Made by a program: the position numbers and the translations under genes. The notes under the pieces are model-generated. The model was not told the origin of the DNA and made no database searches. It saw nothing but the letters and a program-made list of their open reading frames with translations. From IMG/VR virus record IMGVR_UViG_651324052_000001, positions 96,603 through 160,602 of that record: a DNA stretch of 64,000 bases; one strand, given 5' to 3'. Positions 1 to 64,000 of the stretch are shown here, piece after piece. The DNA is from a virus. Taxonomy: Duplodnaviria > Heunggongvirae > Uroviricota > Caudoviricetes. Within the stretch, counting starts at the first letter, position 1, and each line of letters begins with the position of its first letter.

Positions 1-192
1 ATGAGCGAACATAAAAAACACTTATCATGTGCGTGGTGCGATGGGGAAATCAAACATGGAGATAAAGCATATAAAAGAACTGGATATTATGGACTGTATT
101 GTTCTTTGGAATGTTTAATGAAAGGCTCTAGATTGCAATACGAAGAGGTAATTATAAATAATGAAGTAATTAACAGTGAATTTGATAGATAA
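1..192 (+). CDS. hypothetical small Cys-containing protein (possible zinc ribbon)
   Basis: ATG at position 1, 63-aa ORF with CxxC and C-x3-C pairs; could be an internal Met of a gene truncated by the window edge. Confidence 0.4.
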   Translation: MSEHKKHLSCAWCDGEIKHGDKAYKRTGYYGLYCSLECLMKGSRLQYEEVIINNEVINSEFDR

Positions 193-460
193 GTATAGGT
201 TTATTACGAAAACTGGAGGTGAAATTGTGATTATAGATAAAGAAAAATATAATACTAGGAATGGATTTGAACCAATGACATTGTATTGTTTTAATAATAG
301 TCTAAAAGAAAAACTTTGTAATTATTATAAAACTAAACCGGGTTGTAGGAATCTAACAATAGAAGAACAAAGAAAATATTTTGAAAAACATCAAGAAGAA
401 TTTAAGGAGAGGATTAGAAGATATAATTCAGGACAAATAGATGTTGGTGATTTTATATAA
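176..460 (+). CDS. hypothetical protein
   Basis: 94-aa ORF; in-frame GTG at 227 preceded by GGAGGTGA (214-221) is a more likely start. Confidence 0.4.
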   Translation: MNLIDKYRFITKTGGEIVIIDKEKYNTRNGFEPMTLYCFNNSLKEKLCNYYKTKPGCRNLTIEEQRKYFEKHQEEFKERIRRYNSGQIDVGDFI

Positions 461-471
461 GGAAAGAGGTA

Positions 472-639
472 ATGATTATGGTTAAATGTAATAGTCCATA
501 CGCGTATTGTGAAAAATGTATAATAGATATGGACGGCATGGATAGTCAGGGTGGAATAATCTGTTGCGACACCGCAGAAGATCTTGATTTCGATAGGAAA
601 GAAATATTAAATCAATGTGAATACGCTGAAGAAATATAG
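472..639 (+). CDS. small Cys-rich hypothetical protein (55 aa)
   Basis: ATG 472 preceded by GGAAAGAGG; below the 60-aa track cutoff; 7 Cys; strand-consistent with neighbours. Confidence 0.35.
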   Translation: MIMVKCNSPYAYCEKCIIDMDGMDSQGGIICCDTAEDLDFDRKEILNQCEYAEEI

Positions 640-658
640 GACTCATGAGGTATAAATT

Positions 659-931
659 ATGTTTGAAATAGAAGTTGATTGTGTTCAAGTATGCACTTGT
701 AAGATATCTGATGAAGATGAACAGAGAATAAAAGATTATATAAAGAATAATCCAGAAGAGTTTGAATTTGTGTCAGAAAAAAACGCAATAATTCAAGCTA
801 TTTCGGATTTGGAAATTGATTTATATAATGACTATGTAGAATCTGATTCATATACAAACGACATTAGATGGTCAGAATTTGAAGAGCGGAGTACGGAGGA
901 AATATTGAATAAAAACATTACAAGTATATGA
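659..931 (+). CDS. hypothetical acidic protein
   Basis: 90-aa ORF with upstream GAGG; D/E-rich. Confidence 0.45.
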   Translation: MFEIEVDCVQVCTCKISDEDEQRIKDYIKNNPEEFEFVSEKNAIIQAISDLEIDLYNDYVESDSYTNDIRWSEFEERSTEEILNKNITSI

Positions 932-1154
932 AGTAACAAAAGAAAGCACTGATGGGACTTTTCAGTTGGAGATATTATATGGAAATCCAGAGATGGGAGT
1001 ATTGTCATAGCTAGTAAGATTGGTTGATGTATTAATCCAGATAAACTTATTTGGAAAACAGTTGATTTCCAGATGATAGAAAGTAAGGATTATAGTGTGA
1101 CTTTTAATGGCAGAAGTGAACAATTAGTAAAAAGAGAGAAAAATAGGTGATATT

Positions 1155-1334
1155 ATGAAGTATAGAGATGCAAAAAAACTACATAACGGAGATGAAATCA
1201 TCGTAAAAGAAACAAATGAAATACTAACCGTATTAAATGCTTATGAACCAAGACCGGTAAATGATATTGTCAGAAAGATTGTTTTAGTTGAATGTGATGA
1301 TGGAAATACATACCATCATTGTGATATAAGATAA
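1155..1334 (+). CDS. hypothetical small protein (59 aa)
   Basis: ATG 1155 five nt after AGGTGA; below track cutoff. Confidence 0.35.
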   Translation: MKYRDAKKLHNGDEIIVKETNEILTVLNAYEPRPVNDIVRKIVLVECDDGNTYHHCDIR

Positions 1335-1363
1335 AATATAGGTTTTATGTAAGGAGGAGAATT

Positions 1364-1522
1364 ATGGATAGTAAAAAATTTATTTCTGAAATGCTTCATA
1401 ATATAGCAGATCAATCCGTTGCAAGTATACTCAGAGCAATTTTATTTGACGAAGATAATAAGATTGATTGGGAAAATGCAAAATATATTATAAAGAAATA
1501 TATGCCGGAAGTTGAAATCTAA
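1364..1522 (+). CDS. hypothetical small protein (52 aa)
   Basis: ATG 1364 after AAGGAGGAG; below track cutoff. Confidence 0.4.
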   Translation: MDSKKFISEMLHNIADQSVASILRAILFDEDNKIDWENAKYIIKKYMPEVEI

Positions 1523-1550
1523 GTTTCATATGAAGGATTGAGGTGATTAT

Positions 1551-1793
1551 TTGATAATAAATGTACCGAAATGGGCTGAAATAGGAAAATTTATTGAATT
1601 TCAGATGTATGATAAAAATTACGGGAGAATGAGGTGGTTTAGGGAAAAAATCATTTCATATGGGAATGATGGATTCTTTCATCAAGACTATAACTGCCCT
1701 GTATATTATAATCGGTTTTCTGATTTAGGAAAGAGTGCAAGATTATGTGAGCAAAAATATGATTATAATGCCGCATGTGGTCTTGATAATTAG
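1551..1793 (+). CDS. hypothetical protein
   Basis: TTG start 1551 after AGGTGA (1541-1546); 80 aa. Confidence 0.4.
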   Translation: MIINVPKWAEIGKFIEFQMYDKNYGRMRWFREKIISYGNDGFFHQDYNCPVYYNRFSDLGKSARLCEQKYDYNAACGLDN

Positions 1794-1821
1794 ACGAATT
1801 TTAACTTTCATGAGGTGGAAT

Positions 1822-2004
1822 ATGGGTAACAAGAGAAAAGTTATATTAGAACCACATCCAGACAAATCAAAATTGTGGTGTTGGACGGTGTTAGAAGAAG
1901 ATAAGAAAAATAATTTATGGTATTGCATAGACACAGGTGTAGAAGTGAGTTGGGATATTGCTGCTAGAAGAGCAAAACAGTCGATGCAAGTCAAAGATTA
2001 TTAG
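1822..2004 (+). CDS. hypothetical protein
   Basis: Track ORF 1735..2004; preferred start ATG 1822 preceded by GAGGTGG; followed by a strong terminator. Confidence 0.35.
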   Translation: MGNKRKVILEPHPDKSKLWCWTVLEEDKKNNLWYCIDTGVEVSWDIAARRAKQSMQVKDY

Positions 2005-2020
2005 TTGATATATAATATGT

Positions 2021-2051
2021 AAGACGATACTTAATTGGTATCGTCTTTTTT
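2021..2051. terminator. rho-independent terminator, probably bidirectional
   Basis: Perfect 10-bp stem AAGACGATAC / GTATCGTCTT with a 7-nt loop, then T6; overlaps the stop of the minus-strand gene 2031..2255 and follows + ORF 1822..2004. Confidence 0.6.
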
Positions 2052-2255
2052 GATAAAATTTATATCTATATTCAAGTTCATAGCTTGACATATATCATTT
2101 AATGATTCAATGGAAATATTTTTTTGTTTAAAAGCCATACTGACGGCGCTAGGAGATTTATTCATTCTGTTAGCAAGTTCTTTGATATTAATTTTTTCGT
2201 CTAACATTTTTTTTCTAATCTCTGTAAGTAGATCCTGTGTATTTGAATATAGCAT
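2031..2255 (-). CDS. XRE-family helix-turn-helix transcriptional regulator
   Basis: Only convincing minus-strand gene; 74 aa with an HTH-like segment (LANRMNKSPSAVSMAFKQ); divergent from the mazF-like gene. Confidence 0.6.
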   Translation of the reverse strand: MLYSNTQDLLTEIRKKMLDEKINIKELANRMNKSPSAVSMAFKQKNISIESLNDICQAMNLNIDINFIKKDDTN

Positions 2256-2369
2256 ATAAACACCTCACTTTTATAAGTTATAACTGAATTATATCAGTTT
2301 TGTATAAATTTAACAATATATAAGTGATAAATTTGTGAACAATTTTAAGTGAATAATATAAGATATATC

Positions 2370-2398
2370 TTGTATTATAAAATTATATCTGATATAAT
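2370..2398 (+). promoter_or_regulatory. sigma-70-type promoter (TTGTAT -17- TATAAT)
   Basis: -35 at 2370-2375, 17-nt spacer, -10 TATAAT at 2393-2398; 55 nt upstream of the 2453 start, whose RBS is AAGGAGGA. Confidence 0.45.
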
Positions 2399-2452
2399 GA
2401 ATACATCAAAGGAAGAGAGAACTACATAGATTCAAAGAAAGGAGGATGCGTA

Positions 2453-2818
2453 ATGAACGTAAAACAATTTGATATTGTCATGGTTGATTTCGGTGATAAT
2501 CCAATTGGTCATGAACAAGGCGGAAAGAGACCAGCCATTGTAATTCAAAACGATATAGGTAATAACTATGCAGCAACAACATTAGTTATGCCGTGCAGCA
2601 CAAAACTAAAAAATCCAAACCAACCTACGCATACTCTGATTAAAAGAGGTAGAGGTACAGGTTTGGTAAAAGATTCTATAGTATTAGGAGAGTGTTTAAG
2701 GCAAGTGTCCGAACTTAGAATTATAAAATACCTCGGAAAACTTGATTCTATTGATGACAAGAGAGAAATCAAAAGAGTGTATGATGCAAATCCAATGTGG
2801 GGAGAAGATGTAGCATGA
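2453..2818 (+). CDS. mazF: MazF/PemK/EndoA-family mRNA interferase toxin
   Basis: Near-colinear match to B. subtilis EndoA motifs: GHEQGGKRPAIVIQNDIGNNYAATTLVMPCS, NQPTH, KDSIVLGECLRQV. Confidence 0.8.
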   Translation: MNVKQFDIVMVDFGDNPIGHEQGGKRPAIVIQNDIGNNYAATTLVMPCSTKLKNPNQPTHTLIKRGRGTGLVKDSIVLGECLRQVSELRIIKYLGKLDSIDDKREIKRVYDANPMWGEDVA

Positions 2819-3129
2819 GATATGTAGAAATGACTATTGAGGAAGCAGTTAAATACTGTAAAGGTAAAAAGGTTTTGGTGGCAGAACAGGATCTTGAAAA
2901 AAACGAAAATGAAGTTGTAAGTTTTGAGAGAAAAACATTTCAAGAATGTAAAGAGCTAATTGAACATGCTGAAACAATTGCAAAAATCTACGATGATTTT
3001 ATAAACCAATTAAGGGTATTTTCAGCGAAACAAATGGATTTAATAAACATAAAACCAAAAGGAACTATGAGCACGATATTAGTACATGATTCAGAAAGTA
3101 AATCGAACATTTGTTCTGAAAACGGTTGA
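2815..3129 (+). CDS. hypothetical protein translationally coupled to the mazF-like gene (candidate cognate inhibitor)
   Basis: ATG 2815 overlaps the toxin TGA (ATGA); GGGGAGAAG RBS; no recognisable domain. Confidence 0.45.
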   Translation: MRYVEMTIEEAVKYCKGKKVLVAEQDLEKNENEVVSFERKTFQECKELIEHAETIAKIYDDFINQLRVFSAKQMDLINIKPKGTMSTILVHDSESKSNICSENG

Positions 3130-3154
3130 CAAGAACATATGTTTGTGTTAATAT
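3126..3154 (+). promoter_or_regulatory. sigma-70-like promoter (TTGACA -17- TAATAT)
   Basis: Consensus -35, 17-nt spacer, TAATAT at 3149-3154. Confidence 0.3.
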
Positions 3155-3180
3155 TCATATTGTAAAATTTGCCAATAAAA

Positions 3181-3233
3181 AAGAGGATTTACACAATCAT
3201 AGGTGTTGGCGCACCTCCTGAGTAAATCCTCTT
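3181..3233 (+). other. nested hairpin (possible terminator or regulatory RNA)
   Basis: Outer 12-bp stem AAGAGGATTTAC / GTAAATCCTCTT enclosing an inner AGGTG...CACCT stem; contains CACCTCCT, identical to the anti-SD end of 16S rRNA. Confidence 0.35.
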
Positions 3234-3291
3234 AACACAAACGATAGCATAAATGCTATACACTCGTATTTTTACATATTTATTTTTTAGT

Positions 3292-3335
3292 GTCAAGCAT
3301 TTCTGCCATTAATTTCCAAATTTTACAATTAAATA
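3292..3335 (+). promoter_or_regulatory. conserved promoter-like motif, copy 1 (GTCAAGCATT ... TTTCCAAATTT..AATTnAATA)
   Basis: The same two-part motif recurs at 13976-14010, also after a hairpin and before a gene start. Confidence 0.3.
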
Positions 3336-3440
3336 AGGAAAAGTTAATATTTTACTCTTTTGACTTTTAGTTGAAAGGTGTTATTTTTGTACTCAATTTT
3401 ATACTAAGTAGTATGTAGAAGAGAGAATATCTATGAGGAG

Positions 3441-4097
3441 GTGATAAAAGTGGATTACATAATAACAAACGGAAAAATATCCATCTGTTTAAATGAAAAT
3501 GGGAAACCAGTAACTTGTGGAAAAAGTGCTGCACAGGTATTTAGTAAGGAAAAGGCGGAAAATATTTTAAATAGTCTTCCTAACGTTTTAAAAAATTTCC
3601 ATTTGAAGCTAAAATGCGTTTCTCCTGGTGGAAATAACGACACAAAGAAAAATTCTTCTAACACTCAAAATGAAGAAAAGAGTGAAAAAACAGTATTATA
3701 TGGTGAAGATTATGAACCGTGTAAAGAAGTAACCAAATGGATGGAGTTATCAAAATCATGTGATGTTCTATTTAGTGAAGCTAGGAAAAGAAGAAGTGAA
3801 TTACATAAAAAATTATCTAATGTAGACAAAGAACTGTCTAACGCTATGCACGAAATAGAACTTGAAAAGTGGAAGAGCGGATCTGATGGCTATAAAGAAT
3901 ACAAAAAAGTTAAAGAGGTCTTGCAAAAACGGCGAAAAATCAAAGATGAGCTTCTTGTAGTCCAATCAATCATAACAAACACAAAAGGATCAATTAATCT
4001 AAAAAATATCGAAAAGACTTTTGAAATGTTAAGCACAAGACATTTTACTATGAGAATTATCGAAGAAGATAATCCATTTGAGAGAATAGAAGATTAA
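3441..4097 (+). CDS. hypothetical protein
   Basis: 218 aa; GTG 3441 per track, or GTG 3450 with a better-spaced GAGGAGGTGA. Confidence 0.5.
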   Translation: MIKVDYIITNGKISICLNENGKPVTCGKSAAQVFSKEKAENILNSLPNVLKNFHLKLKCVSPGGNNDTKKNSSNTQNEEKSEKTVLYGEDYEPCKEVTKWMELSKSCDVLFSEARKRRSELHKKLSNVDKELSNAMHEIELEKWKSGSDGYKEYKKVKEVLQKRRKIKDELLVVQSIITNTKGSINLKNIEKTFEMLSTRHFTMRIIEEDNPFERIED

Positions 4098-4115
4098 GAA
4101 AAGAGGTGATGAGAA

Positions 4116-4754
4116 ATGTGTAAAGAGGAATGGAAAAATCAAATCGCAAATGAATACTGTGGAAACAACATGAGGAAGCTTAGAAAGATATGTGACAAGA
4201 TTTTAAAAGCTAGAAATGTTCCAAAAGAGCATTGGGAAGGTTTTTATGATCGTGCTGTTGATATTTTTCTTGAGAGTATCAATTCCTATGATGATTCCAA
4301 AGAATGTAAGTTTAATACTTATTTTTATGGAAATCTTAGACGGAGAACTGGAACATGGTTTAGAGATAATTTTCGATTTAAGAGATGCAATTTGGAAAGA
4401 GATTTTAGTGGGAATATCATAAAAGATGAAAAAGGAAATCCTACGATTATTCCAAATGTATCTATACATATGAAAGTTGATCCGGAAGAGGATTGTATTT
4501 TGGAAGAGATTATTTCTTCCAATTATGATTTGGAAAGAGAAATAATGGATAAATTATATCCAACCACAGACAGAGTAGAACTTTATAAAAGTAAATTATC
4601 TTATAGTCAGCAATTAGTTGTAGATCTTATGTGCGCTGGATATTCAGAAAGTGAAATTTTATCAGAATTACATATTTCCAGGGAGGAGTATAAAGATAAA
4701 ATTTTAGACACGATGAAGCTTTATGAAAATATAAAAGTATTATTAAGAGAATAG
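4116..4754 (+). CDS. putative sigma-70-family sigma factor-like protein
   Basis: Region-2-like FNTYFYGNLRRR and a C-terminal region-4-like HTH (LSYSQQLVVDLMCAGYSESEILSELHIS). Confidence 0.5.
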   Translation: MCKEEWKNQIANEYCGNNMRKLRKICDKILKARNVPKEHWEGFYDRAVDIFLESINSYDDSKECKFNTYFYGNLRRRTGTWFRDNFRFKRCNLERDFSGNIIKDEKGNPTIIPNVSIHMKVDPEEDCILEEIISSNYDLEREIMDKLYPTTDRVELYKSKLSYSQQLVVDLMCAGYSESEILSELHISREEYKDKILDTMKLYENIKVLLRE

Positions 4755-4774
4755 TTAAATGGAGGAATGTAATC

Positions 4775-6214
4775 ATGGCAAAGAAAATTAGAAAGAAAAC
4801 ACTGTCTTTGGAGTCGTATTTAGAAAAAATCGTAGATGAGGATATTAGCGATAACCAAGATGTTCAAAGAATGTTTTGCTGGGAGAATGTGATGGTGAAT
4901 GAACTCGTCAAAACTGTGTTGACAGATGATTATATTCCTCCAATTATCTTGGGCGAAGAAGACTTAGAAGAAGATGTTGTTCAACAGTATATTGTTGACG
5001 GTATGCAAAGAAGCTCCGCTTTGATCAAATTTAGATATGGCAACTATAAAATCACGCCATCTTTGGAAGAACCATTTATTCAATATCAAAGAAAAATGAA
5101 AGATGAAAATAACAATATTTGCAAAGATGAAAACGGCAAAGTTGTTTGGGAGTCAATTGAATATGATTTAAGAAGAAAAACATATGAGATGTTACCACCT
5201 GAATTAAAGAAAATGTTTGATGATTACCAAATTGATATTACGATTCATCAGCATTGCACGATGCCACAAATTAGTCGCTTAGTAAGAAGATATAACAATC
5301 ATAGGGGGATGAATCAATCTCAGAAGGCATTTACTTATATTGATTTATATGCACGGAAAATTAGGACTATTTCTGAAAATAAATTTTTCAAAAACTGTAT
5401 GAACTGCTCTGGTAGCGAGCGATCTAAAGGAACATACGAGCGTTTAGTATGCGAATCTGTAATGACAACGTTTTTCTTTGATAACTGGAAAAAAGCTGCA
5501 AAAGACATGAGTAAATTTTTAAACGAAAAAGCAACAGAAGAACATTTTGAAGCAATTGACCAGTATTTAAGTAGGATTGAAAATATTTGTAAAGATAATT
5601 TTACGGATGTGTTTGTTCCTAAAAATGTAGCGGTTTGGGTTTCTGTATTTAATAGGTTTACGGAATATGGATTAGATGATAGTAATTTTTTAGAGTTTAT
5701 TAAGGAGTTTAAAAAGGTATTACATTCAAAAAAGATAAATAACATTTCTTTTGATGAATTAAATGAGCATCGAAACACTAAAGACAAGGGAACGTTAAAA
5801 GAAAAAATAGACATATTAGTTTCTCTTATGGATGAATTTTTACATAATACAAATGAAAAAATATTTGATGTGATGGACGAGTATGATCCAAAACAAACTA
5901 TCATTGATTTTATCAAAGAGAATGTAAAAGAAGACGTTATCGAAGATGATGTTGAGTTTTATAAGTCACTGCTAGAAGATTGGTCTGTGGAAGTAGATAA
6001 TTCATCAAAACTTCTGGACGAAGGTAACATGAATTCATTACTTGCTGCAATTGCATATAGCGTTGAAAATGAACTCGATGAAGAAGTTCCTGCATGGATG
6101 GTAAGCTTCTTTGATAGAAATTCTACATATATTAAGAATCAAAAAGAGAATTATACATATATGATTAATGACCTTAATAAATTTATCAGAAATAAATACC
6201 AACTGGCAAGTTAG
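4775..6214 (+). CDS. DUF262 (ParB-like / GmrSD N-terminal-like) domain protein
   Basis: DVQRMFCWEN...YIPPIIL...YIVDGMQRSSAL matches the DUF262 QR-x-W...DGQQR signature. Confidence 0.65.
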   Translation: MAKKIRKKTLSLESYLEKIVDEDISDNQDVQRMFCWENVMVNELVKTVLTDDYIPPIILGEEDLEEDVVQQYIVDGMQRSSALIKFRYGNYKITPSLEEPFIQYQRKMKDENNNICKDENGKVVWESIEYDLRRKTYEMLPPELKKMFDDYQIDITIHQHCTMPQISRLVRRYNNHRGMNQSQKAFTYIDLYARKIRTISENKFFKNCMNCSGSERSKGTYERLVCESVMTTFFFDNWKKAAKDMSKFLNEKATEEHFEAIDQYLSRIENICKDNFTDVFVPKNVAVWVSVFNRFTEYGLDDSNFLEFIKEFKKVLHSKKINNISFDELNEHRNTKDKGTLKEKIDILVSLMDEFLHNTNEKIFDVMDEYDPKQTIIDFIKENVKEDVIEDDVEFYKSLLEDWSVEVDNSSKLLDEGNMNSLLAAIAYSVENELDEEVPAWMVSFFDRNSTYIKNQKENYTYMINDLNKFIRNKYQLAS

Positions 6215-6217
6215 GAG

Positions 6218-6514
6218 GTGATGATAATGAATAAATACAAAAGAGAGAAACATGGTATCGGAATTGAAGGTGCTTTATTAATCGGTGGAGCTGTTTCTAT
6301 ATGTGTATTGGCATCATGTGGAGATAAGAAGAAAGAGTATACAGATCCAAAGCCAATTATTGTTGAAATTCCGGAACCTTGTACAGAAGGTAGGATCCTT
6401 GTGACAAAAAATGGAAGATGTATTTTTGAGTATAAAGGTGAAATCGAAATGATCAATGACGGAAGAAATGGTGAAGAAATTGATGTGCAGGTACATATGA
6501 AAGAAGAAAATTAA
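6218..6514 (+). CDS. putative lipoprotein
   Basis: Signal peptide with lipobox-like VLASC; likely start ATG 6227 after AGGAGGTGA. Confidence 0.5.
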   Translation: MMIMNKYKREKHGIGIEGALLIGGAVSICVLASCGDKKKEYTDPKPIIVEIPEPCTEGRILVTKNGRCIFEYKGEIEMINDGRNGEEIDVQVHMKEEN

Positions 6515-6533
6515 TTTTAGAGGAGAAAATAGT

Positions 6534-7298
6534 ATGTGTGAATTTAAAAGTGGAATTATTTTCAAAAACAGAGTGGTATTAGCACCTTTAGGAGATGAAA
6601 GTCATTCAAGTTTACTTGATAGTTTGGGTGTAGAAGACAGTGAATTTAATGCCTCTAAGAAATTTGTTAGAGCTGAATTAACTCCTCCAAATAAAGGCAT
6701 TATTATTTCAGATATTTCTAAATGGAGGTACAGAGTTGATCAGGATATTGTACCAGAATGGTATAGTAATGATCCAGAAAGATATGAAAAAGAATTTAGA
6801 AATATAGTTGCGGATTTTATGAGTGAGAATTTTACAGAAGAATTCGGATATTATTGGACAAACATTCATATGGATGGAAAAGTTTGGCATTTTATGTACG
6901 GAATTCTTAAAGAAATGATTTTTGGTAAAAACAATAATTATTCTGAATCTAATGTTAGAAAGTATTTAGAAGAATGTAAATTACGTCATGATATCGAAGA
7001 TAAATATTCAGGTAAAATTGTTCCATTTGAAAATAACCTATTAAGTATGGATGGATTTGATGATTATGGTTTTGTTACAGACAATATATTATCTATTCCA
7101 ACATTTGATTTGTTCAGAAAATGTGGAAATAGATTGCCATTGATTAACTGTCCATATTTGTTGTCAACTCCAAGTCAAACTCCGTCAAGAAATGACACTA
7201 CCCTTGTTATGGCTGTCCACAGCGATGGTCACGAGGATTTCGACGGTTGCAATTGGATTGATTATGGGGTTCGTCCGTTTTTCATAACGGAATCTTAA
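6534..7298 (+). CDS. hypothetical protein
   Basis: 254 aa, GAGGAG RBS; the 3' end is GC-richer than the rest of the gene. Confidence 0.5.
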   Translation: MCEFKSGIIFKNRVVLAPLGDESHSSLLDSLGVEDSEFNASKKFVRAELTPPNKGIIISDISKWRYRVDQDIVPEWYSNDPERYEKEFRNIVADFMSENFTEEFGYYWTNIHMDGKVWHFMYGILKEMIFGKNNNYSESNVRKYLEECKLRHDIEDKYSGKIVPFENNLLSMDGFDDYGFVTDNILSIPTFDLFRKCGNRLPLINCPYLLSTPSQTPSRNDTTLVMAVHSDGHEDFDGCNWIDYGVRPFFITES

Positions 7299-7441
7299 GT
7301 ATAAGATAAAATCTCGATTTCATTCAAAAATAAACACAACATATAGTGGTTTGATGAAATGATATACACTATATATTGCATATGAAATTCCTGAGATGGA
7401 AGTTCTATATGAACAATCATTGCGAGAAATGAATTGCAATG

Positions 7442-7650
7442 CGATAACCGTCACTCCGTCAATTATCTATTAGGATAATGGCGAAAATGCTCATTGACGA
7501 ATTCCCACTTGTGTAGCCGGAACCGCCAGTAAGCATTAACATGAACAATGTCATGCTTATTCATAAAATCACATCCGTGTTTCATGCAGACGAAAATACA
7601 TCGCATGAATTTTAATTAGAGTGATTTTTCTATATAAGTGACGGTTGTCG
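7442..7650. repeat. 14-bp inverted repeats (CGATAACCGTCACT / AGTGACGGTTGTCG) bracketing about 180 bp of GC-rich non-coding DNA
   Basis: 13 of 14 positions complementary; a 10-bp direct repeat ACTCCGTCAA at 7179 and 7453; no ORF inside. Confidence 0.4.
7581..7616 (+). terminator. hairpin plus U-tract (terminator-like) inside the non-coding island
   Basis: TTCATGC (7581-7587) / GCATGAA (7603-7609) followed by TTTTAATT. Confidence 0.35.
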
Positions 7651-7704
7651 TAAAACAGTATACAAAAAAATTGAATTAAAGCAAATATGAAGGAGAATAA
7701 AACA

Positions 7705-8076
7705 ATGACAGGATATGGTTTAGTAGCAATTGTAAATTTACTAGAAGACTGGAACGAGAAAGATTATGGTTTTGCATTATATAAGGAAGAATATGAATTA
7801 CTTAGAACAGCAAATTTGGGAAACACACTTGTGGTTGTTAATGCCGGCACCGAAGATAGACGAATATTGGGAAAAGTAAAAGAGATTTTGTCAGTTGAAG
7901 AGTACGGTAAAAATCCTACAGCACAGGTGGTTGGTGTTGTAAAAATGGATGCATATGCAAAGCGCGAAGAGGAAGAAGAGAGAGGAAATAAAATCAATGA
8001 ACTTAAATATTTAATCGAAAAGAACAACAGAGAACTTGTGAATCTTATGACTGAGTTAAGAAGACTTGAGGGTTAA
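7705..8076 (+). CDS. hypothetical protein with C-terminal coiled coil
   Basis: Track 7687..8076; ATG 7705 after AAGGAG preferred. Confidence 0.5.
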   Translation: MTGYGLVAIVNLLEDWNEKDYGFALYKEEYELLRTANLGNTLVVVNAGTEDRRILGKVKEILSVEEYGKNPTAQVVGVVKMDAYAKREEEEERGNKINELKYLIEKNNRELVNLMTELRRLEG

Positions 8077-8094
8077 AAGGAGGAATTAAACAAT

Positions 8095-8277
8095 ATGAAT
8101 TATCCATTTTATTGTCCTAAGTGTGGATACAAAGAAATTATTACCATGTCAATGAAGGAATACGTTGGAGAAGGACATATGTGTCCGGAATGTGGCGAAG
8201 AAATGAAACGAGAAATCGAATCTATGGTCTGTAGGAGCATTGATAAAACAGGAGATTTTTATAGAAGTTTTAATTAA
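8095..8277 (+). CDS. zinc-ribbon protein
   Basis: CPKC ... CPEC; AAGGAGG RBS. Confidence 0.5.
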   Translation: MNYPFYCPKCGYKEIITMSMKEYVGEGHMCPECGEEMKREIESMVCRSIDKTGDFYRSFN

Positions 8278-8387
8278 AAAATTGTGCTGCTACGGTAGCA
8301 CAAAATAAGGATCATTGGCGCAATGGTATTAAATCAATTTGGAATATAGGAGAGGGTGTTTTTATAGAAGGAAAACATAATACATAT

Positions 8388-9575
8388 GTGGATTGTGGAG
8401 AATATTATAAAGGAATTACAAAGCGACATAATGAATTTTATTTTGATAAGGAAGATTATGAATTAGTATCTAAACATTATTGGCTGTTAGATAGTTCCAA
8501 AAATGTTATAACAAAAATTGATGGAAAGAATATTTCAATGCATAAACTTTTGTTTGGGAATGGCGCTTATAAACATATTGATAATAACAATTCAAATAAC
8601 AGAAGAGAAAATATTGCTCCAGTTAAAGGGTTCAAAAATTCCGGGAAGACATATCTATGTGGATATATTGCTGTTTACATGCCTGAACACAAAAGGGCGT
8701 TCAAGGATAATGGGAGTGTATATGAACATATTCTAGTAGCAGAAAGAATATTAGGAAGAGAACTCAAAGATGGTGAATGCGTTCATCATATAGATGGAGA
8801 TAGAACAAATAATTCAGAAGATAATTTAATGGTGTTTTCCACAAATAACGATCATATTGCTTGTCATGGTGGCTGTGAGATAATAAAACAAGAAGATGGA
8901 ACTTATAAGTCAAAGCAAAAAAGGTTTAGATATTTTTATAACAATAGAACAAAAGAGGATATAGATAATAATATTGAAGATGTGGGAAGTATCACCATAA
9001 TTCCAAGCGGGTACGATATGTGTCCTATCTGTAAGAAAAGATTAAAAAGTTATAAATCAAAAATGTGTATGAAATGCAGAAATGAAGAAATGAGAAAGAA
9101 TATCCCTTCTAAAGAGGAATTAGAAAAGTATATATATCAGGAAAAAGAATATTACAGACTTATGTGTGGAGTATATAGCAAAGCTGATGACAAAGGTGCA
9201 ATGTTTGATGCAAGATGTTTCAATATTCCAAAAGAAGAAGTAACAAATAATATTTATTGGAGACAACTTGATGCAACGAGAAATTCTATTCAAATGGTAG
9301 GACAAACTAATTTTTCACATAAAGAATTACAGAATAAATCGTGCAATCAAATTCAAGACATGTTATTTACACAAAAAGGAATTAACTGGAATGATATTTC
9401 TACATATTTAAAAAGAGGAAGTTGCTGCATTAGAGAGAATTATATTTTTGAAAATTCAAATCCAAATAAAGAGACGTGTGTAGAACGAAGTCGTTGGATA
9501 ATCGACAAAGAAATACCTATTTTTAAGGGAGAGAACAGAGAATATATTGATAGGTTGGTATATGTAGGAGAATAA
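8388..9575 (+). CDS. HNH homing endonuclease (free-standing)
   Basis: HNH_3-like core EHILVAERILGREL...CVHHIDGDRTNNSEDNLMV; GTG start. Confidence 0.7.
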   Translation: MDCGEYYKGITKRHNEFYFDKEDYELVSKHYWLLDSSKNVITKIDGKNISMHKLLFGNGAYKHIDNNNSNNRRENIAPVKGFKNSGKTYLCGYIAVYMPEHKRAFKDNGSVYEHILVAERILGRELKDGECVHHIDGDRTNNSEDNLMVFSTNNDHIACHGGCEIIKQEDGTYKSKQKRFRYFYNNRTKEDIDNNIEDVGSITIIPSGYDMCPICKKRLKSYKSKMCMKCRNEEMRKNIPSKEELEKYIYQEKEYYRLMCGVYSKADDKGAMFDARCFNIPKEEVTNNIYWRQLDATRNSIQMVGQTNFSHKELQNKSCNQIQDMLFTQKGINWNDISTYLKRGSCCIRENYIFENSNPNKETCVERSRWIIDKEIPIFKGENREYIDRLVYVGE

Positions 9576-9602
9576 AACTGTGATTTCAAGAAGAGGAATA
9601 CT

Positions 9603-9998
9603 ATGAAGAAGAAAGATAAATACAAGATATTTAATTATGCAAAAGAGCAATATTCAAAGGATTTTAATCGAAATTATGCGTTTAAACATTTATCAAAAAA
9701 GGAATTATACAAATTATTAGAAAAAAACAGGCATTCCAGCATGTGCGAATGGGATTATTGTTGTTGTGGATTATATTGCAATTGCTGGCAAGAACCTTAT
9801 GAAGAAGGGAACTGGAATATGACTCAGGAAAACGTTAATGATTTCATTAGACATACTATCGATAAAACTGCAAAGATTTGTAGAAAAGACAGTAGGATGT
9901 TGTATTGTGAAACAAACGAAGAAGTTAATATTGTTATTATAGCAAGGGATGTATTCCAAATGGACTATTTAATTACATTTACAAATGAAGAGATTTAA
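9603..9998 (+). CDS. hypothetical Cys-rich protein
   Basis: 131 aa; CEWDYCCCGLYCNCW cluster. Confidence 0.45.
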   Translation: MKKKDKYKIFNYAKEQYSKDFNRNYAFKHLSKKELYKLLEKNRHSSMCEWDYCCCGLYCNCWQEPYEEGNWNMTQENVNDFIRHTIDKTAKICRKDSRMLYCETNEEVNIVIIARDVFQMDYLITFTNEEI

Positions 9999-10019
9999 AA
10001 TTTACAGGTAACAATTAGT

Positions 10020-10306
10020 ATGGAAGAAATTATATTAAGAAAAAATATCCAGATTTTATTGACAATGAATATCTATGTGAAATTACAAAATTCTTAGATG
10101 ATGATATTCGGAATAATTATGGAGAGTTCAATTCATATTTTAAATGTTATGTATATGATTGCAGAAGTTGGCATAATGATTGTTTTGCGATTCGTATGCC
10201 TGGTTCAACAATTGGACGTATCAGATTTAATGATAAAAATGTAATCACAGAATGTTGTATCTATGACGATATTTTAAAAAGAGTTCTTGCTTTTCCGAAG
10301 ATATAA
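10020..10306 (+). CDS. hypothetical protein, frame-disrupted at an A6 tract (10040-10045)
   Basis: ATG 10020 opens a 27-codon ORF; a protein-like 95-codon ORF in the -1 frame (10019..10306) has no start; the frames meet at A AAA AAT. Confidence 0.3.
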
Positions 10307-10369
10307 ATGAGCAACTGAAGCGATTTGTTGGAAGTATATTAAAATTTCCAGAAGAATAGAGGTGAGGGA

Positions 10370-10969
10370 GTGAATTACTATATTAGTGACTTGCATTTGT
10401 TTCATAAGAATGTGACGAATGAAGGCTCAAATTTTGATAATAGACCATTTAACACAATGAAAGAAATGCATGATGTGATTAAGAAAAATTGGAATTTAAA
10501 AGTGACAAATGCAGATCATGTATATATTTTAGGAGATTTGGCATGGAAAGAAAATGAAGATGCGATTGAATTAGTTAGCACATTACGAGGCAATAAACAT
10601 TTAATTCTAGGTAATCATGACAAAGCAACAGATCAAAGGTATCGACAGTTATTTGTAGAAGTTACGAATTATAAAGAAGCAAAAGATAATATGGATGGGA
10701 GAGAATATCATATTGTAATGTCGCACTTTCCTTTAGCTTTTTGGAATCATCAGCATCATTACAGAAGAGACAGAGAAAAACATAAGGTATGGTCAATTCA
10801 TTTATATGGACATGTCCACAACTCTGTTGAAGAAAGCTGTTATCAAGAATTTATCAAGATGCTAAACAGTAAATATGATATTAAATGTATCGCAAAAAAC
10901 GTAGGGTGTATGTTGTGGAATTATACACCGATAACATTGAGAGAATTATTGAATGATAGAGGAGAATAA
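10370..10969 (+). CDS. calcineurin-like metallophosphoesterase
   Basis: MPP motifs DLHLFH, ILGDLAW and LGNHD. Confidence 0.65.
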   Translation: MNYYISDLHLFHKNVTNEGSNFDNRPFNTMKEMHDVIKKNWNLKVTNADHVYILGDLAWKENEDAIELVSTLRGNKHLILGNHDKATDQRYRQLFVEVTNYKEAKDNMDGREYHIVMSHFPLAFWNHQHHYRRDREKHKVWSIHLYGHVHNSVEESCYQEFIKMLNSKYDIKCIAKNVGCMLWNYTPITLRELLNDRGE

Positions 10970-11084
10970 ATATGAGAGTGATGTTAAATCAACCAATGAC
11001 TGGTAAAACAGATGAAGAAATTGTAAATACAAGAGAAAAGGCAGTTGCTTACGGATTAGATATTATCTACGAGGAGTAAAATCA

Positions 11085-11387
11085 ATGATTGGTTTTGAAA
11101 TACATGGAATTCATAATGTAAGCTTTGCAGATCTTAAAACTGGAAAGAAGATAAATATAGAAAATGCAGAAGTGTCAGTATTGAGTGAGGATGATATTAA
11201 ACAAAAATCTACTGGTAAACTAGATATTTCTAAAACAGCAAATTTTACATGTAAACTTACATATATAAATAGGAAGGAACTCTTTCAGGCACTATATGGA
11301 ATTACAAATAATTACCGGCGATTACATGGTGGACATGCTTTGAGAGAAACAACCAGAAGAAGATGGGTAATGAAACATAAAAGATAA
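11085..11387 (+). CDS. hypothetical protein
   Basis: 100 aa; GAGGAG RBS. Confidence 0.45.
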   Translation: MIGFEIHGIHNVSFADLKTGKKINIENAEVSVLSEDDIKQKSTGKLDISKTANFTCKLTYINRKELFQALYGITNNYRRLHGGHALRETTRRRWVMKHKR

Positions 11388-11405
11388 TAAAGTGAGGTAA
11401 TAGGT

Positions 11406-13463
11406 ATGGAATTTAAAGAATTTAGAAGTATGATTTCTGATCGTTTTAATGAAATGACGAAAAATGTTGACAGATTATTTGAAGTTGGCATTGATAAAGA
11501 TGAAATGTGGAATGTATATCTTGATAGTTTCCCTGACGGAACAAATGAGATTTACAGAAAAAGAAGAAAATATGACTGTAGTTGTTGCAGACAATTTATT
11601 AAACAAATTGGCAATGTTGTAACAATTAAAGGCAATAAATTAGAAACAATTTGGGATTTGGATATTCATGATGACAAATTTGAACCGGTTGCAAAAGCCA
11701 TGTCTGATTTTGTAAGAAGACACTGTGTAACAGACGTGTATGTAAGCAAATTTAAAAAGATTGGAACAGGATATAATTTCGAACAGTATGAAGACGGAAC
11801 AATGAAAAAGTGGGAACATTTCCAAATTATTTTAGAGGATAAATTTGTAGACAAAACCGCTCGTTCAATTGGAGATATTAAGGGTGTATTTAGAGACACA
11901 AAAAATGTATTTAAAAGATCACTTGATGAAATTTCTATGGATGCATTAGATACAGTGCTTGAACTTATCAACACAAATACTTTATACAAAGGGGAAGAAT
12001 GGAAGAACATTCTGAATGAGTTTAAAAGGTATAAGAAAGAATATGAAAAATTAAATTCTGATAATGACCGTGATTTATATGCATGGGAGAATTCTGTAAA
12101 AGCGGGTGTTGCAATTGGAAGAATTAGAAATCACAGTATTGGAACACTTCTTGTAAATGTAAGCAATGACATGAATCTTGATACGGCTGTAAAAAAATAT
12201 GAACAAATTGTAGCACCGGCAAATTATAAAAGACCTAAAGCAATTTTCACGAAAAAGATGTTGGAAGATGCAAAGAGGACAATTTCTGAATTAGGATATA
12301 TGGATTCTCTCAATAGAAGATTTGCAACTTTGGATGATATTACGGTGAATAATATTTTGTTTTCAAACAAAGATGCAGCGAAACGAATTTCAGATTCATC
12401 TGATATATTTGGAGAATTAGAAAAACAAGTTATGGTTAATCCAAGAAAATTTTCAAGAGTAGAAGAAATTTCTGCAAATGATTTCATTAATAATGTATTA
12501 CCGACAGCGAAAGAAGTAGAAGTTTTAGTGGAGAATAAACATTCGAATAATTTTGTTTCTCTAATTGCTCCTTGTAACAAAGAATCTAAATCTATGTTTA
12601 AATGGAATAACGGATTGAGTTGGGCTTATTCAGGGAATATTACAGATTCAGATATGAAGCAGAATGTAAAAGCTGCAGGCGGAAATGTGGAGGGTGTTCT
12701 TAGATTCTCTATCCAATGGAATGAAGATGGAAGAGATAACTGTGACTTGGATGCACACTGCATTGAACCAAATGGAAATAAAATTTACTTTAATAATTGT
12801 AGAAAACCATCTTTTTCATCCATGACTGGACAGCTTGACGTAGATATTATTAATCCAAATGGAAAGGTTGCCGTGGAAAATATTACATGGTCAGATAAAT
12901 CAAAAATGCAACCTGGTGTTTACAAATTTTTTGTTAATCAGTTTTCAGGAAGTGTACGAAATGGATTTAGAGCAGAAATCGAATTTAATGGAGAGATTCA
13001 TTCTTTTGATTATAATAATTCGATGAGAGTTGGACAAGATGTTTATGTCGCAGAAGTAACGTTGGATGATAATGGTGGATTTACAATTAAAGAAAAAATT
13101 TCCGGAAACTCTAAAATCTCAAGTAAAACAGTCTGGGGAGTTTCAACAAATGAGTTTACGCCGGTATCGGTAATTTGTTATAGTCCAAATTATTTTGACG
13201 AACAGGAGGGTATTGGTCATAGACATTTGTTCTTTATGCTGAACGGATGTAAAAATGATGAAGAACCAAATGGATACTATAATGAATTCTTAAAGAGTGA
13301 ATTAGAAAAGCATAAACGAGTATTTGAAGCTCTTGGATCAAAATGCCATGTAGAAGATTCTGATGATCAACTTTCTGGAATTGGTTTTAGTATGACGAAA
13401 AGAGCAGAACTGGTTGTAAAAGTAAAAGGTGCAACAGAGAGAATTTTGAAAATTAAGTTTTAA
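11406..13463 (+). CDS. large hypothetical protein with a TerD-like segment
   Basis: 685 aa; segment LRFSIQW...DLDAHC...KIYFNN...GQLDVDII...AVENITW...VYKFFV resembles the TerD beta-sandwich signature. Confidence 0.5.
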   Translation: MEFKEFRSMISDRFNEMTKNVDRLFEVGIDKDEMWNVYLDSFPDGTNEIYRKRRKYDCSCCRQFIKQIGNVVTIKGNKLETIWDLDIHDDKFEPVAKAMSDFVRRHCVTDVYVSKFKKIGTGYNFEQYEDGTMKKWEHFQIILEDKFVDKTARSIGDIKGVFRDTKNVFKRSLDEISMDALDTVLELINTNTLYKGEEWKNILNEFKRYKKEYEKLNSDNDRDLYAWENSVKAGVAIGRIRNHSIGTLLVNVSNDMNLDTAVKKYEQIVAPANYKRPKAIFTKKMLEDAKRTISELGYMDSLNRRFATLDDITVNNILFSNKDAAKRISDSSDIFGELEKQVMVNPRKFSRVEEISANDFINNVLPTAKEVEVLVENKHSNNFVSLIAPCNKESKSMFKWNNGLSWAYSGNITDSDMKQNVKAAGGNVEGVLRFSIQWNEDGRDNCDLDAHCIEPNGNKIYFNNCRKPSFSSMTGQLDVDIINPNGKVAVENITWSDKSKMQPGVYKFFVNQFSGSVRNGFRAEIEFNGEIHSFDYNNSMRVGQDVYVAEVTLDDNGGFTIKEKISGNSKISSKTVWGVSTNEFTPVSVICYSPNYFDEQEGIGHRHLFFMLNGCKNDEEPNGYYNEFLKSELEKHKRVFEALGSKCHVEDSDDQLSGIGFSMTKRAELVVKVKGATERILKIKF

Positions 13464-13483
13464 TTAAGAAGGAGAATATTGAT

Positions 13484-13861
13484 ATGAGTACGAATATGTT
13501 TGAAATTGCTGCTAGAAACAAATTTAGATTTCCATTTAAAGGTATGATTTCTACTGAAGATCTATGGGATTTAAGTGTAGAAAATCTTGACAATGTATTT
13601 AAGACACTTAATTCTGAGATGAAGAAAACAAAAGAAGAAAGTCTTTTGAGTACAAAGAGCAAGGCTGATGAAATGCTTGAACTCAAAATTGAAATTGTTA
13701 AACATATTGTAACGGTAAAACAGGAAGAGAAAGAAGCAAGAGAAAAGAAATTCTTGGATAGAGAGCGAAACCAGAAGATTATGTCTATTATTGCTGCGAA
13801 GCAGGATGAACAGTTGCATAACATGTCAGTCGAAGAATTGCAGAAATTGCTTGTAGAGTAA
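13484..13861 (+). CDS. hypothetical protein
   Basis: 125 aa; AAGGAG RBS. Confidence 0.5.
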   Translation: MSTNMFEIAARNKFRFPFKGMISTEDLWDLSVENLDNVFKTLNSEMKKTKEESLLSTKSKADEMLELKIEIVKHIVTVKQEEKEAREKKFLDRERNQKIMSIIAAKQDEQLHNMSVEELQKLLVE

Positions 13862-13867
13862 ATAAAA

Positions 13868-13905
13868 AGACACACATCTCGGCGACCAAACTTTGATGTG
13901 TGTCT
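13868..13905 (+). terminator. hairpin (11-bp stem AGACACACATC / GATGTGTGTCT), terminator-like
   Basis: Directly after the stop at 13861; no clean U-tract; followed by copy 2 of the conserved motif. Confidence 0.4.
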
Positions 13906-13975
13906 GTAAACACAAATACATTGAACATAATTGGAATTCAATGCAACTACTATATTACATATCTTTTTGTGCTTA

Positions 13976-14010
13976 GTCAAGCATTGATTTCCAAATTTAA
14001 AAATTGAATA
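13976..14010 (+). promoter_or_regulatory. conserved promoter-like motif, copy 2
   Basis: GTCAAGCATT + TTTCCAAATTT + AAAAATTGAATA, immediately upstream of the RBS and start at 14020. Confidence 0.3.
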
Positions 14011-14019
14011 TAGATAGGA

Positions 14020-14304
14020 GTGATTATTATAGAAGAGTATAAACCTATTTGCTTTACTTATTATGATCCAAAGACAAGCATTTTCAAATCTGATAGACAC
14101 GACAGAGAACGTGTTTCAGTTTATAAGTGTAGAAATTGTGAAAATTGTAATGCGTATAAGAAAAAGAAATGCGTGATGTTGAATGGGGTATGGAGGCATA
14201 GTTGTCCTTACGGCACAATTGAAAAGAAAGAGGGATTTACAAAAGCAGCACGTAAATGCGGATATTTAGTAAGTGAATATAAGAAAAAAATACGGAGATG
14301 TTGA
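14020..14304 (+). CDS. hypothetical Cys-rich protein
   Basis: GTG start; CRNCENCNAY...C; an A7 tract at 14284-14290 could fuse it to the next ORF. Confidence 0.4.
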   Translation: MIIIEEYKPICFTYYDPKTSIFKSDRHDRERVSVYKCRNCENCNAYKKKKCVMLNGVWRHSCPYGTIEKKEGFTKAARKCGYLVSEYKKKIRRC

Positions 14305-14854
14305 ATATGCGTTAAAATCATTAAATTTTGTATGTGAAATTGGAGATTATGTTTTTCTTGGATTACCGCATCTTAATGGATATAATAATCCGATTCGAAA
14401 TAGTGATTTCTTTATAGATGATGACATGATTAAAAAAGATGATTTTACACCTGAATTCGTTGTAGAGCTTATTAAATATAAACCATATGCGCTCATGGGT
14501 GGAGTAATTTCTTCTTATCAGAAAGAATATGTCCCAAAGTTTTGTGACAAACTAAAAAGATTTATGCCTAATATGTATAAAAATGTATATGAAATTTATC
14601 CGGAAATTGAACAGATAGTGGAGAATATTGATTATATAGGAAAGAGAGCAAAATTGATTACTCTTCTTCCTGGAGAAGTTAAATTATCGACAGATGTTCT
14701 TGAATGGGATGGTGAATTATTACACGGAAAAGGTAAACAAATTTCATTTTGGAAATTAGACGATGAAGAAGTAACCATTGTTCCAAACAAAAATACAATG
14801 GTAACAATTTATGATAATTCAACTGTGACCGAAGAAACAGAATTTGAAGAATAA
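14273..14854 (+). CDS. hypothetical protein
   Basis: 193 aa; GTG start without RBS, consistent with being the continuation of 14020.. Confidence 0.45.
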   Translation: MNIRKKYGDVEYALKSLNFVCEIGDYVFLGLPHLNGYNNPIRNSDFFIDDDMIKKDDFTPEFVVELIKYKPYALMGGVISSYQKEYVPKFCDKLKRFMPNMYKNVYEIYPEIEQIVENIDYIGKRAKLITLLPGEVKLSTDVLEWDGELLHGKGKQISFWKLDDEEVTIVPNKNTMVTIYDNSTVTEETEFEE

Positions 14855-14867
14855 GAGGTGGAATAAG

Positions 14868-15209
14868 ATGAAACGCAAAGTTGGAGATAAAGTTAGAATT
14901 CGTCCTGATTTAAAATCTAATATCGAGTATGGTTGTGTCGAAGCCGTAGACGAAATGTGTACCCTGCAAGGACAGATTATGAAAATCAGTGAAGTATGCA
15001 CAGAGAATAAATATTATCTTATGGAAGAAGATCATGGGGATTTCTTATGGACGGACGAAATGTTTGATAGTTCCATGACAAATGGAGAAATGATTCGTTC
15101 AATGTCAGATGAGGAATTAGCTGATTGGTTAGTAGAGGTGTACAAGAATACGAAAACATTTGATGAGATATATGAATGGTTAAAAGAAAGATGGTGTGAA
15201 GGTGAATAA
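14868..15209 (+). CDS. hypothetical protein
   Basis: ATG 14868 after AGAGGTGG (track start 14844). Confidence 0.45.
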   Translation: MKRKVGDKVRIRPDLKSNIEYGCVEAVDEMCTLQGQIMKISEVCTENKYYLMEEDHGDFLWTDEMFDSSMTNGEMIRSMSDEELADWLVEVYKNTKTFDEIYEWLKERWCEGE

Positions 15210-15405
15210 AGAAGCGTATGATAAGGCAAAACAATTAAACAATGATATCCGGGCTATTAATTACAATTTAAGAAAGATAAAAGAAGATAATGTGTCGATT
15301 ATAATTCAAACACCGTTTTCTTTTTCTTCGAGACTTGAAAGAGAGTTTATTGAATGGTTAGAAGAGAAGGCAGATGAATATCAGAAAGAATTTGACGAGT
15401 TATAA
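15196..15405 (+). CDS. hypothetical protein
   Basis: 69 aa; GTG start. Confidence 0.4.
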   Translation: MKVNKEAYDKAKQLNNDIRAINYNLRKIKEDNVSIIIQTPFSFSSRLEREFIEWLEEKADEYQKEFDEL

Positions 15406-15424
15406 GATATGAGGTGCGAAATAA

Positions 15425-15808
15425 ATGGAAGATAAACATGACGAGTATTCGCTAGAAACGGATGATATTAAGTTCATTTGGGGCAAGAAATCATGTACTG
15501 ATTTATCTGATTCAGATGCAAGCTTATATACAATAAATGACATTGATATTGTGTATGACAAGAAAGAAAACAAATATATGCTTGGAATTGAAACGGCTTA
15601 TATATTTGAAAATCATGCCGCAGAATGCAGTTACCTTAAAGATTGTTTGGCAGCATTTACAAAATACATGGATGACAATGGATTAAAAAAGAATGAGCCA
15701 TATCGACTTTTCATGAATAATCTTTGTACAAGTATTAAAGCTGATAGTATCGAAGAGTTATATACAAATTTCAAAATTTTTGTAGATGGGTTTTCAATCA
15801 GTATTTAG
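15425..15808 (+). CDS. hypothetical protein
   Basis: 127 aa. Confidence 0.45.
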   Translation: MEDKHDEYSLETDDIKFIWGKKSCTDLSDSDASLYTINDIDIVYDKKENKYMLGIETAYIFENHAAECSYLKDCLAAFTKYMDDNGLKKNEPYRLFMNNLCTSIKADSIEELYTNFKIFVDGFSISI

Positions 15809-15840
15809 AAGATAAAGATTAAGAAATTGAGGTGAAATAA

Positions 15841-16167
15841 ATGACAACTAAAGAATTGGGAAAAATTACTTTTGCAGAGTTTGGGACTAATAAAGATTAT
15901 CCATTTCTAATTGGTTTACACCTCTGCTTTAAAATTGAAAGTAGAGGGGTCGGTGATGGTGGAAAATATACAGTTAATATTAGTCCGGAATGTAAATGGA
16001 AAGAGTTAAACCGAGAGGCAACAATTACTAAATATATCGAAGAAATTGATAGGATATTAAAGGATGCAAAAGTTAATTATGTATCTGAACTTCTAAATAA
16101 ACCAGTAGAGGTTACTATTGAAAATAATACATTTAAGGAATTCAGAATTCTTACAGAAGTATTATAG
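15841..16167 (+). CDS. hypothetical protein
   Basis: 108 aa; GAGGTG RBS. Confidence 0.45.
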   Translation: MTTKELGKITFAEFGTNKDYPFLIGLHLCFKIESRGVGDGGKYTVNISPECKWKELNREATITKYIEEIDRILKDAKVNYVSELLNKPVEVTIENNTFKEFRILTEVL

Positions 16168-16266
16168 ATACATCAAGGAATAATTCAAAGCATTTGAGGA
16201 GAGTGAGCAAGTGGTTTTTAAAGAAAGTAAATAGCAAAGTATTTAAGATTGAATTGAGGTGGATAA

Positions 16267-16584
16267 ATGAGATTGTTTTATTGTCCGAAATGTAATAAAG
16301 AAAAAATAAGCACCAATGATATTTACAGAGGTGAATATACTATTAGTAATATGCGAGGCGGTTATGGTAGACCTATAAGACATTATAAATGTGAATGCGG
16401 TAATTATCTCGCTGGTTCAATAGATATTAGCGGCTGGGAAGATGATGAGGATTCAATTAAGTATTGCAAAGATACCATTAATGAATATAACAAAAATGGT
16501 TGTTTTTATAACTTGTCTATAGAAAACGGAATAGATCCTTTTGAAAGAGCAAAGCAGGTATATGAGGAGAAAAGAAATAGATGA
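16267..16584 (+). CDS. zinc-ribbon protein
   Basis: CPKC...CECG; GAGGTGG RBS. Confidence 0.45.
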   Translation: MRLFYCPKCNKEKISTNDIYRGEYTISNMRGGYGRPIRHYKCECGNYLAGSIDISGWEDDEDSIKYCKDTINEYNKNGCFYNLSIENGIDPFERAKQVYEEKRNR

Positions 16585-16621
16585 ATAATTTATCAAATGA
16601 AAACTGGATTTCAATTTCAAA

Positions 16622-16921
16622 TTGATTGGGGAGATAGAAATGAAACCGAAACTTGGCAGAAAAGTATACTGCATTTATGAAACAGGAATTATGGTCGATC
16701 GTGTTGGCTATCTCGGGAAAGATAGTTTTATAGTTGAAGGTTATGGATTATCGACAGAACCGAGTAGTTGGGAATGGAGCTATGATATGCATGGGAAACG
16801 ATGGTTTACAAACTTATCAGAAGCTAAAAAGGCATTGATTGATATTTATAAAGAAAAATATGAAAACAAGCTTAAGGTAGTGAAAATTTCAGAGGATTGG
16901 TATGCACTTGAGTTTTGTTAA
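16622..16921 (+). CDS. hypothetical protein
   Basis: 99 aa. Confidence 0.45.
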   Translation: MIGEIEMKPKLGRKVYCIYETGIMVDRVGYLGKDSFIVEGYGLSTEPSSWEWSYDMHGKRWFTNLSEAKKALIDIYKEKYENKLKVVKISEDWYALEFC

Positions 16922-16958
16922 TATGTACAAGAAGTTTTAGTTAAAAAGGAGAAAGATT

Positions 16959-17981
16959 ATGAGATTAAAAAATACATGGATTAATGGAGATTGTTTGAAA
17001 GAATTAAAAAAGATGGATGATGAAAGTGTAGACTTGGTAATCACTTCACCACCATATCATAACCTGAGAGTATATAGTAACGATCCTTGTGACTTAAGTA
17101 ATTGTGAGTCATATGAAGAATATTATTATTTACTTGGCTTAGTTATTGCAGAATGTTCAAGAGTATTAAAACCAGGTGGAAAATTTGTAATGCAGTTTGA
17201 AGACTATAATTACACAATTGGTAGAGATAATAAAATGGGACAAGAAAGTTTAACTGGTGATATTGATAGAATTATGAAAGAACATGATATGTCACTTTGG
17301 ACTAAAGCATTTTGGAGAAAATATTCTGCACAGAGAGCCATGCTTGCACAAGGCAACTTGTATTATAGAAATATGAAAGCTAGAGATACAATCCTTGCCG
17401 CAAATGTAGGTTTTGTGTATGTATATAAAAAAGCTGGCGAATGTGAACTCATTAAAGCATCAGATATTACTCTTGAAGAATGGGCTGATTGGGCGGATGG
17501 TGTTTGGAATATCTCAAATTCTGGAATTGGACACACAACACCTTTTGCCGAAGAACTTGTAAAAAGATGTATTAAATTATGGTCTTGTCCTGGTGATGTG
17601 ATTTTAGATCCTTTCGCAGGAGCAGGAACTGTTAATAAAGTGGCTATTGAAAATAATAGAAATGCTATTGGAATTGAATTGAAGAAAGAATTTTATGATT
17701 TAGCAAATGTAGAAAGATTTAATAAGTGGGATGATTCTGTCTATGAGACAGAGGATTCAATTGAAAAAATGAAAGAGCGGTTTAATGAGCAATTACTCAT
17801 TGGGAAAGAACAGAGTGCAAGAGGTAAAGCAGAAAAAGAAGAACAGAAACAATTGCGTGACAGAAAGAAAGAACTTAGATCAGAAATTAAAGAACTTGAA
17901 GCGCAGCTAAATGCTCTTGGTATGAAGAAATCTGAAATTAAGAAATTAAAAGATTCTGTAAAGGAAGAAACGAATGATTAG
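16959..17981 (+). CDS. DNA methyltransferase (N6-adenine/N4-cytosine class) with C-terminal coiled coil
   Basis: Motif IV DLVITSPPY; motif I DVILDPFAGAGTV. Confidence 0.75.
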   Translation: MRLKNTWINGDCLKELKKMDDESVDLVITSPPYHNLRVYSNDPCDLSNCESYEEYYYLLGLVIAECSRVLKPGGKFVMQFEDYNYTIGRDNKMGQESLTGDIDRIMKEHDMSLWTKAFWRKYSAQRAMLAQGNLYYRNMKARDTILAANVGFVYVYKKAGECELIKASDITLEEWADWADGVWNISNSGIGHTTPFAEELVKRCIKLWSCPGDVILDPFAGAGTVNKVAIENNRNAIGIELKKEFYDLANVERFNKWDDSVYETEDSIEKMKERFNEQLLIGKEQSARGKAEKEEQKQLRDRKKELRSEIKELEAQLNALGMKKSEIKKLKDSVKEETND

Positions 17982-19455
17982 TTTATCAGTACCAGTTGAA
18001 AAAATACCATTTATTCGTAGTATTGAAGGAAGGAAATTCAGGGATGGCAAGTGGCTATTCCCTGAAAATTCATCTGAAACTCTTATTAAATACGGATTGT
18101 TAGATACGGAATATAAGGTAGAAGAAAAGAAAATTGTCCAATATGAATTATCACCATTTTTATATAAACATCAAAAAGAAGTTGTAAATAAAGCACTAAA
18201 TGAAAATGGATATGGATTATTTCTTGATACTGGATGTGGAAAAACTCTATGCGGAATTGAGATTGCAAAACATTTAGGCAAAACGTTAGTATTGTGTCCA
18301 TTATCAATTATTGAAACGGCTTGGATTGATGACTGTAATAAATTTTATCCAGAGTTAAAGATTGTAAACTGTTGGGGTAATTCAAAGCAAAAAAGATTAG
18401 AAGTATTGAATATAGAAGCAGATATTTATGTAATGAATTATGAGAGCTTTAAAATCATTAAAAATGAAATTAGAAAAAAAGATTTCAAATGTATGATTGT
18501 TGATGAGAGTTCTGTTATGAAGAATATGAAATCACAGATCACGACAGATATTCTTTCTTGTGTGGATTTTATTCCTAGAAGATATGTTCTTAGTGGGTGT
18601 CCAACACCTAATCATAATCTCGAAATTTTTCCACAAATTAAATTATGCAATTCTGATATGTTTGGCAATAATTATCTCGGTTTTCAAGCATCATATTTTC
18701 ATCAAGATTTAGAGAATCCCCATGTATGGTATCAAACACAAGATGACAAAGATAGATTCTTTAGAAAGCTGTCTCAATGTTCTGTATTTGTAAATAAAGA
18801 AGATTGCGTTGAACTTCCGGATAAGATTTTTTCTATTAAAGAATTTGATTTAGATAAAAATCAAAGGAAGTATTATAACGATATTTTAAATGATATTAAA
18901 GAACATATTAATGAATGGTCTAAATTTGAATTTACAGCAAAGCTTATGAAATTAAGAGAAGTTGTAAGCGGTTTTGTTATTCAAAAGAATGGTGATGTGA
19001 CTGACTTCAAAACGAATAAAGATAATATTTTAGAAGATACTTTAAATGAAATCGGGGATAAACAGGTAATAGTATGGTGTCAGTTTATACATGAGATAGA
19101 AAAGCTTGCAGAAAAATTTGATGGAACTGCATTGACTTCAAAAACAAAAAATCGTGATGACATTATTCGTAGTTTTAAAAACGGAGATATTAAATTGTTA
19201 TTTGCACATCCTAAGTTATTAGGAAAGGGTGCGACTTTTACTAATTGTACATATAACATTTATTATTCTTTGAGTTTTAGTTATGAAGAGTTTAAACAAA
19301 GTCAAGACCGAATTCATAGAATCGGTCAAGCAAACAAGTGTACTTATATCATTTTGCAAGGAAAGAATACAATTGATAAAAGAATTTATAATAGCTTGCA
19401 GCGAAAAGGAAATGCAGTTGATGAATTGTATTTAGAAATGGGGTTGAAGAACTAA
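17974..19455 (+). CDS. SNF2-family helicase
   Basis: LDTGCGKT (motif I), MIVDESS (motif II), QSQDRIHRIGQ (motif VI); overlaps the MTase by 8 nt. Confidence 0.7.
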   Translation: MISLSVPVEKIPFIRSIEGRKFRDGKWLFPENSSETLIKYGLLDTEYKVEEKKIVQYELSPFLYKHQKEVVNKALNENGYGLFLDTGCGKTLCGIEIAKHLGKTLVLCPLSIIETAWIDDCNKFYPELKIVNCWGNSKQKRLEVLNIEADIYVMNYESFKIIKNEIRKKDFKCMIVDESSVMKNMKSQITTDILSCVDFIPRRYVLSGCPTPNHNLEIFPQIKLCNSDMFGNNYLGFQASYFHQDLENPHVWYQTQDDKDRFFRKLSQCSVFVNKEDCVELPDKIFSIKEFDLDKNQRKYYNDILNDIKEHINEWSKFEFTAKLMKLREVVSGFVIQKNGDVTDFKTNKDNILEDTLNEIGDKQVIVWCQFIHEIEKLAEKFDGTALTSKTKNRDDIIRSFKNGDIKLLFAHPKLLGKGATFTNCTYNIYYSLSFSYEEFKQSQDRIHRIGQANKCTYIILQGKNTIDKRIYNSLQRKGNAVDELYLEMGLKN

Positions 19456-19467
19456 GAGAATATGTAA

Positions 19468-19767
19468 ATGAAAAAGGAGATGCGGTTGATGAATAGAGAT
19501 TGGAATTCGGTTAAAAAAGTTGGGCTTCCAGAATTAGAAGAGGTTACAACAACAAAATTCAGTTCTGTATATAAAAGCAAAGAAGTTCTAATTCAAACCA
19601 AACGAGGTGAGCGGTTTGTAGCATATTGCAGAAAAGAAGTGTATGTAGACAAAAGATGGAGAGATGGAATCAACTGGTATACATATGGAACTGGTGGTAG
19701 AAAAATGAAAGTAATGAGTAAAGTTGTTGCTTGGATGGAATTACCTAAGAAATATAAAGGAGAATAA
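19468..19767 (+). CDS. hypothetical protein
   Basis: 99 aa; AAGGAG RBS. Confidence 0.4.
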   Translation: MKKEMRLMNRDWNSVKKVGLPELEEVTTTKFSSVYKSKEVLIQTKRGERFVAYCRKEVYVDKRWRDGINWYTYGTGGRKMKVMSKVVAWMELPKKYKGE

Positions 19768-19772
19768 AATAT

Positions 19773-20045
19773 ATGAAAAAGAAAATAATTGCACTAATTC
19801 TCTCTATGACTGCTATGACATCAGTTGTTTCATGTCATGGGAAAGAAGTAGAAGCCAGAGATGAAGAAATGTTTGTTGTAGTGCAAGAAAATCGGGAATA
19901 TGACATTGTTTACGATAAAGAGACTAAGGTTATGTATACATATTCAAAAGGTGGTAATGGTTACGGAACCAAGTATAACAACAGAGGAATGTTTACTTTA
20001 TTAGTCGATAAAGACGGAAAACCAAAGTTATGGAATGGAAAGTAG
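19773..20045 (+). CDS. putative secreted or lipoprotein
   Basis: Signal peptide MKKKIIALILSMTAMTSVVSC. Confidence 0.45.
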   Translation: MKKKIIALILSMTAMTSVVSCHGKEVEARDEEMFVVVQENREYDIVYDKETKVMYTYSKGGNGYGTKYNNRGMFTLLVDKDGKPKLWNGK

Positions 20046-20080
20046 AGATATTTTGAAAAAGTAAGGGAAAGAATATAAAC

Positions 20081-20245
20081 ATGGATGTTATAACAATAAA
20101 TACTGACTGTCAAGAAGAGTATGAACGAAAAGTAAGATCATTTTTAGAATATGGATATGAGTTAAAATCATGTTCATGTGGTTATTATGGTATCGCAAGT
20201 GGCAGTTGCTTTCCTTATTGGATGGCTATTTTGGTAAAAGAATGA
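20081..20245 (+). CDS. small hypothetical protein (54 aa)
   Basis: Below track cutoff; weak RBS. Confidence 0.3.
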   Translation: MDVITINTDCQEEYERKVRSFLEYGYELKSCSCGYYGIASGSCFPYWMAILVKE

Positions 20246-20272
20246 ATTGTCTGTTTCATGTGAGGTGAAAAT

Positions 20273-20662
20273 ATGAAGATAGAGAAAAATAAACTTGTAA
20301 AAGTATTTTGGAAAAGTCCAAGATTTTCTAATAAATTAAAAATAAATGGAACAAAAGGAATAATATTGGATTCGATTAAAGTTGTGGAATGTGAACGTGG
20401 TGTTTCAAATTTTCCTCATTATATAAGTGTAGAGGATAATGGCGATATTTTAATTACACCAATGGACGCACATGGCAATTATTTTGTGATTGCTGAAAGA
20501 GCAATCAATGCGGATGTATTAGAGATTAAAGCAGAAGATTATATTCAACATTACGCAACAATGGGTGGAGCTCATGAATTCGTTTTGAAGGATAAAATTG
20601 ATAATAATTCCGACGATTTTTTAAAGGTATTTTTGAAGAAGAATACATATGGGAAGTTTTGA
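20273..20662 (+). CDS. hypothetical protein
   Basis: 129 aa; GAGGTGA RBS. Confidence 0.45.
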   Translation: MKIEKNKLVKVFWKSPRFSNKLKINGTKGIILDSIKVVECERGVSNFPHYISVEDNGDILITPMDAHGNYFVIAERAINADVLEIKAEDYIQHYATMGGAHEFVLKDKIDNNSDDFLKVFLKKNTYGKF

Positions 20663-20903
20663 AGATATTTTTGGAGACTATTTTGAAGCCTATAAGACCA
20701 CATCACAATATAAAGATAGTTCTAAAATGGAAATTATGTTTCGCCGTCAAGAATTCGAAAAGAACTTAGATGATATGTGGTTCAATTATAGCAAAGGGAT
20801 GGTTGTACAATTGGTAAATTATAATAAGCAACTTGATAGTATTAAAAACTGTGGACTAAAAGTGCTAAGGAATTCAGCAGGTAAACATAAGATAGTCGTT
20901 TAA
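20649..20903 (+). CDS. hypothetical protein
   Basis: 84 aa. Confidence 0.4.
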   Translation: MGSFEDIFGDYFEAYKTTSQYKDSSKMEIMFRRQEFEKNLDDMWFNYSKGMVVQLVNYNKQLDSIKNCGLKVLRNSAGKHKIVV

Positions 20904-20940
20904 TTTAAAATAAAGATTTTTATAGAATGAGGTAAGTAAA

Positions 20941-21168
20941 TTGTCTTGGAGATATGAAAAGTTTAAACATAATGCTGCGGTATATGCGATATGTCCTAAG
21001 TGTAATTTTTATTATTCGTGTGGCGGTTTAGGTGCTAAAGATAGAGAGACGATAATTAATAAAGTCTATAACTACTGTCCAAACTGCGGAAGTTATGAAA
21101 ACGATGACCTCGATGAGAAAGATATTATTTGGAATGAGAGGTACATAGAAGATTTTGAAATTTATTAA
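20941..21168 (+). CDS. zinc-ribbon protein
   Basis: CPKC...CPNC; TTG start after GAGGT. Confidence 0.45.
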   Translation: MSWRYEKFKHNAAVYAICPKCNFYYSCGGLGAKDRETIINKVYNYCPNCGSYENDDLDEKDIIWNERYIEDFEIY

Positions 21169-21209
21169 TATTAAATGAAGTGATATGCAATTTTCAATTG
21201 GTGGGTTGA

Positions 21210-21476
21210 GGTAAATTTTGTTTTGAAAAAATAGAGAAAAATATTGTTAGTTCTGAAGTATTTTACGAATTATCAGAGAAAGAACTTAAAGAAATAAAAT
21301 CAGAATTAAGAGCAGCCGGTAGAAAAGATGTCGCAGAGTATATCTTTTATGCACTCTCAAACTATATTTATGAATTAAATATTGGTGGAGTTAATAGTTT
21401 TATGCATGAGTTAATACCATTTTTGAAAAGAAAATCAGGTGGTATTAGAAATCATGGAATATATGATTTTTTTTGA
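21210..21476 (+). pseudogene. start-less protein-like ORF (89 codons); probably a frame-disrupted gene starting at TTG 21223
   Basis: No ATG, GTG or TTG before codon 60; a GAGGT-TTG start lies in the +1 frame and meets this frame at the A6 tract 21226-21231. Confidence 0.25.
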
Positions 21477-21497
21477 ATGGTGTGAAAAGGAGAGGAA

Positions 21498-22142
21498 ATG
21501 AGATTTAAAGGAGATATTATTATTACGGATCCATGTTATATCTGCAAAGAAAAGAAAGAAGCAGGAGAATATCCTAAGTTTAAAGATTACTTTTCTTATA
21601 GTAGTATGGAAGATTATCCAGATTACAGAAGAATGGATGAAAATGAAATTAAAGCATTAGAAGAAAAAAGCGGATTTCCAAAAGAATTTTTATTAGATGA
21701 ATGGATTCATAAATCAGATCAGTATGAAGAAGAGAATAAAAAATACAATGCAGCACTTCAGGAATATAGAAAAAATAATATTTCTGATTGGGAACTATGT
21801 AACTATGGAGAAGACATGGAAATGTTAGGAATCAAAAATTATATCTGTCGAGATACATTATATGGAGATTGGTATTGCGCTACTTACGATTCCAACACAC
21901 ATGAAAAGCTTGGAGAATTTTGTGCGGATGCTGGAATGGTTGGAGTCTTTTTGCTTGATGAAGTTTTGAAATACAATCCAGATTTTAATTATCATATTGA
22001 ACGTCCGTGGACAACAACATTAATTAAAAATTTTGATGGAGAAATTGATTTTGAAATTGTTTTTCATAGCAATGGTGATAATTCTGTAAGCGTTGTTGGA
22101 AGAGGGAATATTAATTTTGAAACAAGACAGACAGGGTTTTAA
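21498..22142 (+). CDS. hypothetical protein
   Basis: 214 aa; AGGAGAGG RBS. Confidence 0.5.
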   Translation: MRFKGDIIITDPCYICKEKKEAGEYPKFKDYFSYSSMEDYPDYRRMDENEIKALEEKSGFPKEFLLDEWIHKSDQYEEENKKYNAALQEYRKNNISDWELCNYGEDMEMLGIKNYICRDTLYGDWYCATYDSNTHEKLGEFCADAGMVGVFLLDEVLKYNPDFNYHIERPWTTTLIKNFDGEIDFEIVFHSNGDNSVSVVGRGNINFETRQTGF

Positions 22143-22279
22143 AATGTGGGGTGCAAATAATGTGTTGTGAGTTTTGCAATCGTATACATCCAAAATTAAA
22201 AGAAATAAACATGTATGAATGTGTAGATGTAAATAGTAGAAAATATTAAACATATATTTAAAGGATTAGTAATGGAATA

Positions 22280-22301
22280 AAATAAAACTCACGTTTTATT
22301 T
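22280..22301. terminator. AT-rich hairpin AAATAAAAC-tcac-GTTTTATTT
   Basis: 9-bp stem in an intergenic region; the U-tract is clearer on the minus strand. Confidence 0.3.
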
Positions 22302-22437
22302 CGTATACCCTAAACTAGCTATTTTCGTACCAGATACAGAGAAATATCCATGATTCTTGTTCATTCATCTGAGATAGAAACTTTAAAAAACCTTTATTTT
22401 AAAGGAAAAAAGACTTGATTTATTAGGGAGGAAAAAA

Positions 22438-22632
22438 ATGAAAAAATACAGATACGACATAATTTGTGCAGATTTGGTGTGTGGAGTAAGAGAACATCCG
22501 CAAAAACAAATGAAAAAGTTGGGCTTTAATGTTGTAAAATCAAAACCGATTCCAATTGCAGATTGTTGGATTTTTGAAGTTGATAACGATATTGAAAATA
22601 TTCCAGAATATTTAGTTGAAGTTCATATTTAA
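22438..22632 (+). CDS. hypothetical protein
   Basis: 64 aa; GGGAGG RBS. Confidence 0.4.
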   Translation: MKKYRYDIICADLVCGVREHPQKQMKKLGFNVVKSKPIPIADCWIFEVDNDIENIPEYLVEVHI

Positions 22633-22731
22633 TAAAAGTTGAGATAAGGAAAGAGAATATATAAATAAGTAACAACAAGATAAAAGAAAGGATAAACGTT
22701 CACATGTGAATAAAGCTGCGCGGCTACTAAG

Positions 22732-23742
22732 GTGAACTTAAAATTGAAAAATTATATTCCCCAAAAAGCAAGTACGATTGAAGAATTAATCGAAGCATGT
22801 CCTAAGAATCAAACGATACTAGATAACCTGATTAGGACATGGGCAATTATAAACAGTCCCAAATATCAAAATATTTTATGCAGTATTTCAGGCGGATCAG
22901 ATAGCGATATTATGTTAGATATTGTTTGGAGATGCGACAAAGACGATAAAGTAGATTATGTATGGTTTGATACTGGGCTTGAATATCAAGCAACAAAAAA
23001 TCATTTAAAATATTTAGAAGAGAAATATAATATAAAGTTTATTCGTAAGAAAGCGATTAAGCCCATTCCTACAAGTTGTAATGAGTATGGACAACCTTTT
23101 ATCTCGAAAAATGTAAGTGAATTTATGTCAAGATTACAGAAGCATGGATTTCAATGGGAGGACAAAGATTTTGATTACCTGATGAAAAAATATCCAAAAT
23201 GTAAATCTGCTTTGTCATGGTGGTGTAATGAAAATGGAGATAAATCTTCGTTTAATATATCAAGAAATAGATATTTAAAGGAGTTTATAATTGCAAATCC
23301 TCCCCAATTTAAAATATCAAATAAGTGTTGTACTTATTCAAAGAAAAAAATCTTTCATGGCATGATTAAAGAGAATGAATATGAACTTAATATTTTCGGA
23401 GTTAGGAAATCAGAAGGTGGGGCTAGATCGGCGGCTTACAAGAGCTGTTTTGATGATACAGATGGCGATTACGATAATTACAGACCTATTTTCTGGTACA
23501 AAGATCAAGACAAAATTGATTATGAAAATGCATATGGAATTACACATAGCAAATGTTATACAGAATATGGTTTGAAAAGAACTGGATGCGTAGGCTGCCC
23601 ATTTGGAAGAGATTTTGAATTTGAACTAAATGTAGTAAATAGCTATGAGCCAAAATTACATAAGGCTGTTTGTAATATATTTAAAGATTCTTATGAGTAT
23701 ACAAGAAAATACAAGGAGTTTGTAAAAAATATGAAAGGTTAA
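22732..23742 (+). CDS. PP-loop ATP pyrophosphatase superfamily protein (PAPS-reductase / TtcA / TilS-like)
   Basis: SISGGSDSDIMLDIV PP-loop; C-terminal GCVGCPFG; likely start TTG 22744 after AAGGTGA. Confidence 0.6.
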   Translation: MNLKLKNYIPQKASTIEELIEACPKNQTILDNLIRTWAIINSPKYQNILCSISGGSDSDIMLDIVWRCDKDDKVDYVWFDTGLEYQATKNHLKYLEEKYNIKFIRKKAIKPIPTSCNEYGQPFISKNVSEFMSRLQKHGFQWEDKDFDYLMKKYPKCKSALSWWCNENGDKSSFNISRNRYLKEFIIANPPQFKISNKCCTYSKKKIFHGMIKENEYELNIFGVRKSEGGARSAAYKSCFDDTDGDYDNYRPIFWYKDQDKIDYENAYGITHSKCYTEYGLKRTGCVGCPFGRDFEFELNVVNSYEPKLHKAVCNIFKDSYEYTRKYKEFVKNMKG

Positions 23743-23942
23743 TGGTCATGACAATTGCAAGCAACATAAAGAGATATATGGAAGAGAAAAATATAACAGT
23801 TATGGACATTGTATTAAACACATCTTTTTCAAGAAATGATATTGAAAGAATATTATCAGGAGAATTAATGATTTGTCCATGTGGATTAAAAGAAATTGCA
23901 ACAGTTCTTGGTGTAAGTAAAAGAGATTTAATGAAAGGTTAA
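23742..23942 (+). CDS. XRE/Cro-like HTH regulator
   Basis: 66 aa; ATGA overlap with the upstream gene. Confidence 0.5.
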   Translation: MVMTIASNIKRYMEEKNITVMDIVLNTSFSRNDIERILSGELMICPCGLKEIATVLGVSKRDLMKG

Positions 23943-23958
23943 TTTTATTTAATAATAA

Positions 23959-24930
23959 TTGGAGGAGAATATGGAAATTATCAAAACGCATACAGGGAAA
24001 ATATATGTAGATAGAGAAAAACAGCTAGAATTTTTAACTGTCGGGGACTATGGAAAAGAGAATAATATTAAGGCAGATTTTCTTGGATTGCATAAAGAAA
24101 TTAACGGTGTAGTAAATACTGAAGTTGACTTAACGAAAAAATGGGTTGCAACAATTAGTACACAAAAAGGATGTCCAATGAAATGTAGGTTTTGTGATTG
24201 TCCTAAATATGGTTTTTATGGGAATGTTTCATTAGATGAATTATGTTATGAAATTGAAACTATTTTAGAACACGAAGATGTAAATATTACTGAAAGGTTT
24301 AATGTTCATTTCGCCAGAATGGGAGAACCAACATTTAATAATAATGTTCTTTATTTTACAGAGTATATGTTGCAGAGAATTGTAAAATCTTATATCGATG
24401 TAAAGACTATTCATCCTGTTATATCTACAATGTTACCAAAATCAAATAAAAACTTAAAAGAATTCATTTTGAAGTGGTGTAATATTAAAAACAATACTTA
24501 TAACGGAGACGCCGGATTACAGTTTAGCATTAATAGTACAGATAATGATCAAAGAAACGAACAATTTAATAATATGTCATTGGAACTAGAGGAAATTTCT
24601 AAAATTGCAAAAGAACTTCCGGCACCGAAAGGGAGAAAGTATACATTAAACTTCGCTGTTACAAAAGATACGATTATTGATGTAAAGAGACTTTCTGATT
24701 TATTTGATAAGGAAAAGTTCATTGTAAAAATAACACCAATTCACGAAACAAATTCTGCGATTGATAATGGATTTGATGTCACAACTTCCTATACTGATTA
24801 TGATGTTTATAGAGAATTTGAAAGACCGTTAGTTAAAGCAGGGTGGGATGTTATTGTGTTTGTTCCAAGCAAGGAAGAAGATAGCGACCGTATTACATGT
24901 GGTAATGCATTAATATCTTCATCTTTATAA
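23959..24930 (+). CDS. RlmN/Cfr-family radical SAM methyltransferase homologue lacking the N-terminal accessory domain
   Basis: STQKGCPMKCRFC (RlmN: SSQVGCALECKFC), ARMGEPTFNN (MGMGEPLLN), VISTMLP, FSINSTDNDQRNE (ISLHAPNDEIRDE), C-terminal RITCGNAL (AACGQL). Confidence 0.6.
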   Translation: MEENMEIIKTHTGKIYVDREKQLEFLTVGDYGKENNIKADFLGLHKEINGVVNTEVDLTKKWVATISTQKGCPMKCRFCDCPKYGFYGNVSLDELCYEIETILEHEDVNITERFNVHFARMGEPTFNNNVLYFTEYMLQRIVKSYIDVKTIHPVISTMLPKSNKNLKEFILKWCNIKNNTYNGDAGLQFSINSTDNDQRNEQFNNMSLELEEISKIAKELPAPKGRKYTLNFAVTKDTIIDVKRLSDLFDKEKFIVKITPIHETNSAIDNGFDVTTSYTDYDVYREFERPLVKAGWDVIVFVPSKEEDSDRITCGNALISSSL

Positions 24931-24965
24931 TGAAAGAATAGTTTCGTTCAAAATGAGGTGATAGC

Positions 24966-25481
24966 ATGACAGATTATCAGAGGCAGTTAGTAACTGACAA
25001 TCATAATTTGATCTATAGATTTTTACAGAAAGAAAAATTAAATATGGAAGATTGGTATGATTTGGCTGCAATTGGAATGTGTAAAGCAGCAAAAACATTT
25101 AATGAAGGAACGTCCAAATTTTCTACATATGCATTTAAATGTATGTTTAACGAAGTGTATAGCGAAAAAAGAAAAGAATTAAATAAGAGAACAATTCCAG
25201 AAGACAAGATTCTTTATTACAACACTGAGTATGAGGATGGATCTGGAAATAAAGTAGAATTTATTGAAAAAATACAATCGGATTACAACGTTGAGAGCGA
25301 CTGTATTCGTAAAGTTACTTTAAAAAATGCATTTAATAAAATGAAAGAAAAACATAAACCTATCATCTCATTATTTTTACAAGGATATAAACAAGTAGAA
25401 ATAATGAAAATTGCTGGATGTTCTCAGCCACAAGTTTCGAGAGTTATGAAAAGATTTGTAGATGAATATGTGAGATGTTGA
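24966..25481 (+). CDS. sigma-70-family RNA polymerase sigma factor
   Basis: Region 2 DLAAIGMCKAAKTFNEGTSKFSTYAFKCMFNEV; region 4 ISLFLQGYKQVEIMKIAGCSQPQVSRVMKR. Confidence 0.7.
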   Translation: MTDYQRQLVTDNHNLIYRFLQKEKLNMEDWYDLAAIGMCKAAKTFNEGTSKFSTYAFKCMFNEVYSEKRKELNKRTIPEDKILYYNTEYEDGSGNKVEFIEKIQSDYNVESDCIRKVTLKNAFNKMKEKHKPIISLFLQGYKQVEIMKIAGCSQPQVSRVMKRFVDEYVRC

Positions 25482-25501
25482 GATAGAAGGAGATAAATAT
25501 T

Positions 25502-26806
25502 ATGTATTGTGGATATATTACAACACTTAAAGGATTAAGAAAACATAGTAATGCTGACCGTTTACAGTGTGTAGAGGTATTCGGACAGAATGTAATTGTG
25601 GATTTGAGTTATAAAGATGGGCAGAGGGTTGTATTTTTCCCGTCTGATGGACAGCTTTCTGAAGAGTATGCAAATGACAACAAACTTGTGAGAGTAAAGG
25701 ACGAAAACGGTAATAACGTTGGTGGTTATATGGATCCAAATAAGAGAAATGTAACTGCAATCAGATTAAGAGGTGAAAAATCTGAAGGGCTGATTTTGCC
25801 AATTGATACACTTTCGAAATATACTGATATTAATAAACTGAAAGATGGGGATCAAATTACAGTTCTTGGAGGAAGCGAGATTTGTAAAAAGTATATTCCA
25901 AGAGGGAATAAAAGAAGCAATATTAACTCTAATAAAAAGAAAGAGAAGTATAAAGAAAATATTTCCTATCCATTTTTTGAAGAACATAAAGATACTGCAC
26001 AGCTTGCATATAATTTAAATTCTTTTAAGCCTGGCGATACAGTGTATATTACACGTAAGCTTCATGGAACTTCTGCTCGTACTGCTAAGACATTAAAAAT
26101 TACAAAGAAAAATAGTAAGTTGAGAAAATTATTACATATGAAACAGAAACAGATAAAAGAAATTTCTGTTGTGTCTGGAAGTAGAAGAGTTGTAATTAAA
26201 GATTTGAATAGCACAGATGGATATTATTCTGATAATGCATTCAGAAAAAAATATCATGATTTGTTAAAAGACAAATTACCTGAAGGGTGTGAAGTGTTTT
26301 ACGAAATTGTAGGGTATGTAAATGAAACTACGCCGATTATGGGATCTGTATCAAATTCAAAGGTCAAAGATAAAGAGTTCACAAAGAAGTTTGGAAAAGA
26401 GACTACATTTTCTTACGGTTGTCAACCTGGAGAATCTGAGATGTATGTTTACCGTATGACTATGACGACAGGTGATGGAACAGTAATGGAAGTTCCTTGG
26501 GAAGTGGTTAAAATTTGGTGCGATAAACTTGGTGTGAAATATGTTCCAGAATTAGAAAAATTTATTTATACAACAAAAGAAGATCTAATGGAAAGAGTGA
26601 ATAAATATTTATCTGGTATGCCGGCAGACGAAATTGGAAGAACACATATTGCTGAAGGTGTGGTTGTACGTATTGACAATAGAGAATCATTCACAGCTTA
26701 TAAGGACAAAGTGTTTGAGTTTAAGGTAATTGAATCAATTATTAAAGATACTTCAGATGTTCCGGATATGGAAGAGGCTGAGGAGCTTATGGGGGAAGTA
26801 ATGTAA
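25502..26806 (+). CDS. ATP-dependent RNA ligase with N-terminal OB-like domain (Rnl5/DraRnl-like architecture)
   Basis: Motif I RKLHGTS (KxHGT), motif IV EGVVVRI, motif V KDK; about 180-aa N-terminal extension. Confidence 0.6.
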   Translation: MYCGYITTLKGLRKHSNADRLQCVEVFGQNVIVDLSYKDGQRVVFFPSDGQLSEEYANDNKLVRVKDENGNNVGGYMDPNKRNVTAIRLRGEKSEGLILPIDTLSKYTDINKLKDGDQITVLGGSEICKKYIPRGNKRSNINSNKKKEKYKENISYPFFEEHKDTAQLAYNLNSFKPGDTVYITRKLHGTSARTAKTLKITKKNSKLRKLLHMKQKQIKEISVVSGSRRVVIKDLNSTDGYYSDNAFRKKYHDLLKDKLPEGCEVFYEIVGYVNETTPIMGSVSNSKVKDKEFTKKFGKETTFSYGCQPGESEMYVYRMTMTTGDGTVMEVPWEVVKIWCDKLGVKYVPELEKFIYTTKEDLMERVNKYLSGMPADEIGRTHIAEGVVVRIDNRESFTAYKDKVFEFKVIESIIKDTSDVPDMEEAEELMGEVM

Positions 26807-27733
26807 ATGAAACCTAAATTATATATTATGTGTGGACTTTCCGGAAGTGGAAAGTCCAGCATTGCAAGAGATTTAGCCATTAAACATAATGCAGAGATTG
26901 TATCTTCAGATGCAATTAGAGAAGAATTGTTTGGATCATGCCAAAATCAATATGATAATGAAAAAGTGTTTAATATTTTTAATAAGAGAATAAAAGAATC
27001 ATTAAATGAGAATAAAAATGTAATTGCAGATGCAACGAATATCACGATAAAGTCACGACGTGCGATTGTTGAGTGCGTGAGAAAATTGGATATTGAGAAG
27101 ATTTGTTATATTGTACCTAAGAAATACAAAGATTGTGTTAAAGATAATAAGAATAGAGAACATACAGTACCAGAATATGTACTCGAAAAGCAGTTAAGAA
27201 GATTTCAAATTCCTTTTAAAGAAGAAGGATTTAGTGAAATGGTTATTCATGATATGGGATATACATATGCTGATAAAATCCTTCCAAATACAGTTATGGT
27301 ATCAATGACAGGATTTGATCAAAAAAATCCGCACCACAACATGTATTTAGAAGACCATTGTGACTTTACATATAACAAGTTTTCAGATTTGGCTGATCCT
27401 TATGATGCATATAAAAGCGGTTTTCTTCTTGGTGCAAAAATACATGATTTTGGTAAATTGTGTACACAAACGATTGATGAAAATGGGATTGCTCATTATT
27501 TTGGACATGAAAATGTCGGGGCGTATTGTGTTTTAACAACATTGCATAATCCATTTGAAGAATATAATACCGATGATTTTTTGTTAGATTGTTGTTTTTT
27601 AATTAATTATCACATGATACCTTTTAATTGGAACACGGAAAAAACTAAAAATAAATGGAAAAACATATTTGGCGAAGAAAAATATAACATGTTGTTAAGA
27701 TTTCATGAGTGTGATAAAGCGAGGTGTGAATAA
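26807..27733 (+). CDS. polynucleotide kinase (P-loop) fused to an HD-like phosphohydrolase domain
   Basis: Walker A GLSGSGKSS; C-terminal PHHNMYLEDHCD His/Asp cluster. Confidence 0.55.
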   Translation: MKPKLYIMCGLSGSGKSSIARDLAIKHNAEIVSSDAIREELFGSCQNQYDNEKVFNIFNKRIKESLNENKNVIADATNITIKSRRAIVECVRKLDIEKICYIVPKKYKDCVKDNKNREHTVPEYVLEKQLRRFQIPFKEEGFSEMVIHDMGYTYADKILPNTVMVSMTGFDQKNPHHNMYLEDHCDFTYNKFSDLADPYDAYKSGFLLGAKIHDFGKLCTQTIDENGIAHYFGHENVGAYCVLTTLHNPFEEYNTDDFLLDCCFLINYHMIPFNWNTEKTKNKWKNIFGEEKYNMLLRFHECDKARCE

Positions 27734-28026
27734 TGAGTAAATTATCCGAAAAAGATTTAAACACAATTAAACAATACAACAAAAATTTATATGAGTTATA
27801 TTTGATTGTTGAAAATGGATGTCAGTCTGATATTACGATTGAAGATATGACGGAATGTATGGAGTGTATTTGTTCTTTATTAAAAAATAATATGGATATG
27901 ACTACACATAAACATAAGATTTATAAAGAAAAGGATATATTAAAAGATATTATTTGTCATCAAGCAGCTAAAATTATTCAATTGGAAAATGGAGGAGAAC
28001 AAAAATATGATAATTGTATGCAATAA
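27733..28026 (+). CDS. hypothetical protein
   Basis: 97 aa; ATGA overlap with the upstream gene. Confidence 0.4.
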   Translation: MSKLSEKDLNTIKQYNKNLYELYLIVENGCQSDITIEDMTECMECICSLLKNNMDMTTHKHKIYKEKDILKDIICHQAAKIIQLENGGEQKYDNCMQ

Positions 28027-28267
28027 AAAGACAATGATTCCTATGAAAAGCATTCATCATGGAGAAGTGTTTCGTTACAAGGAAAATTACTATATGAAAA
28101 TTGCAAATACAAATTTTGATATAGAAAAAGATCGTGCCGTAAATTTATTGGATGGATTTATTTATGACGAATCATATTTTGATTCAGATGTTTATAAAGT
28201 GGATGCTGAATTACATACGACAGACAATCCTAAAGACAACGGAACAATCAAACGAACAGTGATTTAA
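27989..28267 (+). CDS. hypothetical protein
   Basis: 92 aa. Confidence 0.4.
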   Translation: MEENKNMIIVCNKKTMIPMKSIHHGEVFRYKENYYMKIANTNFDIEKDRAVNLLDGFIYDESYFDSDVYKVDAELHTTDNPKDNGTIKRTVI

Positions 28268-28297
28268 AAGAGAACTTTCATTGAGAGGATAAGGGGT

Positions 28298-28723
28298 ATG
28301 CACAAGCAATTTATTGATAAACAAAAATTAGTGGAACAGTTTGTAAAAGAAATAGGATTTTCTTCTGGTCAATTATCAATTGGGGTTGGTTATCTTGATG
28401 ATTTGATTGATAGGCAGCCGGTGGCTTTTGATATGGATATGGTTGTTGAGCAACTAGAAGATTACGGGAAATACAAGGGAATTCTAAAAAATGAAAATGG
28501 CAAGTGTGAAAATTATATTCCTGTTTCTATGGCTGTAAAAATCGTCAAAGCTGCCGGGCTTAATGGAGCCTTAGGCTATTTGACAAAAGAAGATTACTTT
28601 AAATCAGATAGTGATGATAACGACTCAAAGACAATCACAAAAACAACAAGTAGATCTGGAGACAGGAGTATTCTGAAATATGGCGATGATTTTGAGACTA
28701 GTGGTCATAGCTTAAGCAACTAG
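28298..28723 (+). CDS. hypothetical protein
   Basis: 141 aa; AAGGGG RBS. Confidence 0.45.
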   Translation: MHKQFIDKQKLVEQFVKEIGFSSGQLSIGVGYLDDLIDRQPVAFDMDMVVEQLEDYGKYKGILKNENGKCENYIPVSMAVKIVKAAGLNGALGYLTKEDYFKSDSDDNDSKTITKTTSRSGDRSILKYGDDFETSGHSLSN

Positions 28724-28834
28724 GATTGGTTAATGCTACTAAGACAATTAGGATATAAAGTTGATGTGATTGAGGTTTCTAATGAAGAAATGGAAGCTAT
28801 TCAAGTAAAAAAGATTAATGGATAGGGGCAATAT

Positions 28835-29587
28835 ATGAAAAAGGGGTTTGAGAAAAGATTTAAAAACGGTGACATTGTTTATTGGTGTCATAATAATGGT
28901 AGAGGTGAATATCTCGTAAAGAATGGAATGGTAGATGAGCAATTTTCTGATGCGGTGGTGATTGATTATTTAGCAGGAAGAGAAAGAAGACTTGTGAATG
29001 GTATTCCGATTGATGAATTTGAGAGTCAAACTAAGTATAAGAAACTACCCAAAGGATGGACATATAATACAAGGTTGTTTGAAATTACATATTCTGATTT
29101 AACAGAAGAAGAAGTAAATTATCAGATTGATATTAAGAACCCGGAAGCAATAAAAAAAGCTTATGAACTTGGATACTTGGTAAAAGACTGTACAATCTTT
29201 CATGGAGAAATCGAAGCAGATATTACAAAAGAAGGATATAGAATTGTAAAGAAATATCCTATGTGGCAGCATCATATTGATCATGTTTCAATTCGTCCTG
29301 ATAAAGTCTATTTTACATATGAAGAAGCAAAATCCGAAGTAGATGAGAATGTGAAAGAGTTTGAAAGACAGCTTACACTTACGGATTATGAATGGTCAGT
29401 AGAACATATTTGTAAGAATTTAGATATTTTTAAAGCCATTCATAATTTAGACGAAAGAGATATTGATGCTTATAGAGAATTTATCCTTGGTATGGACAAT
29501 GTAGAGAATATTGAGACTAGAGTTTATCAGGGATATATCCAATGGAAATATGAAGATAAGAAAAGATGGAATTATATTGAGATCTGA
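28835..29587 (+). CDS. hypothetical protein
   Basis: 250 aa. Confidence 0.5.
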   Translation: MKKGFEKRFKNGDIVYWCHNNGRGEYLVKNGMVDEQFSDAVVIDYLAGRERRLVNGIPIDEFESQTKYKKLPKGWTYNTRLFEITYSDLTEEEVNYQIDIKNPEAIKKAYELGYLVKDCTIFHGEIEADITKEGYRIVKKYPMWQHHIDHVSIRPDKVYFTYEEAKSEVDENVKEFERQLTLTDYEWSVEHICKNLDIFKAIHNLDERDIDAYREFILGMDNVENIETRVYQGYIQWKYEDKKRWNYIEI

Positions 29588-29800
29588 GGTGAATAAATAA
29601 AGAAGTCCAATGAAGTCTCTCGAAGACAGTTTTCAGAATATGGTCAGTCGTGGTTTAGCAAACGGTATGCATGTTGGGCGAACAATCACAATGGATGGTC
29701 TAAAATGAAAAAGAAAAACCGAAGAATGTTTAAATCAAAATTAAGGCAAGAACAAAATAAAGAGATAAGAGAAATACTTGAAGAAATGGAGAGTTAAATT

Positions 29801-30043
29801 ATGAAAAAAGTTGAAGAAAAATACTATTGTGATCTATGTGGCAAAGAGTGTGAACATACACCGGATTATGTATTGCCGGAACTATCCGTTGGATCTTTTC
29901 AAAGTGTAACAACTAATTCTAAGCAAAAAGATTTATGCCCTGAATGTGAAAAAGAAGTTGCTTATATTTTGAATTTGATCAAGAGTAAAAAAATGGATAG
30001 TAATCCTATGTCAAATATGATTTTGGAAATTATTACAAAATAA
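29801..30043 (+). CDS. zinc-ribbon protein
   Basis: CDLCGKEC...CPEC; GGAGAG RBS. Confidence 0.45.
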   Translation: MKKVEEKYYCDLCGKECEHTPDYVLPELSVGSFQSVTTNSKQKDLCPECEKEVAYILNLIKSKKMDSNPMSNMILEIITK

Positions 30044-30047
30044 ATTC

Positions 30048-30398
30048 TTGGTTTATGCTGTAGCGGGAGAGTGGAGAATGTTTAAAATTATTTTTATTGT
30101 TATGTCATGGATATTAGTTGGATTTATTTCATGGATGTTTTTGATTCTTAGTTATTTAAGAAAAAGCGAATATGATCCCAGAGTTTTAAAAAATTTCGAA
30201 ATAGGAGAAGACCTTGGACTTTCTATATTGAGTGGTTGGTTTGCACCAGTGATTATATTGCTTTGTTGTATGACATATAAATTTGAATCGCAAAAATATA
30301 ATTTTTATAAATGGGTATATGATATTCTTTACAGAATAGCAAACATTGGAGTGAATAAAAAAGAAGAGGATGGATCAGATAGAGATGAAATTATATAA
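30048..30398 (+). CDS. membrane protein
   Basis: Two or three predicted TM helices. Confidence 0.45.
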   Translation: MVYAVAGEWRMFKIIFIVMSWILVGFISWMFLILSYLRKSEYDPRVLKNFEIGEDLGLSILSGWFAPVIILLCCMTYKFESQKYNFYKWVYDILYRIANIGVNKKEEDGSDRDEII

Positions 30399-30813
30399 GT
30401 TATGCAGATATTTATCATATCGGTTAAAATATGAATCTACATATTTGGAATTAAAATACTACTTAGATCAGGTGCTGAAAAATAAAAAAGATAGTTGGGT
30501 GAATTACACAACGAGATATGATCGTGGAATTGGTAAAACTGTTTCAGTGGCTAGACTATCAGCAAAATATGATATTCCTGTATTTGTCAAAAATAACATG
30601 TGTAAGAGGTTTATAGAAGAGGACGTGCCGAAATATCTACCTCAATATTTTAAAAAGAGAAAACCAAAAGCAATTGTAGTAAAAGATAGAGATAGACATT
30701 TAAAAGGTTGTAGATACGAAGTGGGATTAATTGACGAACCGCTTAGTTTAAACGATATAGATAATATTGAAACATGGTGTTGTGACAATTTAGTGGGATA
30801 TGTAAGAGAATAA
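30370..30813 (+). CDS. hypothetical protein
   Basis: 147 aa. Confidence 0.45.
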   Translation: MDQIEMKLYKLCRYLSYRLKYESTYLELKYYLDQVLKNKKDSWVNYTTRYDRGIGKTVSVARLSAKYDIPVFVKNNMCKRFIEEDVPKYLPQYFKKRKPKAIVVKDRDRHLKGCRYEVGLIDEPLSLNDIDNIETWCCDNLVGYVRE

Positions 30814-30890
30814 ATATTTAAGTCTGTGAAGGCTTTATTATTTTTTGACTTGTCTTGTTATATGAATTATAAAACAGATAGAATAGTAGG

Positions 30891-31439
30891 ATGAAAATGG
30901 AGAAAGATTTTTGTAGAACAAAGACAGTTGATGAACTATGTAAGGAGATATGTAGTGAAATAAAATTTTTTGAATCATCGGCATACGAGGATGGTAATAA
31001 CATTAAAATTTCCAATTACGAAATTTTAGCAAGAAATAAAGTGATTCGAGTGTCTTTTAGTGATGGCTCACAGGAGAAAGTCATTTGTGACGACAAAGAC
31101 AAGTTTGATTTGCGGAGAGGTTTATTCATAGCTTTATCAAAAAAGATGTATAAAGAGAAATATACCTTAGAAGGAATTGAGCATATGGCAACTGAATTAT
31201 CTTATCAGAAGAAATATGTGAAGATGGTCGATAAGGCGATTAAAGATCATAATAGAAAACTTATTGAAGAAGAGAATAAGAAACATGAAGAAGCATTGCA
31301 AAAGAAATTGGCTTATGAGAGAAAAGTAAAACGTGATAAGAAGAAGCGTGAGAGAGTGATTAACATTCAGAAAGAAGCGTATGTACGCGCCATGAAAGAA
31401 ATTGGCGATTTACATGAAGAAAAAGAAAAAGGAGAGTAA
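30891..31439 (+). CDS. hypothetical protein, charged C-terminus
   Basis: 182 aa. Confidence 0.45.
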   Translation: MKMEKDFCRTKTVDELCKEICSEIKFFESSAYEDGNNIKISNYEILARNKVIRVSFSDGSQEKVICDDKDKFDLRRGLFIALSKKMYKEKYTLEGIEHMATELSYQKKYVKMVDKAIKDHNRKLIEEENKKHEEALQKKLAYERKVKRDKKKRERVINIQKEAYVRAMKEIGDLHEEKEKGE

Positions 31440-31443
31440 AGAC

Positions 31444-31611
31444 ATGTGGGTAATATTTTTGCTTGCAGCAATGGGATTTGCGATTGCAACTTTGTTGGTG
31501 GTTTATATCGGTAATAAAGTTGTGAATGCAATGAAAAGAGATGATGAAAAATTAAATAAGGACATTAGTAAAGAAAAAGCAAATGAAAAGGAGAAAGAAA
31601 AACATGAGTAA
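31444..31611 (+). CDS. small single-TM membrane protein
   Basis: ATG 31444 after AGGAGAG; TM WVIFLLAAMGFAIATLLVVYIG; the track start 31402 lies inside the upstream gene. Confidence 0.4.
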   Translation: MWVIFLLAAMGFAIATLLVVYIGNKVVNAMKRDDEKLNKDISKEKANEKEKEKHE

Positions 31612-32449
31612 AAAAGGATTTGTAGTAGGAGTTGTTGTAGTCGCAGCGGTTGTAGGAGGTTTCTTCACAGTTAAGTCAGTAGAGAGAATTGGAACCGGTA
31701 AATTAGGAGTTCAATATTCTGTTAATGGTGTTAAAGATGAAACTTTATCAGAAGGGTGGCATTTTATTAATCCATTCTTAAAGATCAAGGAATTTTCCAT
31801 TGGTAATGAACAACTTGTGCTTGAAAAGGGTAAAGAAGATAATTCAATTAAGGTTGCTACATCAGATGATGCCAGTATATCAGCAAGTTTTCAGATGTCA
31901 TATCGGTATAAACCGGAAGAAGTCGTTACTACATATAAGAAATTTCGTGGAATGGATGGAGAAGATATCGTTGATCAGAGAGTAAAATCTGTGCTTAAAT
32001 CGAAAATCTCGGAGGTTACGGCGGGGTATAGCATGATGGCTGTGTACTCTGGTGATAGATCTGAAATCAATAATAAGCTTACAGAATATTTAAATGAAGA
32101 ATTTGGAAAGGAATACGGAATTGAAGTTTTGGATGCTTCTATTATTGATGTACATCCTGATGACAAATTAAAAGAGTCCATTGATGCAAGAGTAAAAGCT
32201 CTTCAAGAAAAACAACAAGCAGAGGCGGAGCAGGAGAAAGTAAAAGTACAGAAAGAGACTGAAAGAATCCAGGCTGAAGCTGATGCACAAATTGAAGTTA
32301 CAAAAGCTAAAGCAGAGGCAGAAGCGAATAGATTAAAATCTGAATCTATTACAGACGAGTTAATTCGTATGAAAGAAGCCGAAGCAAGATTACAGCACGG
32401 ATGGGTGACTACTCAGGGTGCAAATGCGGTTGTGAAAGACGGTGAATAA
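31604..32449 (+). CDS. SPFH/band-7 (prohibitin/HflK-like) domain protein with N-terminal TM and C-terminal coiled coil
   Basis: N-terminal TM helix; coiled-coil C-terminus; likely start ATG 31604 after AGGAGAAAG. Confidence 0.65.
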   Translation: MSKKGFVVGVVVVAAVVGGFFTVKSVERIGTGKLGVQYSVNGVKDETLSEGWHFINPFLKIKEFSIGNEQLVLEKGKEDNSIKVATSDDASISASFQMSYRYKPEEVVTTYKKFRGMDGEDIVDQRVKSVLKSKISEVTAGYSMMAVYSGDRSEINNKLTEYLNEEFGKEYGIEVLDASIIDVHPDDKLKESIDARVKALQEKQQAEAEQEKVKVQKETERIQAEADAQIEVTKAKAEAEANRLKSESITDELIRMKEAEARLQHGWVTTQGANAVVKDGE

Positions 32450-32450
32450 T

Positions 32451-32618
32451 ATGTTTAGTTTATTATTTGATATTGCAGGTTGTATATTGATGCTGGCAAT
32501 AATTCTTGGAGCACTTGGATTTATCACATTATTTATTGGATATATTTATGAAGATGTAAATAATAAATTTGACGGTATCTTCCATAGAATTTCAGATACA
32601 TTGGAAGAAATATTGTAA
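32451..32618 (+). CDS. small membrane protein (55 aa)
   Basis: Below track cutoff; one TM; followed by a hairpin. Confidence 0.35.
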   Translation: MFSLLFDIAGCILMLAIILGALGFITLFIGYIYEDVNNKFDGIFHRISDTLEEIL

Positions 32619-32624
32619 ATTTAG

Positions 32625-32652
32625 CTGCATATGGTGTCACAGCTATATGCAG
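32625..32652 (+). terminator. hairpin CTGCATAT / ATATGCAG with 12-nt loop, then a T-rich tail
   Basis: Directly after the stop at 32618. Confidence 0.4.
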
Positions 32653-32671
32653 TATTTAGAAAAATAATAAG

Positions 32672-32974
32672 ATGAAACTTTCGTTTCATAGGGGGTGGAT
32701 AAAGAAAATGAGTAGTAATAAAACATTAGAAAATGTCGAGTTGCACCAAGAAAATGGCGAATACTATTTAACTTTAACATATAACGAAAAACTTGTAGAT
32801 AATGAATACGAAATTAAAATACCAAAAATAAATTTAGATTTTTTAAAATATGATTTTGGATTTTCTTTTGTTAAATCAGGGTTTGGAATATCGCAACGTT
32901 TTATAGAGTATGACTATCCTTATGATACAACTATAACGTTGCCGATAAATAAAAAGAAAACCCATTTTATATAA
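32672..32974 (+). CDS. hypothetical protein
   Basis: 100 aa. Confidence 0.45.
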   Translation: MKLSFHRGWIKKMSSNKTLENVELHQENGEYYLTLTYNEKLVDNEYEIKIPKINLDFLKYDFGFSFVKSGFGISQRFIEYDYPYDTTITLPINKKKTHFI

Positions 32975-33010
32975 GGATGCCAAAGAAAAAGAAGATGGAG
33001 TTAAAGGATA

Positions 33011-33426
33011 TTGAGGGGAATTGAAATGAAATCAATGTATGCAGAGTCAAAGTATCTAGTTATTAATGAAGAAATTTTTATTTATATTTATGGCGACAAA
33101 CTGAGATATATAGATAACAAAGGAGAAAATTTTGAAGTTGTAAAAAATATCGATGTAGACAATATTAGGAGAATGATCTTAAAAGGGGAGATAGCAAATT
33201 CTGAAATCAAAAAAACTTTTTTTAAAAGAGAAATATTCTGTTTTCAAAAACAAAATAAAATTTTAAAAAGAAAGTTAAAGATATTAAAAGTGCACATATT
33301 CGTTATACGTACAAAAGAGACAAGGGGATCTTTTCATTCGCCGAGTTAAAGAATAGATTGTCTACAAAAGAATACGAGGAGTTTTGGAGAGATAAGTTAA
33401 AAAATATGAATTGTATTTATAAATAA
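33011..33426 (+). CDS. hypothetical protein, probably frame-disrupted near 33259-33300
   Basis: The track ORF ends in a low-complexity K/I tail at 33349, while the -1 frame carries a protein-like continuation (...SFAELKNRLSTKEYEEFWRDKLKNMNCIYK) to 33426. Confidence 0.4.
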
Positions 33427-33440
33427 GGAGTATAAGCAAT

Positions 33441-33971
33441 ATGGCAGAACCATCAAGATTAGATTTTAGCAATGTAAGACATGTAAGAGTTTGGCACGAG
33501 CAGTTTGAAGCAATTAAAGATAAAGCAGAATTTTTGATTGTAGAAGATAAGTCAAATGGTAAATGTGTATCGTTTACAAGAGATCATCCTGAAGAATATG
33601 CTCCAAATGAATCTTATTTAAAATTAAAGAAGATATTAGAAGACACAAGAGAAATTGTAAGAAATTTAGAAAGGAAAAAGGAAAGTAAGATTATGAATAG
33701 TGAAAAATTTATTGGACTATGTAAGGAAAATGTAGTGAAATATTTCAATGAATATTCAGATAAAACAAATAACGTACTTATTACCCAGGAAGATGTTTAT
33801 GTAGTTTGGTATTGTAGTAAGACGCTGCAAAATCATAAGGCATTATTAAATACAAATATTTCTGACAGAATGTATTACGAACTTACATATAACGGTGATA
33901 AAAATGAATTATATTTGGACGCTTATAAGAAATGGCAGAATGTAAAAATTGATGTGAATGATGAGGAATAG
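33441..33971 (+). CDS. hypothetical protein
   Basis: 176 aa; AAGGAG RBS. Confidence 0.5.
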   Translation: MAEPSRLDFSNVRHVRVWHEQFEAIKDKAEFLIVEDKSNGKCVSFTRDHPEEYAPNESYLKLKKILEDTREIVRNLERKKESKIMNSEKFIGLCKENVVKYFNEYSDKTNNVLITQEDVYVVWYCSKTLQNHKALLNTNISDRMYYELTYNGDKNELYLDAYKKWQNVKIDVNDEE

Positions 33972-33977
33972 GCGCTT

Positions 33978-34484
33978 ATGGAGAATAATATTACTGTAAA
34001 TATGGAAAATCTTTCAGAGGAAGAAAGAGAACAATTGATGAAACTGATTGAGAAATCTAATGGATCCAAAAGGAATGTGTGGAAACCTGAAGGTAATGAA
34101 AAGTATTTTTTCGTGTCCGGATGTGGTGTAATTAATAGTTGTAAGTGGATCAATGATACTACAGATAATGGATATTATGAAATTGGTAATTGTTTTAAAA
34201 CAAAAGAAGAGGCGGAGTTTGCTTTAGAGAAAAGAAGAGTTGAAGTTGAATTACATCGTTTTGCAGAAGAGAATAATGAATGCAAGATTGATTGGAAAGA
34301 CGAAAATCAAAATAAATATTATATGTACTATGATAATGTAACTGGCGAAATAGAAGATTCTGTTTTGTATCGTTCAAAAATAGCAGGTGTTGTTTATTTT
34401 TCATCAATAAAGATTTTGGAACAGGCAATTCAAGTTATTGGGAAAGGACGTTTAAAGAAATATTATTTAGGTATTGAGGAGTGA
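33978..34484 (+). CDS. hypothetical protein
   Basis: 168 aa. Confidence 0.5.
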   Translation: MENNITVNMENLSEEEREQLMKLIEKSNGSKRNVWKPEGNEKYFFVSGCGVINSCKWINDTTDNGYYEIGNCFKTKEEAEFALEKRRVEVELHRFAEENNECKIDWKDENQNKYYMYYDNVTGEIEDSVLYRSKIAGVVYFSSIKILEQAIQVIGKGRLKKYYLGIEE

Positions 34485-34696
34485 TTATGAAAAAGAGTTT
34501 TAAAATTACTGGTTTACCAGCATTGATTACAATAGCTATTATCTACTCAACACAATGTTTACTTGTATGTGGAATAGCGAAACTATTGACGTTAATGTTA
34601 CATATAGATTTTAATTTGGAATTAACAGTTGTAACATTTGTAGTATGCAAAGCACTACAGATTATTGGATATTTTGCTGGATTTAGATGGGAATAA
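34481..34696 (+). CDS. small membrane protein
   Basis: Two TM helices. Confidence 0.4.
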   Translation: MIMKKSFKITGLPALITIAIIYSTQCLLVCGIAKLLTLMLHIDFNLELTVVTFVVCKALQIIGYFAGFRWE

Positions 34697-34729
34697 AAAT
34701 TTAGTTTCATTATAAAAAGAAGGGATAAT

Positions 34730-34993
34730 ATGAAAATAGGAAAATTATTAAATAAAGCATACAAAAATGGAGGATATATTAGAATGGTCGACGGTAGAAG
34801 AAAAGGGGCTATTAGATATTCAAGAGTATGCGGAACATTTGTTCAAGCAGATTATGAAACAGGTTCATTTATTTACAACGGAAATCAAGAACATAAACCC
34901 GTTTATATAAATAACATAATGCTGCAATCTAAAGAATGGGAATATATTCCATGCGAGTGTAGCTGTTGTTATATTTGCAAAAAGAATAAATAG
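34730..34993 (+). CDS. hypothetical protein
   Basis: 87 aa. Confidence 0.45.
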   Translation: MKIGKLLNKAYKNGGYIRMVDGRRKGAIRYSRVCGTFVQADYETGSFIYNGNQEHKPVYINNIMLQSKEWEYIPCECSCCYICKKNK

Positions 34994-35013
34994 AAAGTAG
35001 GAGTGAATTAAAT

Positions 35014-35412
35014 ATGGTAGAGTTTGATATTAATTATGAAGAATTGGAAGAAATGTCTTTGGAAGAAGCGCAGGAAATTGCAAAGGAATTTGATGAGTGT
35101 GTTTTAGAAGATGCCGGAACTGTTTTAAATGGTAAAAAATATAAAACAGAATTATTAGAAGATGAAAATTGGGATGACCAAGGAAAATACCAATACAAAT
35201 ATCAGACAGGCATCTTATGTGAATGTGATGATCAATGGGGCACTGTTAAGAAATTTGATATTGCATTAACTTTGTGCATCACTCGTTCTGGATCATATTT
35301 TAGTGATTATTATTTTGAGTATGAAAAACCGGAAGTACATAAAATTGTAAAGAAAGTTATTCCTGAACAGATTATTCCGGAAAGAACAGTAGTTACGATT
35401 GAGGAGGTATAG
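35014..35412 (+). CDS. hypothetical acidic protein
   Basis: 132 aa. Confidence 0.5.
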   Translation: MVEFDINYEELEEMSLEEAQEIAKEFDECVLEDAGTVLNGKKYKTELLEDENWDDQGKYQYKYQTGILCECDDQWGTVKKFDIALTLCITRSGSYFSDYYFEYEKPEVHKIVKKVIPEQIIPERTVVTIEEV

Positions 35413-35414
35413 AT

Positions 35415-35780
35415 ATGAGTGTAGAATTTTATGCATGTGACAATTGTGGGGAAACATTTCTTGATTGTGGAGAATATGTATCATGTGAAACTTGTTGTAC
35501 AAGATGGTGTTGTGATGAATGCGCTGAAGAAGATGGTTATGTGAGAGAACATTGTAAATTACATCCAGATTTAGATGATTATGACCTTATGTATGAATAT
35601 AGAAAAAAGCATTGTAAATACGACAGTTGTACAGACTGCGAGCATTATGTGCCGGATAGCTGTAATTATTGTAGAAACGAAGATTACCCTGATAATGTGT
35701 TACTGGATTATTGCATGGAACTGCTCGGCGTCACAAGAGATCAGTTAGTAGAGAAATATAATAATAGGGAAATAGTATGA
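35415..35780 (+). CDS. Cys-rich hypothetical protein
   Basis: CDNCGETFLDCGEYVSCETCCTRWCCDEC. Confidence 0.45.
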   Translation: MSVEFYACDNCGETFLDCGEYVSCETCCTRWCCDECAEEDGYVREHCKLHPDLDDYDLMYEYRKKHCKYDSCTDCEHYVPDSCNYCRNEDYPDNVLLDYCMELLGVTRDQLVEKYNNREIV

Positions 35781-36817
35781 ATCTGAAACAAATTAAAGAA
35801 ACAATAAATAAACAAGAATATGATTTCTTAAAAGAAAATAAGCACTTAGGGAATAATGTTATTTTACTTACGCTTGGTGGCAGTTATGCATATGGAATGA
35901 ATATCAATACAAAAGAATATGTTAGTGATATTGACGTAAGAGGGGTTGCATTAAACAGTAAAGAAGAAATTCTTCTTGGAAAAGACTTTGAACAAGTCGT
36001 GGAAACTGATACGGATACGACAGTTTACTCATTCAATAAAATTTTACAATTATTAAAATCAAATAATCCTAACACTATTGAAATTTTAGGATGTAAGCCC
36101 GAACATTATTTATATCTATCTGGTGTTAGTAGAGAATTATTAAATAACAGAAAAATGTTCTTATCTAAGATTTGTATTAATTCTTTTGCAGGATATGCTT
36201 CAAGCCAATTACGACGTATGGAGAACAAAGCTGCTAGATTAGTTGGACAGGCACAAAATGAAGAATACATTTTAAAATCAATCAATAATGCAAGCTATGA
36301 TTTTAAAAATCGTTATTTTCCAATGAATGATGGATCACTCAGTCTTTATACAGATAAAGCAGTGCAGGAAGGTTATGACACTGAAATTTTTATGGATATT
36401 GTTTTAAAACATTATCCATTAAGAGATTGGACTGGTATGTGGAATGAGATGAAAGCTATTGTAAGTAGCTATAAGAAAATTGGTAGACGAAATGAAAAGG
36501 CAATGAACAAGGATAAACTTGGAAAACATATGGCTCATTTAATCAGGTTGTACATGATGTGCATTGATATTCTTGAAAAAGAAGAAATTATTACTTATCG
36601 AGAAAACGAACATGATTTACTTATGAGTATACGAAACGGAGAATATCTTGATGGCAATAAACAGCCAACTTCGGAATTCTATGATTTGTTAAATGAGTAT
36701 GAAAAGAGATTTGATTACGCTAAGGAGAATACTTCATTACCGAGTGTGCCGGACTACAAGAAAATTGAAGAGTTCAAAATGTATGTAAACGAAAGAATTG
36801 TGAAAGGAGATATTTAA
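35777..36817 (+). CDS. Pol-beta-superfamily nucleotidyltransferase
   Basis: GGSYAYG-x-SDIDV (GS...DxD) minimal NTase signature; roughly 250-aa helical C-terminal part. Confidence 0.55.
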   Translation: MNLKQIKETINKQEYDFLKENKHLGNNVILLTLGGSYAYGMNINTKEYVSDIDVRGVALNSKEEILLGKDFEQVVETDTDTTVYSFNKILQLLKSNNPNTIEILGCKPEHYLYLSGVSRELLNNRKMFLSKICINSFAGYASSQLRRMENKAARLVGQAQNEEYILKSINNASYDFKNRYFPMNDGSLSLYTDKAVQEGYDTEIFMDIVLKHYPLRDWTGMWNEMKAIVSSYKKIGRRNEKAMNKDKLGKHMAHLIRLYMMCIDILEKEEIITYRENEHDLLMSIRNGEYLDGNKQPTSEFYDLLNEYEKRFDYAKENTSLPSVPDYKKIEEFKMYVNERIVKGDI

Positions 36818-36871
36818 TGGAGGTTTCTGAGAAATTAAAAGAACGTTTTTTGCAAGGATTGTAATATCCCA

Positions 36872-37759
36872 TTGAAATTATTTAAGGAACCGTATTTTAC
36901 AGATAGACTCCAATTATATGATAACTATTATAATACATTGGATAAATGGAACATTTTCGTGAGAGAATTAGAGAAATATAAGTGTGAGCAAGATTATCTT
37001 GAAGAATATAATCGAGTAAAGGATGCTGCAATAAACGATATAAAATTGTCAGATGGTTACAGTATATTTAATGAAGAAGACATGGGGAAATATTCAGTAA
37101 AATATAAAGATCTGCCAAGTAAGGATTTTTATAAACCATCAAATGATGGAAAGTTATTTATTAGTATTGATATGAAAAAAGCAAATTTTTCAGCATTAAA
37201 ATTTTATGATAAAAGTATTTTTGGTAATGCTGATACGTGGGAAGAATTTGTTGGAAGATATACAGATAATAAACATATCGTGAATAGTAAATACATTAGA
37301 CAGGTCATTCTAGGGAACTGTAATCCCAAGAGGCAAGTAACTTATGAAAAATATTTGATGGGATTGGTATTGGAAGTTCTTGTTGAAGAATTAGGATATT
37401 CTAGCAGCGATATTGTGTTTTTCTCTAATGATGAAATTATTATTGACATGGGTGAATATGAAAACTGTATAGATAAACGAATAGTATTAGAAATGGTAGT
37501 TAATGCATATTTCAATATTCCTTTCAGGATTGAATTATTTTACTTGCATAAAATTTCTGGCACAGATGGATATTTTAAGGAAATAGTGAAAAATATTATT
37601 GAAAGAGAATATGAATTTAAATGCATAAATAGTTATACGATTCCATTTTTACTTAGAAAACTTAACAGAGAAGAAATTATTGAGAGCGATAAAGTATTTT
37701 ATCATGAAGGATTATTATCTAAATTTATTGAGATTCCAGAAATTAAAATGAATTGGTGA
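36872..37759 (+). CDS. hypothetical protein
   Basis: 295 aa; TTG start, weak RBS. Confidence 0.45.
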   Translation: MKLFKEPYFTDRLQLYDNYYNTLDKWNIFVRELEKYKCEQDYLEEYNRVKDAAINDIKLSDGYSIFNEEDMGKYSVKYKDLPSKDFYKPSNDGKLFISIDMKKANFSALKFYDKSIFGNADTWEEFVGRYTDNKHIVNSKYIRQVILGNCNPKRQVTYEKYLMGLVLEVLVEELGYSSSDIVFFSNDEIIIDMGEYENCIDKRIVLEMVVNAYFNIPFRIELFYLHKISGTDGYFKEIVKNIIEREYEFKCINSYTIPFLLRKLNREEIIESDKVFYHEGLLSKFIEIPEIKMNW

Positions 37760-38094
37760 GAGTTATGACAAATGCAGATTATATAAAAAAACAATTAGCA
37801 AGATTGGCTGATATAGAACTTGCAGCAATTGTATATGAATATTTTGGGATAAAAACATCTAATAGAATACGTCCTAAAATTCTTAAAACAGCTTGGAAAG
37901 CATTTGACAAATGGGCTAATAGTGTTGGTAATAAGACAAATTTTGTTAAAGATGATGGTTCAACTCCATCCATTTGGGCGTGGGAAAGATGGCGTATGTT
38001 AAATGGAAAGTGGGAGAATAAAGGAAGGACAGTAGAAGTTGCTTTACAAGTTTGGCTAATAATGAAATATGACGAGGAGGAATGGAAAGAATGA
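37753..38094 (+). CDS. hypothetical protein
   Basis: 113 aa. Confidence 0.45.
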   Translation: MVRVMTNADYIKKQLARLADIELAAIVYEYFGIKTSNRIRPKILKTAWKAFDKWANSVGNKTNFVKDDGSTPSIWAWERWRMLNGKWENKGRTVEVALQVWLIMKYDEEEWKE

Positions 38095-39016
38095 TTAAAT
38101 TATTCACACATCTGGATCTTGATGGTGTTGGTTGTGCAGTGTTGGCACGATTAACTTTTGGCAAAAATGTAGATATTACATATTGTAACTATGATGAAGT
38201 AGATTTGCTTGTGAGAGAATATATTTCTAAGATGGACAAAGAACATGATACATGTTTTATCACGGATATTAGTATTAAAGATGATTTGGCTTCCATGATC
38301 AATCTTGAATATAAAAATAATTTCAGATTATTTGATCATCATAAAACAGCATTAGACCTTACTAAGTATGACTGGTGTGTTGTCGAAACAATGAATAACA
38401 AAAAAGGATTGCAAACATGCGGGACAGAGTTGTTTTATGAATACTTAAAGGATCACAAATACTTAAAAGAGGATGTAAAAGATTTTGTAAAACTCGTAAC
38501 TAATTATGATACCTGGAGATGGGTAGAAATTGGAAACATGGGATTAATTTCTAAGAAAATGAATGACTTACTCTACTTATATGGAAGAGATGAATTCGTA
38601 AGATGGTGCTTAGATAAATTTAAAAGTAGAAAATCATTCTTAAGATTTGACAAAGAAGATGAATTATTATTGCAGTTTAACCAAAAAGAAATTGATAAAT
38701 ACATTGATTCAAAAGAAAAGAAATGATTATTAGCTGCGATGGAGAATATAAATATGGAGTTGTCTTTGCAGAAAGATACTTTAGCGAACTAGGAAATGGA
38801 TTATGTAATAGGAATCCGAATTTAGATTATGTTGCGATGGTTGATACCGGAAGGCATTCGGTTTCTTATAGGACTATTAAAGATAATATTGATGTTGGTC
38901 AGATTGCTAAGAGATATGGCGGCGGAGGACACCAAAAGGCCGCAGGGTTTACTTTTAAGACACATATTTATACACAACTTGTCAATGATATTTTGAAAAG
39001 GAGTGAATTAGATTAA
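38082..39016 (+). CDS. DHH-DHHA1 phosphoesterase (NrnA/RecJ-like) encoded in two overlapping frames (38082..38726 and 38723..39016)
   Basis: DHH motifs HLDLDGVGC, ITDISI, LFDHH; DHHA1 GGGGHQKAAG; the frames overlap with ATGA in an A-rich stretch 38708-38726. Confidence 0.6.
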
Positions 39017-39208
39017 ATGGATTTTATTATTTCACATGCTGTAGGGTTTATGATTGGATTTTTTATTGCATTTCTGTATGATAACAGATCTAAATTAAAA
39101 AGGAACAAACATAGAGAATGTTCTGAATGTAAATGGAATGTAATGAATGGTGGTACTTGTTATGAAGTAAAAGAATCATGCTATCAATTCATAAAGGCAA
39201 ATAAATAA
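39017..39208 (+). CDS. small membrane protein
   Basis: N-terminal TM helix. Confidence 0.4.
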   Translation: MDFIISHAVGFMIGFFIAFLYDNRSKLKRNKHRECSECKWNVMNGGTCYEVKESCYQFIKANK

Positions 39209-39221
39209 TGAGGAGAATCAT

Positions 39222-39695
39222 ATGACAAAGAAAGAAGAATTAATCAGAGATTACGAGGCATTGAAGGAAAATTGTATTGCGCTAACATTATGGATTCATA
39301 TGCCGTCAGGAGAAATAGAAACTATTACAAATCCAAACGTAGTAGAGAAAATGAAATATGTAGAGAAAACATATACTGACGAATTGGTTCATGCCAATTG
39401 CCTTGATATTTATATTGAATCATGGGAGTTTAAGCAGCGTAATCAGACAATTACATTTGGACAGGCTTGTGACTTAATGAAGTATTCAGGTGTAAAAATT
39501 AAACGACCAGAGTGGGAAGAAAAAGAATACGCCTATTATCTAAATTCAAAAAGTAGAAGGAGGGTAGCGAGAGAGCTGTTTGGAGAGAATAATATTAAAG
39601 AAGGATATTTAAAAGATTCCAAAGATAAAGCAACAGAACTTTGGATTCCAACATTATATGAATCAGTTGCGAATGACTATTCTGTGTTAATGTAA
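39222..39695 (+). CDS. hypothetical protein
   Basis: 157 aa; GAGGAG RBS. Confidence 0.5.
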   Translation: MTKKEELIRDYEALKENCIALTLWIHMPSGEIETITNPNVVEKMKYVEKTYTDELVHANCLDIYIESWEFKQRNQTITFGQACDLMKYSGVKIKRPEWEEKEYAYYLNSKSRRRVARELFGENNIKEGYLKDSKDKATELWIPTLYESVANDYSVLM

Positions 39696-39882
39696 AATTT
39701 TTTAACAATATTGTTCTAATCAATCTAAAACATATATAGCAAATCTTTATAGGTAATAAAATTCAAGGTTATATTATAATTGAATACTTTTTTGAAAATT
39801 TTGCTGAGCAAGTTCGGCAGTTTCTTAAGTGCACCCAAAATCGTGGGTTTATATAGATTTTACATAGAGCAACTCTATATTC

Positions 39883-39905
39883 CGACTGAAATTCAGTCGT
39901 TTATA
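39883..39905 (+). terminator. rho-independent terminator-like hairpin CGACTGAA-a-TTCAGTCG followed by TTTAT
   Basis: Preceded by a second hairpin ATAGAG-caa-CTCTAT at 39865-39879. Confidence 0.45.
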
Positions 39906-39942
39906 TATACAAAATTTTAACGTACAGAAGGAGATTTATTTT

Positions 39943-41129
39943 ATGGCAAGAAAAGAAAAGGCAGTGTTAGAAAAAAAGGATGGGCAAATTCGTTTGTATT
40001 AGTTGGTGAGGCGAAGATCAATGCTGACTATACATATAAATTGGATGAGCATTCTGAAAAATCAGACTGGGTTTATAACTCATTAAATCTTGGTGTTGAT
40101 TGCGGAGACGTGTGCGGAACAGTCTATGCTGAACTAATGGGTGGATATGGTGCAGAACGTGACAATGTTGTTTATGTGCATGGTAAAGACGAAGACGGAA
40201 AAGATGATTTTGAAAACAGATTTACAATCGATTGGGATGATAGATTCGATGATAAAATTCTCGAATCAGTTGGGGATTTATGTTTCATGACAGTCGGTCT
40301 TGAAAAAGACAAAAATGGCAAAGTGTTCTATAAAAAATTCTTGACACCATACGATATGATCGCTTATATCAATGAGAATCTTGAAGACGGAATGGTTGTT
40401 AATGTAAAAGGGCAACTTAAGTATTCTTCATATGAAGGTAATGTACAAGTAAAGAAAGAAATTTCAAGTCTTGTACTTTCAAAAGCGGACGATAGAAGCA
40501 AGTACCATGCTACTTTCACACAGACAATGTTGCTTACAAGAGATAGTGTCGGTAAGCCAGATAAGTCAACAGGAGTTTTACCTATCTATGCCAAGGTTCT
40601 TGACTACGTGAAAGAATACAAAGGGAAAGAGGTTAGATGCAACATTCCTTATGATAAGGCATTTGAATATGAACTTGATTTGACTAAACCAGAGGTATCA
40701 CAGAAAGTAATTGAAAAACTTTTTAAAGTAAAAAGGGGAGTTACTGAAATTACATTCGAGGGAGATTTAGTAGAAGGCGGCGCGGTTGTTACCGCAACAG
40801 AAGACGATATTCCAGATGATATCAAAACACTTATTGAGATTGGAGTATTTACTTTAGAAGAGGCTCTTCAGAAATGTACTGTTAATTCAGGTAGAGAAAA
40901 GCGAATGGTTATTAGAAGACCACAGATTAAAAATGTTGAGGGAAATGATGGAACAAAAACGCCGGTTCTTCAGAAATTTGAACAGAAATATAGCGAAGAT
41001 GATTTAACTCTTGATTTTATGTATGACGAAGAATCAGAAGATGAAGCAGGCGATGTTTATGTCGAAGACGAATCTGCGGATGTTGCAGAAAATCCAAATG
41101 ATATGTCTTGGCTTGATGCGCTTGGATAA
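39943..41129 (+). CDS. SSB-like ssDNA-binding protein; the N-terminus needs a -1 shift at A_AAA_AAG (39972-39978)
   Basis: ATG 39943 with AGGAG RBS gives only 19 aa in frame; the fused reading MARKEKAVLEKKGWANSFVLVGEAKINADYTY resembles the SSB N-terminus; the track ORF starts at TTG 40041; acidic C-terminal tail. Confidence 0.5.
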
Positions 41130-41237
41130 AAGTAAAATAAACAAAAAGTCTATGCAGCTTATAACTGCATAGACAAACATAAATACATTGATAGTAATAA
41201 AACACAAATACATTGGAAATTTGGAGGACGGAAATAT

Positions 41238-42353
41238 ATGGCAAGAAAATTTGGAAAGAAAAACGAAGTAAAAATTGATCCACTTAAATACAACATTTGT
41301 TTATTAGGGGAACCTAAAATTGGTAAAACAACACTTATTAAAGAAGTGTGTGAAAAATTAGCTGGAGATGATGGTTATATTTTTCTTGAAATGAACGGAG
41401 AGGCAGGAGCGGACGCGATTGAGGGTATTGTGTACGAAGACTGTGATGAATGGGCAGATGTAGAAGATATTGTAGAAGATATTATTGATAACAAAACAAC
41501 AGATTATGCAGATTTAAAAGCAATCGTGGTGGATACCTACGATGGTTGGATTAAATTAGCAGAGCAGGAAGCAATCAGATTGTGGAATAAAGATCACATG
41601 GATAAAAAAGCAGACACAATTGACGGGGCATGGAATGGGTTTCAGAAAGGTCAGGCAAAAGCCTTTGAACTTATGTTTGATATTATTAAAAGCTTGAGAA
41701 AAGTTGGTGTAGCTACAATTGTTATCGGACACGTAAAGAATAAAGAAGTAACAGATATTGCAACAGGAACTACATATCAGACACTAACATCAGACGTTGA
41801 AAAGGTGTACTTTAACCTTCTGAAAAAGAAAATGCACTTCCTTGGGCTTGGATATTACGACAGAACAATTGTTACAGAGAAAACTGGAAAGAAAAATATT
41901 GTAACTAAAAAAGATATTACTGTAAACAAGATTGTAGATCAGCATAGAAAAATTAAGTTTAGAGATGACAATATGGCACTAGATAGTGGATCTCGTTTTG
42001 CAGATATTGTCGATGAAATTGCATTCGACACAGATGAGTTTATCCAGGCGATCACAGATGCTATCAAAGCAGAACAGGCTAAATCAGGAAAATCATTTGA
42101 AGATTCTGAAAAAGAACAGGCTGCCAAAGAAGCTGAGGAAATGAAAGAACTAGCTAAAAGAGAAGCTGAAAAGAAAGAAGAGAAAAAGATTGAATCTGTG
42201 ATTGATCAGATTAAAGATTTTATCAAAGACAATAAAGGTAATATGGAAGCAATTAAACCTCTCCTTGAATTTTCAAAAGAGAATGGATATGCGAACCCAA
42301 CTTTAATTGATGATTTATCAATTGCAGAACAGGCATTAAAAATTATTGCTTAA
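41238..42353 (+). CDS. AAA_24/RecA-like P-loop ATPase (Sak4-like)
   Basis: Walker A GEPKIGKTT; Walker B IVVDTYD. Confidence 0.6.
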   Translation: MARKFGKKNEVKIDPLKYNICLLGEPKIGKTTLIKEVCEKLAGDDGYIFLEMNGEAGADAIEGIVYEDCDEWADVEDIVEDIIDNKTTDYADLKAIVVDTYDGWIKLAEQEAIRLWNKDHMDKKADTIDGAWNGFQKGQAKAFELMFDIIKSLRKVGVATIVIGHVKNKEVTDIATGTTYQTLTSDVEKVYFNLLKKKMHFLGLGYYDRTIVTEKTGKKNIVTKKDITVNKIVDQHRKIKFRDDNMALDSGSRFADIVDEIAFDTDEFIQAITDAIKAEQAKSGKSFEDSEKEQAAKEAEEMKELAKREAEKKEEKKIESVIDQIKDFIKDNKGNMEAIKPLLEFSKENGYANPTLIDDLSIAEQALKIIA

Positions 42354-42369
42354 ATAGGATGGTGATGTA

Positions 42370-42843
42370 ATGAGAGTAAAGCCTGAATCAGCGAAGATGA
42401 CAGAGGTTGAGAAAAAAGAATGGGATGAATTATATACATATGTAAAAAAGGAAATCCTATTTTATGATGATAAACAAAATTTGTCTAGTTTCATTTGTAC
42501 TAAATTAAAGGGAATCAGAACCGGAAAATTCATTGAAAATAGAAATATTAAAAGTCAGGCTGAGTATCCATACAAAACCATTTTATATACATTTCAGATA
42601 TGCAGACCAAAAATATTGGCTGCATTATCTGGAAAAACATTTGAGTCAGAGGCGCAGAAGATTAATTATATTTGTGCAATTGTAAAAAATAATATAAATG
42701 AAGTTTATGAGATGGTTAAAAGAAAAGAGAAAAATGATGAAAAAGTAGCAAATATGGATACAGATATTCTGACGCACAAATCAGCTCATTACCGGACAAA
42801 GACTAAGGAACTGAAGAACGATAAGTTGAAAAACTTGTGGTAA
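42370..42843 (+). CDS. hypothetical protein
   Basis: 157 aa. Confidence 0.45.
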   Translation: MRVKPESAKMTEVEKKEWDELYTYVKKEILFYDDKQNLSSFICTKLKGIRTGKFIENRNIKSQAEYPYKTILYTFQICRPKILAALSGKTFESEAQKINYICAIVKNNINEVYEMVKRKEKNDEKVANMDTDILTHKSAHYRTKTKELKNDKLKNLW

Positions 42844-42856
42844 GGAGCGTAAGTGA

Positions 42857-44356
42857 ATGGCAACAAAAACGAGTGCGAAAAAATTAACACCATTTGAAAA
42901 GGAGTTAATTGAAACAATTAAGCAGGTGAATCAATACAAAGAAGCGGATGAAGCCAATATTGTAGCTATTTTGTATAAGAACCCTGATTTGATTTATGAG
43001 ACAAATTTACATTTAGATGAGTTTGGTAACAATATTTGGAGAGTATATTGGACAATTGCAGAAGACATTATCAAGCTAGAAAAGAAAAAGACGTTAGATG
43101 AAATCACAGTTGGGTTATATCTCGAAAAGCATTTGAAACTACGAGAAAAGTATGATGAATATGGTGGGTATGAAATAATAGAAGCCGCCGGAGGGTATGT
43201 CAATACAGAAAATCTATATGGTTATATAGACGAATTACGCAAATGGAATAGTGTAATCAAATTGGCAAAAATGCGCTGCGGAGTAAAAGATAGACTTAGT
43301 GATTATTGTGATATGAGTGCTGAAGAAATATATAACGAGTGGGAAGCACAATTAAATGATATTTTTTCCAATATAGATTACGACGTGAAAAGTTATGACA
43401 TCTGTGATGGTATAGATGAATTAATCGAAGAACTGGATAAAGGGTATGCGGTAGGGTTGCCTTATAACAATATGGACATTATTACAAAAGAGACAGGCGG
43501 TCAATATTTGGGAAGCATTACTTTGGTTGGGGGTTTGAGTAATGTTGGTAAATCTACATTTGCAAGAAATGCAGTTATCCCAACCGCAATAAAGGAGAAA
43601 GAAAGAATTGTAATCATTGTAAATGAGGATGGTATCAAAAAGTGGCAGAGGGAACTGCTTGTGTTTGTTGCAAACAATATTATCAAAGATGATTTACAGA
43701 AGCATGTAGTAAGAGATGGTCATTTTGAGGAAAGAACAAGAGAGACACTATATAAAGCGGCGGAATGGTTAAAGGAACAGACAGATAATCATATTATTAC
43801 AGTTCTTCCGTTTCAACAATATAAGACGGAGAATGCAATAAAAACTATAAAAAAATACTCAAGTATGGGAGTTAAATACTTTCTGTTGGACACATTTAAA
43901 CTTGATGCCGGTAACGTAAGTGATAGAGCATGGCTTGAAATGCAGCAAAATATGGTTAAGATCAACGATGTTATCAAACCGGAAGCAAAAAACCTTCATA
44001 TTCTTATTACATTTCAGTTAGCAAAAGGAAGTGTAAAACAGAGATATTATACCCAAGACAATATTGGAATGTCGAAGAATATCATCGATGTCGCGTCAAC
44101 ATGTATTATGATTCGTGATTTATATGATGATGAATATACAGGAGAGAAAAGAGAATTAAAGGTATACAAACTTGAGGGAAAGAATGGGAAAACAAAAATC
44201 CCTATCAGGCTAGATAAGGACAAACACTATCAGATTCTATTTATTATTAAGAATCGAGAAGGTTCTGCTAATAGATACCAAGTTGTGATTGAACACGATA
44301 TGTCAAGAAATATTATCAAAGAAATCGGAATAACAAATGTTCCGGTAGATTTTTAA
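42857..44356 (+). CDS. DnaB-like replicative helicase
   Basis: GGLSNVGKSTFARN Walker A within a RecA-like C-terminal domain; N-terminal helical domain. Confidence 0.7.
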   Translation: MATKTSAKKLTPFEKELIETIKQVNQYKEADEANIVAILYKNPDLIYETNLHLDEFGNNIWRVYWTIAEDIIKLEKKKTLDEITVGLYLEKHLKLREKYDEYGGYEIIEAAGGYVNTENLYGYIDELRKWNSVIKLAKMRCGVKDRLSDYCDMSAEEIYNEWEAQLNDIFSNIDYDVKSYDICDGIDELIEELDKGYAVGLPYNNMDIITKETGGQYLGSITLVGGLSNVGKSTFARNAVIPTAIKEKERIVIIVNEDGIKKWQRELLVFVANNIIKDDLQKHVVRDGHFEERTRETLYKAAEWLKEQTDNHIITVLPFQQYKTENAIKTIKKYSSMGVKYFLLDTFKLDAGNVSDRAWLEMQQNMVKINDVIKPEAKNLHILITFQLAKGSVKQRYYTQDNIGMSKNIIDVASTCIMIRDLYDDEYTGEKRELKVYKLEGKNGKTKIPIRLDKDKHYQILFIIKNREGSANRYQVVIEHDMSRNIIKEIGITNVPVDF

Positions 44357-44361
44357 GAAGG

Positions 44362-45460
44362 GTGGTAAACAGAGTTGTGACGATTAGTGAATTGAAAACT
44401 TACATATATAAGGAAAATAAAATTGAGTTTGTGCTTCAAGAAATAGGCTGTCACCACATTGTTTACCATCCAAACAAAGAATATTATTCGTGTGGGAATA
44501 TAGATGGTGATAACAAGTCCTGTGTTATCGTGCGGAATACTGAATATTTAAATGTTACAGATTATACAAGAGAAAAGTTTTTTTGATGACAAATCTGACA
44601 TTATTACTTTGGTTCAGTATAACTTATACGCGAAACACAAAGAGTTCACTACATGGGAAGCGATAAAAAGTTTACATAAAATTTTAGGATTAAAATTATC
44701 GTTCAAAAAAGAAGAGAAAAAACAAGAGAAAATAGATCCGTTGCAGATATTTAAAAAAGTCAAAACAAGGGAAAGAAAATTAAATGTATTAGATTTTGAG
44801 GTTCGTGACGAAAAAGAACTAGATACATTTGTTCCTTATGTACATATTGGTTGGTATAAAGAAGGTATTATGCCGTGGACAGTAAAAAAATTCAAACTTG
44901 GATACAGTTATAAATATAAAAGAAATGTCGTCCCGTTGCGATACTGGCTTACTGGCGAACTAATGGGGTATAACATGCGAACAACAGTTGAAAACTATGA
45001 TTTGTTTGATATTAAAAAATATTATATTACACCAGGATACCCAAAACAGATTAACTTGTATGGACTATATGAAAATAGAGAGTCGATTGAAAAATCAGAT
45101 TATGTTGTAGTTGTAGAAAGTGAAAAGTCTGTATTAAAGAGAGACAGTCTTTGTGACTCGACATGTGTGGCTGTTTCTGGACATGAGATATCTGACGAAC
45201 AAGCAAGAATCTTAATTGGTCTGAATAAGGAAATAATTATCTGTTTTGATAAGGATGTGGATATAAACCATGTAAGACATTGTTGTGAGAAATTTTATCA
45301 CATTAGAAAAGTAAGTTACATATATGACAGGTGGGGGATTATAGGCGAAAAGGACTCACCAGTAGATGCACGGAATCAGATATATGAATTTATGATCAAA
45401 TATAGAGTGGTGTACGACGAACACGAACATAAGGAATATTTAAAGGCTTTACGAAAGTAG
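44362..45460 (+). CDS. DNA primase (zinc-ribbon N-terminus plus catalytic core), split at a T7 tract (44578-44584)
   Basis: 44362..44586 encodes CHH...C zinc ribbon ending ...REKFF*; 44552..45460 continues in the +1 frame (DDKSDIITLVQYN...); UUU_UUU_UGA context. Confidence 0.55.
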
Positions 45461-46672
45461 GTGTTTATTATAGGAAGAAAAACGAAAGAAGAACTTAATG
45501 AAATTATGTCATATTATAAGACAGATCGATTATGGAGTTGGTCTAAATTTAATACATATCACACATCTCCATATGAGTATTATCTCAAATATCTAAAACA
45601 TGTACCAGAAGATAGAGATGATTGTATTTATGTGGTAACTGGCGGAATGGCACATGAGATTATGGAGGATTTATATCTAGGACATATTAAATATGAAGAA
45701 ATGGATGAAAAATTTGAAGATGCTTGGATAACGGCTGAAGTAGCAGATTTGAAATTTGATAGAAATGATGAAAAGAAAAATAAAAGTGTAAAACAAAAAT
45801 ATTATGACTGCCTCAAACATTTCTTTAATCATCACAAGATGTTTGAGCAGCATATGGAAATTGAAAGATTTGTAACAGCAAAAATTGGTGATAACGTATT
45901 CCAAGGATATATAGATGCTATATACAGAGATAAAGATGGCAATTTCCATATTCTTGATTGGAAGACAAGTTCAATCTATAAAGGCAAGAAAGCAGAAAAT
46001 GAGTGTGGACAGCTGATTGTATATGCAATTGCATTGAATCAGATTGGGATTCCAATGGATAAAATTCGTATTTCATGGGATTTCTTAAAATATGTTTCCA
46101 TTGATTGTCAGCAAGCAAATGGCAAATGGACAACGAGAGAAATTGAGAGGAACCAGATCGGTGTGAAATTGCAGACTAGCGTAAAAATGTGGCTAAAAAA
46201 ATGTGGATACGAAGATAAACAGTTGGAGTATCTCGACCTTCTAATGCAGACAAATGATGTCAAGTGCTTACCGGAAGATGTACAAGAAAAATATAAGGTG
46301 AACGACTGTATTGTAACAGTTCCGATTACAAATGACCTTTTGAATAAATGGACAACAGATATTATTGAAACAATTTCTGAGATTGAAAAAAAGGAAGAAA
46401 GATATGAGAACTTGAAAGACAGAAACTCAATGGAGGCTGAGAAAGAGTTTTGGGACTCAGACGACCAAGTAGAAAAACAAAGCTATTATTTCTCTACATT
46501 ATGCGGTTACTCTCCGAATGTGCATTTGCCATATAAAAAATATTTGGACAAGCTAAATGCTAAGAAGGAGCAGCAGGATAATATTTTTGCAGGTGTTGGT
46601 GAAGATGTCATATCTAATGTTCAAGGAAAATTATTGGATGAAGACGATATGTCTTGGTTAAATGATTTATAG
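45461..46672 (+). CDS. PD-(D/E)XK-family recombination exonuclease
   Basis: GYIDAIYRD...FHILDWKTS matches the D...(D/E)xK core; C-terminal DMSWLNDL tail. Confidence 0.55.
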   Translation: MFIIGRKTKEELNEIMSYYKTDRLWSWSKFNTYHTSPYEYYLKYLKHVPEDRDDCIYVVTGGMAHEIMEDLYLGHIKYEEMDEKFEDAWITAEVADLKFDRNDEKKNKSVKQKYYDCLKHFFNHHKMFEQHMEIERFVTAKIGDNVFQGYIDAIYRDKDGNFHILDWKTSSIYKGKKAENECGQLIVYAIALNQIGIPMDKIRISWDFLKYVSIDCQQANGKWTTREIERNQIGVKLQTSVKMWLKKCGYEDKQLEYLDLLMQTNDVKCLPEDVQEKYKVNDCIVTVPITNDLLNKWTTDIIETISEIEKKEERYENLKDRNSMEAEKEFWDSDDQVEKQSYYFSTLCGYSPNVHLPYKKYLDKLNAKKEQQDNIFAGVGEDVISNVQGKLLDEDDMSWLNDL

Positions 46673-46687
46673 AACTGGGGTGAGTAA

Positions 46688-49600
46688 GTGGAGAAGAATT
46701 ATGTAGTCTATCATTTACATAGCGATTTGTCAAATGGGGTTACAAACATTGATAGTGTCACAAAATATAATGAATATATTGACTATGCAAAATCTTTAGG
46801 TATGAAAGCAATGGCGTTTTCAGAGCATGGAAGTGTTCTTGAGTGGGTTCATAAAAAAAATGCAATTGAAAAGGCTGGCATGAAATATATTCATGCAGAG
46901 GAGTTTTATGTAACAAAGGAATTATATCAATATCCTGACGATACAGAATTATGTGAATCATTGTTAGGAACTGATCCAGAAGAAGCACAAAAGGAAATCG
47001 AAGAATTTTTAGAGGGAAATAAATTTCAAGTACGTGATAACTATCACTGTGTTTTAATTGCAAAAAATTACGAAGGTGTCAAAGAGATAAATGCTTTATC
47101 GTCTAAAGCATTTGTAAGAGATGGTCACTTTTACTATCAGCCAAGAATTACATTTGAAGAATTGATAAATACATCTGACAATATTCTAATCACAACAGCA
47201 TGTATTGGAGGAATTTTGGCAAGTGGAACACCTGATATTCAAGAAGATTTTCTAAATTTTCTTATTAAAAACAAAGATAGATGTTATTTGGAAATTCAAC
47301 ATCATTGTGATGATATGCAGATAAAGTATAATCAATATCTTGCAAAAATTTCTACACAATATGGGATTCCGCTTATTGCGGGAACAGACACACACGCTTT
47401 AAATGATGAGCACATGCGTGGACGGGCTATTATGCAGAGGAGCAAAGATGTTCAATTTGATAGTGAATCTGCATGGGATATGACATTTAAAAGTTACGAT
47501 GAGTTAGTGGTGGCATATGAAAAACAGTTTGCTATTGCAAAAGATGTTTATTTAAAAGCAATAGAAGAAACAAATAGAATAGCTGATAGAGTTGAAGAGT
47601 TTAAACTGGATTATTCTTATAAATATCCAAAATTATACGATGACTCTTTGACTGAAATTAAAAAGAAAATTGCAACGGGAATTAAGTGGAGAGGTATTGA
47701 TAAAAAGAAAAATTATAAAGAATACCAAGATAGAGTTGTATATGAATTGAAAACATATATCCATAATAATGCGTTAGACTTTATGCTTCTTGAAGAGGAT
47801 TATAAAACGGAATTAAGAAAAAATGGAGTTAAATATGGATATTCAAGAGGTTCTGTTTCTGGAAGTTTAATTGCATATTTATTAGGAATTACAGAAGTTG
47901 ACCCAATAAGATTCAATCTGAATTTTGAGCGTTTTATGAATGAGGAGAGAGTTAGTCTTGCGGATATCGATTCGGATTGGTTTAAAGAAGATAGGTGGAA
48001 AGTAAGGCAATATCTGTTTAACAGGGAAAAATTACATTGCTGCAATATTATTACATTTAACACTGTGAAAATGAAAGGTGCAATCAAAGATGTTGGGAGA
48101 GCGTTGGGTATGACGCCGCAAGAAACACAATTATTATCAAATCTTGTTCAAGAAGATGAGAATAAACATGAATTTGTTGACGAAAAATATCGCTTACAAT
48201 ATTCGGAACTGTTTGAATATGTGGATATTGTTGTTGGTACAATTACAAGTTTAGGTAGACATGCAGCTGGTTTAGTGGTGGCTCCTTATCCAGTAGATGA
48301 TGTATTTGGAACATTGTATATTTCTTCTGACGAAAAACCTATTTCGCAAATTAATATGAAAGAAATTGATTCGTTAAATTTCGTCAAACTGGATGTTTTG
48401 GGATTGGACTGCGTAGGACTTATTTACAAGACATGTGAAGCTGTAGGAATTCCATTTTTAACACCAGACAACTTAGATTTTAATGATGAAGAAGTGTGGG
48501 AAGACATTGCAAAAGATACAACTTTAATATTTCAGTTCGAATCTGATTTTGCTGGATCATATCTTCGAGATATTCTACGACCCCAGGTTATAAAAAAAAT
48601 CAAAGAGAAAAATCCTAATTTATCATATATAGATCTCATGAGCATGGCTAACGGAGCAATTCGACCGGCAGGTGAATCGTATAGAACAAAATTAGCTGCA
48701 GGTATTTATAGAGATAATGGGAATGATGCGTTAAATAAATTCCTAGCACCTACACTCGGATTTTTGGTATATCAGGAACAGATTATTGAATTTTTGCATA
48801 GGTTTTGTGGCTTCACAATGGGCGAAGCTGATATTGTACGTCGTCACTTTAGTAAGAAAACTGGAACTGAAACAGATATTCCAATTATTAAAGATGGTGG
48901 ATACATGAATAATATAGATGGTAAAAAATCTGAACACTATATCAAAGGTTTTATAAAAACAATGAAAGATGATTATGGTGTAGATCAGGTGGACGCAGAA
49001 CAGATTATTGAGTCATTTTTGCAAGTTATTATTGACGCATCTAATTATTTATTTTCAAAGAATCATGCCGACCCATATTCATTTTTAGGATTTGCATGTG
49101 GGTATTTGCGACATTATTATCCGTTAGAAACTCTTACAACGGCTTTAAATATATATGCATCGGACGATGAGAAATCTTTAAAAATCAAAGATTATATTAT
49201 ATCAAAGGGTTATGAAATTTTTCCAATCCAGTTTAGAAAATCAAAAGCAGAATATCAGTTTGACAAAAATAGTAATTCCATATATCAAGGGATTTCTTCT
49301 ATTAAATATTGTAATGAAAAAATTGCAGATGAATTGTTTGAGTTAGGAAAGAATAGTTATGAGAATTTCTTTGAGCTTTTATTTGATATTAATGAGAAAA
49401 CATCTATTAATTCAAAACAACTTATGATCTTGACAGGTTTAAATTTCTTTAAGGAATTTGGCGAAAATAAATATCTCTTAAAGTTGATTGAGTATTTTGA
49501 TAAATTTGCTTTTAAAAAACAAATTAATAAAAAGAAACTAGGTGAGCTTGGCGTCACAGAGTTTATTATAAAAAAATACTCTGGAAAAGAAACCGTTACT

Positions 49601-50008
49601 TTGTTTAAGAAACTAGATAATATTGGAATCCTTTGTGAATTAAGTAATCATGTAGAGAATAAATCAATGGGAATAATTGAATCTATGAAATTTGAAAAAG
49701 AGTATTTAGGATCAATTATGTACGTCAATTCCCAAGTATCTCCGCTTTATTATATGGTTACAGATTTTAAAACTTATAAAGATACAACAAAGCCATATAT
49801 TACCGCAAGGCAGATTAGAACAGGAAAGGAAGTAAAAACGAGAATTAAACAAGGCAAGATTTTTAAGGAAAACCCATTTGGACAATGGTCGGTTATCAAA
49901 GTGAACACGTTTTCACAAGAATTAAAAAAACGTCCGAATGCCGAAGGTAAGTGGGAAGTAACAGATGAGTTAGAAGATATTCTTACAGAGTATGAGGTGA
50001 TTAGGTGA
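46688..50008 (+). CDS. dnaE: DNA polymerase III alpha subunit (DnaE-type, PHP domain)
   Basis: N-terminal PHP YHLHSDLSNG...FSEHGS; GYSRGSVSGSLIAYLLGITEVDPI finger/palm motif; 1106 aa, GTG start. Confidence 0.8.
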   Translation: MEKNYVVYHLHSDLSNGVTNIDSVTKYNEYIDYAKSLGMKAMAFSEHGSVLEWVHKKNAIEKAGMKYIHAEEFYVTKELYQYPDDTELCESLLGTDPEEAQKEIEEFLEGNKFQVRDNYHCVLIAKNYEGVKEINALSSKAFVRDGHFYYQPRITFEELINTSDNILITTACIGGILASGTPDIQEDFLNFLIKNKDRCYLEIQHHCDDMQIKYNQYLAKISTQYGIPLIAGTDTHALNDEHMRGRAIMQRSKDVQFDSESAWDMTFKSYDELVVAYEKQFAIAKDVYLKAIEETNRIADRVEEFKLDYSYKYPKLYDDSLTEIKKKIATGIKWRGIDKKKNYKEYQDRVVYELKTYIHNNALDFMLLEEDYKTELRKNGVKYGYSRGSVSGSLIAYLLGITEVDPIRFNLNFERFMNEERVSLADIDSDWFKEDRWKVRQYLFNREKLHCCNIITFNTVKMKGAIKDVGRALGMTPQETQLLSNLVQEDENKHEFVDEKYRLQYSELFEYVDIVVGTITSLGRHAAGLVVAPYPVDDVFGTLYISSDEKPISQINMKEIDSLNFVKLDVLGLDCVGLIYKTCEAVGIPFLTPDNLDFNDEEVWEDIAKDTTLIFQFESDFAGSYLRDILRPQVIKKIKEKNPNLSYIDLMSMANGAIRPAGESYRTKLAAGIYRDNGNDALNKFLAPTLGFLVYQEQIIEFLHRFCGFTMGEADIVRRHFSKKTGTETDIPIIKDGGYMNNIDGKKSEHYIKGFIKTMKDDYGVDQVDAEQIIESFLQVIIDASNYLFSKNHADPYSFLGFACGYLRHYYPLETLTTALNIYASDDEKSLKIKDYIISKGYEIFPIQFRKSKAEYQFDKNSNSIYQGISSIKYCNEKIADELFELGKNSYENFFELLFDINEKTSINSKQLMILTGLNFFKEFGENKYLLKLIEYFDKFAFKKQINKKKLGELGVTEFIIKKYSGKETVTLFKKLDNIGILCELSNHVENKSMGIIESMKFEKEYLGSIMYVNSQVSPLYYMVTDFKTYKDTTKPYITARQIRTGKEVKTRIKQGKIFKENPFGQWSVIKVNTFSQELKKRPNAEGKWEVTDELEDILTEYEVIR

Positions 50009-50017
50009 TGAAAAGAT

Positions 50018-52296
50018 ATGGATAGAAAAGAAGTTAAGTTTAAATGTTCTGTAGTTAGAAAAACATATGATGGAGGGGATTTTAAAATCTATGCTGTGGA
50101 TGTAGATAAAAATAAATATCCAGATATAAAACTTACAAAATATGGAAATGTAACATTGACAGGAGAATTTCACGAACTCGGCATCGGTTCTAATTATGAA
50201 GTTACTGCTATTGAACAAATGTCAAAATATGGATATGGGTATAAGGTTCTGAATATTAAAAGAGATAAACCATCTAGTATAGAAGAAACATATGTTTTTT
50301 TGAGGGAGATTCTTACAGAAAATCAAGCGAATGTATTATGTAACGCATATCCAGATATTGTTGATATGGTAATTAACAATAGATTAAATAATATTGACTT
50401 AAGCAAAACACCAGGAATAAAAGAATATACGTTTGAAGTGATTAAAAATAAGATTGTCGAAAACTTTTGCCTGGCAGAAATTGTTACAGAGTTTCAAGGA
50501 ATGCTAACACTTTCTATGGTAAAAAAATTACATGAAAAATATGCATCTGTTCAAATGATAAAGAAAAAAATGCGAGAAGATCCTTATAAGTGTTTATGTG
50601 GATTGGCAAGAGTTGGTTTTAAAACTGCAGATTCAATTTTACTCGAACTAGAAAAAGAGTCTATGGAAAACAAGAAAAATGGAAAGAAACCAATAATAGA
50701 TTTTGATTGTGATTTAAAAACCAGTAAGCAAAGATGCTTATCGTGTGTATTGTATTTACTGGAAGAGAACGAAAATAACGGACACACCATGATGAATATT
50801 GTCGATTTGAGAAATCAATGTGTGAAATTAACCCCGGCATGTTCAAATTTATTTGTGGATTGTATCAAACATGAGAGTGTTATTTATGACAAGGATACAA
50901 TGAGTGTCGCTTTGAAATCTACATACGATACAGAACAAAGTATTGCAAATGTAATTATTGAAGGATTGAAATGCAATATAAAATGGAGTTTTGATGTAGA
51001 TAAATACAAAGTTGTAGATGATGGATGCGAATTATCAAATGAGCAGATAAAAATATTGGATTATATTTGCAAATATAACATTTGCATATTAAATGGATCA
51101 GGAGGAACTGGCAAAACATTTTCAACACAAGCTGTTATTAAAATGCTTAAAGATAATAATAAGTCATATGAGTTGTTTTCACCAACAGGCAAAGCAGCAA
51201 AAGTCTTGTCTGAAAATACTGGTGAACAAGCAAGTACAATTCATAGAGGTCTTGGATATATGCCGCCCGACAAATGGGGATATAACGAAGCAGAAAAGAT
51301 GATGTGCGATGTACTGATTGTGGATGAGTTTTCTATGGTTGATTTGCGATTATTTAAACATATTATAGATGCGATTGATTTTAAGCGTACAAAACTTCTA
51401 ATGATAGGAGACAACGCACAGCTTCCGTCTGTTTCATGCGGTAATTTGCTACATGATTTTATGCAGTCCAAAATGATACCAACTGTTACCCTTACAAAAG
51501 TATTCAGATACGGTGAGGGTGGTTTAATGAAGGTGGCTACAGATGTAAGACAATGTAAACAATATCTTAGTAATATTAATCAACAATGTACATATTTTGG
51601 AGATAATAAAGATTATGCTTTTATAAATGTCGGCTCAAACACAATTGTTAAGAATGTAATCGCTTTATATCAAAAATTACTTTTAAGTGAAAAATATAAT
51701 GTAGACGATATTCAAGTTCTTACTTCATATAAAAAGGGCGATTATGGACAAATTATAATTAATAACCAATTACAAAAAATAGCGAATAGAAATTACGGTA
51801 GCCAGGATTTTATGAAAGTTGGGGATATTACTTATTATAAAGACGATATTATCATACAAAATACTAATAACTATCATGCACGGATTTTCTATGAAGAAGT
51901 TTTTGTTCCAGATGATATGCCAAAAGAGACGTTTATTGCGAATGGTGAAACAGGAAAAATAAAAAAATAGATCAAAATAAAGTCATTATCGAATTTGATG
52001 ATGTGTTAGTAGAATACGATAGAAATGCAATGCAAATGTGCGGATTAGGATATTGTATCACAATTCACAAATCTCAAGGAAGTAGTATTAAAGTGGTATT
52101 GTTAATCACTCCTGCTGCACATACATATATGTTAAATTCGAATCTAATTTATGTGGGTTTAACAAGAATGAAAGAAAGATGTTTTCATTTTGGAGATACA
52201 ACAACTGTGAATAGAGCTATTAAGAAAAAGGCTAATTTATCGAGAAATACGTTTATGCAAAAAATGTTAAGAAGAGGAGTCGATAATCATGAATAA
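50018..52296 (+). CDS. SF1 RecD/Dda-like DNA helicase, frame-disrupted at an A7 tract (51961-51967)
   Basis: NGSGGTGKTF (motif I), LIVDEFSM (motif II); motif VI ITIHKSQGS lies in the following ORF 52003..52296, whose frame is open back through the A-run. Confidence 0.7.
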
Positions 52297-52546
52297 ATTT
52301 GAAGCATCTCTACTTATTGGATCATCAATACTGATTATTCTGTATATTGTAGGAGCGGTTTTGAATTCCATTGTTACATCAAAAAGAAATCAAACCTATC
52401 AAGAATATACAGAAATTATTCGGAAACAAAATTTATTACTTAAAGAAGATATAAATCTAACAAATAAGATCTTAAAATTGCTCTCAGATAAGATATGTGA
52501 AGATAAAAAAGAAAATGATAGTTACAAACAGGAGGAAAAAAGATGA
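52289..52546 (+). CDS. small membrane protein
   Basis: N-terminal TM; ATGA overlap. Confidence 0.4.
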   Translation: MNKFEASLLIGSSILIILYIVGAVLNSIVTSKRNQTYQEYTEIIRKQNLLLKEDINLTNKILKLLSDKICEDKKENDSYKQEEKR

Positions 52547-52845
52547 AGAAAATGATTAATGAATTAAGAAATATTATTAGTAACGATTGTGATTTTACCC
52601 TAGATATTAATCCAGTTGATTTCCGGATTAATATTTCAAGAGAAATGTGGGAAGAGAATACATTCTCTGTGGTATATTCCGGTATGTCTGAATCGCCGTA
52701 TTTAGATATTGATAGTTATGATGAAGAAATTCAATACAACCTAAACTTACATATGATCAAAAATATTTTAAATGTTATGAACTGGATGAACGAAAATCTC
52801 GAAGAGATTAATCAGTGCATTCATTCGTGCGGAAAGGCGGTGTAA
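52543..52845 (+). CDS. hypothetical protein
   Basis: 100 aa. Confidence 0.45.
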   Translation: MKKMINELRNIISNDCDFTLDINPVDFRINISREMWEENTFSVVYSGMSESPYLDIDSYDEEIQYNLNLHMIKNILNVMNWMNENLEEINQCIHSCGKAV

Positions 52846-52851
52846 ATTTAC

Positions 52852-53064
52852 TTGATTACGACTACGAGACAAGCTATTGCAGCGTTACAGCAAATTGAAA
52901 AGGAAAGCGGAGAAAAATTTTTAGTAGTAGTAGATGAGTATGACAATGAATATCAGATTGAATATGTGAAAAGGCATAATTTACATTCTGATAATCCATA
53001 TGATTTTTGTCATGCGTTAAAAATTAAAGGAAATCACATGGGCTGTATTAAGAGGAGTGTTTAG
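52852..53064 (+). CDS. hypothetical protein
   Basis: 70 aa. Confidence 0.4.
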   Translation: MITTTRQAIAALQQIEKESGEKFLVVVDEYDNEYQIEYVKRHNLHSDNPYDFCHALKIKGNHMGCIKRSV

Positions 53065-53488
53065 GTCAACTACCCACGACCTAAAGGCCATGGGCTTGTA
53101 ACTGCCCAGTCGTACTAACGACTTACGTCTCCGACCTTTAACCCCAATAGATATTGCTATCTAAAGTGGCGTTACATCATAGGGTGGTTGACAACACCCT
53201 TTACGGATAAGATATGCTCATCTGTAACTGTATCAGGTACTAAACTTCCCATGCCATACAGTAATAATGTCTTTACGATTAAGATTTTACGCAGTACACG
53301 AATTTCGTATTGCAACCTCATATCTTGTCAATGTATAAAAGAGTGCCTTGATGAGCAGCACATCGAACGGTTTTCTCTTTAAGAACTGCTACAGTCAGTG
53401 TAGCATATTTAACAACAATCAACAAGGCTCCTCCCGCCACCTAAAGGTAGTGGGTTTCCGCCTATGACAAACGAAAGGATTTAAAATT
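53065..53488 (+). other. GC-rich ORF-free structured region (candidate ncRNA or regulatory leader)
   Basis: Several perfect hairpins (53135-53150, 53176-53195, 53388-53406), direct repeats ACCTAAAGG (53079, 53439) and CTTTACGrwTAAGAT (53198, 53271), no credible ORF. Confidence 0.3.
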
Positions 53489-54320
53489 ATGAAGTCATGT
53501 AAAGATTATGCTATCGAATGTAAAGCACAATTAAAAAAGAAATTGAATCAAAAGAAAATTGTTATACAGACAACCTGTTTTGGCAGTCGTGCAGATCGGG
53601 GACGATGCGGCAAGTTCTTCTTATATAAAAGGAAAGCTTAAAGATTGCGAAGAGGTTGGAATGATTTGTAGACATATTCATTTAGGAGAAAAGGAAAATG
53701 ATACATATAGTGTCTCGAAGATTTTATTAGAGTTAAGTGAAGATGTTGATTATGACGGGATTATTCTTCAACTTCCTATTCCTGATAAATTTGACTTACC
53801 TGTTTTACAAAATTGTATCTCATCAGAAAAAGATGTGGATGGATTTAGAAAAGATAGCTTATTTGATCCGTGTACACCAAAAGGAATTATCGAATGGCTG
53901 GATGATAACAAATATGATTTTGAAGGAAAAAGGGCTATTGTAATCGGGAGAAGTAATATCGTAGGCAAGCCACTCGTTAATATGCTTATTGAAAAGGGAG
54001 CTACGGTTACAAGTTGTAACAGTAAAACCCAAAATTTAAAAGAATACACAGGTAATGCAGATTTAGTCATTCCTGCAATTGGGAAGCCAAAATTTTTCTC
54101 GAGTTCTTACTTCTATACAAATCAGGTAATTATTGATGTAGGAATTAATAGAGATGAAAATGGAAAATTGTGGGGAGATGTTGATTACGATGATGTTCGA
54201 AGATGGGGAAATACATATGTGACACCTGTTCCAGGAGGTGTTGGATTGCTTACTAGAATAGCTTTGCTGCAAAATACATTTGAAGCTTATAGAAGGAAAA
54301 TTGAAGGAGGGTTGAATTAG
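53489..54320 (+). CDS. folD: bifunctional methylene-THF dehydrogenase/cyclohydrolase FolD (N-terminal about 23 aa in a different frame)
   Basis: LAVVQIGDDAAS, KDVDGF, PCTPKG, GRSNIVGKP, TPVPGGVG; ATG 53489 with AAAGGA RBS reads MKSCKDYAIECKAQLKKKLNQKK, then the frames switch near 53547-53560. Confidence 0.7.
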
Positions 54321-54349
54321 GAAATAATTAGTAAAAGGAGAAACAATAG

Positions 54350-55237
54350 ATGATTAATAGAGCAACCAGTTATTTTGTGAATGATGTTGAAAATATTTTA
54401 AAGTGTGGATATAAAGATGAGAATCCTAGACCTAAATATAAAGATGGATCACCGGCATATACAATTTCAGTAAACCAAAATATGCGTATGTATGATTTGT
54501 CAAAAGGAGAATTTCCTATTAATACACTAAGACCTATCCCTTGGAAAAGTGCTATTAAAGAAATCTTTTGGATTTATCAAGAAGCAAGTAATAACTTAGA
54601 AATATTAAACAATAAATATAACATTAAATATTGGAATGATTGGCAATCAAAAGATGTGCCAAATACAATTGGTCAAAGATATGGTGCAACTGTAAAAAGA
54701 TATGATTTAGTAAAAAATCTCATAAAAAGCATTAATGAAGATCCGTTCGGTAGGCACAAAATTATGAATCTTTGGCAAGAAAAAGATTTGCAAGAAACGG
54801 ATGGTTTATTACCATGTGCATTCTTAACTATGTGGAGTGTTAGAAAAAATTTGGAAGGAAAGAATTTTCTCGATATGACATTGATTCAGCGCTCAGGAGA
54901 TATGTTAGCCGCAAGTGGAGGAGGCGGGGTAAATGAAGTACAGTATGCTGCATTGCTTATGATGATTGCAAGACATTGTGATTTACTTCCTGGTGTGTTT
55001 GTTCATTTTGTTCAGAACGAACAAATTTATGACAGACATATTGATCAAGCGGGAGAGATGAGGCGGAGATATATAAATATGACTATGGATGAATTTTATC
55101 ATGAATACGAACATAAAGTTCCTATGCTTGTATTAAAAGATGAGGCAAAAGACTTTTATTCTATGACAATTGATGATTTTGAAATGATTGACTACGAGCC
55201 GATTAAACCACAGATTAAATTTGAGCTTGGAATTTAA
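54350..55237 (+). CDS. thyA: thymidylate synthase (ThyA) family enzyme with non-canonical active-site neighbourhood
   Basis: LIQRSGDM, VNEVQYAALL, catalytic Cys in LLPCAFL (canonical PPCH); QNEQIY in place of GDTHLY. Confidence 0.7.
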   Translation: MINRATSYFVNDVENILKCGYKDENPRPKYKDGSPAYTISVNQNMRMYDLSKGEFPINTLRPIPWKSAIKEIFWIYQEASNNLEILNNKYNIKYWNDWQSKDVPNTIGQRYGATVKRYDLVKNLIKSINEDPFGRHKIMNLWQEKDLQETDGLLPCAFLTMWSVRKNLEGKNFLDMTLIQRSGDMLAASGGGGVNEVQYAALLMMIARHCDLLPGVFVHFVQNEQIYDRHIDQAGEMRRRYINMTMDEFYHEYEHKVPMLVLKDEAKDFYSMTIDDFEMIDYEPIKPQIKFELGI

Positions 55238-55256
55238 CTAGATAAAGGAGAAATCT

Positions 55257-55809
55257 ATGCTTATATTACTAGGTAAAACAGCAAGCGGGAAAGACACCGT
55301 TTTAAATAAGCTTGTAAGAGAACATGGGTACAAAAAAATTGTCACTTATACGACAAGACCTAAACGAAAAAAAGAAATTCAGGATGTAACATATCACTTT
55401 ATTAGTGAGTGTGGATTTAAAGAAAAAATACAATCGGGTTTCTTCATGGAATATAAAGAATATCATTCTGTACAAGGAACATGGTATTACGGATCTGCAA
55501 AAGAAGATTATGAAATGTCTGATGAAAAAACGGTAATTATTTTGACACCAGACGGATACCGAGATTTTTTTAAGAGAATGTTCTAATGTGGATCATACGT
55601 CAGTTTACTTATATTCGAATAACAAAACTCTTGAGAATAGACTTATTAAACGAGGAGATGATCCTAAAGAGACAAAAAGAAGATTGGATTCAGATAATAA
55701 AGACTTTAAAGGCGTTCAAGGTTTGGTTCATAAGATTGTTTATAACAATGAGAATAATTCGCCTGATGAGGTTGTAAATAAGATTTTAGAATATGTGACT
55801 GAAAAATAA
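55257..55809 (+). CDS. guanylate-kinase-like nucleoside-monophosphate kinase, split at a T7 tract (55565-55571)
   Basis: GKTASGKDT P-loop, TTRPKR, YHFISECGF; the C-terminal half (55588..55809) is in the +1 frame. Confidence 0.6.
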
Positions 55810-55864
55810 CAGGAGTTATTGTTGTAATCATAAAACGTTAAACATATAAAAGGAGGAAACTTTA

Positions 55865-58036
55865 TTGAAGGTAATTAAAAGAGATTGTACAGAGGTTAAG
55901 TTTGAAAAAAGAAAAATTACTAATGCAATTTTGAAGGCAATGAAAAATGGATCTGGAATTATTAAACCTAAAATTGCTGAAGCTATTGCCGATGAAATTT
56001 ATGAAGAATGTAAAGAGAAAGATGAAGTTGATATTTCTTATATTGAAGAATTAGTATACGACAAACTTATTACAAAGAAGCAGCGTTTAACTGCAAAAGC
56101 TTATGAGGGGTATCGCTGTGTAAGAGAATTTCAGAGAGAAAATATGAACACAACAGACGAGCAAATTTCAGAGCTTTTAAGTGGATCGAGTGATTACTGG
56201 AATAATGAGAATTCAAATAAAAATCCTAAATTGCTTACGACACAAAGAGATTATATGGCAGGAATTTTAAGCACTGATATTACAAGGCGATTTTTACTTC
56301 CTCCAGAAATTGTACAAGCACATGATGAAGGTATGATTCATTTTCATGACGCGGATTATTACGCTCAGAATGCAATTTCAAACTGTTGTTTAATCAACCT
56401 AGAAGATATGTTGCAGAATGGTACATGTATTAACAAGGTGACGATTGATAAGCCACATAGATTAATTACAGCAACTACAATTGCTACACAAATCATAACA
56501 GCCGTTACGTCAAGCCAGTATGGAGGGGCGACAATTACATTAACACACTTAGCACCATTTGTAAGGGATAGTTTTAATATCTATATGGAGAAATATAAAA
56601 ATAGAGGATTGTCCTATCAGCAATGTCTTGAATTTTCAAGAGAAGATATTAAAAAAGAAATTTCCGATTCGGTGCAAACATTTAATTATCAAGTCAATTC
56701 TATGACGACAACGAATGGACAATCTCCATTTCTCAGCGTATTTATGTATCTTGGAGAAACCGAAGAATACAAAGAAGAACTTGCCATGCTGATTGAAGAG
56801 TTCTTAAAACAAAGAATTCAGGGGTTGAAAAATGAAGAGGGCGTTTATGTCACACAAGCCTTTCCAAAGCTGTTGTATGTATTAGAACCATGTAATATTG
56901 ACGAAAATGGAAGTTACTTTTATTTAACAAAATTAGCAGCAGAATGTACAGCTAAGAGGATGGTTCCTGATTATATTTCTGAAAAGGTTATGCTTGAAAA
57001 TAAGATTGATAAAAATGGCAACGGGCATGTTTATGGATGCATGGGCTGCAGGAGCTTCCTGACTCCATATATCAATAAAAAAGGCAATCCTCAGTATTAT
57101 GGAAGATTTAATCAAGGGGTTGTTACATTAAATCTTGTAGACATCGCATTGTCATCTGGTGGCGATTTCGATTCTTTCTGGACAATTTTTGATGAAAGAG
57201 CAGAACTGTGTCATAAAGCATTACGTCTTAGACATGAAAGATTAGAAGGAACTTTATCAGACGTAGCTCCTGTTTTATACCAAGACGGAGCATTTGCAAG
57301 ACTCAAAAAAGGAGAAAAGATTGACGAGCTTTTACATAATGGATACTCAACAATTTCTCTTGGATATGCCGGGTTGTACGAATGTGTGAAATTCATGACC
57401 GGTAATTCTCATACTGATTGTGGAACTGGAACATCGTTTGGATTAGAAGTTATGAGCAAGCTTAATGATAAATGTAGTGAATGGAAAGGAAAAGAAAACA
57501 TTGATTACAGTTTATATGGCAGTCCTATTGAATCAACAACATATAAATTTGCCAAATGTTTAAAGAAAAGATTTGGAGTAATTGATGGAATTACAGATAG
57601 AGACTATATTACAAATTCATATCATGTTCCTGTATTTGAAGAGATTGATCCGTTTGAGAAATTAGAATTAGAGAGTAAATTTCAGAAGTTAAGTCCGGGT
57701 GGTGCGATCAGCTATGTAGAATGTGCAGATCTAACTAAAAATACAGATGTAGTAATTGAAATTATGAAATTCATTTATGAGCATATCATGTATGCGGAGT
57801 TAAATACTAAATCTGATTATTGTCAGGAATGTGGTTATGACGGTGAGATTAAAATTATTGGTGAAGATGGAGAGCTTATCTGGGAATGCCCGAATTGTGG
57901 TAACAGAAATAAAGATAAGATGAATGTAACTAGAAGAACATGTGGATATATTGGTACAAATTTCTGGAATCAAGGAAGAACAGAAGAAATCAAAGAAAGA
58001 TATGTTCATGTAGACGACCATGAAGCGGAGGTATAA
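55865..58036 (+). CDS. nrdD: anaerobic ribonucleoside-triphosphate reductase (class III) NrdD
   Basis: 723 aa; C-terminal CPNCG zinc ribbon and glycyl-radical motif RRTCGYIGT; TTG start after AGGAGG. Confidence 0.85.
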   Translation: MKVIKRDCTEVKFEKRKITNAILKAMKNGSGIIKPKIAEAIADEIYEECKEKDEVDISYIEELVYDKLITKKQRLTAKAYEGYRCVREFQRENMNTTDEQISELLSGSSDYWNNENSNKNPKLLTTQRDYMAGILSTDITRRFLLPPEIVQAHDEGMIHFHDADYYAQNAISNCCLINLEDMLQNGTCINKVTIDKPHRLITATTIATQIITAVTSSQYGGATITLTHLAPFVRDSFNIYMEKYKNRGLSYQQCLEFSREDIKKEISDSVQTFNYQVNSMTTTNGQSPFLSVFMYLGETEEYKEELAMLIEEFLKQRIQGLKNEEGVYVTQAFPKLLYVLEPCNIDENGSYFYLTKLAAECTAKRMVPDYISEKVMLENKIDKNGNGHVYGCMGCRSFLTPYINKKGNPQYYGRFNQGVVTLNLVDIALSSGGDFDSFWTIFDERAELCHKALRLRHERLEGTLSDVAPVLYQDGAFARLKKGEKIDELLHNGYSTISLGYAGLYECVKFMTGNSHTDCGTGTSFGLEVMSKLNDKCSEWKGKENIDYSLYGSPIESTTYKFAKCLKKRFGVIDGITDRDYITNSYHVPVFEEIDPFEKLELESKFQKLSPGGAISYVECADLTKNTDVVIEIMKFIYEHIMYAELNTKSDYCQECGYDGEIKIIGEDGELIWECPNCGNRNKDKMNVTRRTCGYIGTNFWNQGRTEEIKERYVHVDDHEAEV

Positions 58037-58039
58037 ATA

Positions 58040-58684
58040 GTGAGATATGCATCAATAAGGAAGCTTGACATTTCCAACGGAGAGGGTATTGGTGCATCTC
58101 TCTTCGTTCAAGGATGTCATTTTCATTGTAAGAATTGTTTTAATAAGAATACGTGGGATTTTAATGGAGGCAAAGAGTGGACAAAAGATGTTAAGAAAAA
58201 ATTTATGCAATTAACGGAATCGTCATACATAAAAAGAGTTAGCATTCTCGGAGGAGAACCACTCGCAAATGAAAATCTTAAAGATGTTTTAGACTTGATT
58301 GTAGAATTGCGTTTGAAATATCCTATAGTAGGGAAAATAGATACAATATATAGTGATAAATACGATTTTAAACACAATATATTGATTGAAAATTCGAATG
58401 AAATTCGTCTTTCATATCCACAAAAAACAATCTGGTTGTATACAGGATACACATGGGAACAGATTGTGAACCCAGTTGTTACGGATGATTTTAACTCGGA
58501 GAGAGATAAACTTTTAAAAATGAGACGAGATATTGTGGAGCAGTGTGATGTTCTCGTAGATGGAAGGTACGAAGAAGATAAGCGAGATATAACATACCAC
58601 TGGGCGGGCAGTACAAACCAGAGAGTAATTGATGTGCAGGAATCATTAAAACAAAAACAGGTGGTTTTATGGAAGGACAAGTAA
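58040..58684 (+). CDS. nrdG: anaerobic RNR activating protein NrdG (radical SAM)
   Basis: CHFHCKNC CxxxCxxC cluster; immediately downstream of nrdD. Confidence 0.8.
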   Translation: MRYASIRKLDISNGEGIGASLFVQGCHFHCKNCFNKNTWDFNGGKEWTKDVKKKFMQLTESSYIKRVSILGGEPLANENLKDVLDLIVELRLKYPIVGKIDTIYSDKYDFKHNILIENSNEIRLSYPQKTIWLYTGYTWEQIVNPVVTDDFNSERDKLLKMRRDIVEQCDVLVDGRYEEDKRDITYHWAGSTNQRVIDVQESLKQKQVVLWKDK

Positions 58685-58941
58685 ATAAGAAAGATAGATT
58701 ATATTTTGCGAGAATTATTCCATCAGTAGGTATTTATGATGTATGTGATGTAATTGTAAGAACGGCGACAAACCAATTGTCTGTCGCCTGTGATAAAAAA
58801 GATAAACATGCCTATCTATTTTCTAATAAAGAATTAGATAAAACCGTGTTTAAGTCACGATTAGAAGCTTTAGAAAAAGTAACTGAAGCTGAAAAGAATA
58901 AGAGAATTATTAATGAAGATACATATTATGAAGAATTTTAG
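58669..58941 (+). CDS. hypothetical protein
   Basis: 90 aa. Confidence 0.45.
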   Translation: MEGQVNKKDRLYFARIIPSVGIYDVCDVIVRTATNQLSVACDKKDKHAYLFSNKELDKTVFKSRLEALEKVTEAEKNKRIINEDTYYEEF

Positions 58942-58952
58942 GAGGTAAATGA

Positions 58953-59636
58953 TTGGCAGCATATCTTATGAAATACAAAGGGATTTATAGGTTAATGGCA
59001 CATATTGATCAGAATACAAATGATTTTCCTCGTGATGAAAGAGGGAATATTGATTCTGATGACGTGTATATCAAGTGTGCTTATGGAAATCAGATTTATC
59101 ATTATGGGCGTTCTACATTGATGGCGTATATCCCCTCCACTGCAAGAGGACATAATATTCTACGGGCATTGGGAAAAGAGTTGTGTGGACTTGAAGATAG
59201 AATTCCGTATGATGAACTATATTCACTATTGGAGCAACAAGGTAAAATTTGGGATATTGTAGAAAATGACAAAGAGATTGAATTTAAATTTTCTGCAAAA
59301 GATATTGAGCTGATTGCCAAATATTTGAAACCGCAAACTGGAGGTGCAAATATTAGCCCATTTAGCAGCAGGAATTTGCCTAAAAGAAAGTATGATATAG
59401 ACTTGACAGATTTGAAAGAATATAGAGAAATAATCAATAAAATTCCGAAAGGTAACATTCTTATCATAAAGAATCTGACGAGCCAATTTTTGAATGATAT
59501 TTTGAAAAAAGATAAAGTGTATAGACGAGTAGATATTAATGCTGATATGAAAAAGAAGATGTTAAAAGGGAAAGAATATATTCATTATATTGGTAAATGG
59601 AATGATTACATTAAATTTCTGAAGGAGAATATTTAG
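58953..59636 (+). CDS. hypothetical protein
   Basis: 227 aa; GGAGG RBS. Confidence 0.5.
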   Translation: MAAYLMKYKGIYRLMAHIDQNTNDFPRDERGNIDSDDVYIKCAYGNQIYHYGRSTLMAYIPSTARGHNILRALGKELCGLEDRIPYDELYSLLEQQGKIWDIVENDKEIEFKFSAKDIELIAKYLKPQTGGANISPFSSRNLPKRKYDIDLTDLKEYREIINKIPKGNILIIKNLTSQFLNDILKKDKVYRRVDINADMKKKMLKGKEYIHYIGKWNDYIKFLKENI

Positions 59637-59960
59637 ATGAAAGAATATAGACTACATAAGGACTGTACACACGAACTGTTGATTAAAAATAAATTTAAAA
59701 AATATGGACAAGTTTATAGGCTTAATGTTCCCTTATATGAATATAAAAACTATCCAACCGTATCGGCTGAATTTCAAATTAGTCTTCCAAATACATTTGA
59801 ATACGAAGTAGTTGACAACAACTCAGAGAATATCTATGTATCATTTTACAACCCGACAGAAGCAGATAAAAAGAATAATTTAGTATTGAAAAGGGTAAAA
59901 AGGAATTTAAAAAAGAAGTTAAAAGAACTATCAGAATTAGGAATTATTCAGGAGGTATAA
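59637..59960 (+). CDS. hypothetical protein
   Basis: 107 aa. Confidence 0.45.
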   Translation: MKEYRLHKDCTHELLIKNKFKKYGQVYRLNVPLYEYKNYPTVSAEFQISLPNTFEYEVVDNNSENIYVSFYNPTEADKKNNLVLKRVKRNLKKKLKELSELGIIQEV

Positions 59961-59963
59961 CAA

Positions 59964-60476
59964 ATGAAACGAATTGCAAAATTTCAGAAAGTAAGTTACG
60001 AGCAGTTTACAGAGGGATGGATCGACACTTTTGGTATTACCAATGCAGAAGAAATTAAGACGATTTACGATCATATCAAACTTCCAAAGCGTGCTACTTC
60101 AGGATCGGCAGGATATGATTTCTATGCACCGGTGACATTGACACTGAAACCAGGGGAAACTGTGAAAGTTCCTACAGGAATCCGTGTGGAGATGGAAGAA
60201 AATTGGATTTTAAAATGTTATCCGAGAAGCGGGCTTGGATTCAAATATCGTCTGCAATTAGACAATACGGTTGGAATTATTGACAGCGATTACTTTTACT
60301 CTGATAATGAGGGGCATATTTTCGCAAAGATCACAAATGGTACAAACGAAAATAAAACCGTTGAGATTCCAGAAGGAACAGGATTTATGCAGGGAATCTT
60401 TGTAGAATATGGAATCACAGTTGACGATGATGTGACAAGTGTGAGAAACGGTGGTTTCGGAAGTACAGATAAATAA
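59964..60476 (+). CDS. dut: dUTP diphosphatase (trimeric dUTPase)
   Basis: AGYDF, PRSGLG, GIIDSDY, RNGGFGSTD motifs. Confidence 0.75.
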   Translation: MKRIAKFQKVSYEQFTEGWIDTFGITNAEEIKTIYDHIKLPKRATSGSAGYDFYAPVTLTLKPGETVKVPTGIRVEMEENWILKCYPRSGLGFKYRLQLDNTVGIIDSDYFYSDNEGHIFAKITNGTNENKTVEIPEGTGFMQGIFVEYGITVDDDVTSVRNGGFGSTDK

Positions 60477-60497
60477 AAATATAAGGAGGAATATAAA

Positions 60498-62011
60498 ATG
60501 AGCAAGCAGAAACCGAACGTATTTTCGGGGGGGGGGTAACTCCCTTGAATAATCGAAGAGTATTATTAAAATCGTATGTTTGGGGACATATTGTTTCAAA
60601 CAGATTGGCAAGTCTTTTAAATAGTATTAAAGGGAAATTTAAAGAACTAACATTGTCGGGTACTAGTGTGCAAGGAGAGAACCCAGCGCCGGACAATCCG
60701 CAGGAGATTAAGAGTGCAGGGCGAAAGAGTAGGAATCTGTTTGATATAACAAAATATGATAAATACGATGATACTTGGACAAACACGACATATACAACTA
60801 AGAAGCTTAAGCTAAAACCAAATACGACATATACAATAAGTTGTAAGAGGTTAGTAGATAAACCTAAACAATATGTCTTTTTTAATATTACGGAAGGGAT
60901 CGCAACCGGAAGAGGAATATATATACAAATAAAACCAGATTTAGCACTCAATTATTTTATAAGTAAGGGCACGTTCACGACAAATGATGTAGGGGAGATC
61001 ACTCTAAGCTATTATGTCGATTGTCCTAAAGAACAATATTGGTTTACGGAGGTAATTGGCGATATACAAATAGAAGAAGGAAACAAAGCAACCTCTTACG
61101 AGCCTTACACAGATAAATATCTGATTGATGTGAAAGTGACTGGAAAGAATCTGTTAAATTTGCAAAAAGAACCTGATGTGAAAGGCACTTATCAAGGTTG
61201 GAAAGTAGGAGATGGTAAAAAAACTATTGTCTTGAGTATTGAAGACAAAGGTAATAATGCGGATATAACAAAATGTAGTATTGGAGTAAGCGGAAATGGC
61301 ATCAATCCTAATGATGGACTTGGTTGGATAGTACAAGACGGAACGATTTTAAGAAGTGAAATCAAAACTACTAACCCATATGTCACTATATATCCTCCAA
61401 ATGAAACGGCTGTACAGAAGTTTTTAGATCGATTTGAAATACAAGTTGAATATGGAACCACTGCTACCCCTTATGAACCTTACGCCGAGCAATCCCTACA
61501 AATCGCCCTAAACGAGCCATTAAGAGGTGTTGGAGAGTATAAGGACATGCTTACAAAGGATGGGGTTGTGCGGAAGATTAAACAGATTACAGTAAATGAA
61601 AAAAGCAATCTAATATTTTATACGGAAAGTAAAAATACGCTTGGGTACTTGGTTAAAGTGCCTGACGCAACACAAACAAATTACACTTACTCTGTAATCT
61701 CTGACAGGTTTGTAAAAACACAGTATATTGACAGTAACGACACTAACGGAGTAGTTACTCTGTTTGCTCAACAAATAATATTTAGAGTAAGCAAAGAAAT
61801 TGCTAATAACATATATACATTAAAAGAGTGGTTAGTTGATAATAACATAACATTTAATTATGTACTGGAATCGCCTATCACCGAACCTCTCCCGGAATCT
61901 GTACAAGCACAATTATCAGCTTTGCACAGTGAGAACGGAGTGACACATGTGTTTGTGGATAGTGGAGAAGTAGAAGCAGGAATTAGTGTAACATACAAAC
62001 AAAAGAAATAG
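60498..62011 (+). CDS. tail-fibre / receptor-binding-like protein with a poly-G tract in the 5' end
   Basis: ATG 60498 after AAGGAGG gives MSKQKPNVFSGGG* because of G10; the 488-aa body (track 60545..62011) is in the -1 frame; internal repeats ...ATSYEPY / ...ATPYEPY. Confidence 0.5.
60527..60536 (+). repeat. G10 homopolymer tract
   Basis: Ten consecutive G in a roughly 30%-GC genome, 10 codons into a structural gene. Confidence 0.9.
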
Positions 62012-62024
62012 TGGAGAAACATCT

Positions 62025-62210
62025 ATGGAGATATTACTTATTTTAGTAGTATCAGCCATAATCACATATCTGTTATTTTATTTTACAGGAGGCAAAGAAA
62101 TCCTATTAGATGAGATGATTTATTTTTTGATCACAGATATTTTTATATCATTGTTTCTGATAGGATTTTATGCCTTATTTTTAAGTGATTGGCTGATGAG
62201 AATTTTATAA
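62025..62210 (+). CDS. small membrane protein
   Basis: Two TM helices. Confidence 0.4.
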   Translation: MEILLILVVSAIITYLLFYFTGGKEILLDEMIYFLITDIFISLFLIGFYALFLSDWLMRIL

Positions 62211-62239
62211 ATAACAAACGATATATAAGGAGAGATAGA

Positions 62240-64000
62240 TTGAATAAGACAGAAAGAATTAAAGAATTGACAAAAAAGCTAAACGAATACAGAAACGCGT
62301 ATTATAACGAATCAGAGTCAATTATATCCGATTATGAGTATGACAAACTATATGACGAACTAGAAAAGTTAGAGAATGAAACTGGACTTTCATTTGCAAA
62401 TTCACCTACCAAAACAGTTGGTTTTGAAGTGAAGTCTGAGTTAGAAAAAGTCAAACATACACATCCAATGCTTTCTCTTGACAAAACCAAATCAGTAGAC
62501 GACCTAAGAAAATTTGCCAGTGACAAGGATTGTATTTTGAGTTTGAAGATGGATGGATTGACTTGCCTTTTGACATACGAAAACGGGGTATTAGTACAGG
62601 CAGAAACTCGTGGCAATGGTGATGTCGGAGAGGTAATCACACATAATGCAAATGTGTTTGAAAATATTCCTCTTACAATTGAGTATAAAGGTCATTTCGA
62701 AATTGAGGGAGAGGCGATTATTGCATATGATGATTTTAAGAAAATCAACGAGTCACTTCCAGAGGATAAGAAATATAAAAATCCGAGAAATTTAGTTTCG
62801 GGATCTGTACGACAATTAGATAATAAAATTGCAGCACAACGACATATTAAATTCATTGCTTGGAAAGTTCCAACAGAAGTACCAGAGGGAATCTGTTCAA
62901 ATTCATTTTTACATAGATTAATGTATACAAAAGACCTTGGGTTTGAAATTGTTCCACTCTTTACATATTCAGGCAAAAGTGATAAAGAAAATCTTCCGGA
63001 TATGATTGAATCTTTAAAAACAAAAGCACATGATTACGGCTATCCTATCGACGGCTTAGTCATGACGTATAACGATATTCAGTATGGTGAATCATTAGGG
63101 CTTACTGGACATCATCCAAGGCATTCTATTGCTTACAAATTTTACGATGAAGAATTCGAAACGACATTAAAAAATATCGAATGGACTATGGGCAAAAGCG
63201 GTAGTCTAACTCCAACGGCTGTATTTGAACCGGTAGAGATTGATGGAACTATGGTGGAACGTGCTTCATTACATAATATGAGTATTTTTAAGGATTTGGA
63301 ATTATCACATGGGGATACAATTACTGTATTCAAGGCTAATCAAATTATCCCGCAAGTATCAGATAATCTCGACCGTACATTAAACAACTTATGTATTCCA
63401 CCTAGCACATGTCCAATCTGTGGAGGAAAAACAGAGATTATTAAAGATAATGACACAGAGGTTCTTATGTGCTCTAACTCTAATTGCAAAGGTAAACTGT
63501 TGGGTAAATTATCCGCATTTGTAAGTCGAAATAAAATGAATATTGACGGGCTTTCAGAAGAAACGTTATCCAAATTTATTGCTAGAGGTTGGTTGACGTG
63601 CTTCTCAGATATTTATAAGCTAAAGGATTATTATATCCATATGATTAATATGTCTGGGTTTGGCAGAAAATCAATCGACAAATTACTCGACTCCATTGAA
63701 AAGAGTAGAAGTGTAGAACTGAACAGATTTATTGCTGCTTTATCTATTCCAGGAGTAGGAGATAGCACAGCCAAAGATATTTCTAAACACTGTGAATACG
63801 ACTTTGACACATTTGTGATGAGATTAATTGATAAATATAACTGGAGCATTATTGATGGTATTGGAGAGAAAACTAGTCAACAGATTAATGAATGGATTGA
63901 TGACAGTAGCAACAGAGAAGATTTTAGAAAATTATTACAAACCATTATTCCGGTAAAACCGAATGAAGGTAACAGTACAGATAATACACTTTCAGGAAAA
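62240..64000 (+). CDS. ligA: NAD-dependent DNA ligase LigA (3' partial, runs off window)
   Basis: TTG start after AAGGAGAG; adenylation motif KMDG; CPICGG...C...C zinc finger; the frame is open to position 64000. Confidence 0.8.
   Translation, partial: MNKTERIKELTKKLNEYRNAYYNESESIISDYEYDKLYDELEKLENETGLSFANSPTKTVGFEVKSELEKVKHTHPMLSLDKTKSVDDLRKFASDKDCILSLKMDGLTCLLTYENGVLVQAETRGNGDVGEVITHNANVFENIPLTIEYKGHFEIEGEAIIAYDDFKKINESLPEDKKYKNPRNLVSGSVRQLDNKIAAQRHIKFIAWKVPTEVPEGICSNSFLHRLMYTKDLGFEIVPLFTYSGKSDKENLPDMIESLKTKAHDYGYPIDGLVMTYNDIQYGESLGLTGHHPRHSIAYKFYDEEFETTLKNIEWTMGKSGSLTPTAVFEPVEIDGTMVERASLHNMSIFKDLELSHGDTITVFKANQIIPQVSDNLDRTLNNLCIPPSTCPICGGKTEIIKDNDTEVLMCSNSNCKGKLLGKLSAFVSRNKMNIDGLSEETLSKFIARGWLTCFSDIYKLKDYYIHMINMSGFGRKSIDKLLDSIEKSRSVELNRFIAALSIPGVGDSTAKDISKHCEYDFDTFVMRLIDKYNWSIIDGIGEKTSQQINEWIDDSSNREDFRKLLQTIIPVKPNEGNSTDNTLSGK

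Follow-up and report, generated by a model that had tools for sequence, protein, structure and literature searches.

A phage radical SAM protein from a large one-cysteine sister family of RlmN/Cfr, with tRNA as a candidate substrate

The 64,000-nt stretch of Caudoviricetes virus DNA analyzed here (the window; positions 96,603 to 160,602 of IMGVR_UViG_651324052_000001) comes from a phage of a gut bacterium and carries a gene for a radical SAM protein (hereafter rSAM) that is a member of a large uncharacterized family and no degenerate copy. The family as a whole lacks the resolving cysteine and the N-terminal helical domain of RlmN and Cfr, yet has their fold; we regard it as a sister family to RlmN/Cfr and name its members one-cysteine class-A-like radical SAM enzymes. 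RlmN, a class A radical SAM methylase, C2-methylates A2503 of 23S rRNA and A37 of tRNA, Cfr is the C8-methyltransferase of 23S rRNA A2503 that confers antibiotic resistance, and mutating RlmN C118 or Cfr C105 is the textbook means of trapping the enzyme on its RNA. Class A enzymes are characterized by "two conserved cysteine residues" (PMC9692996). Our preferred reading, held tentatively and with a little less than even confidence, is that the phage gene is a stand-alone, horizontally mobile auxiliary gene whose enzyme turns over on its substrate, tRNA being the leading candidate.

The gene and its neighbors in the window are as follows:

22732..23742, + strand: PAPS-reductase-family PP-loop ATP pyrophosphatase-like protein, 336 aa (PF01507, phrog_424)
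23742..23942, + strand: small helix-turn-helix (HTH) protein, 66 aa (phrog_2967, transcriptional regulator, 4.6e-8)
23961..23967, + strand: Shine-Dalgarno-like GGAGGAG 5' of the true rSAM start codon, read from the sequence
23971..24930, + strand: single-cysteine RlmN/Cfr-like radical SAM protein, 319 aa, identical to EGC75593.1
24966..25481, + strand: sigma-70-family (SigF/G-like) factor, from profile matches
25502..26806, + strand: ATP-dependent RNA ligase with N-terminal OB domain (PF09414 42.6 bits, phrog_968 7.5e-64)
26807..27733, + strand: polynucleotide-kinase-like P-loop kinase with C-terminal HD-like region (AAA_33 82.9 bits)

All four elements that the sequence-only reading had named (the PP-loop protein, the HTH protein, rSAM, and the sigma and RNA-repair genes downstream) were confirmed. 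The TTG at 23959 that it had given as the rSAM start is replaced by the ATG at 23971, on the evidence of the GGAGGAG and of the 319-aa length of EGC75593.1 from Lachnospiraceae bacterium 6_1_37FAA. The protein is acidic (pI 5.4). The + strand from 22000 to 28300 showed no terminator, and promoter-like sites there were no commoner than in shuffled sequences. Megablast returned no near-identical phage from GenBank, and among GenBank phages a full-length homolog was present only in Bacteroides phage Versailles (52.7% identity).

Profile comparison placed rSAM nearer to RlmN/Cfr than to other radical SAM enzymes. With hhalign, residues 51-315 aligned with 108-360 of E. coli RlmN (probability 98.9%, E 3e-17), setting Thr61 opposite Cys118 and Cys310 opposite Cys355; the family profile matched three solved RlmN/Cfr structures at E values of 8e-20 to 6e-18 in the same register, across the whole core and including the CGQ loop. 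Both comparisons agree with the earlier claim that the RlmN C118 equivalent is missing, and the accompanying claim of an RlmN/Cfr-type enzyme with its methyl-carrier cysteine likewise stands, Cys310 corresponding to C355/C338 in the alignments. The positions concerned are:

24151..24153, + strand: codon of Thr61, aligned with the resolving Cys118 of RlmN; never Cys in 289 homologs
24172..24195, + strand: stretch ending directly 5' of the codon for the family-specific Asp76 (24196..24198)
24316..24330, + strand: R116-M-G-E-P, aligned with the SAM-binding strand G177-M-G-E-P of RlmN
24877..24903, + strand: C-terminal loop E303-x6-C310-G311; Cys310 aligns with RlmN Cys355 (methyl carrier) and Cfr Cys338

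Thus rSAM has the cluster motif, the GEP strand that binds SAM and the cysteine of the C-terminal loop. The [4Fe-4S] motif is CX3CX2C, with Cys68, Cys72 and Cys75 invariant or nearly so across the family, and the general radical SAM profile PF04055 scored 29.4 bits, marginally below its cut-off of 29.5. The family-specific Arg116 adjoins the position of RlmN M176, a residue whose role has been described (PMC9692996). The N-terminal truncation noted earlier was right in one respect, in that the helical domain of RlmN is missing (profile alignments start at RlmN ~99-108 opposite rSAM ~33-51), and needs correction in another, since the protein is not merely cut short but has an N-terminus of its own, of ~55 residues and beta-rich in the model. 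NCBIfam models matched residues 59-142 only, and all scored far below cut-off, TIGR00048 (RlmN) at 37.4 bits against 290 and the Cfr models at 24-27 bits against 468-550 (TIGR04432 and NF000424 at 25-27 against 530-550); a Cfr-like antibiotic-resistance function is accordingly unsupported.

The one-cysteine state extends throughout the family. A cysteine at -7 from the first cluster cysteine was found in 0 of 120 close homologs, 0 of 91 diverse representatives and 0 of 78 further viral homologs, while that of the C-terminal CG(Q/N) loop was kept in 120/120 close, 39/49 diverse and 77/78 further viral homologs. Only four cysteines are conserved in the family, leaving no further conserved cysteine as the resolving residue. 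D76, R116, K253 and E303 are near-invariant and family-specific, absent both from RlmN and from a clade of two-Cys phage proteins discussed below. The full-length match is to PHROG 24834, of unknown function (E 2e-106, 357 bits; residues 8-321 on profile positions 7-324 of 336), a family of 6069 protein clusters represented in >600 bacterial and archaeal species. Because absence of the cysteine is conserved family-wide, we treat it as a state and not a lesion.

The cellular members carry partners that bear on how the enzyme works. In the nearest (44-46% identity), one polypeptide combines rSAM with a QueT-like S-component of an ECF transporter and, in some cases, also an MTA/SAH nucleosidase (P0126, P0130, P0131). 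The nucleosidase clears its equivalog cut-off (224 bits vs 169). QueT is matched weakly, at 37-40 bits for a cut-off of 33.7, and a search 5' of the fusion genes found no preQ1 riboswitch. In its widespread bacterial form, rSAM shares an operon or is fused with an isochorismatase-like cysteine hydrolase that is generic and not specifically a nicotinamidase; in very diverse anaerobes this hydrolase (57/80) and a flavin reductase (73/80) precede rSAM. The reductase partner, fused or operon-linked, is a dedicated enzyme of the NAD(P)H-flavin reductase type. It is a TrxR-like flavoprotein lacking CxxC, fused in P0256 and adjacent in 73/80 genomes. Phage genes have neither a transporter nor a hydrolase partner.

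These associations argue for an enzyme of many turnovers, the only kind that a nucleosidase for clearing by-products and a dedicated reductase would fit. They weigh directly on the suggestion, first made in the sequence-only reading, that for want of adduct resolution the protein acts as a suicide factor, ending in an irreversible covalent crosslink with the host's rRNA or tRNA. That idea draws on the C118A mutant of RlmN, which is trapped on RNA (PMC9692996), and on the C118 equivalent never being Cys in the family. Yet the same state is conserved in thousands of proteins and in chromosomal operons of >600 bacterial and archaeal species, the conserved family-specific acidic and basic residues could substitute for the cysteine, and several phages have the gene at the head of their own tRNA array (below). 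With the family-wide loss and the nucleosidase and reductase partners taken together, we disfavor the suicide crosslinker as very improbable.

In the published mechanism C118 acts chiefly as a general base (PMC9692996), so another residue could take over its role. We therefore consider it a good possibility, if somewhat short of an even chance, that rSAM is a natural class-A-type methylase working with one cysteine, in which Cys310 carries and radical-activates the methyl group and release is by a non-cysteine route; gut phages would spread this enzyme, which during infection would make a C-methyl purine in tRNA or in a purine-like metabolite. By homology, one SAM would methylate Cys310; the [4Fe-4S] cluster would cleave a second SAM, whose 5'-deoxyadenosyl radical would activate the S-methyl group; the methylene radical would then add to a purine-type ring at one of its sp2 carbons. 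A non-cysteine base, for which Asp76 and Glu303 are candidates, may resolve the enzyme-substrate thioether adduct, such that the enzyme would turn over and not die on its substrate. To judge by sequence position, Arg116, Asp76 or Glu303 may sit at the vacated C118 site, and Arg116 and Lys253 are proposed to position the substrate. Release might be, for example, by an Asp/Glu base, by substrate assistance or by a partner protein.

The lost second cysteine, a defining feature of class A, also invites the reading that the protein is no methylase at all, the 5'-deoxyadenosyl radical acting directly with Cys310 as hydrogen donor or thiyl, in a reaction of isomerase, lyase or reductase type. A single conserved non-cluster cysteine is a hallmark of enzymes of the spore photoproduct lyase/epimerase type, and the dedicated reductase would suit such chemistry as well. 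The RlmN-specific apparatus that surrounds the methyl carrier is, however, kept in full, from the S-S/T-Q-x-G-C and M-G-E-P strands to the flexible CG(Q/N) loop at the C-terminus, and the nucleosidase fusion fits an enzyme producing both SAH and 5'-deoxyadenosine; we judge direct radical chemistry improbable, although less so than the suicide factor.

The PP-loop protein is itself well supported (PF01507 49 bits vs a cut-off of 22.5; phrog_424 6e-31), with motifs SGGSDS at residue 53 (22888..22905) and CVGC at residue 286 and weak similarity to the BrxP/SspD PP-loop; the HTH protein matches Pfam HTH_19 and HTH_26 under cut-off. The idea that these two genes form a module with rSAM did not survive co-occurrence counts: a PAPS reductase gene lay within 8 kb of the rSAM homolog in 1/80 and 1/80 loci of two viral sets, HTH homologs (within the same distance) and sigma genes were each found near it in 0/80 related viral loci (over both sets, PAPS reductase 2/160 and HTH 0/160), and in phage Versailles, where rSAM is isolated among replication genes with ParB nearby, a PAPS reductase is absent. 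A conserved module with PAPS reductase, HTH or sigma genes is thereby ruled out; the PP-loop, HTH and sigma genes are neighbors only, incidental to rSAM function, and rSAM travels alone, independent of the PP-loop and HTH genes. Across 160 viral loci the neighbors vary, while the rSAM protein itself is 47-80% identical, and the retention of 70-80% identity by a gene that moves among unrelated gut phage genomes indicates a strongly selected auxiliary function.

Among the surroundings are also DNA-metabolism genes, with a DNA methylase and an SNF2 helicase near rSAM in the window, ParB and replication genes in Versailles and a ParB-HNH gene near the homolog in one further locus (L169). Such early or replication regions might speak for a DNA-modifying enzyme that C-methylates phage adenine to dodge restriction. 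Of the alternatives we weighed this is the least probable: no DNA-metabolism partner is conserved across loci, the chromosomal operon form and the transporter fusions misfit, and the searched literature offered no precedent. Nor did it contain anything on a defense or anti-defense link, and PADLOC defense models gave no match for rSAM, P0185 or the hydrolase, and only a weak generic FAD match for the reductase.

RNA-related neighbors form a more suggestive context. In a jumbo-phage lineage, the rSAM gene ends 68-78 nt before an array of 9-11 tRNA genes in 21 of the 24 loci; in another locus (L010) it lies 185 nt before tRNAs, and in L006 PTH2 and Rnl1 stand beside the homolog. The window has, besides the RNA ligase and the kinase directly downstream (26807..27733, with 54.9 bits to the bacterial Pnkp kinase domain and weak similarity to the C-terminal region of CCA-adding enzyme), also RlaP and a Thg1-like gene. 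An RNA ligase homolog was found 7.5-8.7 kb downstream of rSAM in 7/80 loci. The window contains no tRNA genes, and when another 80 viral loci of greater divergence were examined, the nearest tRNA gene was at least 1.2 kb away, with tRNA genes within 8 kb in 9/80; the tRNA adjacency is therefore lineage-restricted. The acidic character of the protein and its want of the RNA-binding domain also speak against RNA. RlmN is described as methylating tRNA A37 (PMC5130265). An RNA target, namely tRNA, is plausible for rSAM, and the tRNA-array and RNA-repair neighbors suggest it. The candidate target would be an anticodon-loop adenine, as in the m2A37 made by RlmN, and the gain may be that phage or host tRNAs are tuned or protected, together with the action of the phage RNA-repair genes.

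The partners of the cellular relatives suggest another substrate. The QueT-like fusion and the operon with an isochorismatase-like hydrolase hint at a purine-like small molecule, and the same chemistry might act on a purine- or deazapurine-like base, nucleoside or nucleotide and not on RNA, making rSAM a phage auxiliary metabolic gene. Besides the S-component and nucleosidase polypeptides, the hydrolase (57/80 genomes) and the flavin reductase (73/80) with their fusions are in keeping with this, as are the absence of the RNA-binding N-terminal domain of RlmN/Cfr, the Nampt (NadV) gene that adjoins the homolog in six loci of three subgroups, and a CTP_transf_like gene 3' of it in L171. On the other side, the evidence singles out no specific metabolite, QueT is weakly matched and the riboswitch lacking, the hydrolase is generic, the phage genes come without transporter or hydrolase, and tRNA-array and RNA-repair contexts are known. 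We rate the small-molecule substrate on balance unlikely, while well ahead of direct radical chemistry; for the phage members, tRNA is the leading candidate substrate and a purine-like small molecule a close second.

Two more specific proposals were set aside. A link to NAD salvage was considered on account of the six Nampt loci, but the hydrolase is generic and most loci lack NAD genes. 2-Methyladenine, the cobamide lower ligand, is unsupported as a product by the searched literature or by the gene contexts.

At present the rSAM gene bears no annotation beyond 'hypothetical' or 'radical SAM'. Since the family keeps the rest of the scaffold without the second cysteine, it would have either another route of resolution or a different reaction. 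If the target is tRNA, the protein would join, as a modification enzyme, the tRNA genes and RNA-repair enzymes that phages deploy against anticodon-targeting defenses; if the one-cysteine methylase reading is true, the hydrolase-reductase-rSAM operon of hundreds of uncultured anaerobic bacteria and archaea would use the same chemistry. For anaerobe metabolism, that operon and the fusions with a transporter component open unexplored lines of inquiry.

Compared with E. coli RlmN, with which it shares ~20% identity over the aligned core, the window protein lacks the N-terminal helical domain, has Thr61 in place of C118, carries ~25 inserted residues before strand 1, and has Asp76, Arg116, Lys253 and Glu303 as residues specific to its family. 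It differs from Cfr in lacking the C105 equivalent and the N-terminal domain, and shows no sign of resistance. Among gut Firmicutes, the queuine lyase QueL of Clostridioides difficile (queK-qrtT-queL) is another enzyme of the radical SAM type, and shares with the QueT-rSAM-nucleosidase fusions the types of their transporter (QueT/QrtT-type) and nucleosidase partners; comparison with the solved QueL (6p78) revealed no corresponding similarity. A sister clade in T5-like and other large phages consists of truncated RlmN-like proteins with two cysteines (Stenotrophomonas BUCTxx99/ANB28, Vibrio 166E36-1, Salmonella Arash), annotated as hypothetical or 'RlmN', for which we found no experimental characterization in the searched literature. 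Their genes are found in genomic niches similar to those of the window family, within the tRNA array in T5-like phages of Stenotrophomonas or next to Nampt. Like the window family they are ~310 aa long, lack the N-terminal domain and have the signature LQFS-x-x-STDE-x-R, and the family HMM gives them 135-140 bits, compared with 68 bits for RlmN of E. coli. In contrast to the window family, they keep the cysteine at -7 (TVMCVSTQxGC), and thus both class A cysteines, and have S/G, G and T where the window family has Arg116, Asp76 and Lys253.

We establish that the radical SAM gene encodes a one-cysteine RlmN/Cfr-like enzyme of a large uncharacterised family, independent of the PP-loop and HTH genes that precede it in the window:

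22732..23742, + strand, PAPS-reductase-family PP-loop protein (PF01507, 49 bits; phrog_424 match; SGGSDS motif)
23742..23942, + strand, small HTH protein (phrog_2967 match; Pfam HTH models below cut-off)
23971..24930, + strand, radical SAM gene, 319 aa, starting at ATG 23971 with a GGAGGAG site ahead of it

TTG 23959 was rejected as the start in favour of the ATG with this site. The genes that follow include a sigma-70-family factor, an RNA ligase and a polynucleotide-kinase-like protein, bearing out the sequence-only reading, which had placed a sigma factor and RNA-repair genes there. No + strand terminator was found between window positions 22000 and 28300; the PP-loop, HTH, radical SAM and downstream genes are therefore probably co-transcribed, as is usual in most phage early regions.

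The 64-kb window, with 30% G+C and all credible genes on the + strand, comes from a phage or prophage of large size with an anaerobic host. Its genes include a replication set of its own (Sak4-like protein, DnaB-like helicase, primase, exonucleases and a 1106-aa DNA polymerase) and the anaerobic ribonucleotide reductase NrdD. No near-identical phage was found in GenBank. Lachnospiraceae bacterium 6_1_37FAA has an identical radical SAM protein (EGC75593.1, 100%) encoded on a contig of 1.87 Mb; in that bacterium the element is therefore integrated. Two further + strand products are a 685-aa protein (11406..13463) that matches phrog_1735, of unknown function, at E 7e-265 and lacks a Pfam domain, and a 479-aa protein (4775..6214) with a sub-threshold GmrSD_N (DUF262-type) match (28 bits, cut-off 33) and no PADLOC match.

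The proposed grouping of PP-loop, HTH and radical SAM genes did not hold beyond the window, and these neighbours are incidental. Among the 80 closest viral loci (69–80% identity, ±8 kb), homologues of the PAPS reductase and of the polynucleotide kinase each occurred once, those of the HTH protein and sigma factor never, and that of the RNA ligase in seven, 7.5–8.7 kb away. De novo clustering of neighbouring ORFs in these loci found no partner common beyond single phage lineages, a further 80 viral loci, more divergent, likewise showed no conserved neighbours, and the homologue in Bacteroides phage Versailles, 52.7% identical, sits by itself amid genes for replication and recombination. Since it keeps 47–80% identity amid unrelated surroundings, the gene behaves as a self-sufficient, mobile auxiliary gene, whose target is something every host provides.

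Other genes were seen nearby. In the window, 7.6 kb downstream of the radical SAM gene, is an SPFH/Band_7 (prohibitin/flotillin-like) gene (31583..32449, +). Similar genes (L042–L054, L065–L088, L174 8994..9839) are no more than 8 kb away in about 30 of the 80 close loci, and 4 kb downstream in Stenotrophomonas phage BUCTxx99. One phage lineage (L205–L239) has, in 27 loci, a ~134-aa ORF about 1 kb downstream of the radical SAM gene; its product may resemble nucleoside 2-deoxyribosyltransferase-like (DUF4406-type) proteins.

Single-sequence searches with the radical SAM protein detected the cluster region only: RlmN model TIGR00048 scored 37 bits (cut-off 290), and phmmer against PDB gave E ~1e-3. 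A family profile built from 35 diverse homologues found three RlmN/Cfr proteins of solved structure (E 8e-20 to 6e-18), the match running from the strand that precedes the cluster motif to the C-terminal CGQ loop, and hhalign paired the protein with E. coli RlmN at 98.9% probability. In every alignment Cys310 fell opposite the methyl-carrier cysteine (RlmN Cys355, Cfr Cys338), and Thr61 opposite the resolving cysteine, RlmN Cys118. Only four cysteines are conserved in 42 full-length representatives, the three cluster ligands and Cys310; the residue seven before the first cluster cysteine (position −7) varies (T, I, N, M, V and others) and is not cysteine in any of 120 close homologues, 91 representatives or 78 further viral homologues. 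The protein lacks the RlmN N-terminal helical domain; its own N-terminus is short and beta-rich, and a ~25-residue insertion precedes strand 1. The alignment of the sequence-only reading, in which the resolving cysteine and N-terminal domain were missing, was therefore correct.

The protein is a family member, not a broken copy. Its full-length match to PHROG 24834, a family without assigned function, has E 2e-106, and in a large protein collection there are 6069 90%-identity clusters at E <= 1e-3 (697 clusters at the 50% level). Several hundred copies are on viral contigs (295 and 438 confirmed relatives in two scans), and the species with a related subfamily, bacteria and archaea together, number at least 600. 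Four near-invariant residues set the family apart from RlmN and from a two-cysteine phage clade: Asp76, immediately after the third cluster cysteine; Arg116, adjoining the site of RlmN Met176; Lys253; and Glu303, seven residues before Cys310. No description of the family was found in NCBIfam, Pfam, PHROGs, PADLOC or the non-subscription literature searched.

Multidomain relatives are of three types. The first joins a QueT-like ECF transporter S-component, the radical SAM domain and a C-terminal domain that passes NCBIfam equivalog cut-offs for 5'-methylthioadenosine/S-adenosylhomocysteine (MTA/SAH) nucleosidase (224 bits against 169); an example of the S-component fusion is MCQ2753177.1, from a Bacilli MAG. 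Such single-cysteine fusions, with or without the nucleosidase, are monocistronic at L007 8001..10445, L008 3423..5885 and L003 641..2401, with no preQ1 riboswitch upstream. The second type joins the radical SAM domain to an isochorismatase-like domain, and the third joins it to a TrxR-like flavoprotein lacking the CxxC disulfide. These partners also form a conserved three-gene operon (isochorismatase-like cysteine hydrolase, TrxR-like flavoprotein without CxxC, single-cysteine RlmN-like radical SAM) in uncultured anaerobes, both bacteria and archaea, of at least 600 species (genome contigs L089–L168; L004, L005), its parts recurring as two-domain fusions (proteins P0209, P0219 and P0256). Across 80 genomes of very diverse anaerobes, including Anaerolineales, Deltaproteobacteria, Thermoplasmata and Heimdallarchaeota, a same-strand upstream flavoprotein was present in 73 and the hydrolase in 57. 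PADLOC gave no defence-system match for the operon. The main argument against a suicide RNA crosslinker, as had been suggested, is that two kinds of partner are of use only to an enzyme with repeated turnover: a nucleosidase that removes SAH and 5'-deoxyadenosine, and a flavoprotein as dedicated electron donor. RlmN yields both compounds as by-products, and the nucleosidase fusion would fit an enzyme making both.

For the phage members we slightly prefer tRNA over a small purine-like molecule as target. RlmN itself is described as modifying tRNA A37 (PMC5130265). In 21 of the 24 loci from a ~185-kb phage lineage (L065–L088), the radical SAM gene ends 68–78 nt before tRNA-Arg(TCT), the first of a 9–11-gene tRNA array. 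These phages also have suppressor tRNAs (CTA and TTA anticodons) 2–7 kb upstream of the gene and are probably stop-codon-recoded jumbo phages. Elsewhere a tRNA follows by 185 nt (L010) or tRNAs lie within about 1.5 kb (L014, L047), and the two-cysteine gene sits inside the tRNA array of T5-like Stenotrophomonas phages, which we also count toward tRNA. The window's own RNA-repair set is unusually full, with four genes that also count toward tRNA, the ligase and kinase named above and two more:

8388..9575, + strand, HNH segment (residues ~80–160) and Thg1 C-terminal/tRNA-His guanylyltransferase-like half (residues 255–392; phrog_4717, 1.6e-37); looks like a tRNA 5'-end repair enzyme with a homing endonuclease fused or inserted
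35777..36817, + strand, RlaP-family nucleotidyltransferase, 'RNA repair pathway' (PF10127, 60 bits; phrog_388)

Against tRNA as the general answer we count the acidic protein (pI 5.4) and its lack of the RlmN RNA-binding domain; the second viral set had no tRNA within 1.2 kb of the gene. Both the cysteine hydrolase operon and the relatives fused with a vitamin-type transporter component point to a small-molecule substrate. In six loci, drawn from three subgroups and showing both gene orders, a Nampt (NadV) gene is no more than 3 kb from the homologue (L006 19..651, with NUDIX, NAD kinase and PRPP synthase genes alongside; L022 794..2299; L177 3125..4804; three loci of L179–L258). The queuine lyase QueL was tested as an identity and rejected.

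With moderate confidence, we infer that Cys310 would still be methylated by the enzyme, its methyl radical-activated and added to an sp2 carbon of a purine-type ring, and the adduct released catalytically via a non-cysteine base. The family bears on radical SAM enzymology and phage auxiliary gene biology.

A review says of class A methylases that they 'use two conserved cysteine residues', of which C118/C105 is indispensable for crosslink resolution, current evidence favouring C118 as general base (PMC9692996); the family therefore fails one defining feature of class A and keeps the rest. Large phages of Stenotrophomonas, Vibrio and Salmonella, T5-like ones among them, carry a sister clade (L174/L175 4881..5840; L176 4878..5807; L177 4896..5822), which includes a copy mis-annotated 'prohibitin family protein' and, in Vibrio phage 166E36-1, a gene directly after Nampt and PRPP synthase. 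N-terminal truncation is common to this clade and our family, whereas the clade alone keeps the class A cysteine pair.
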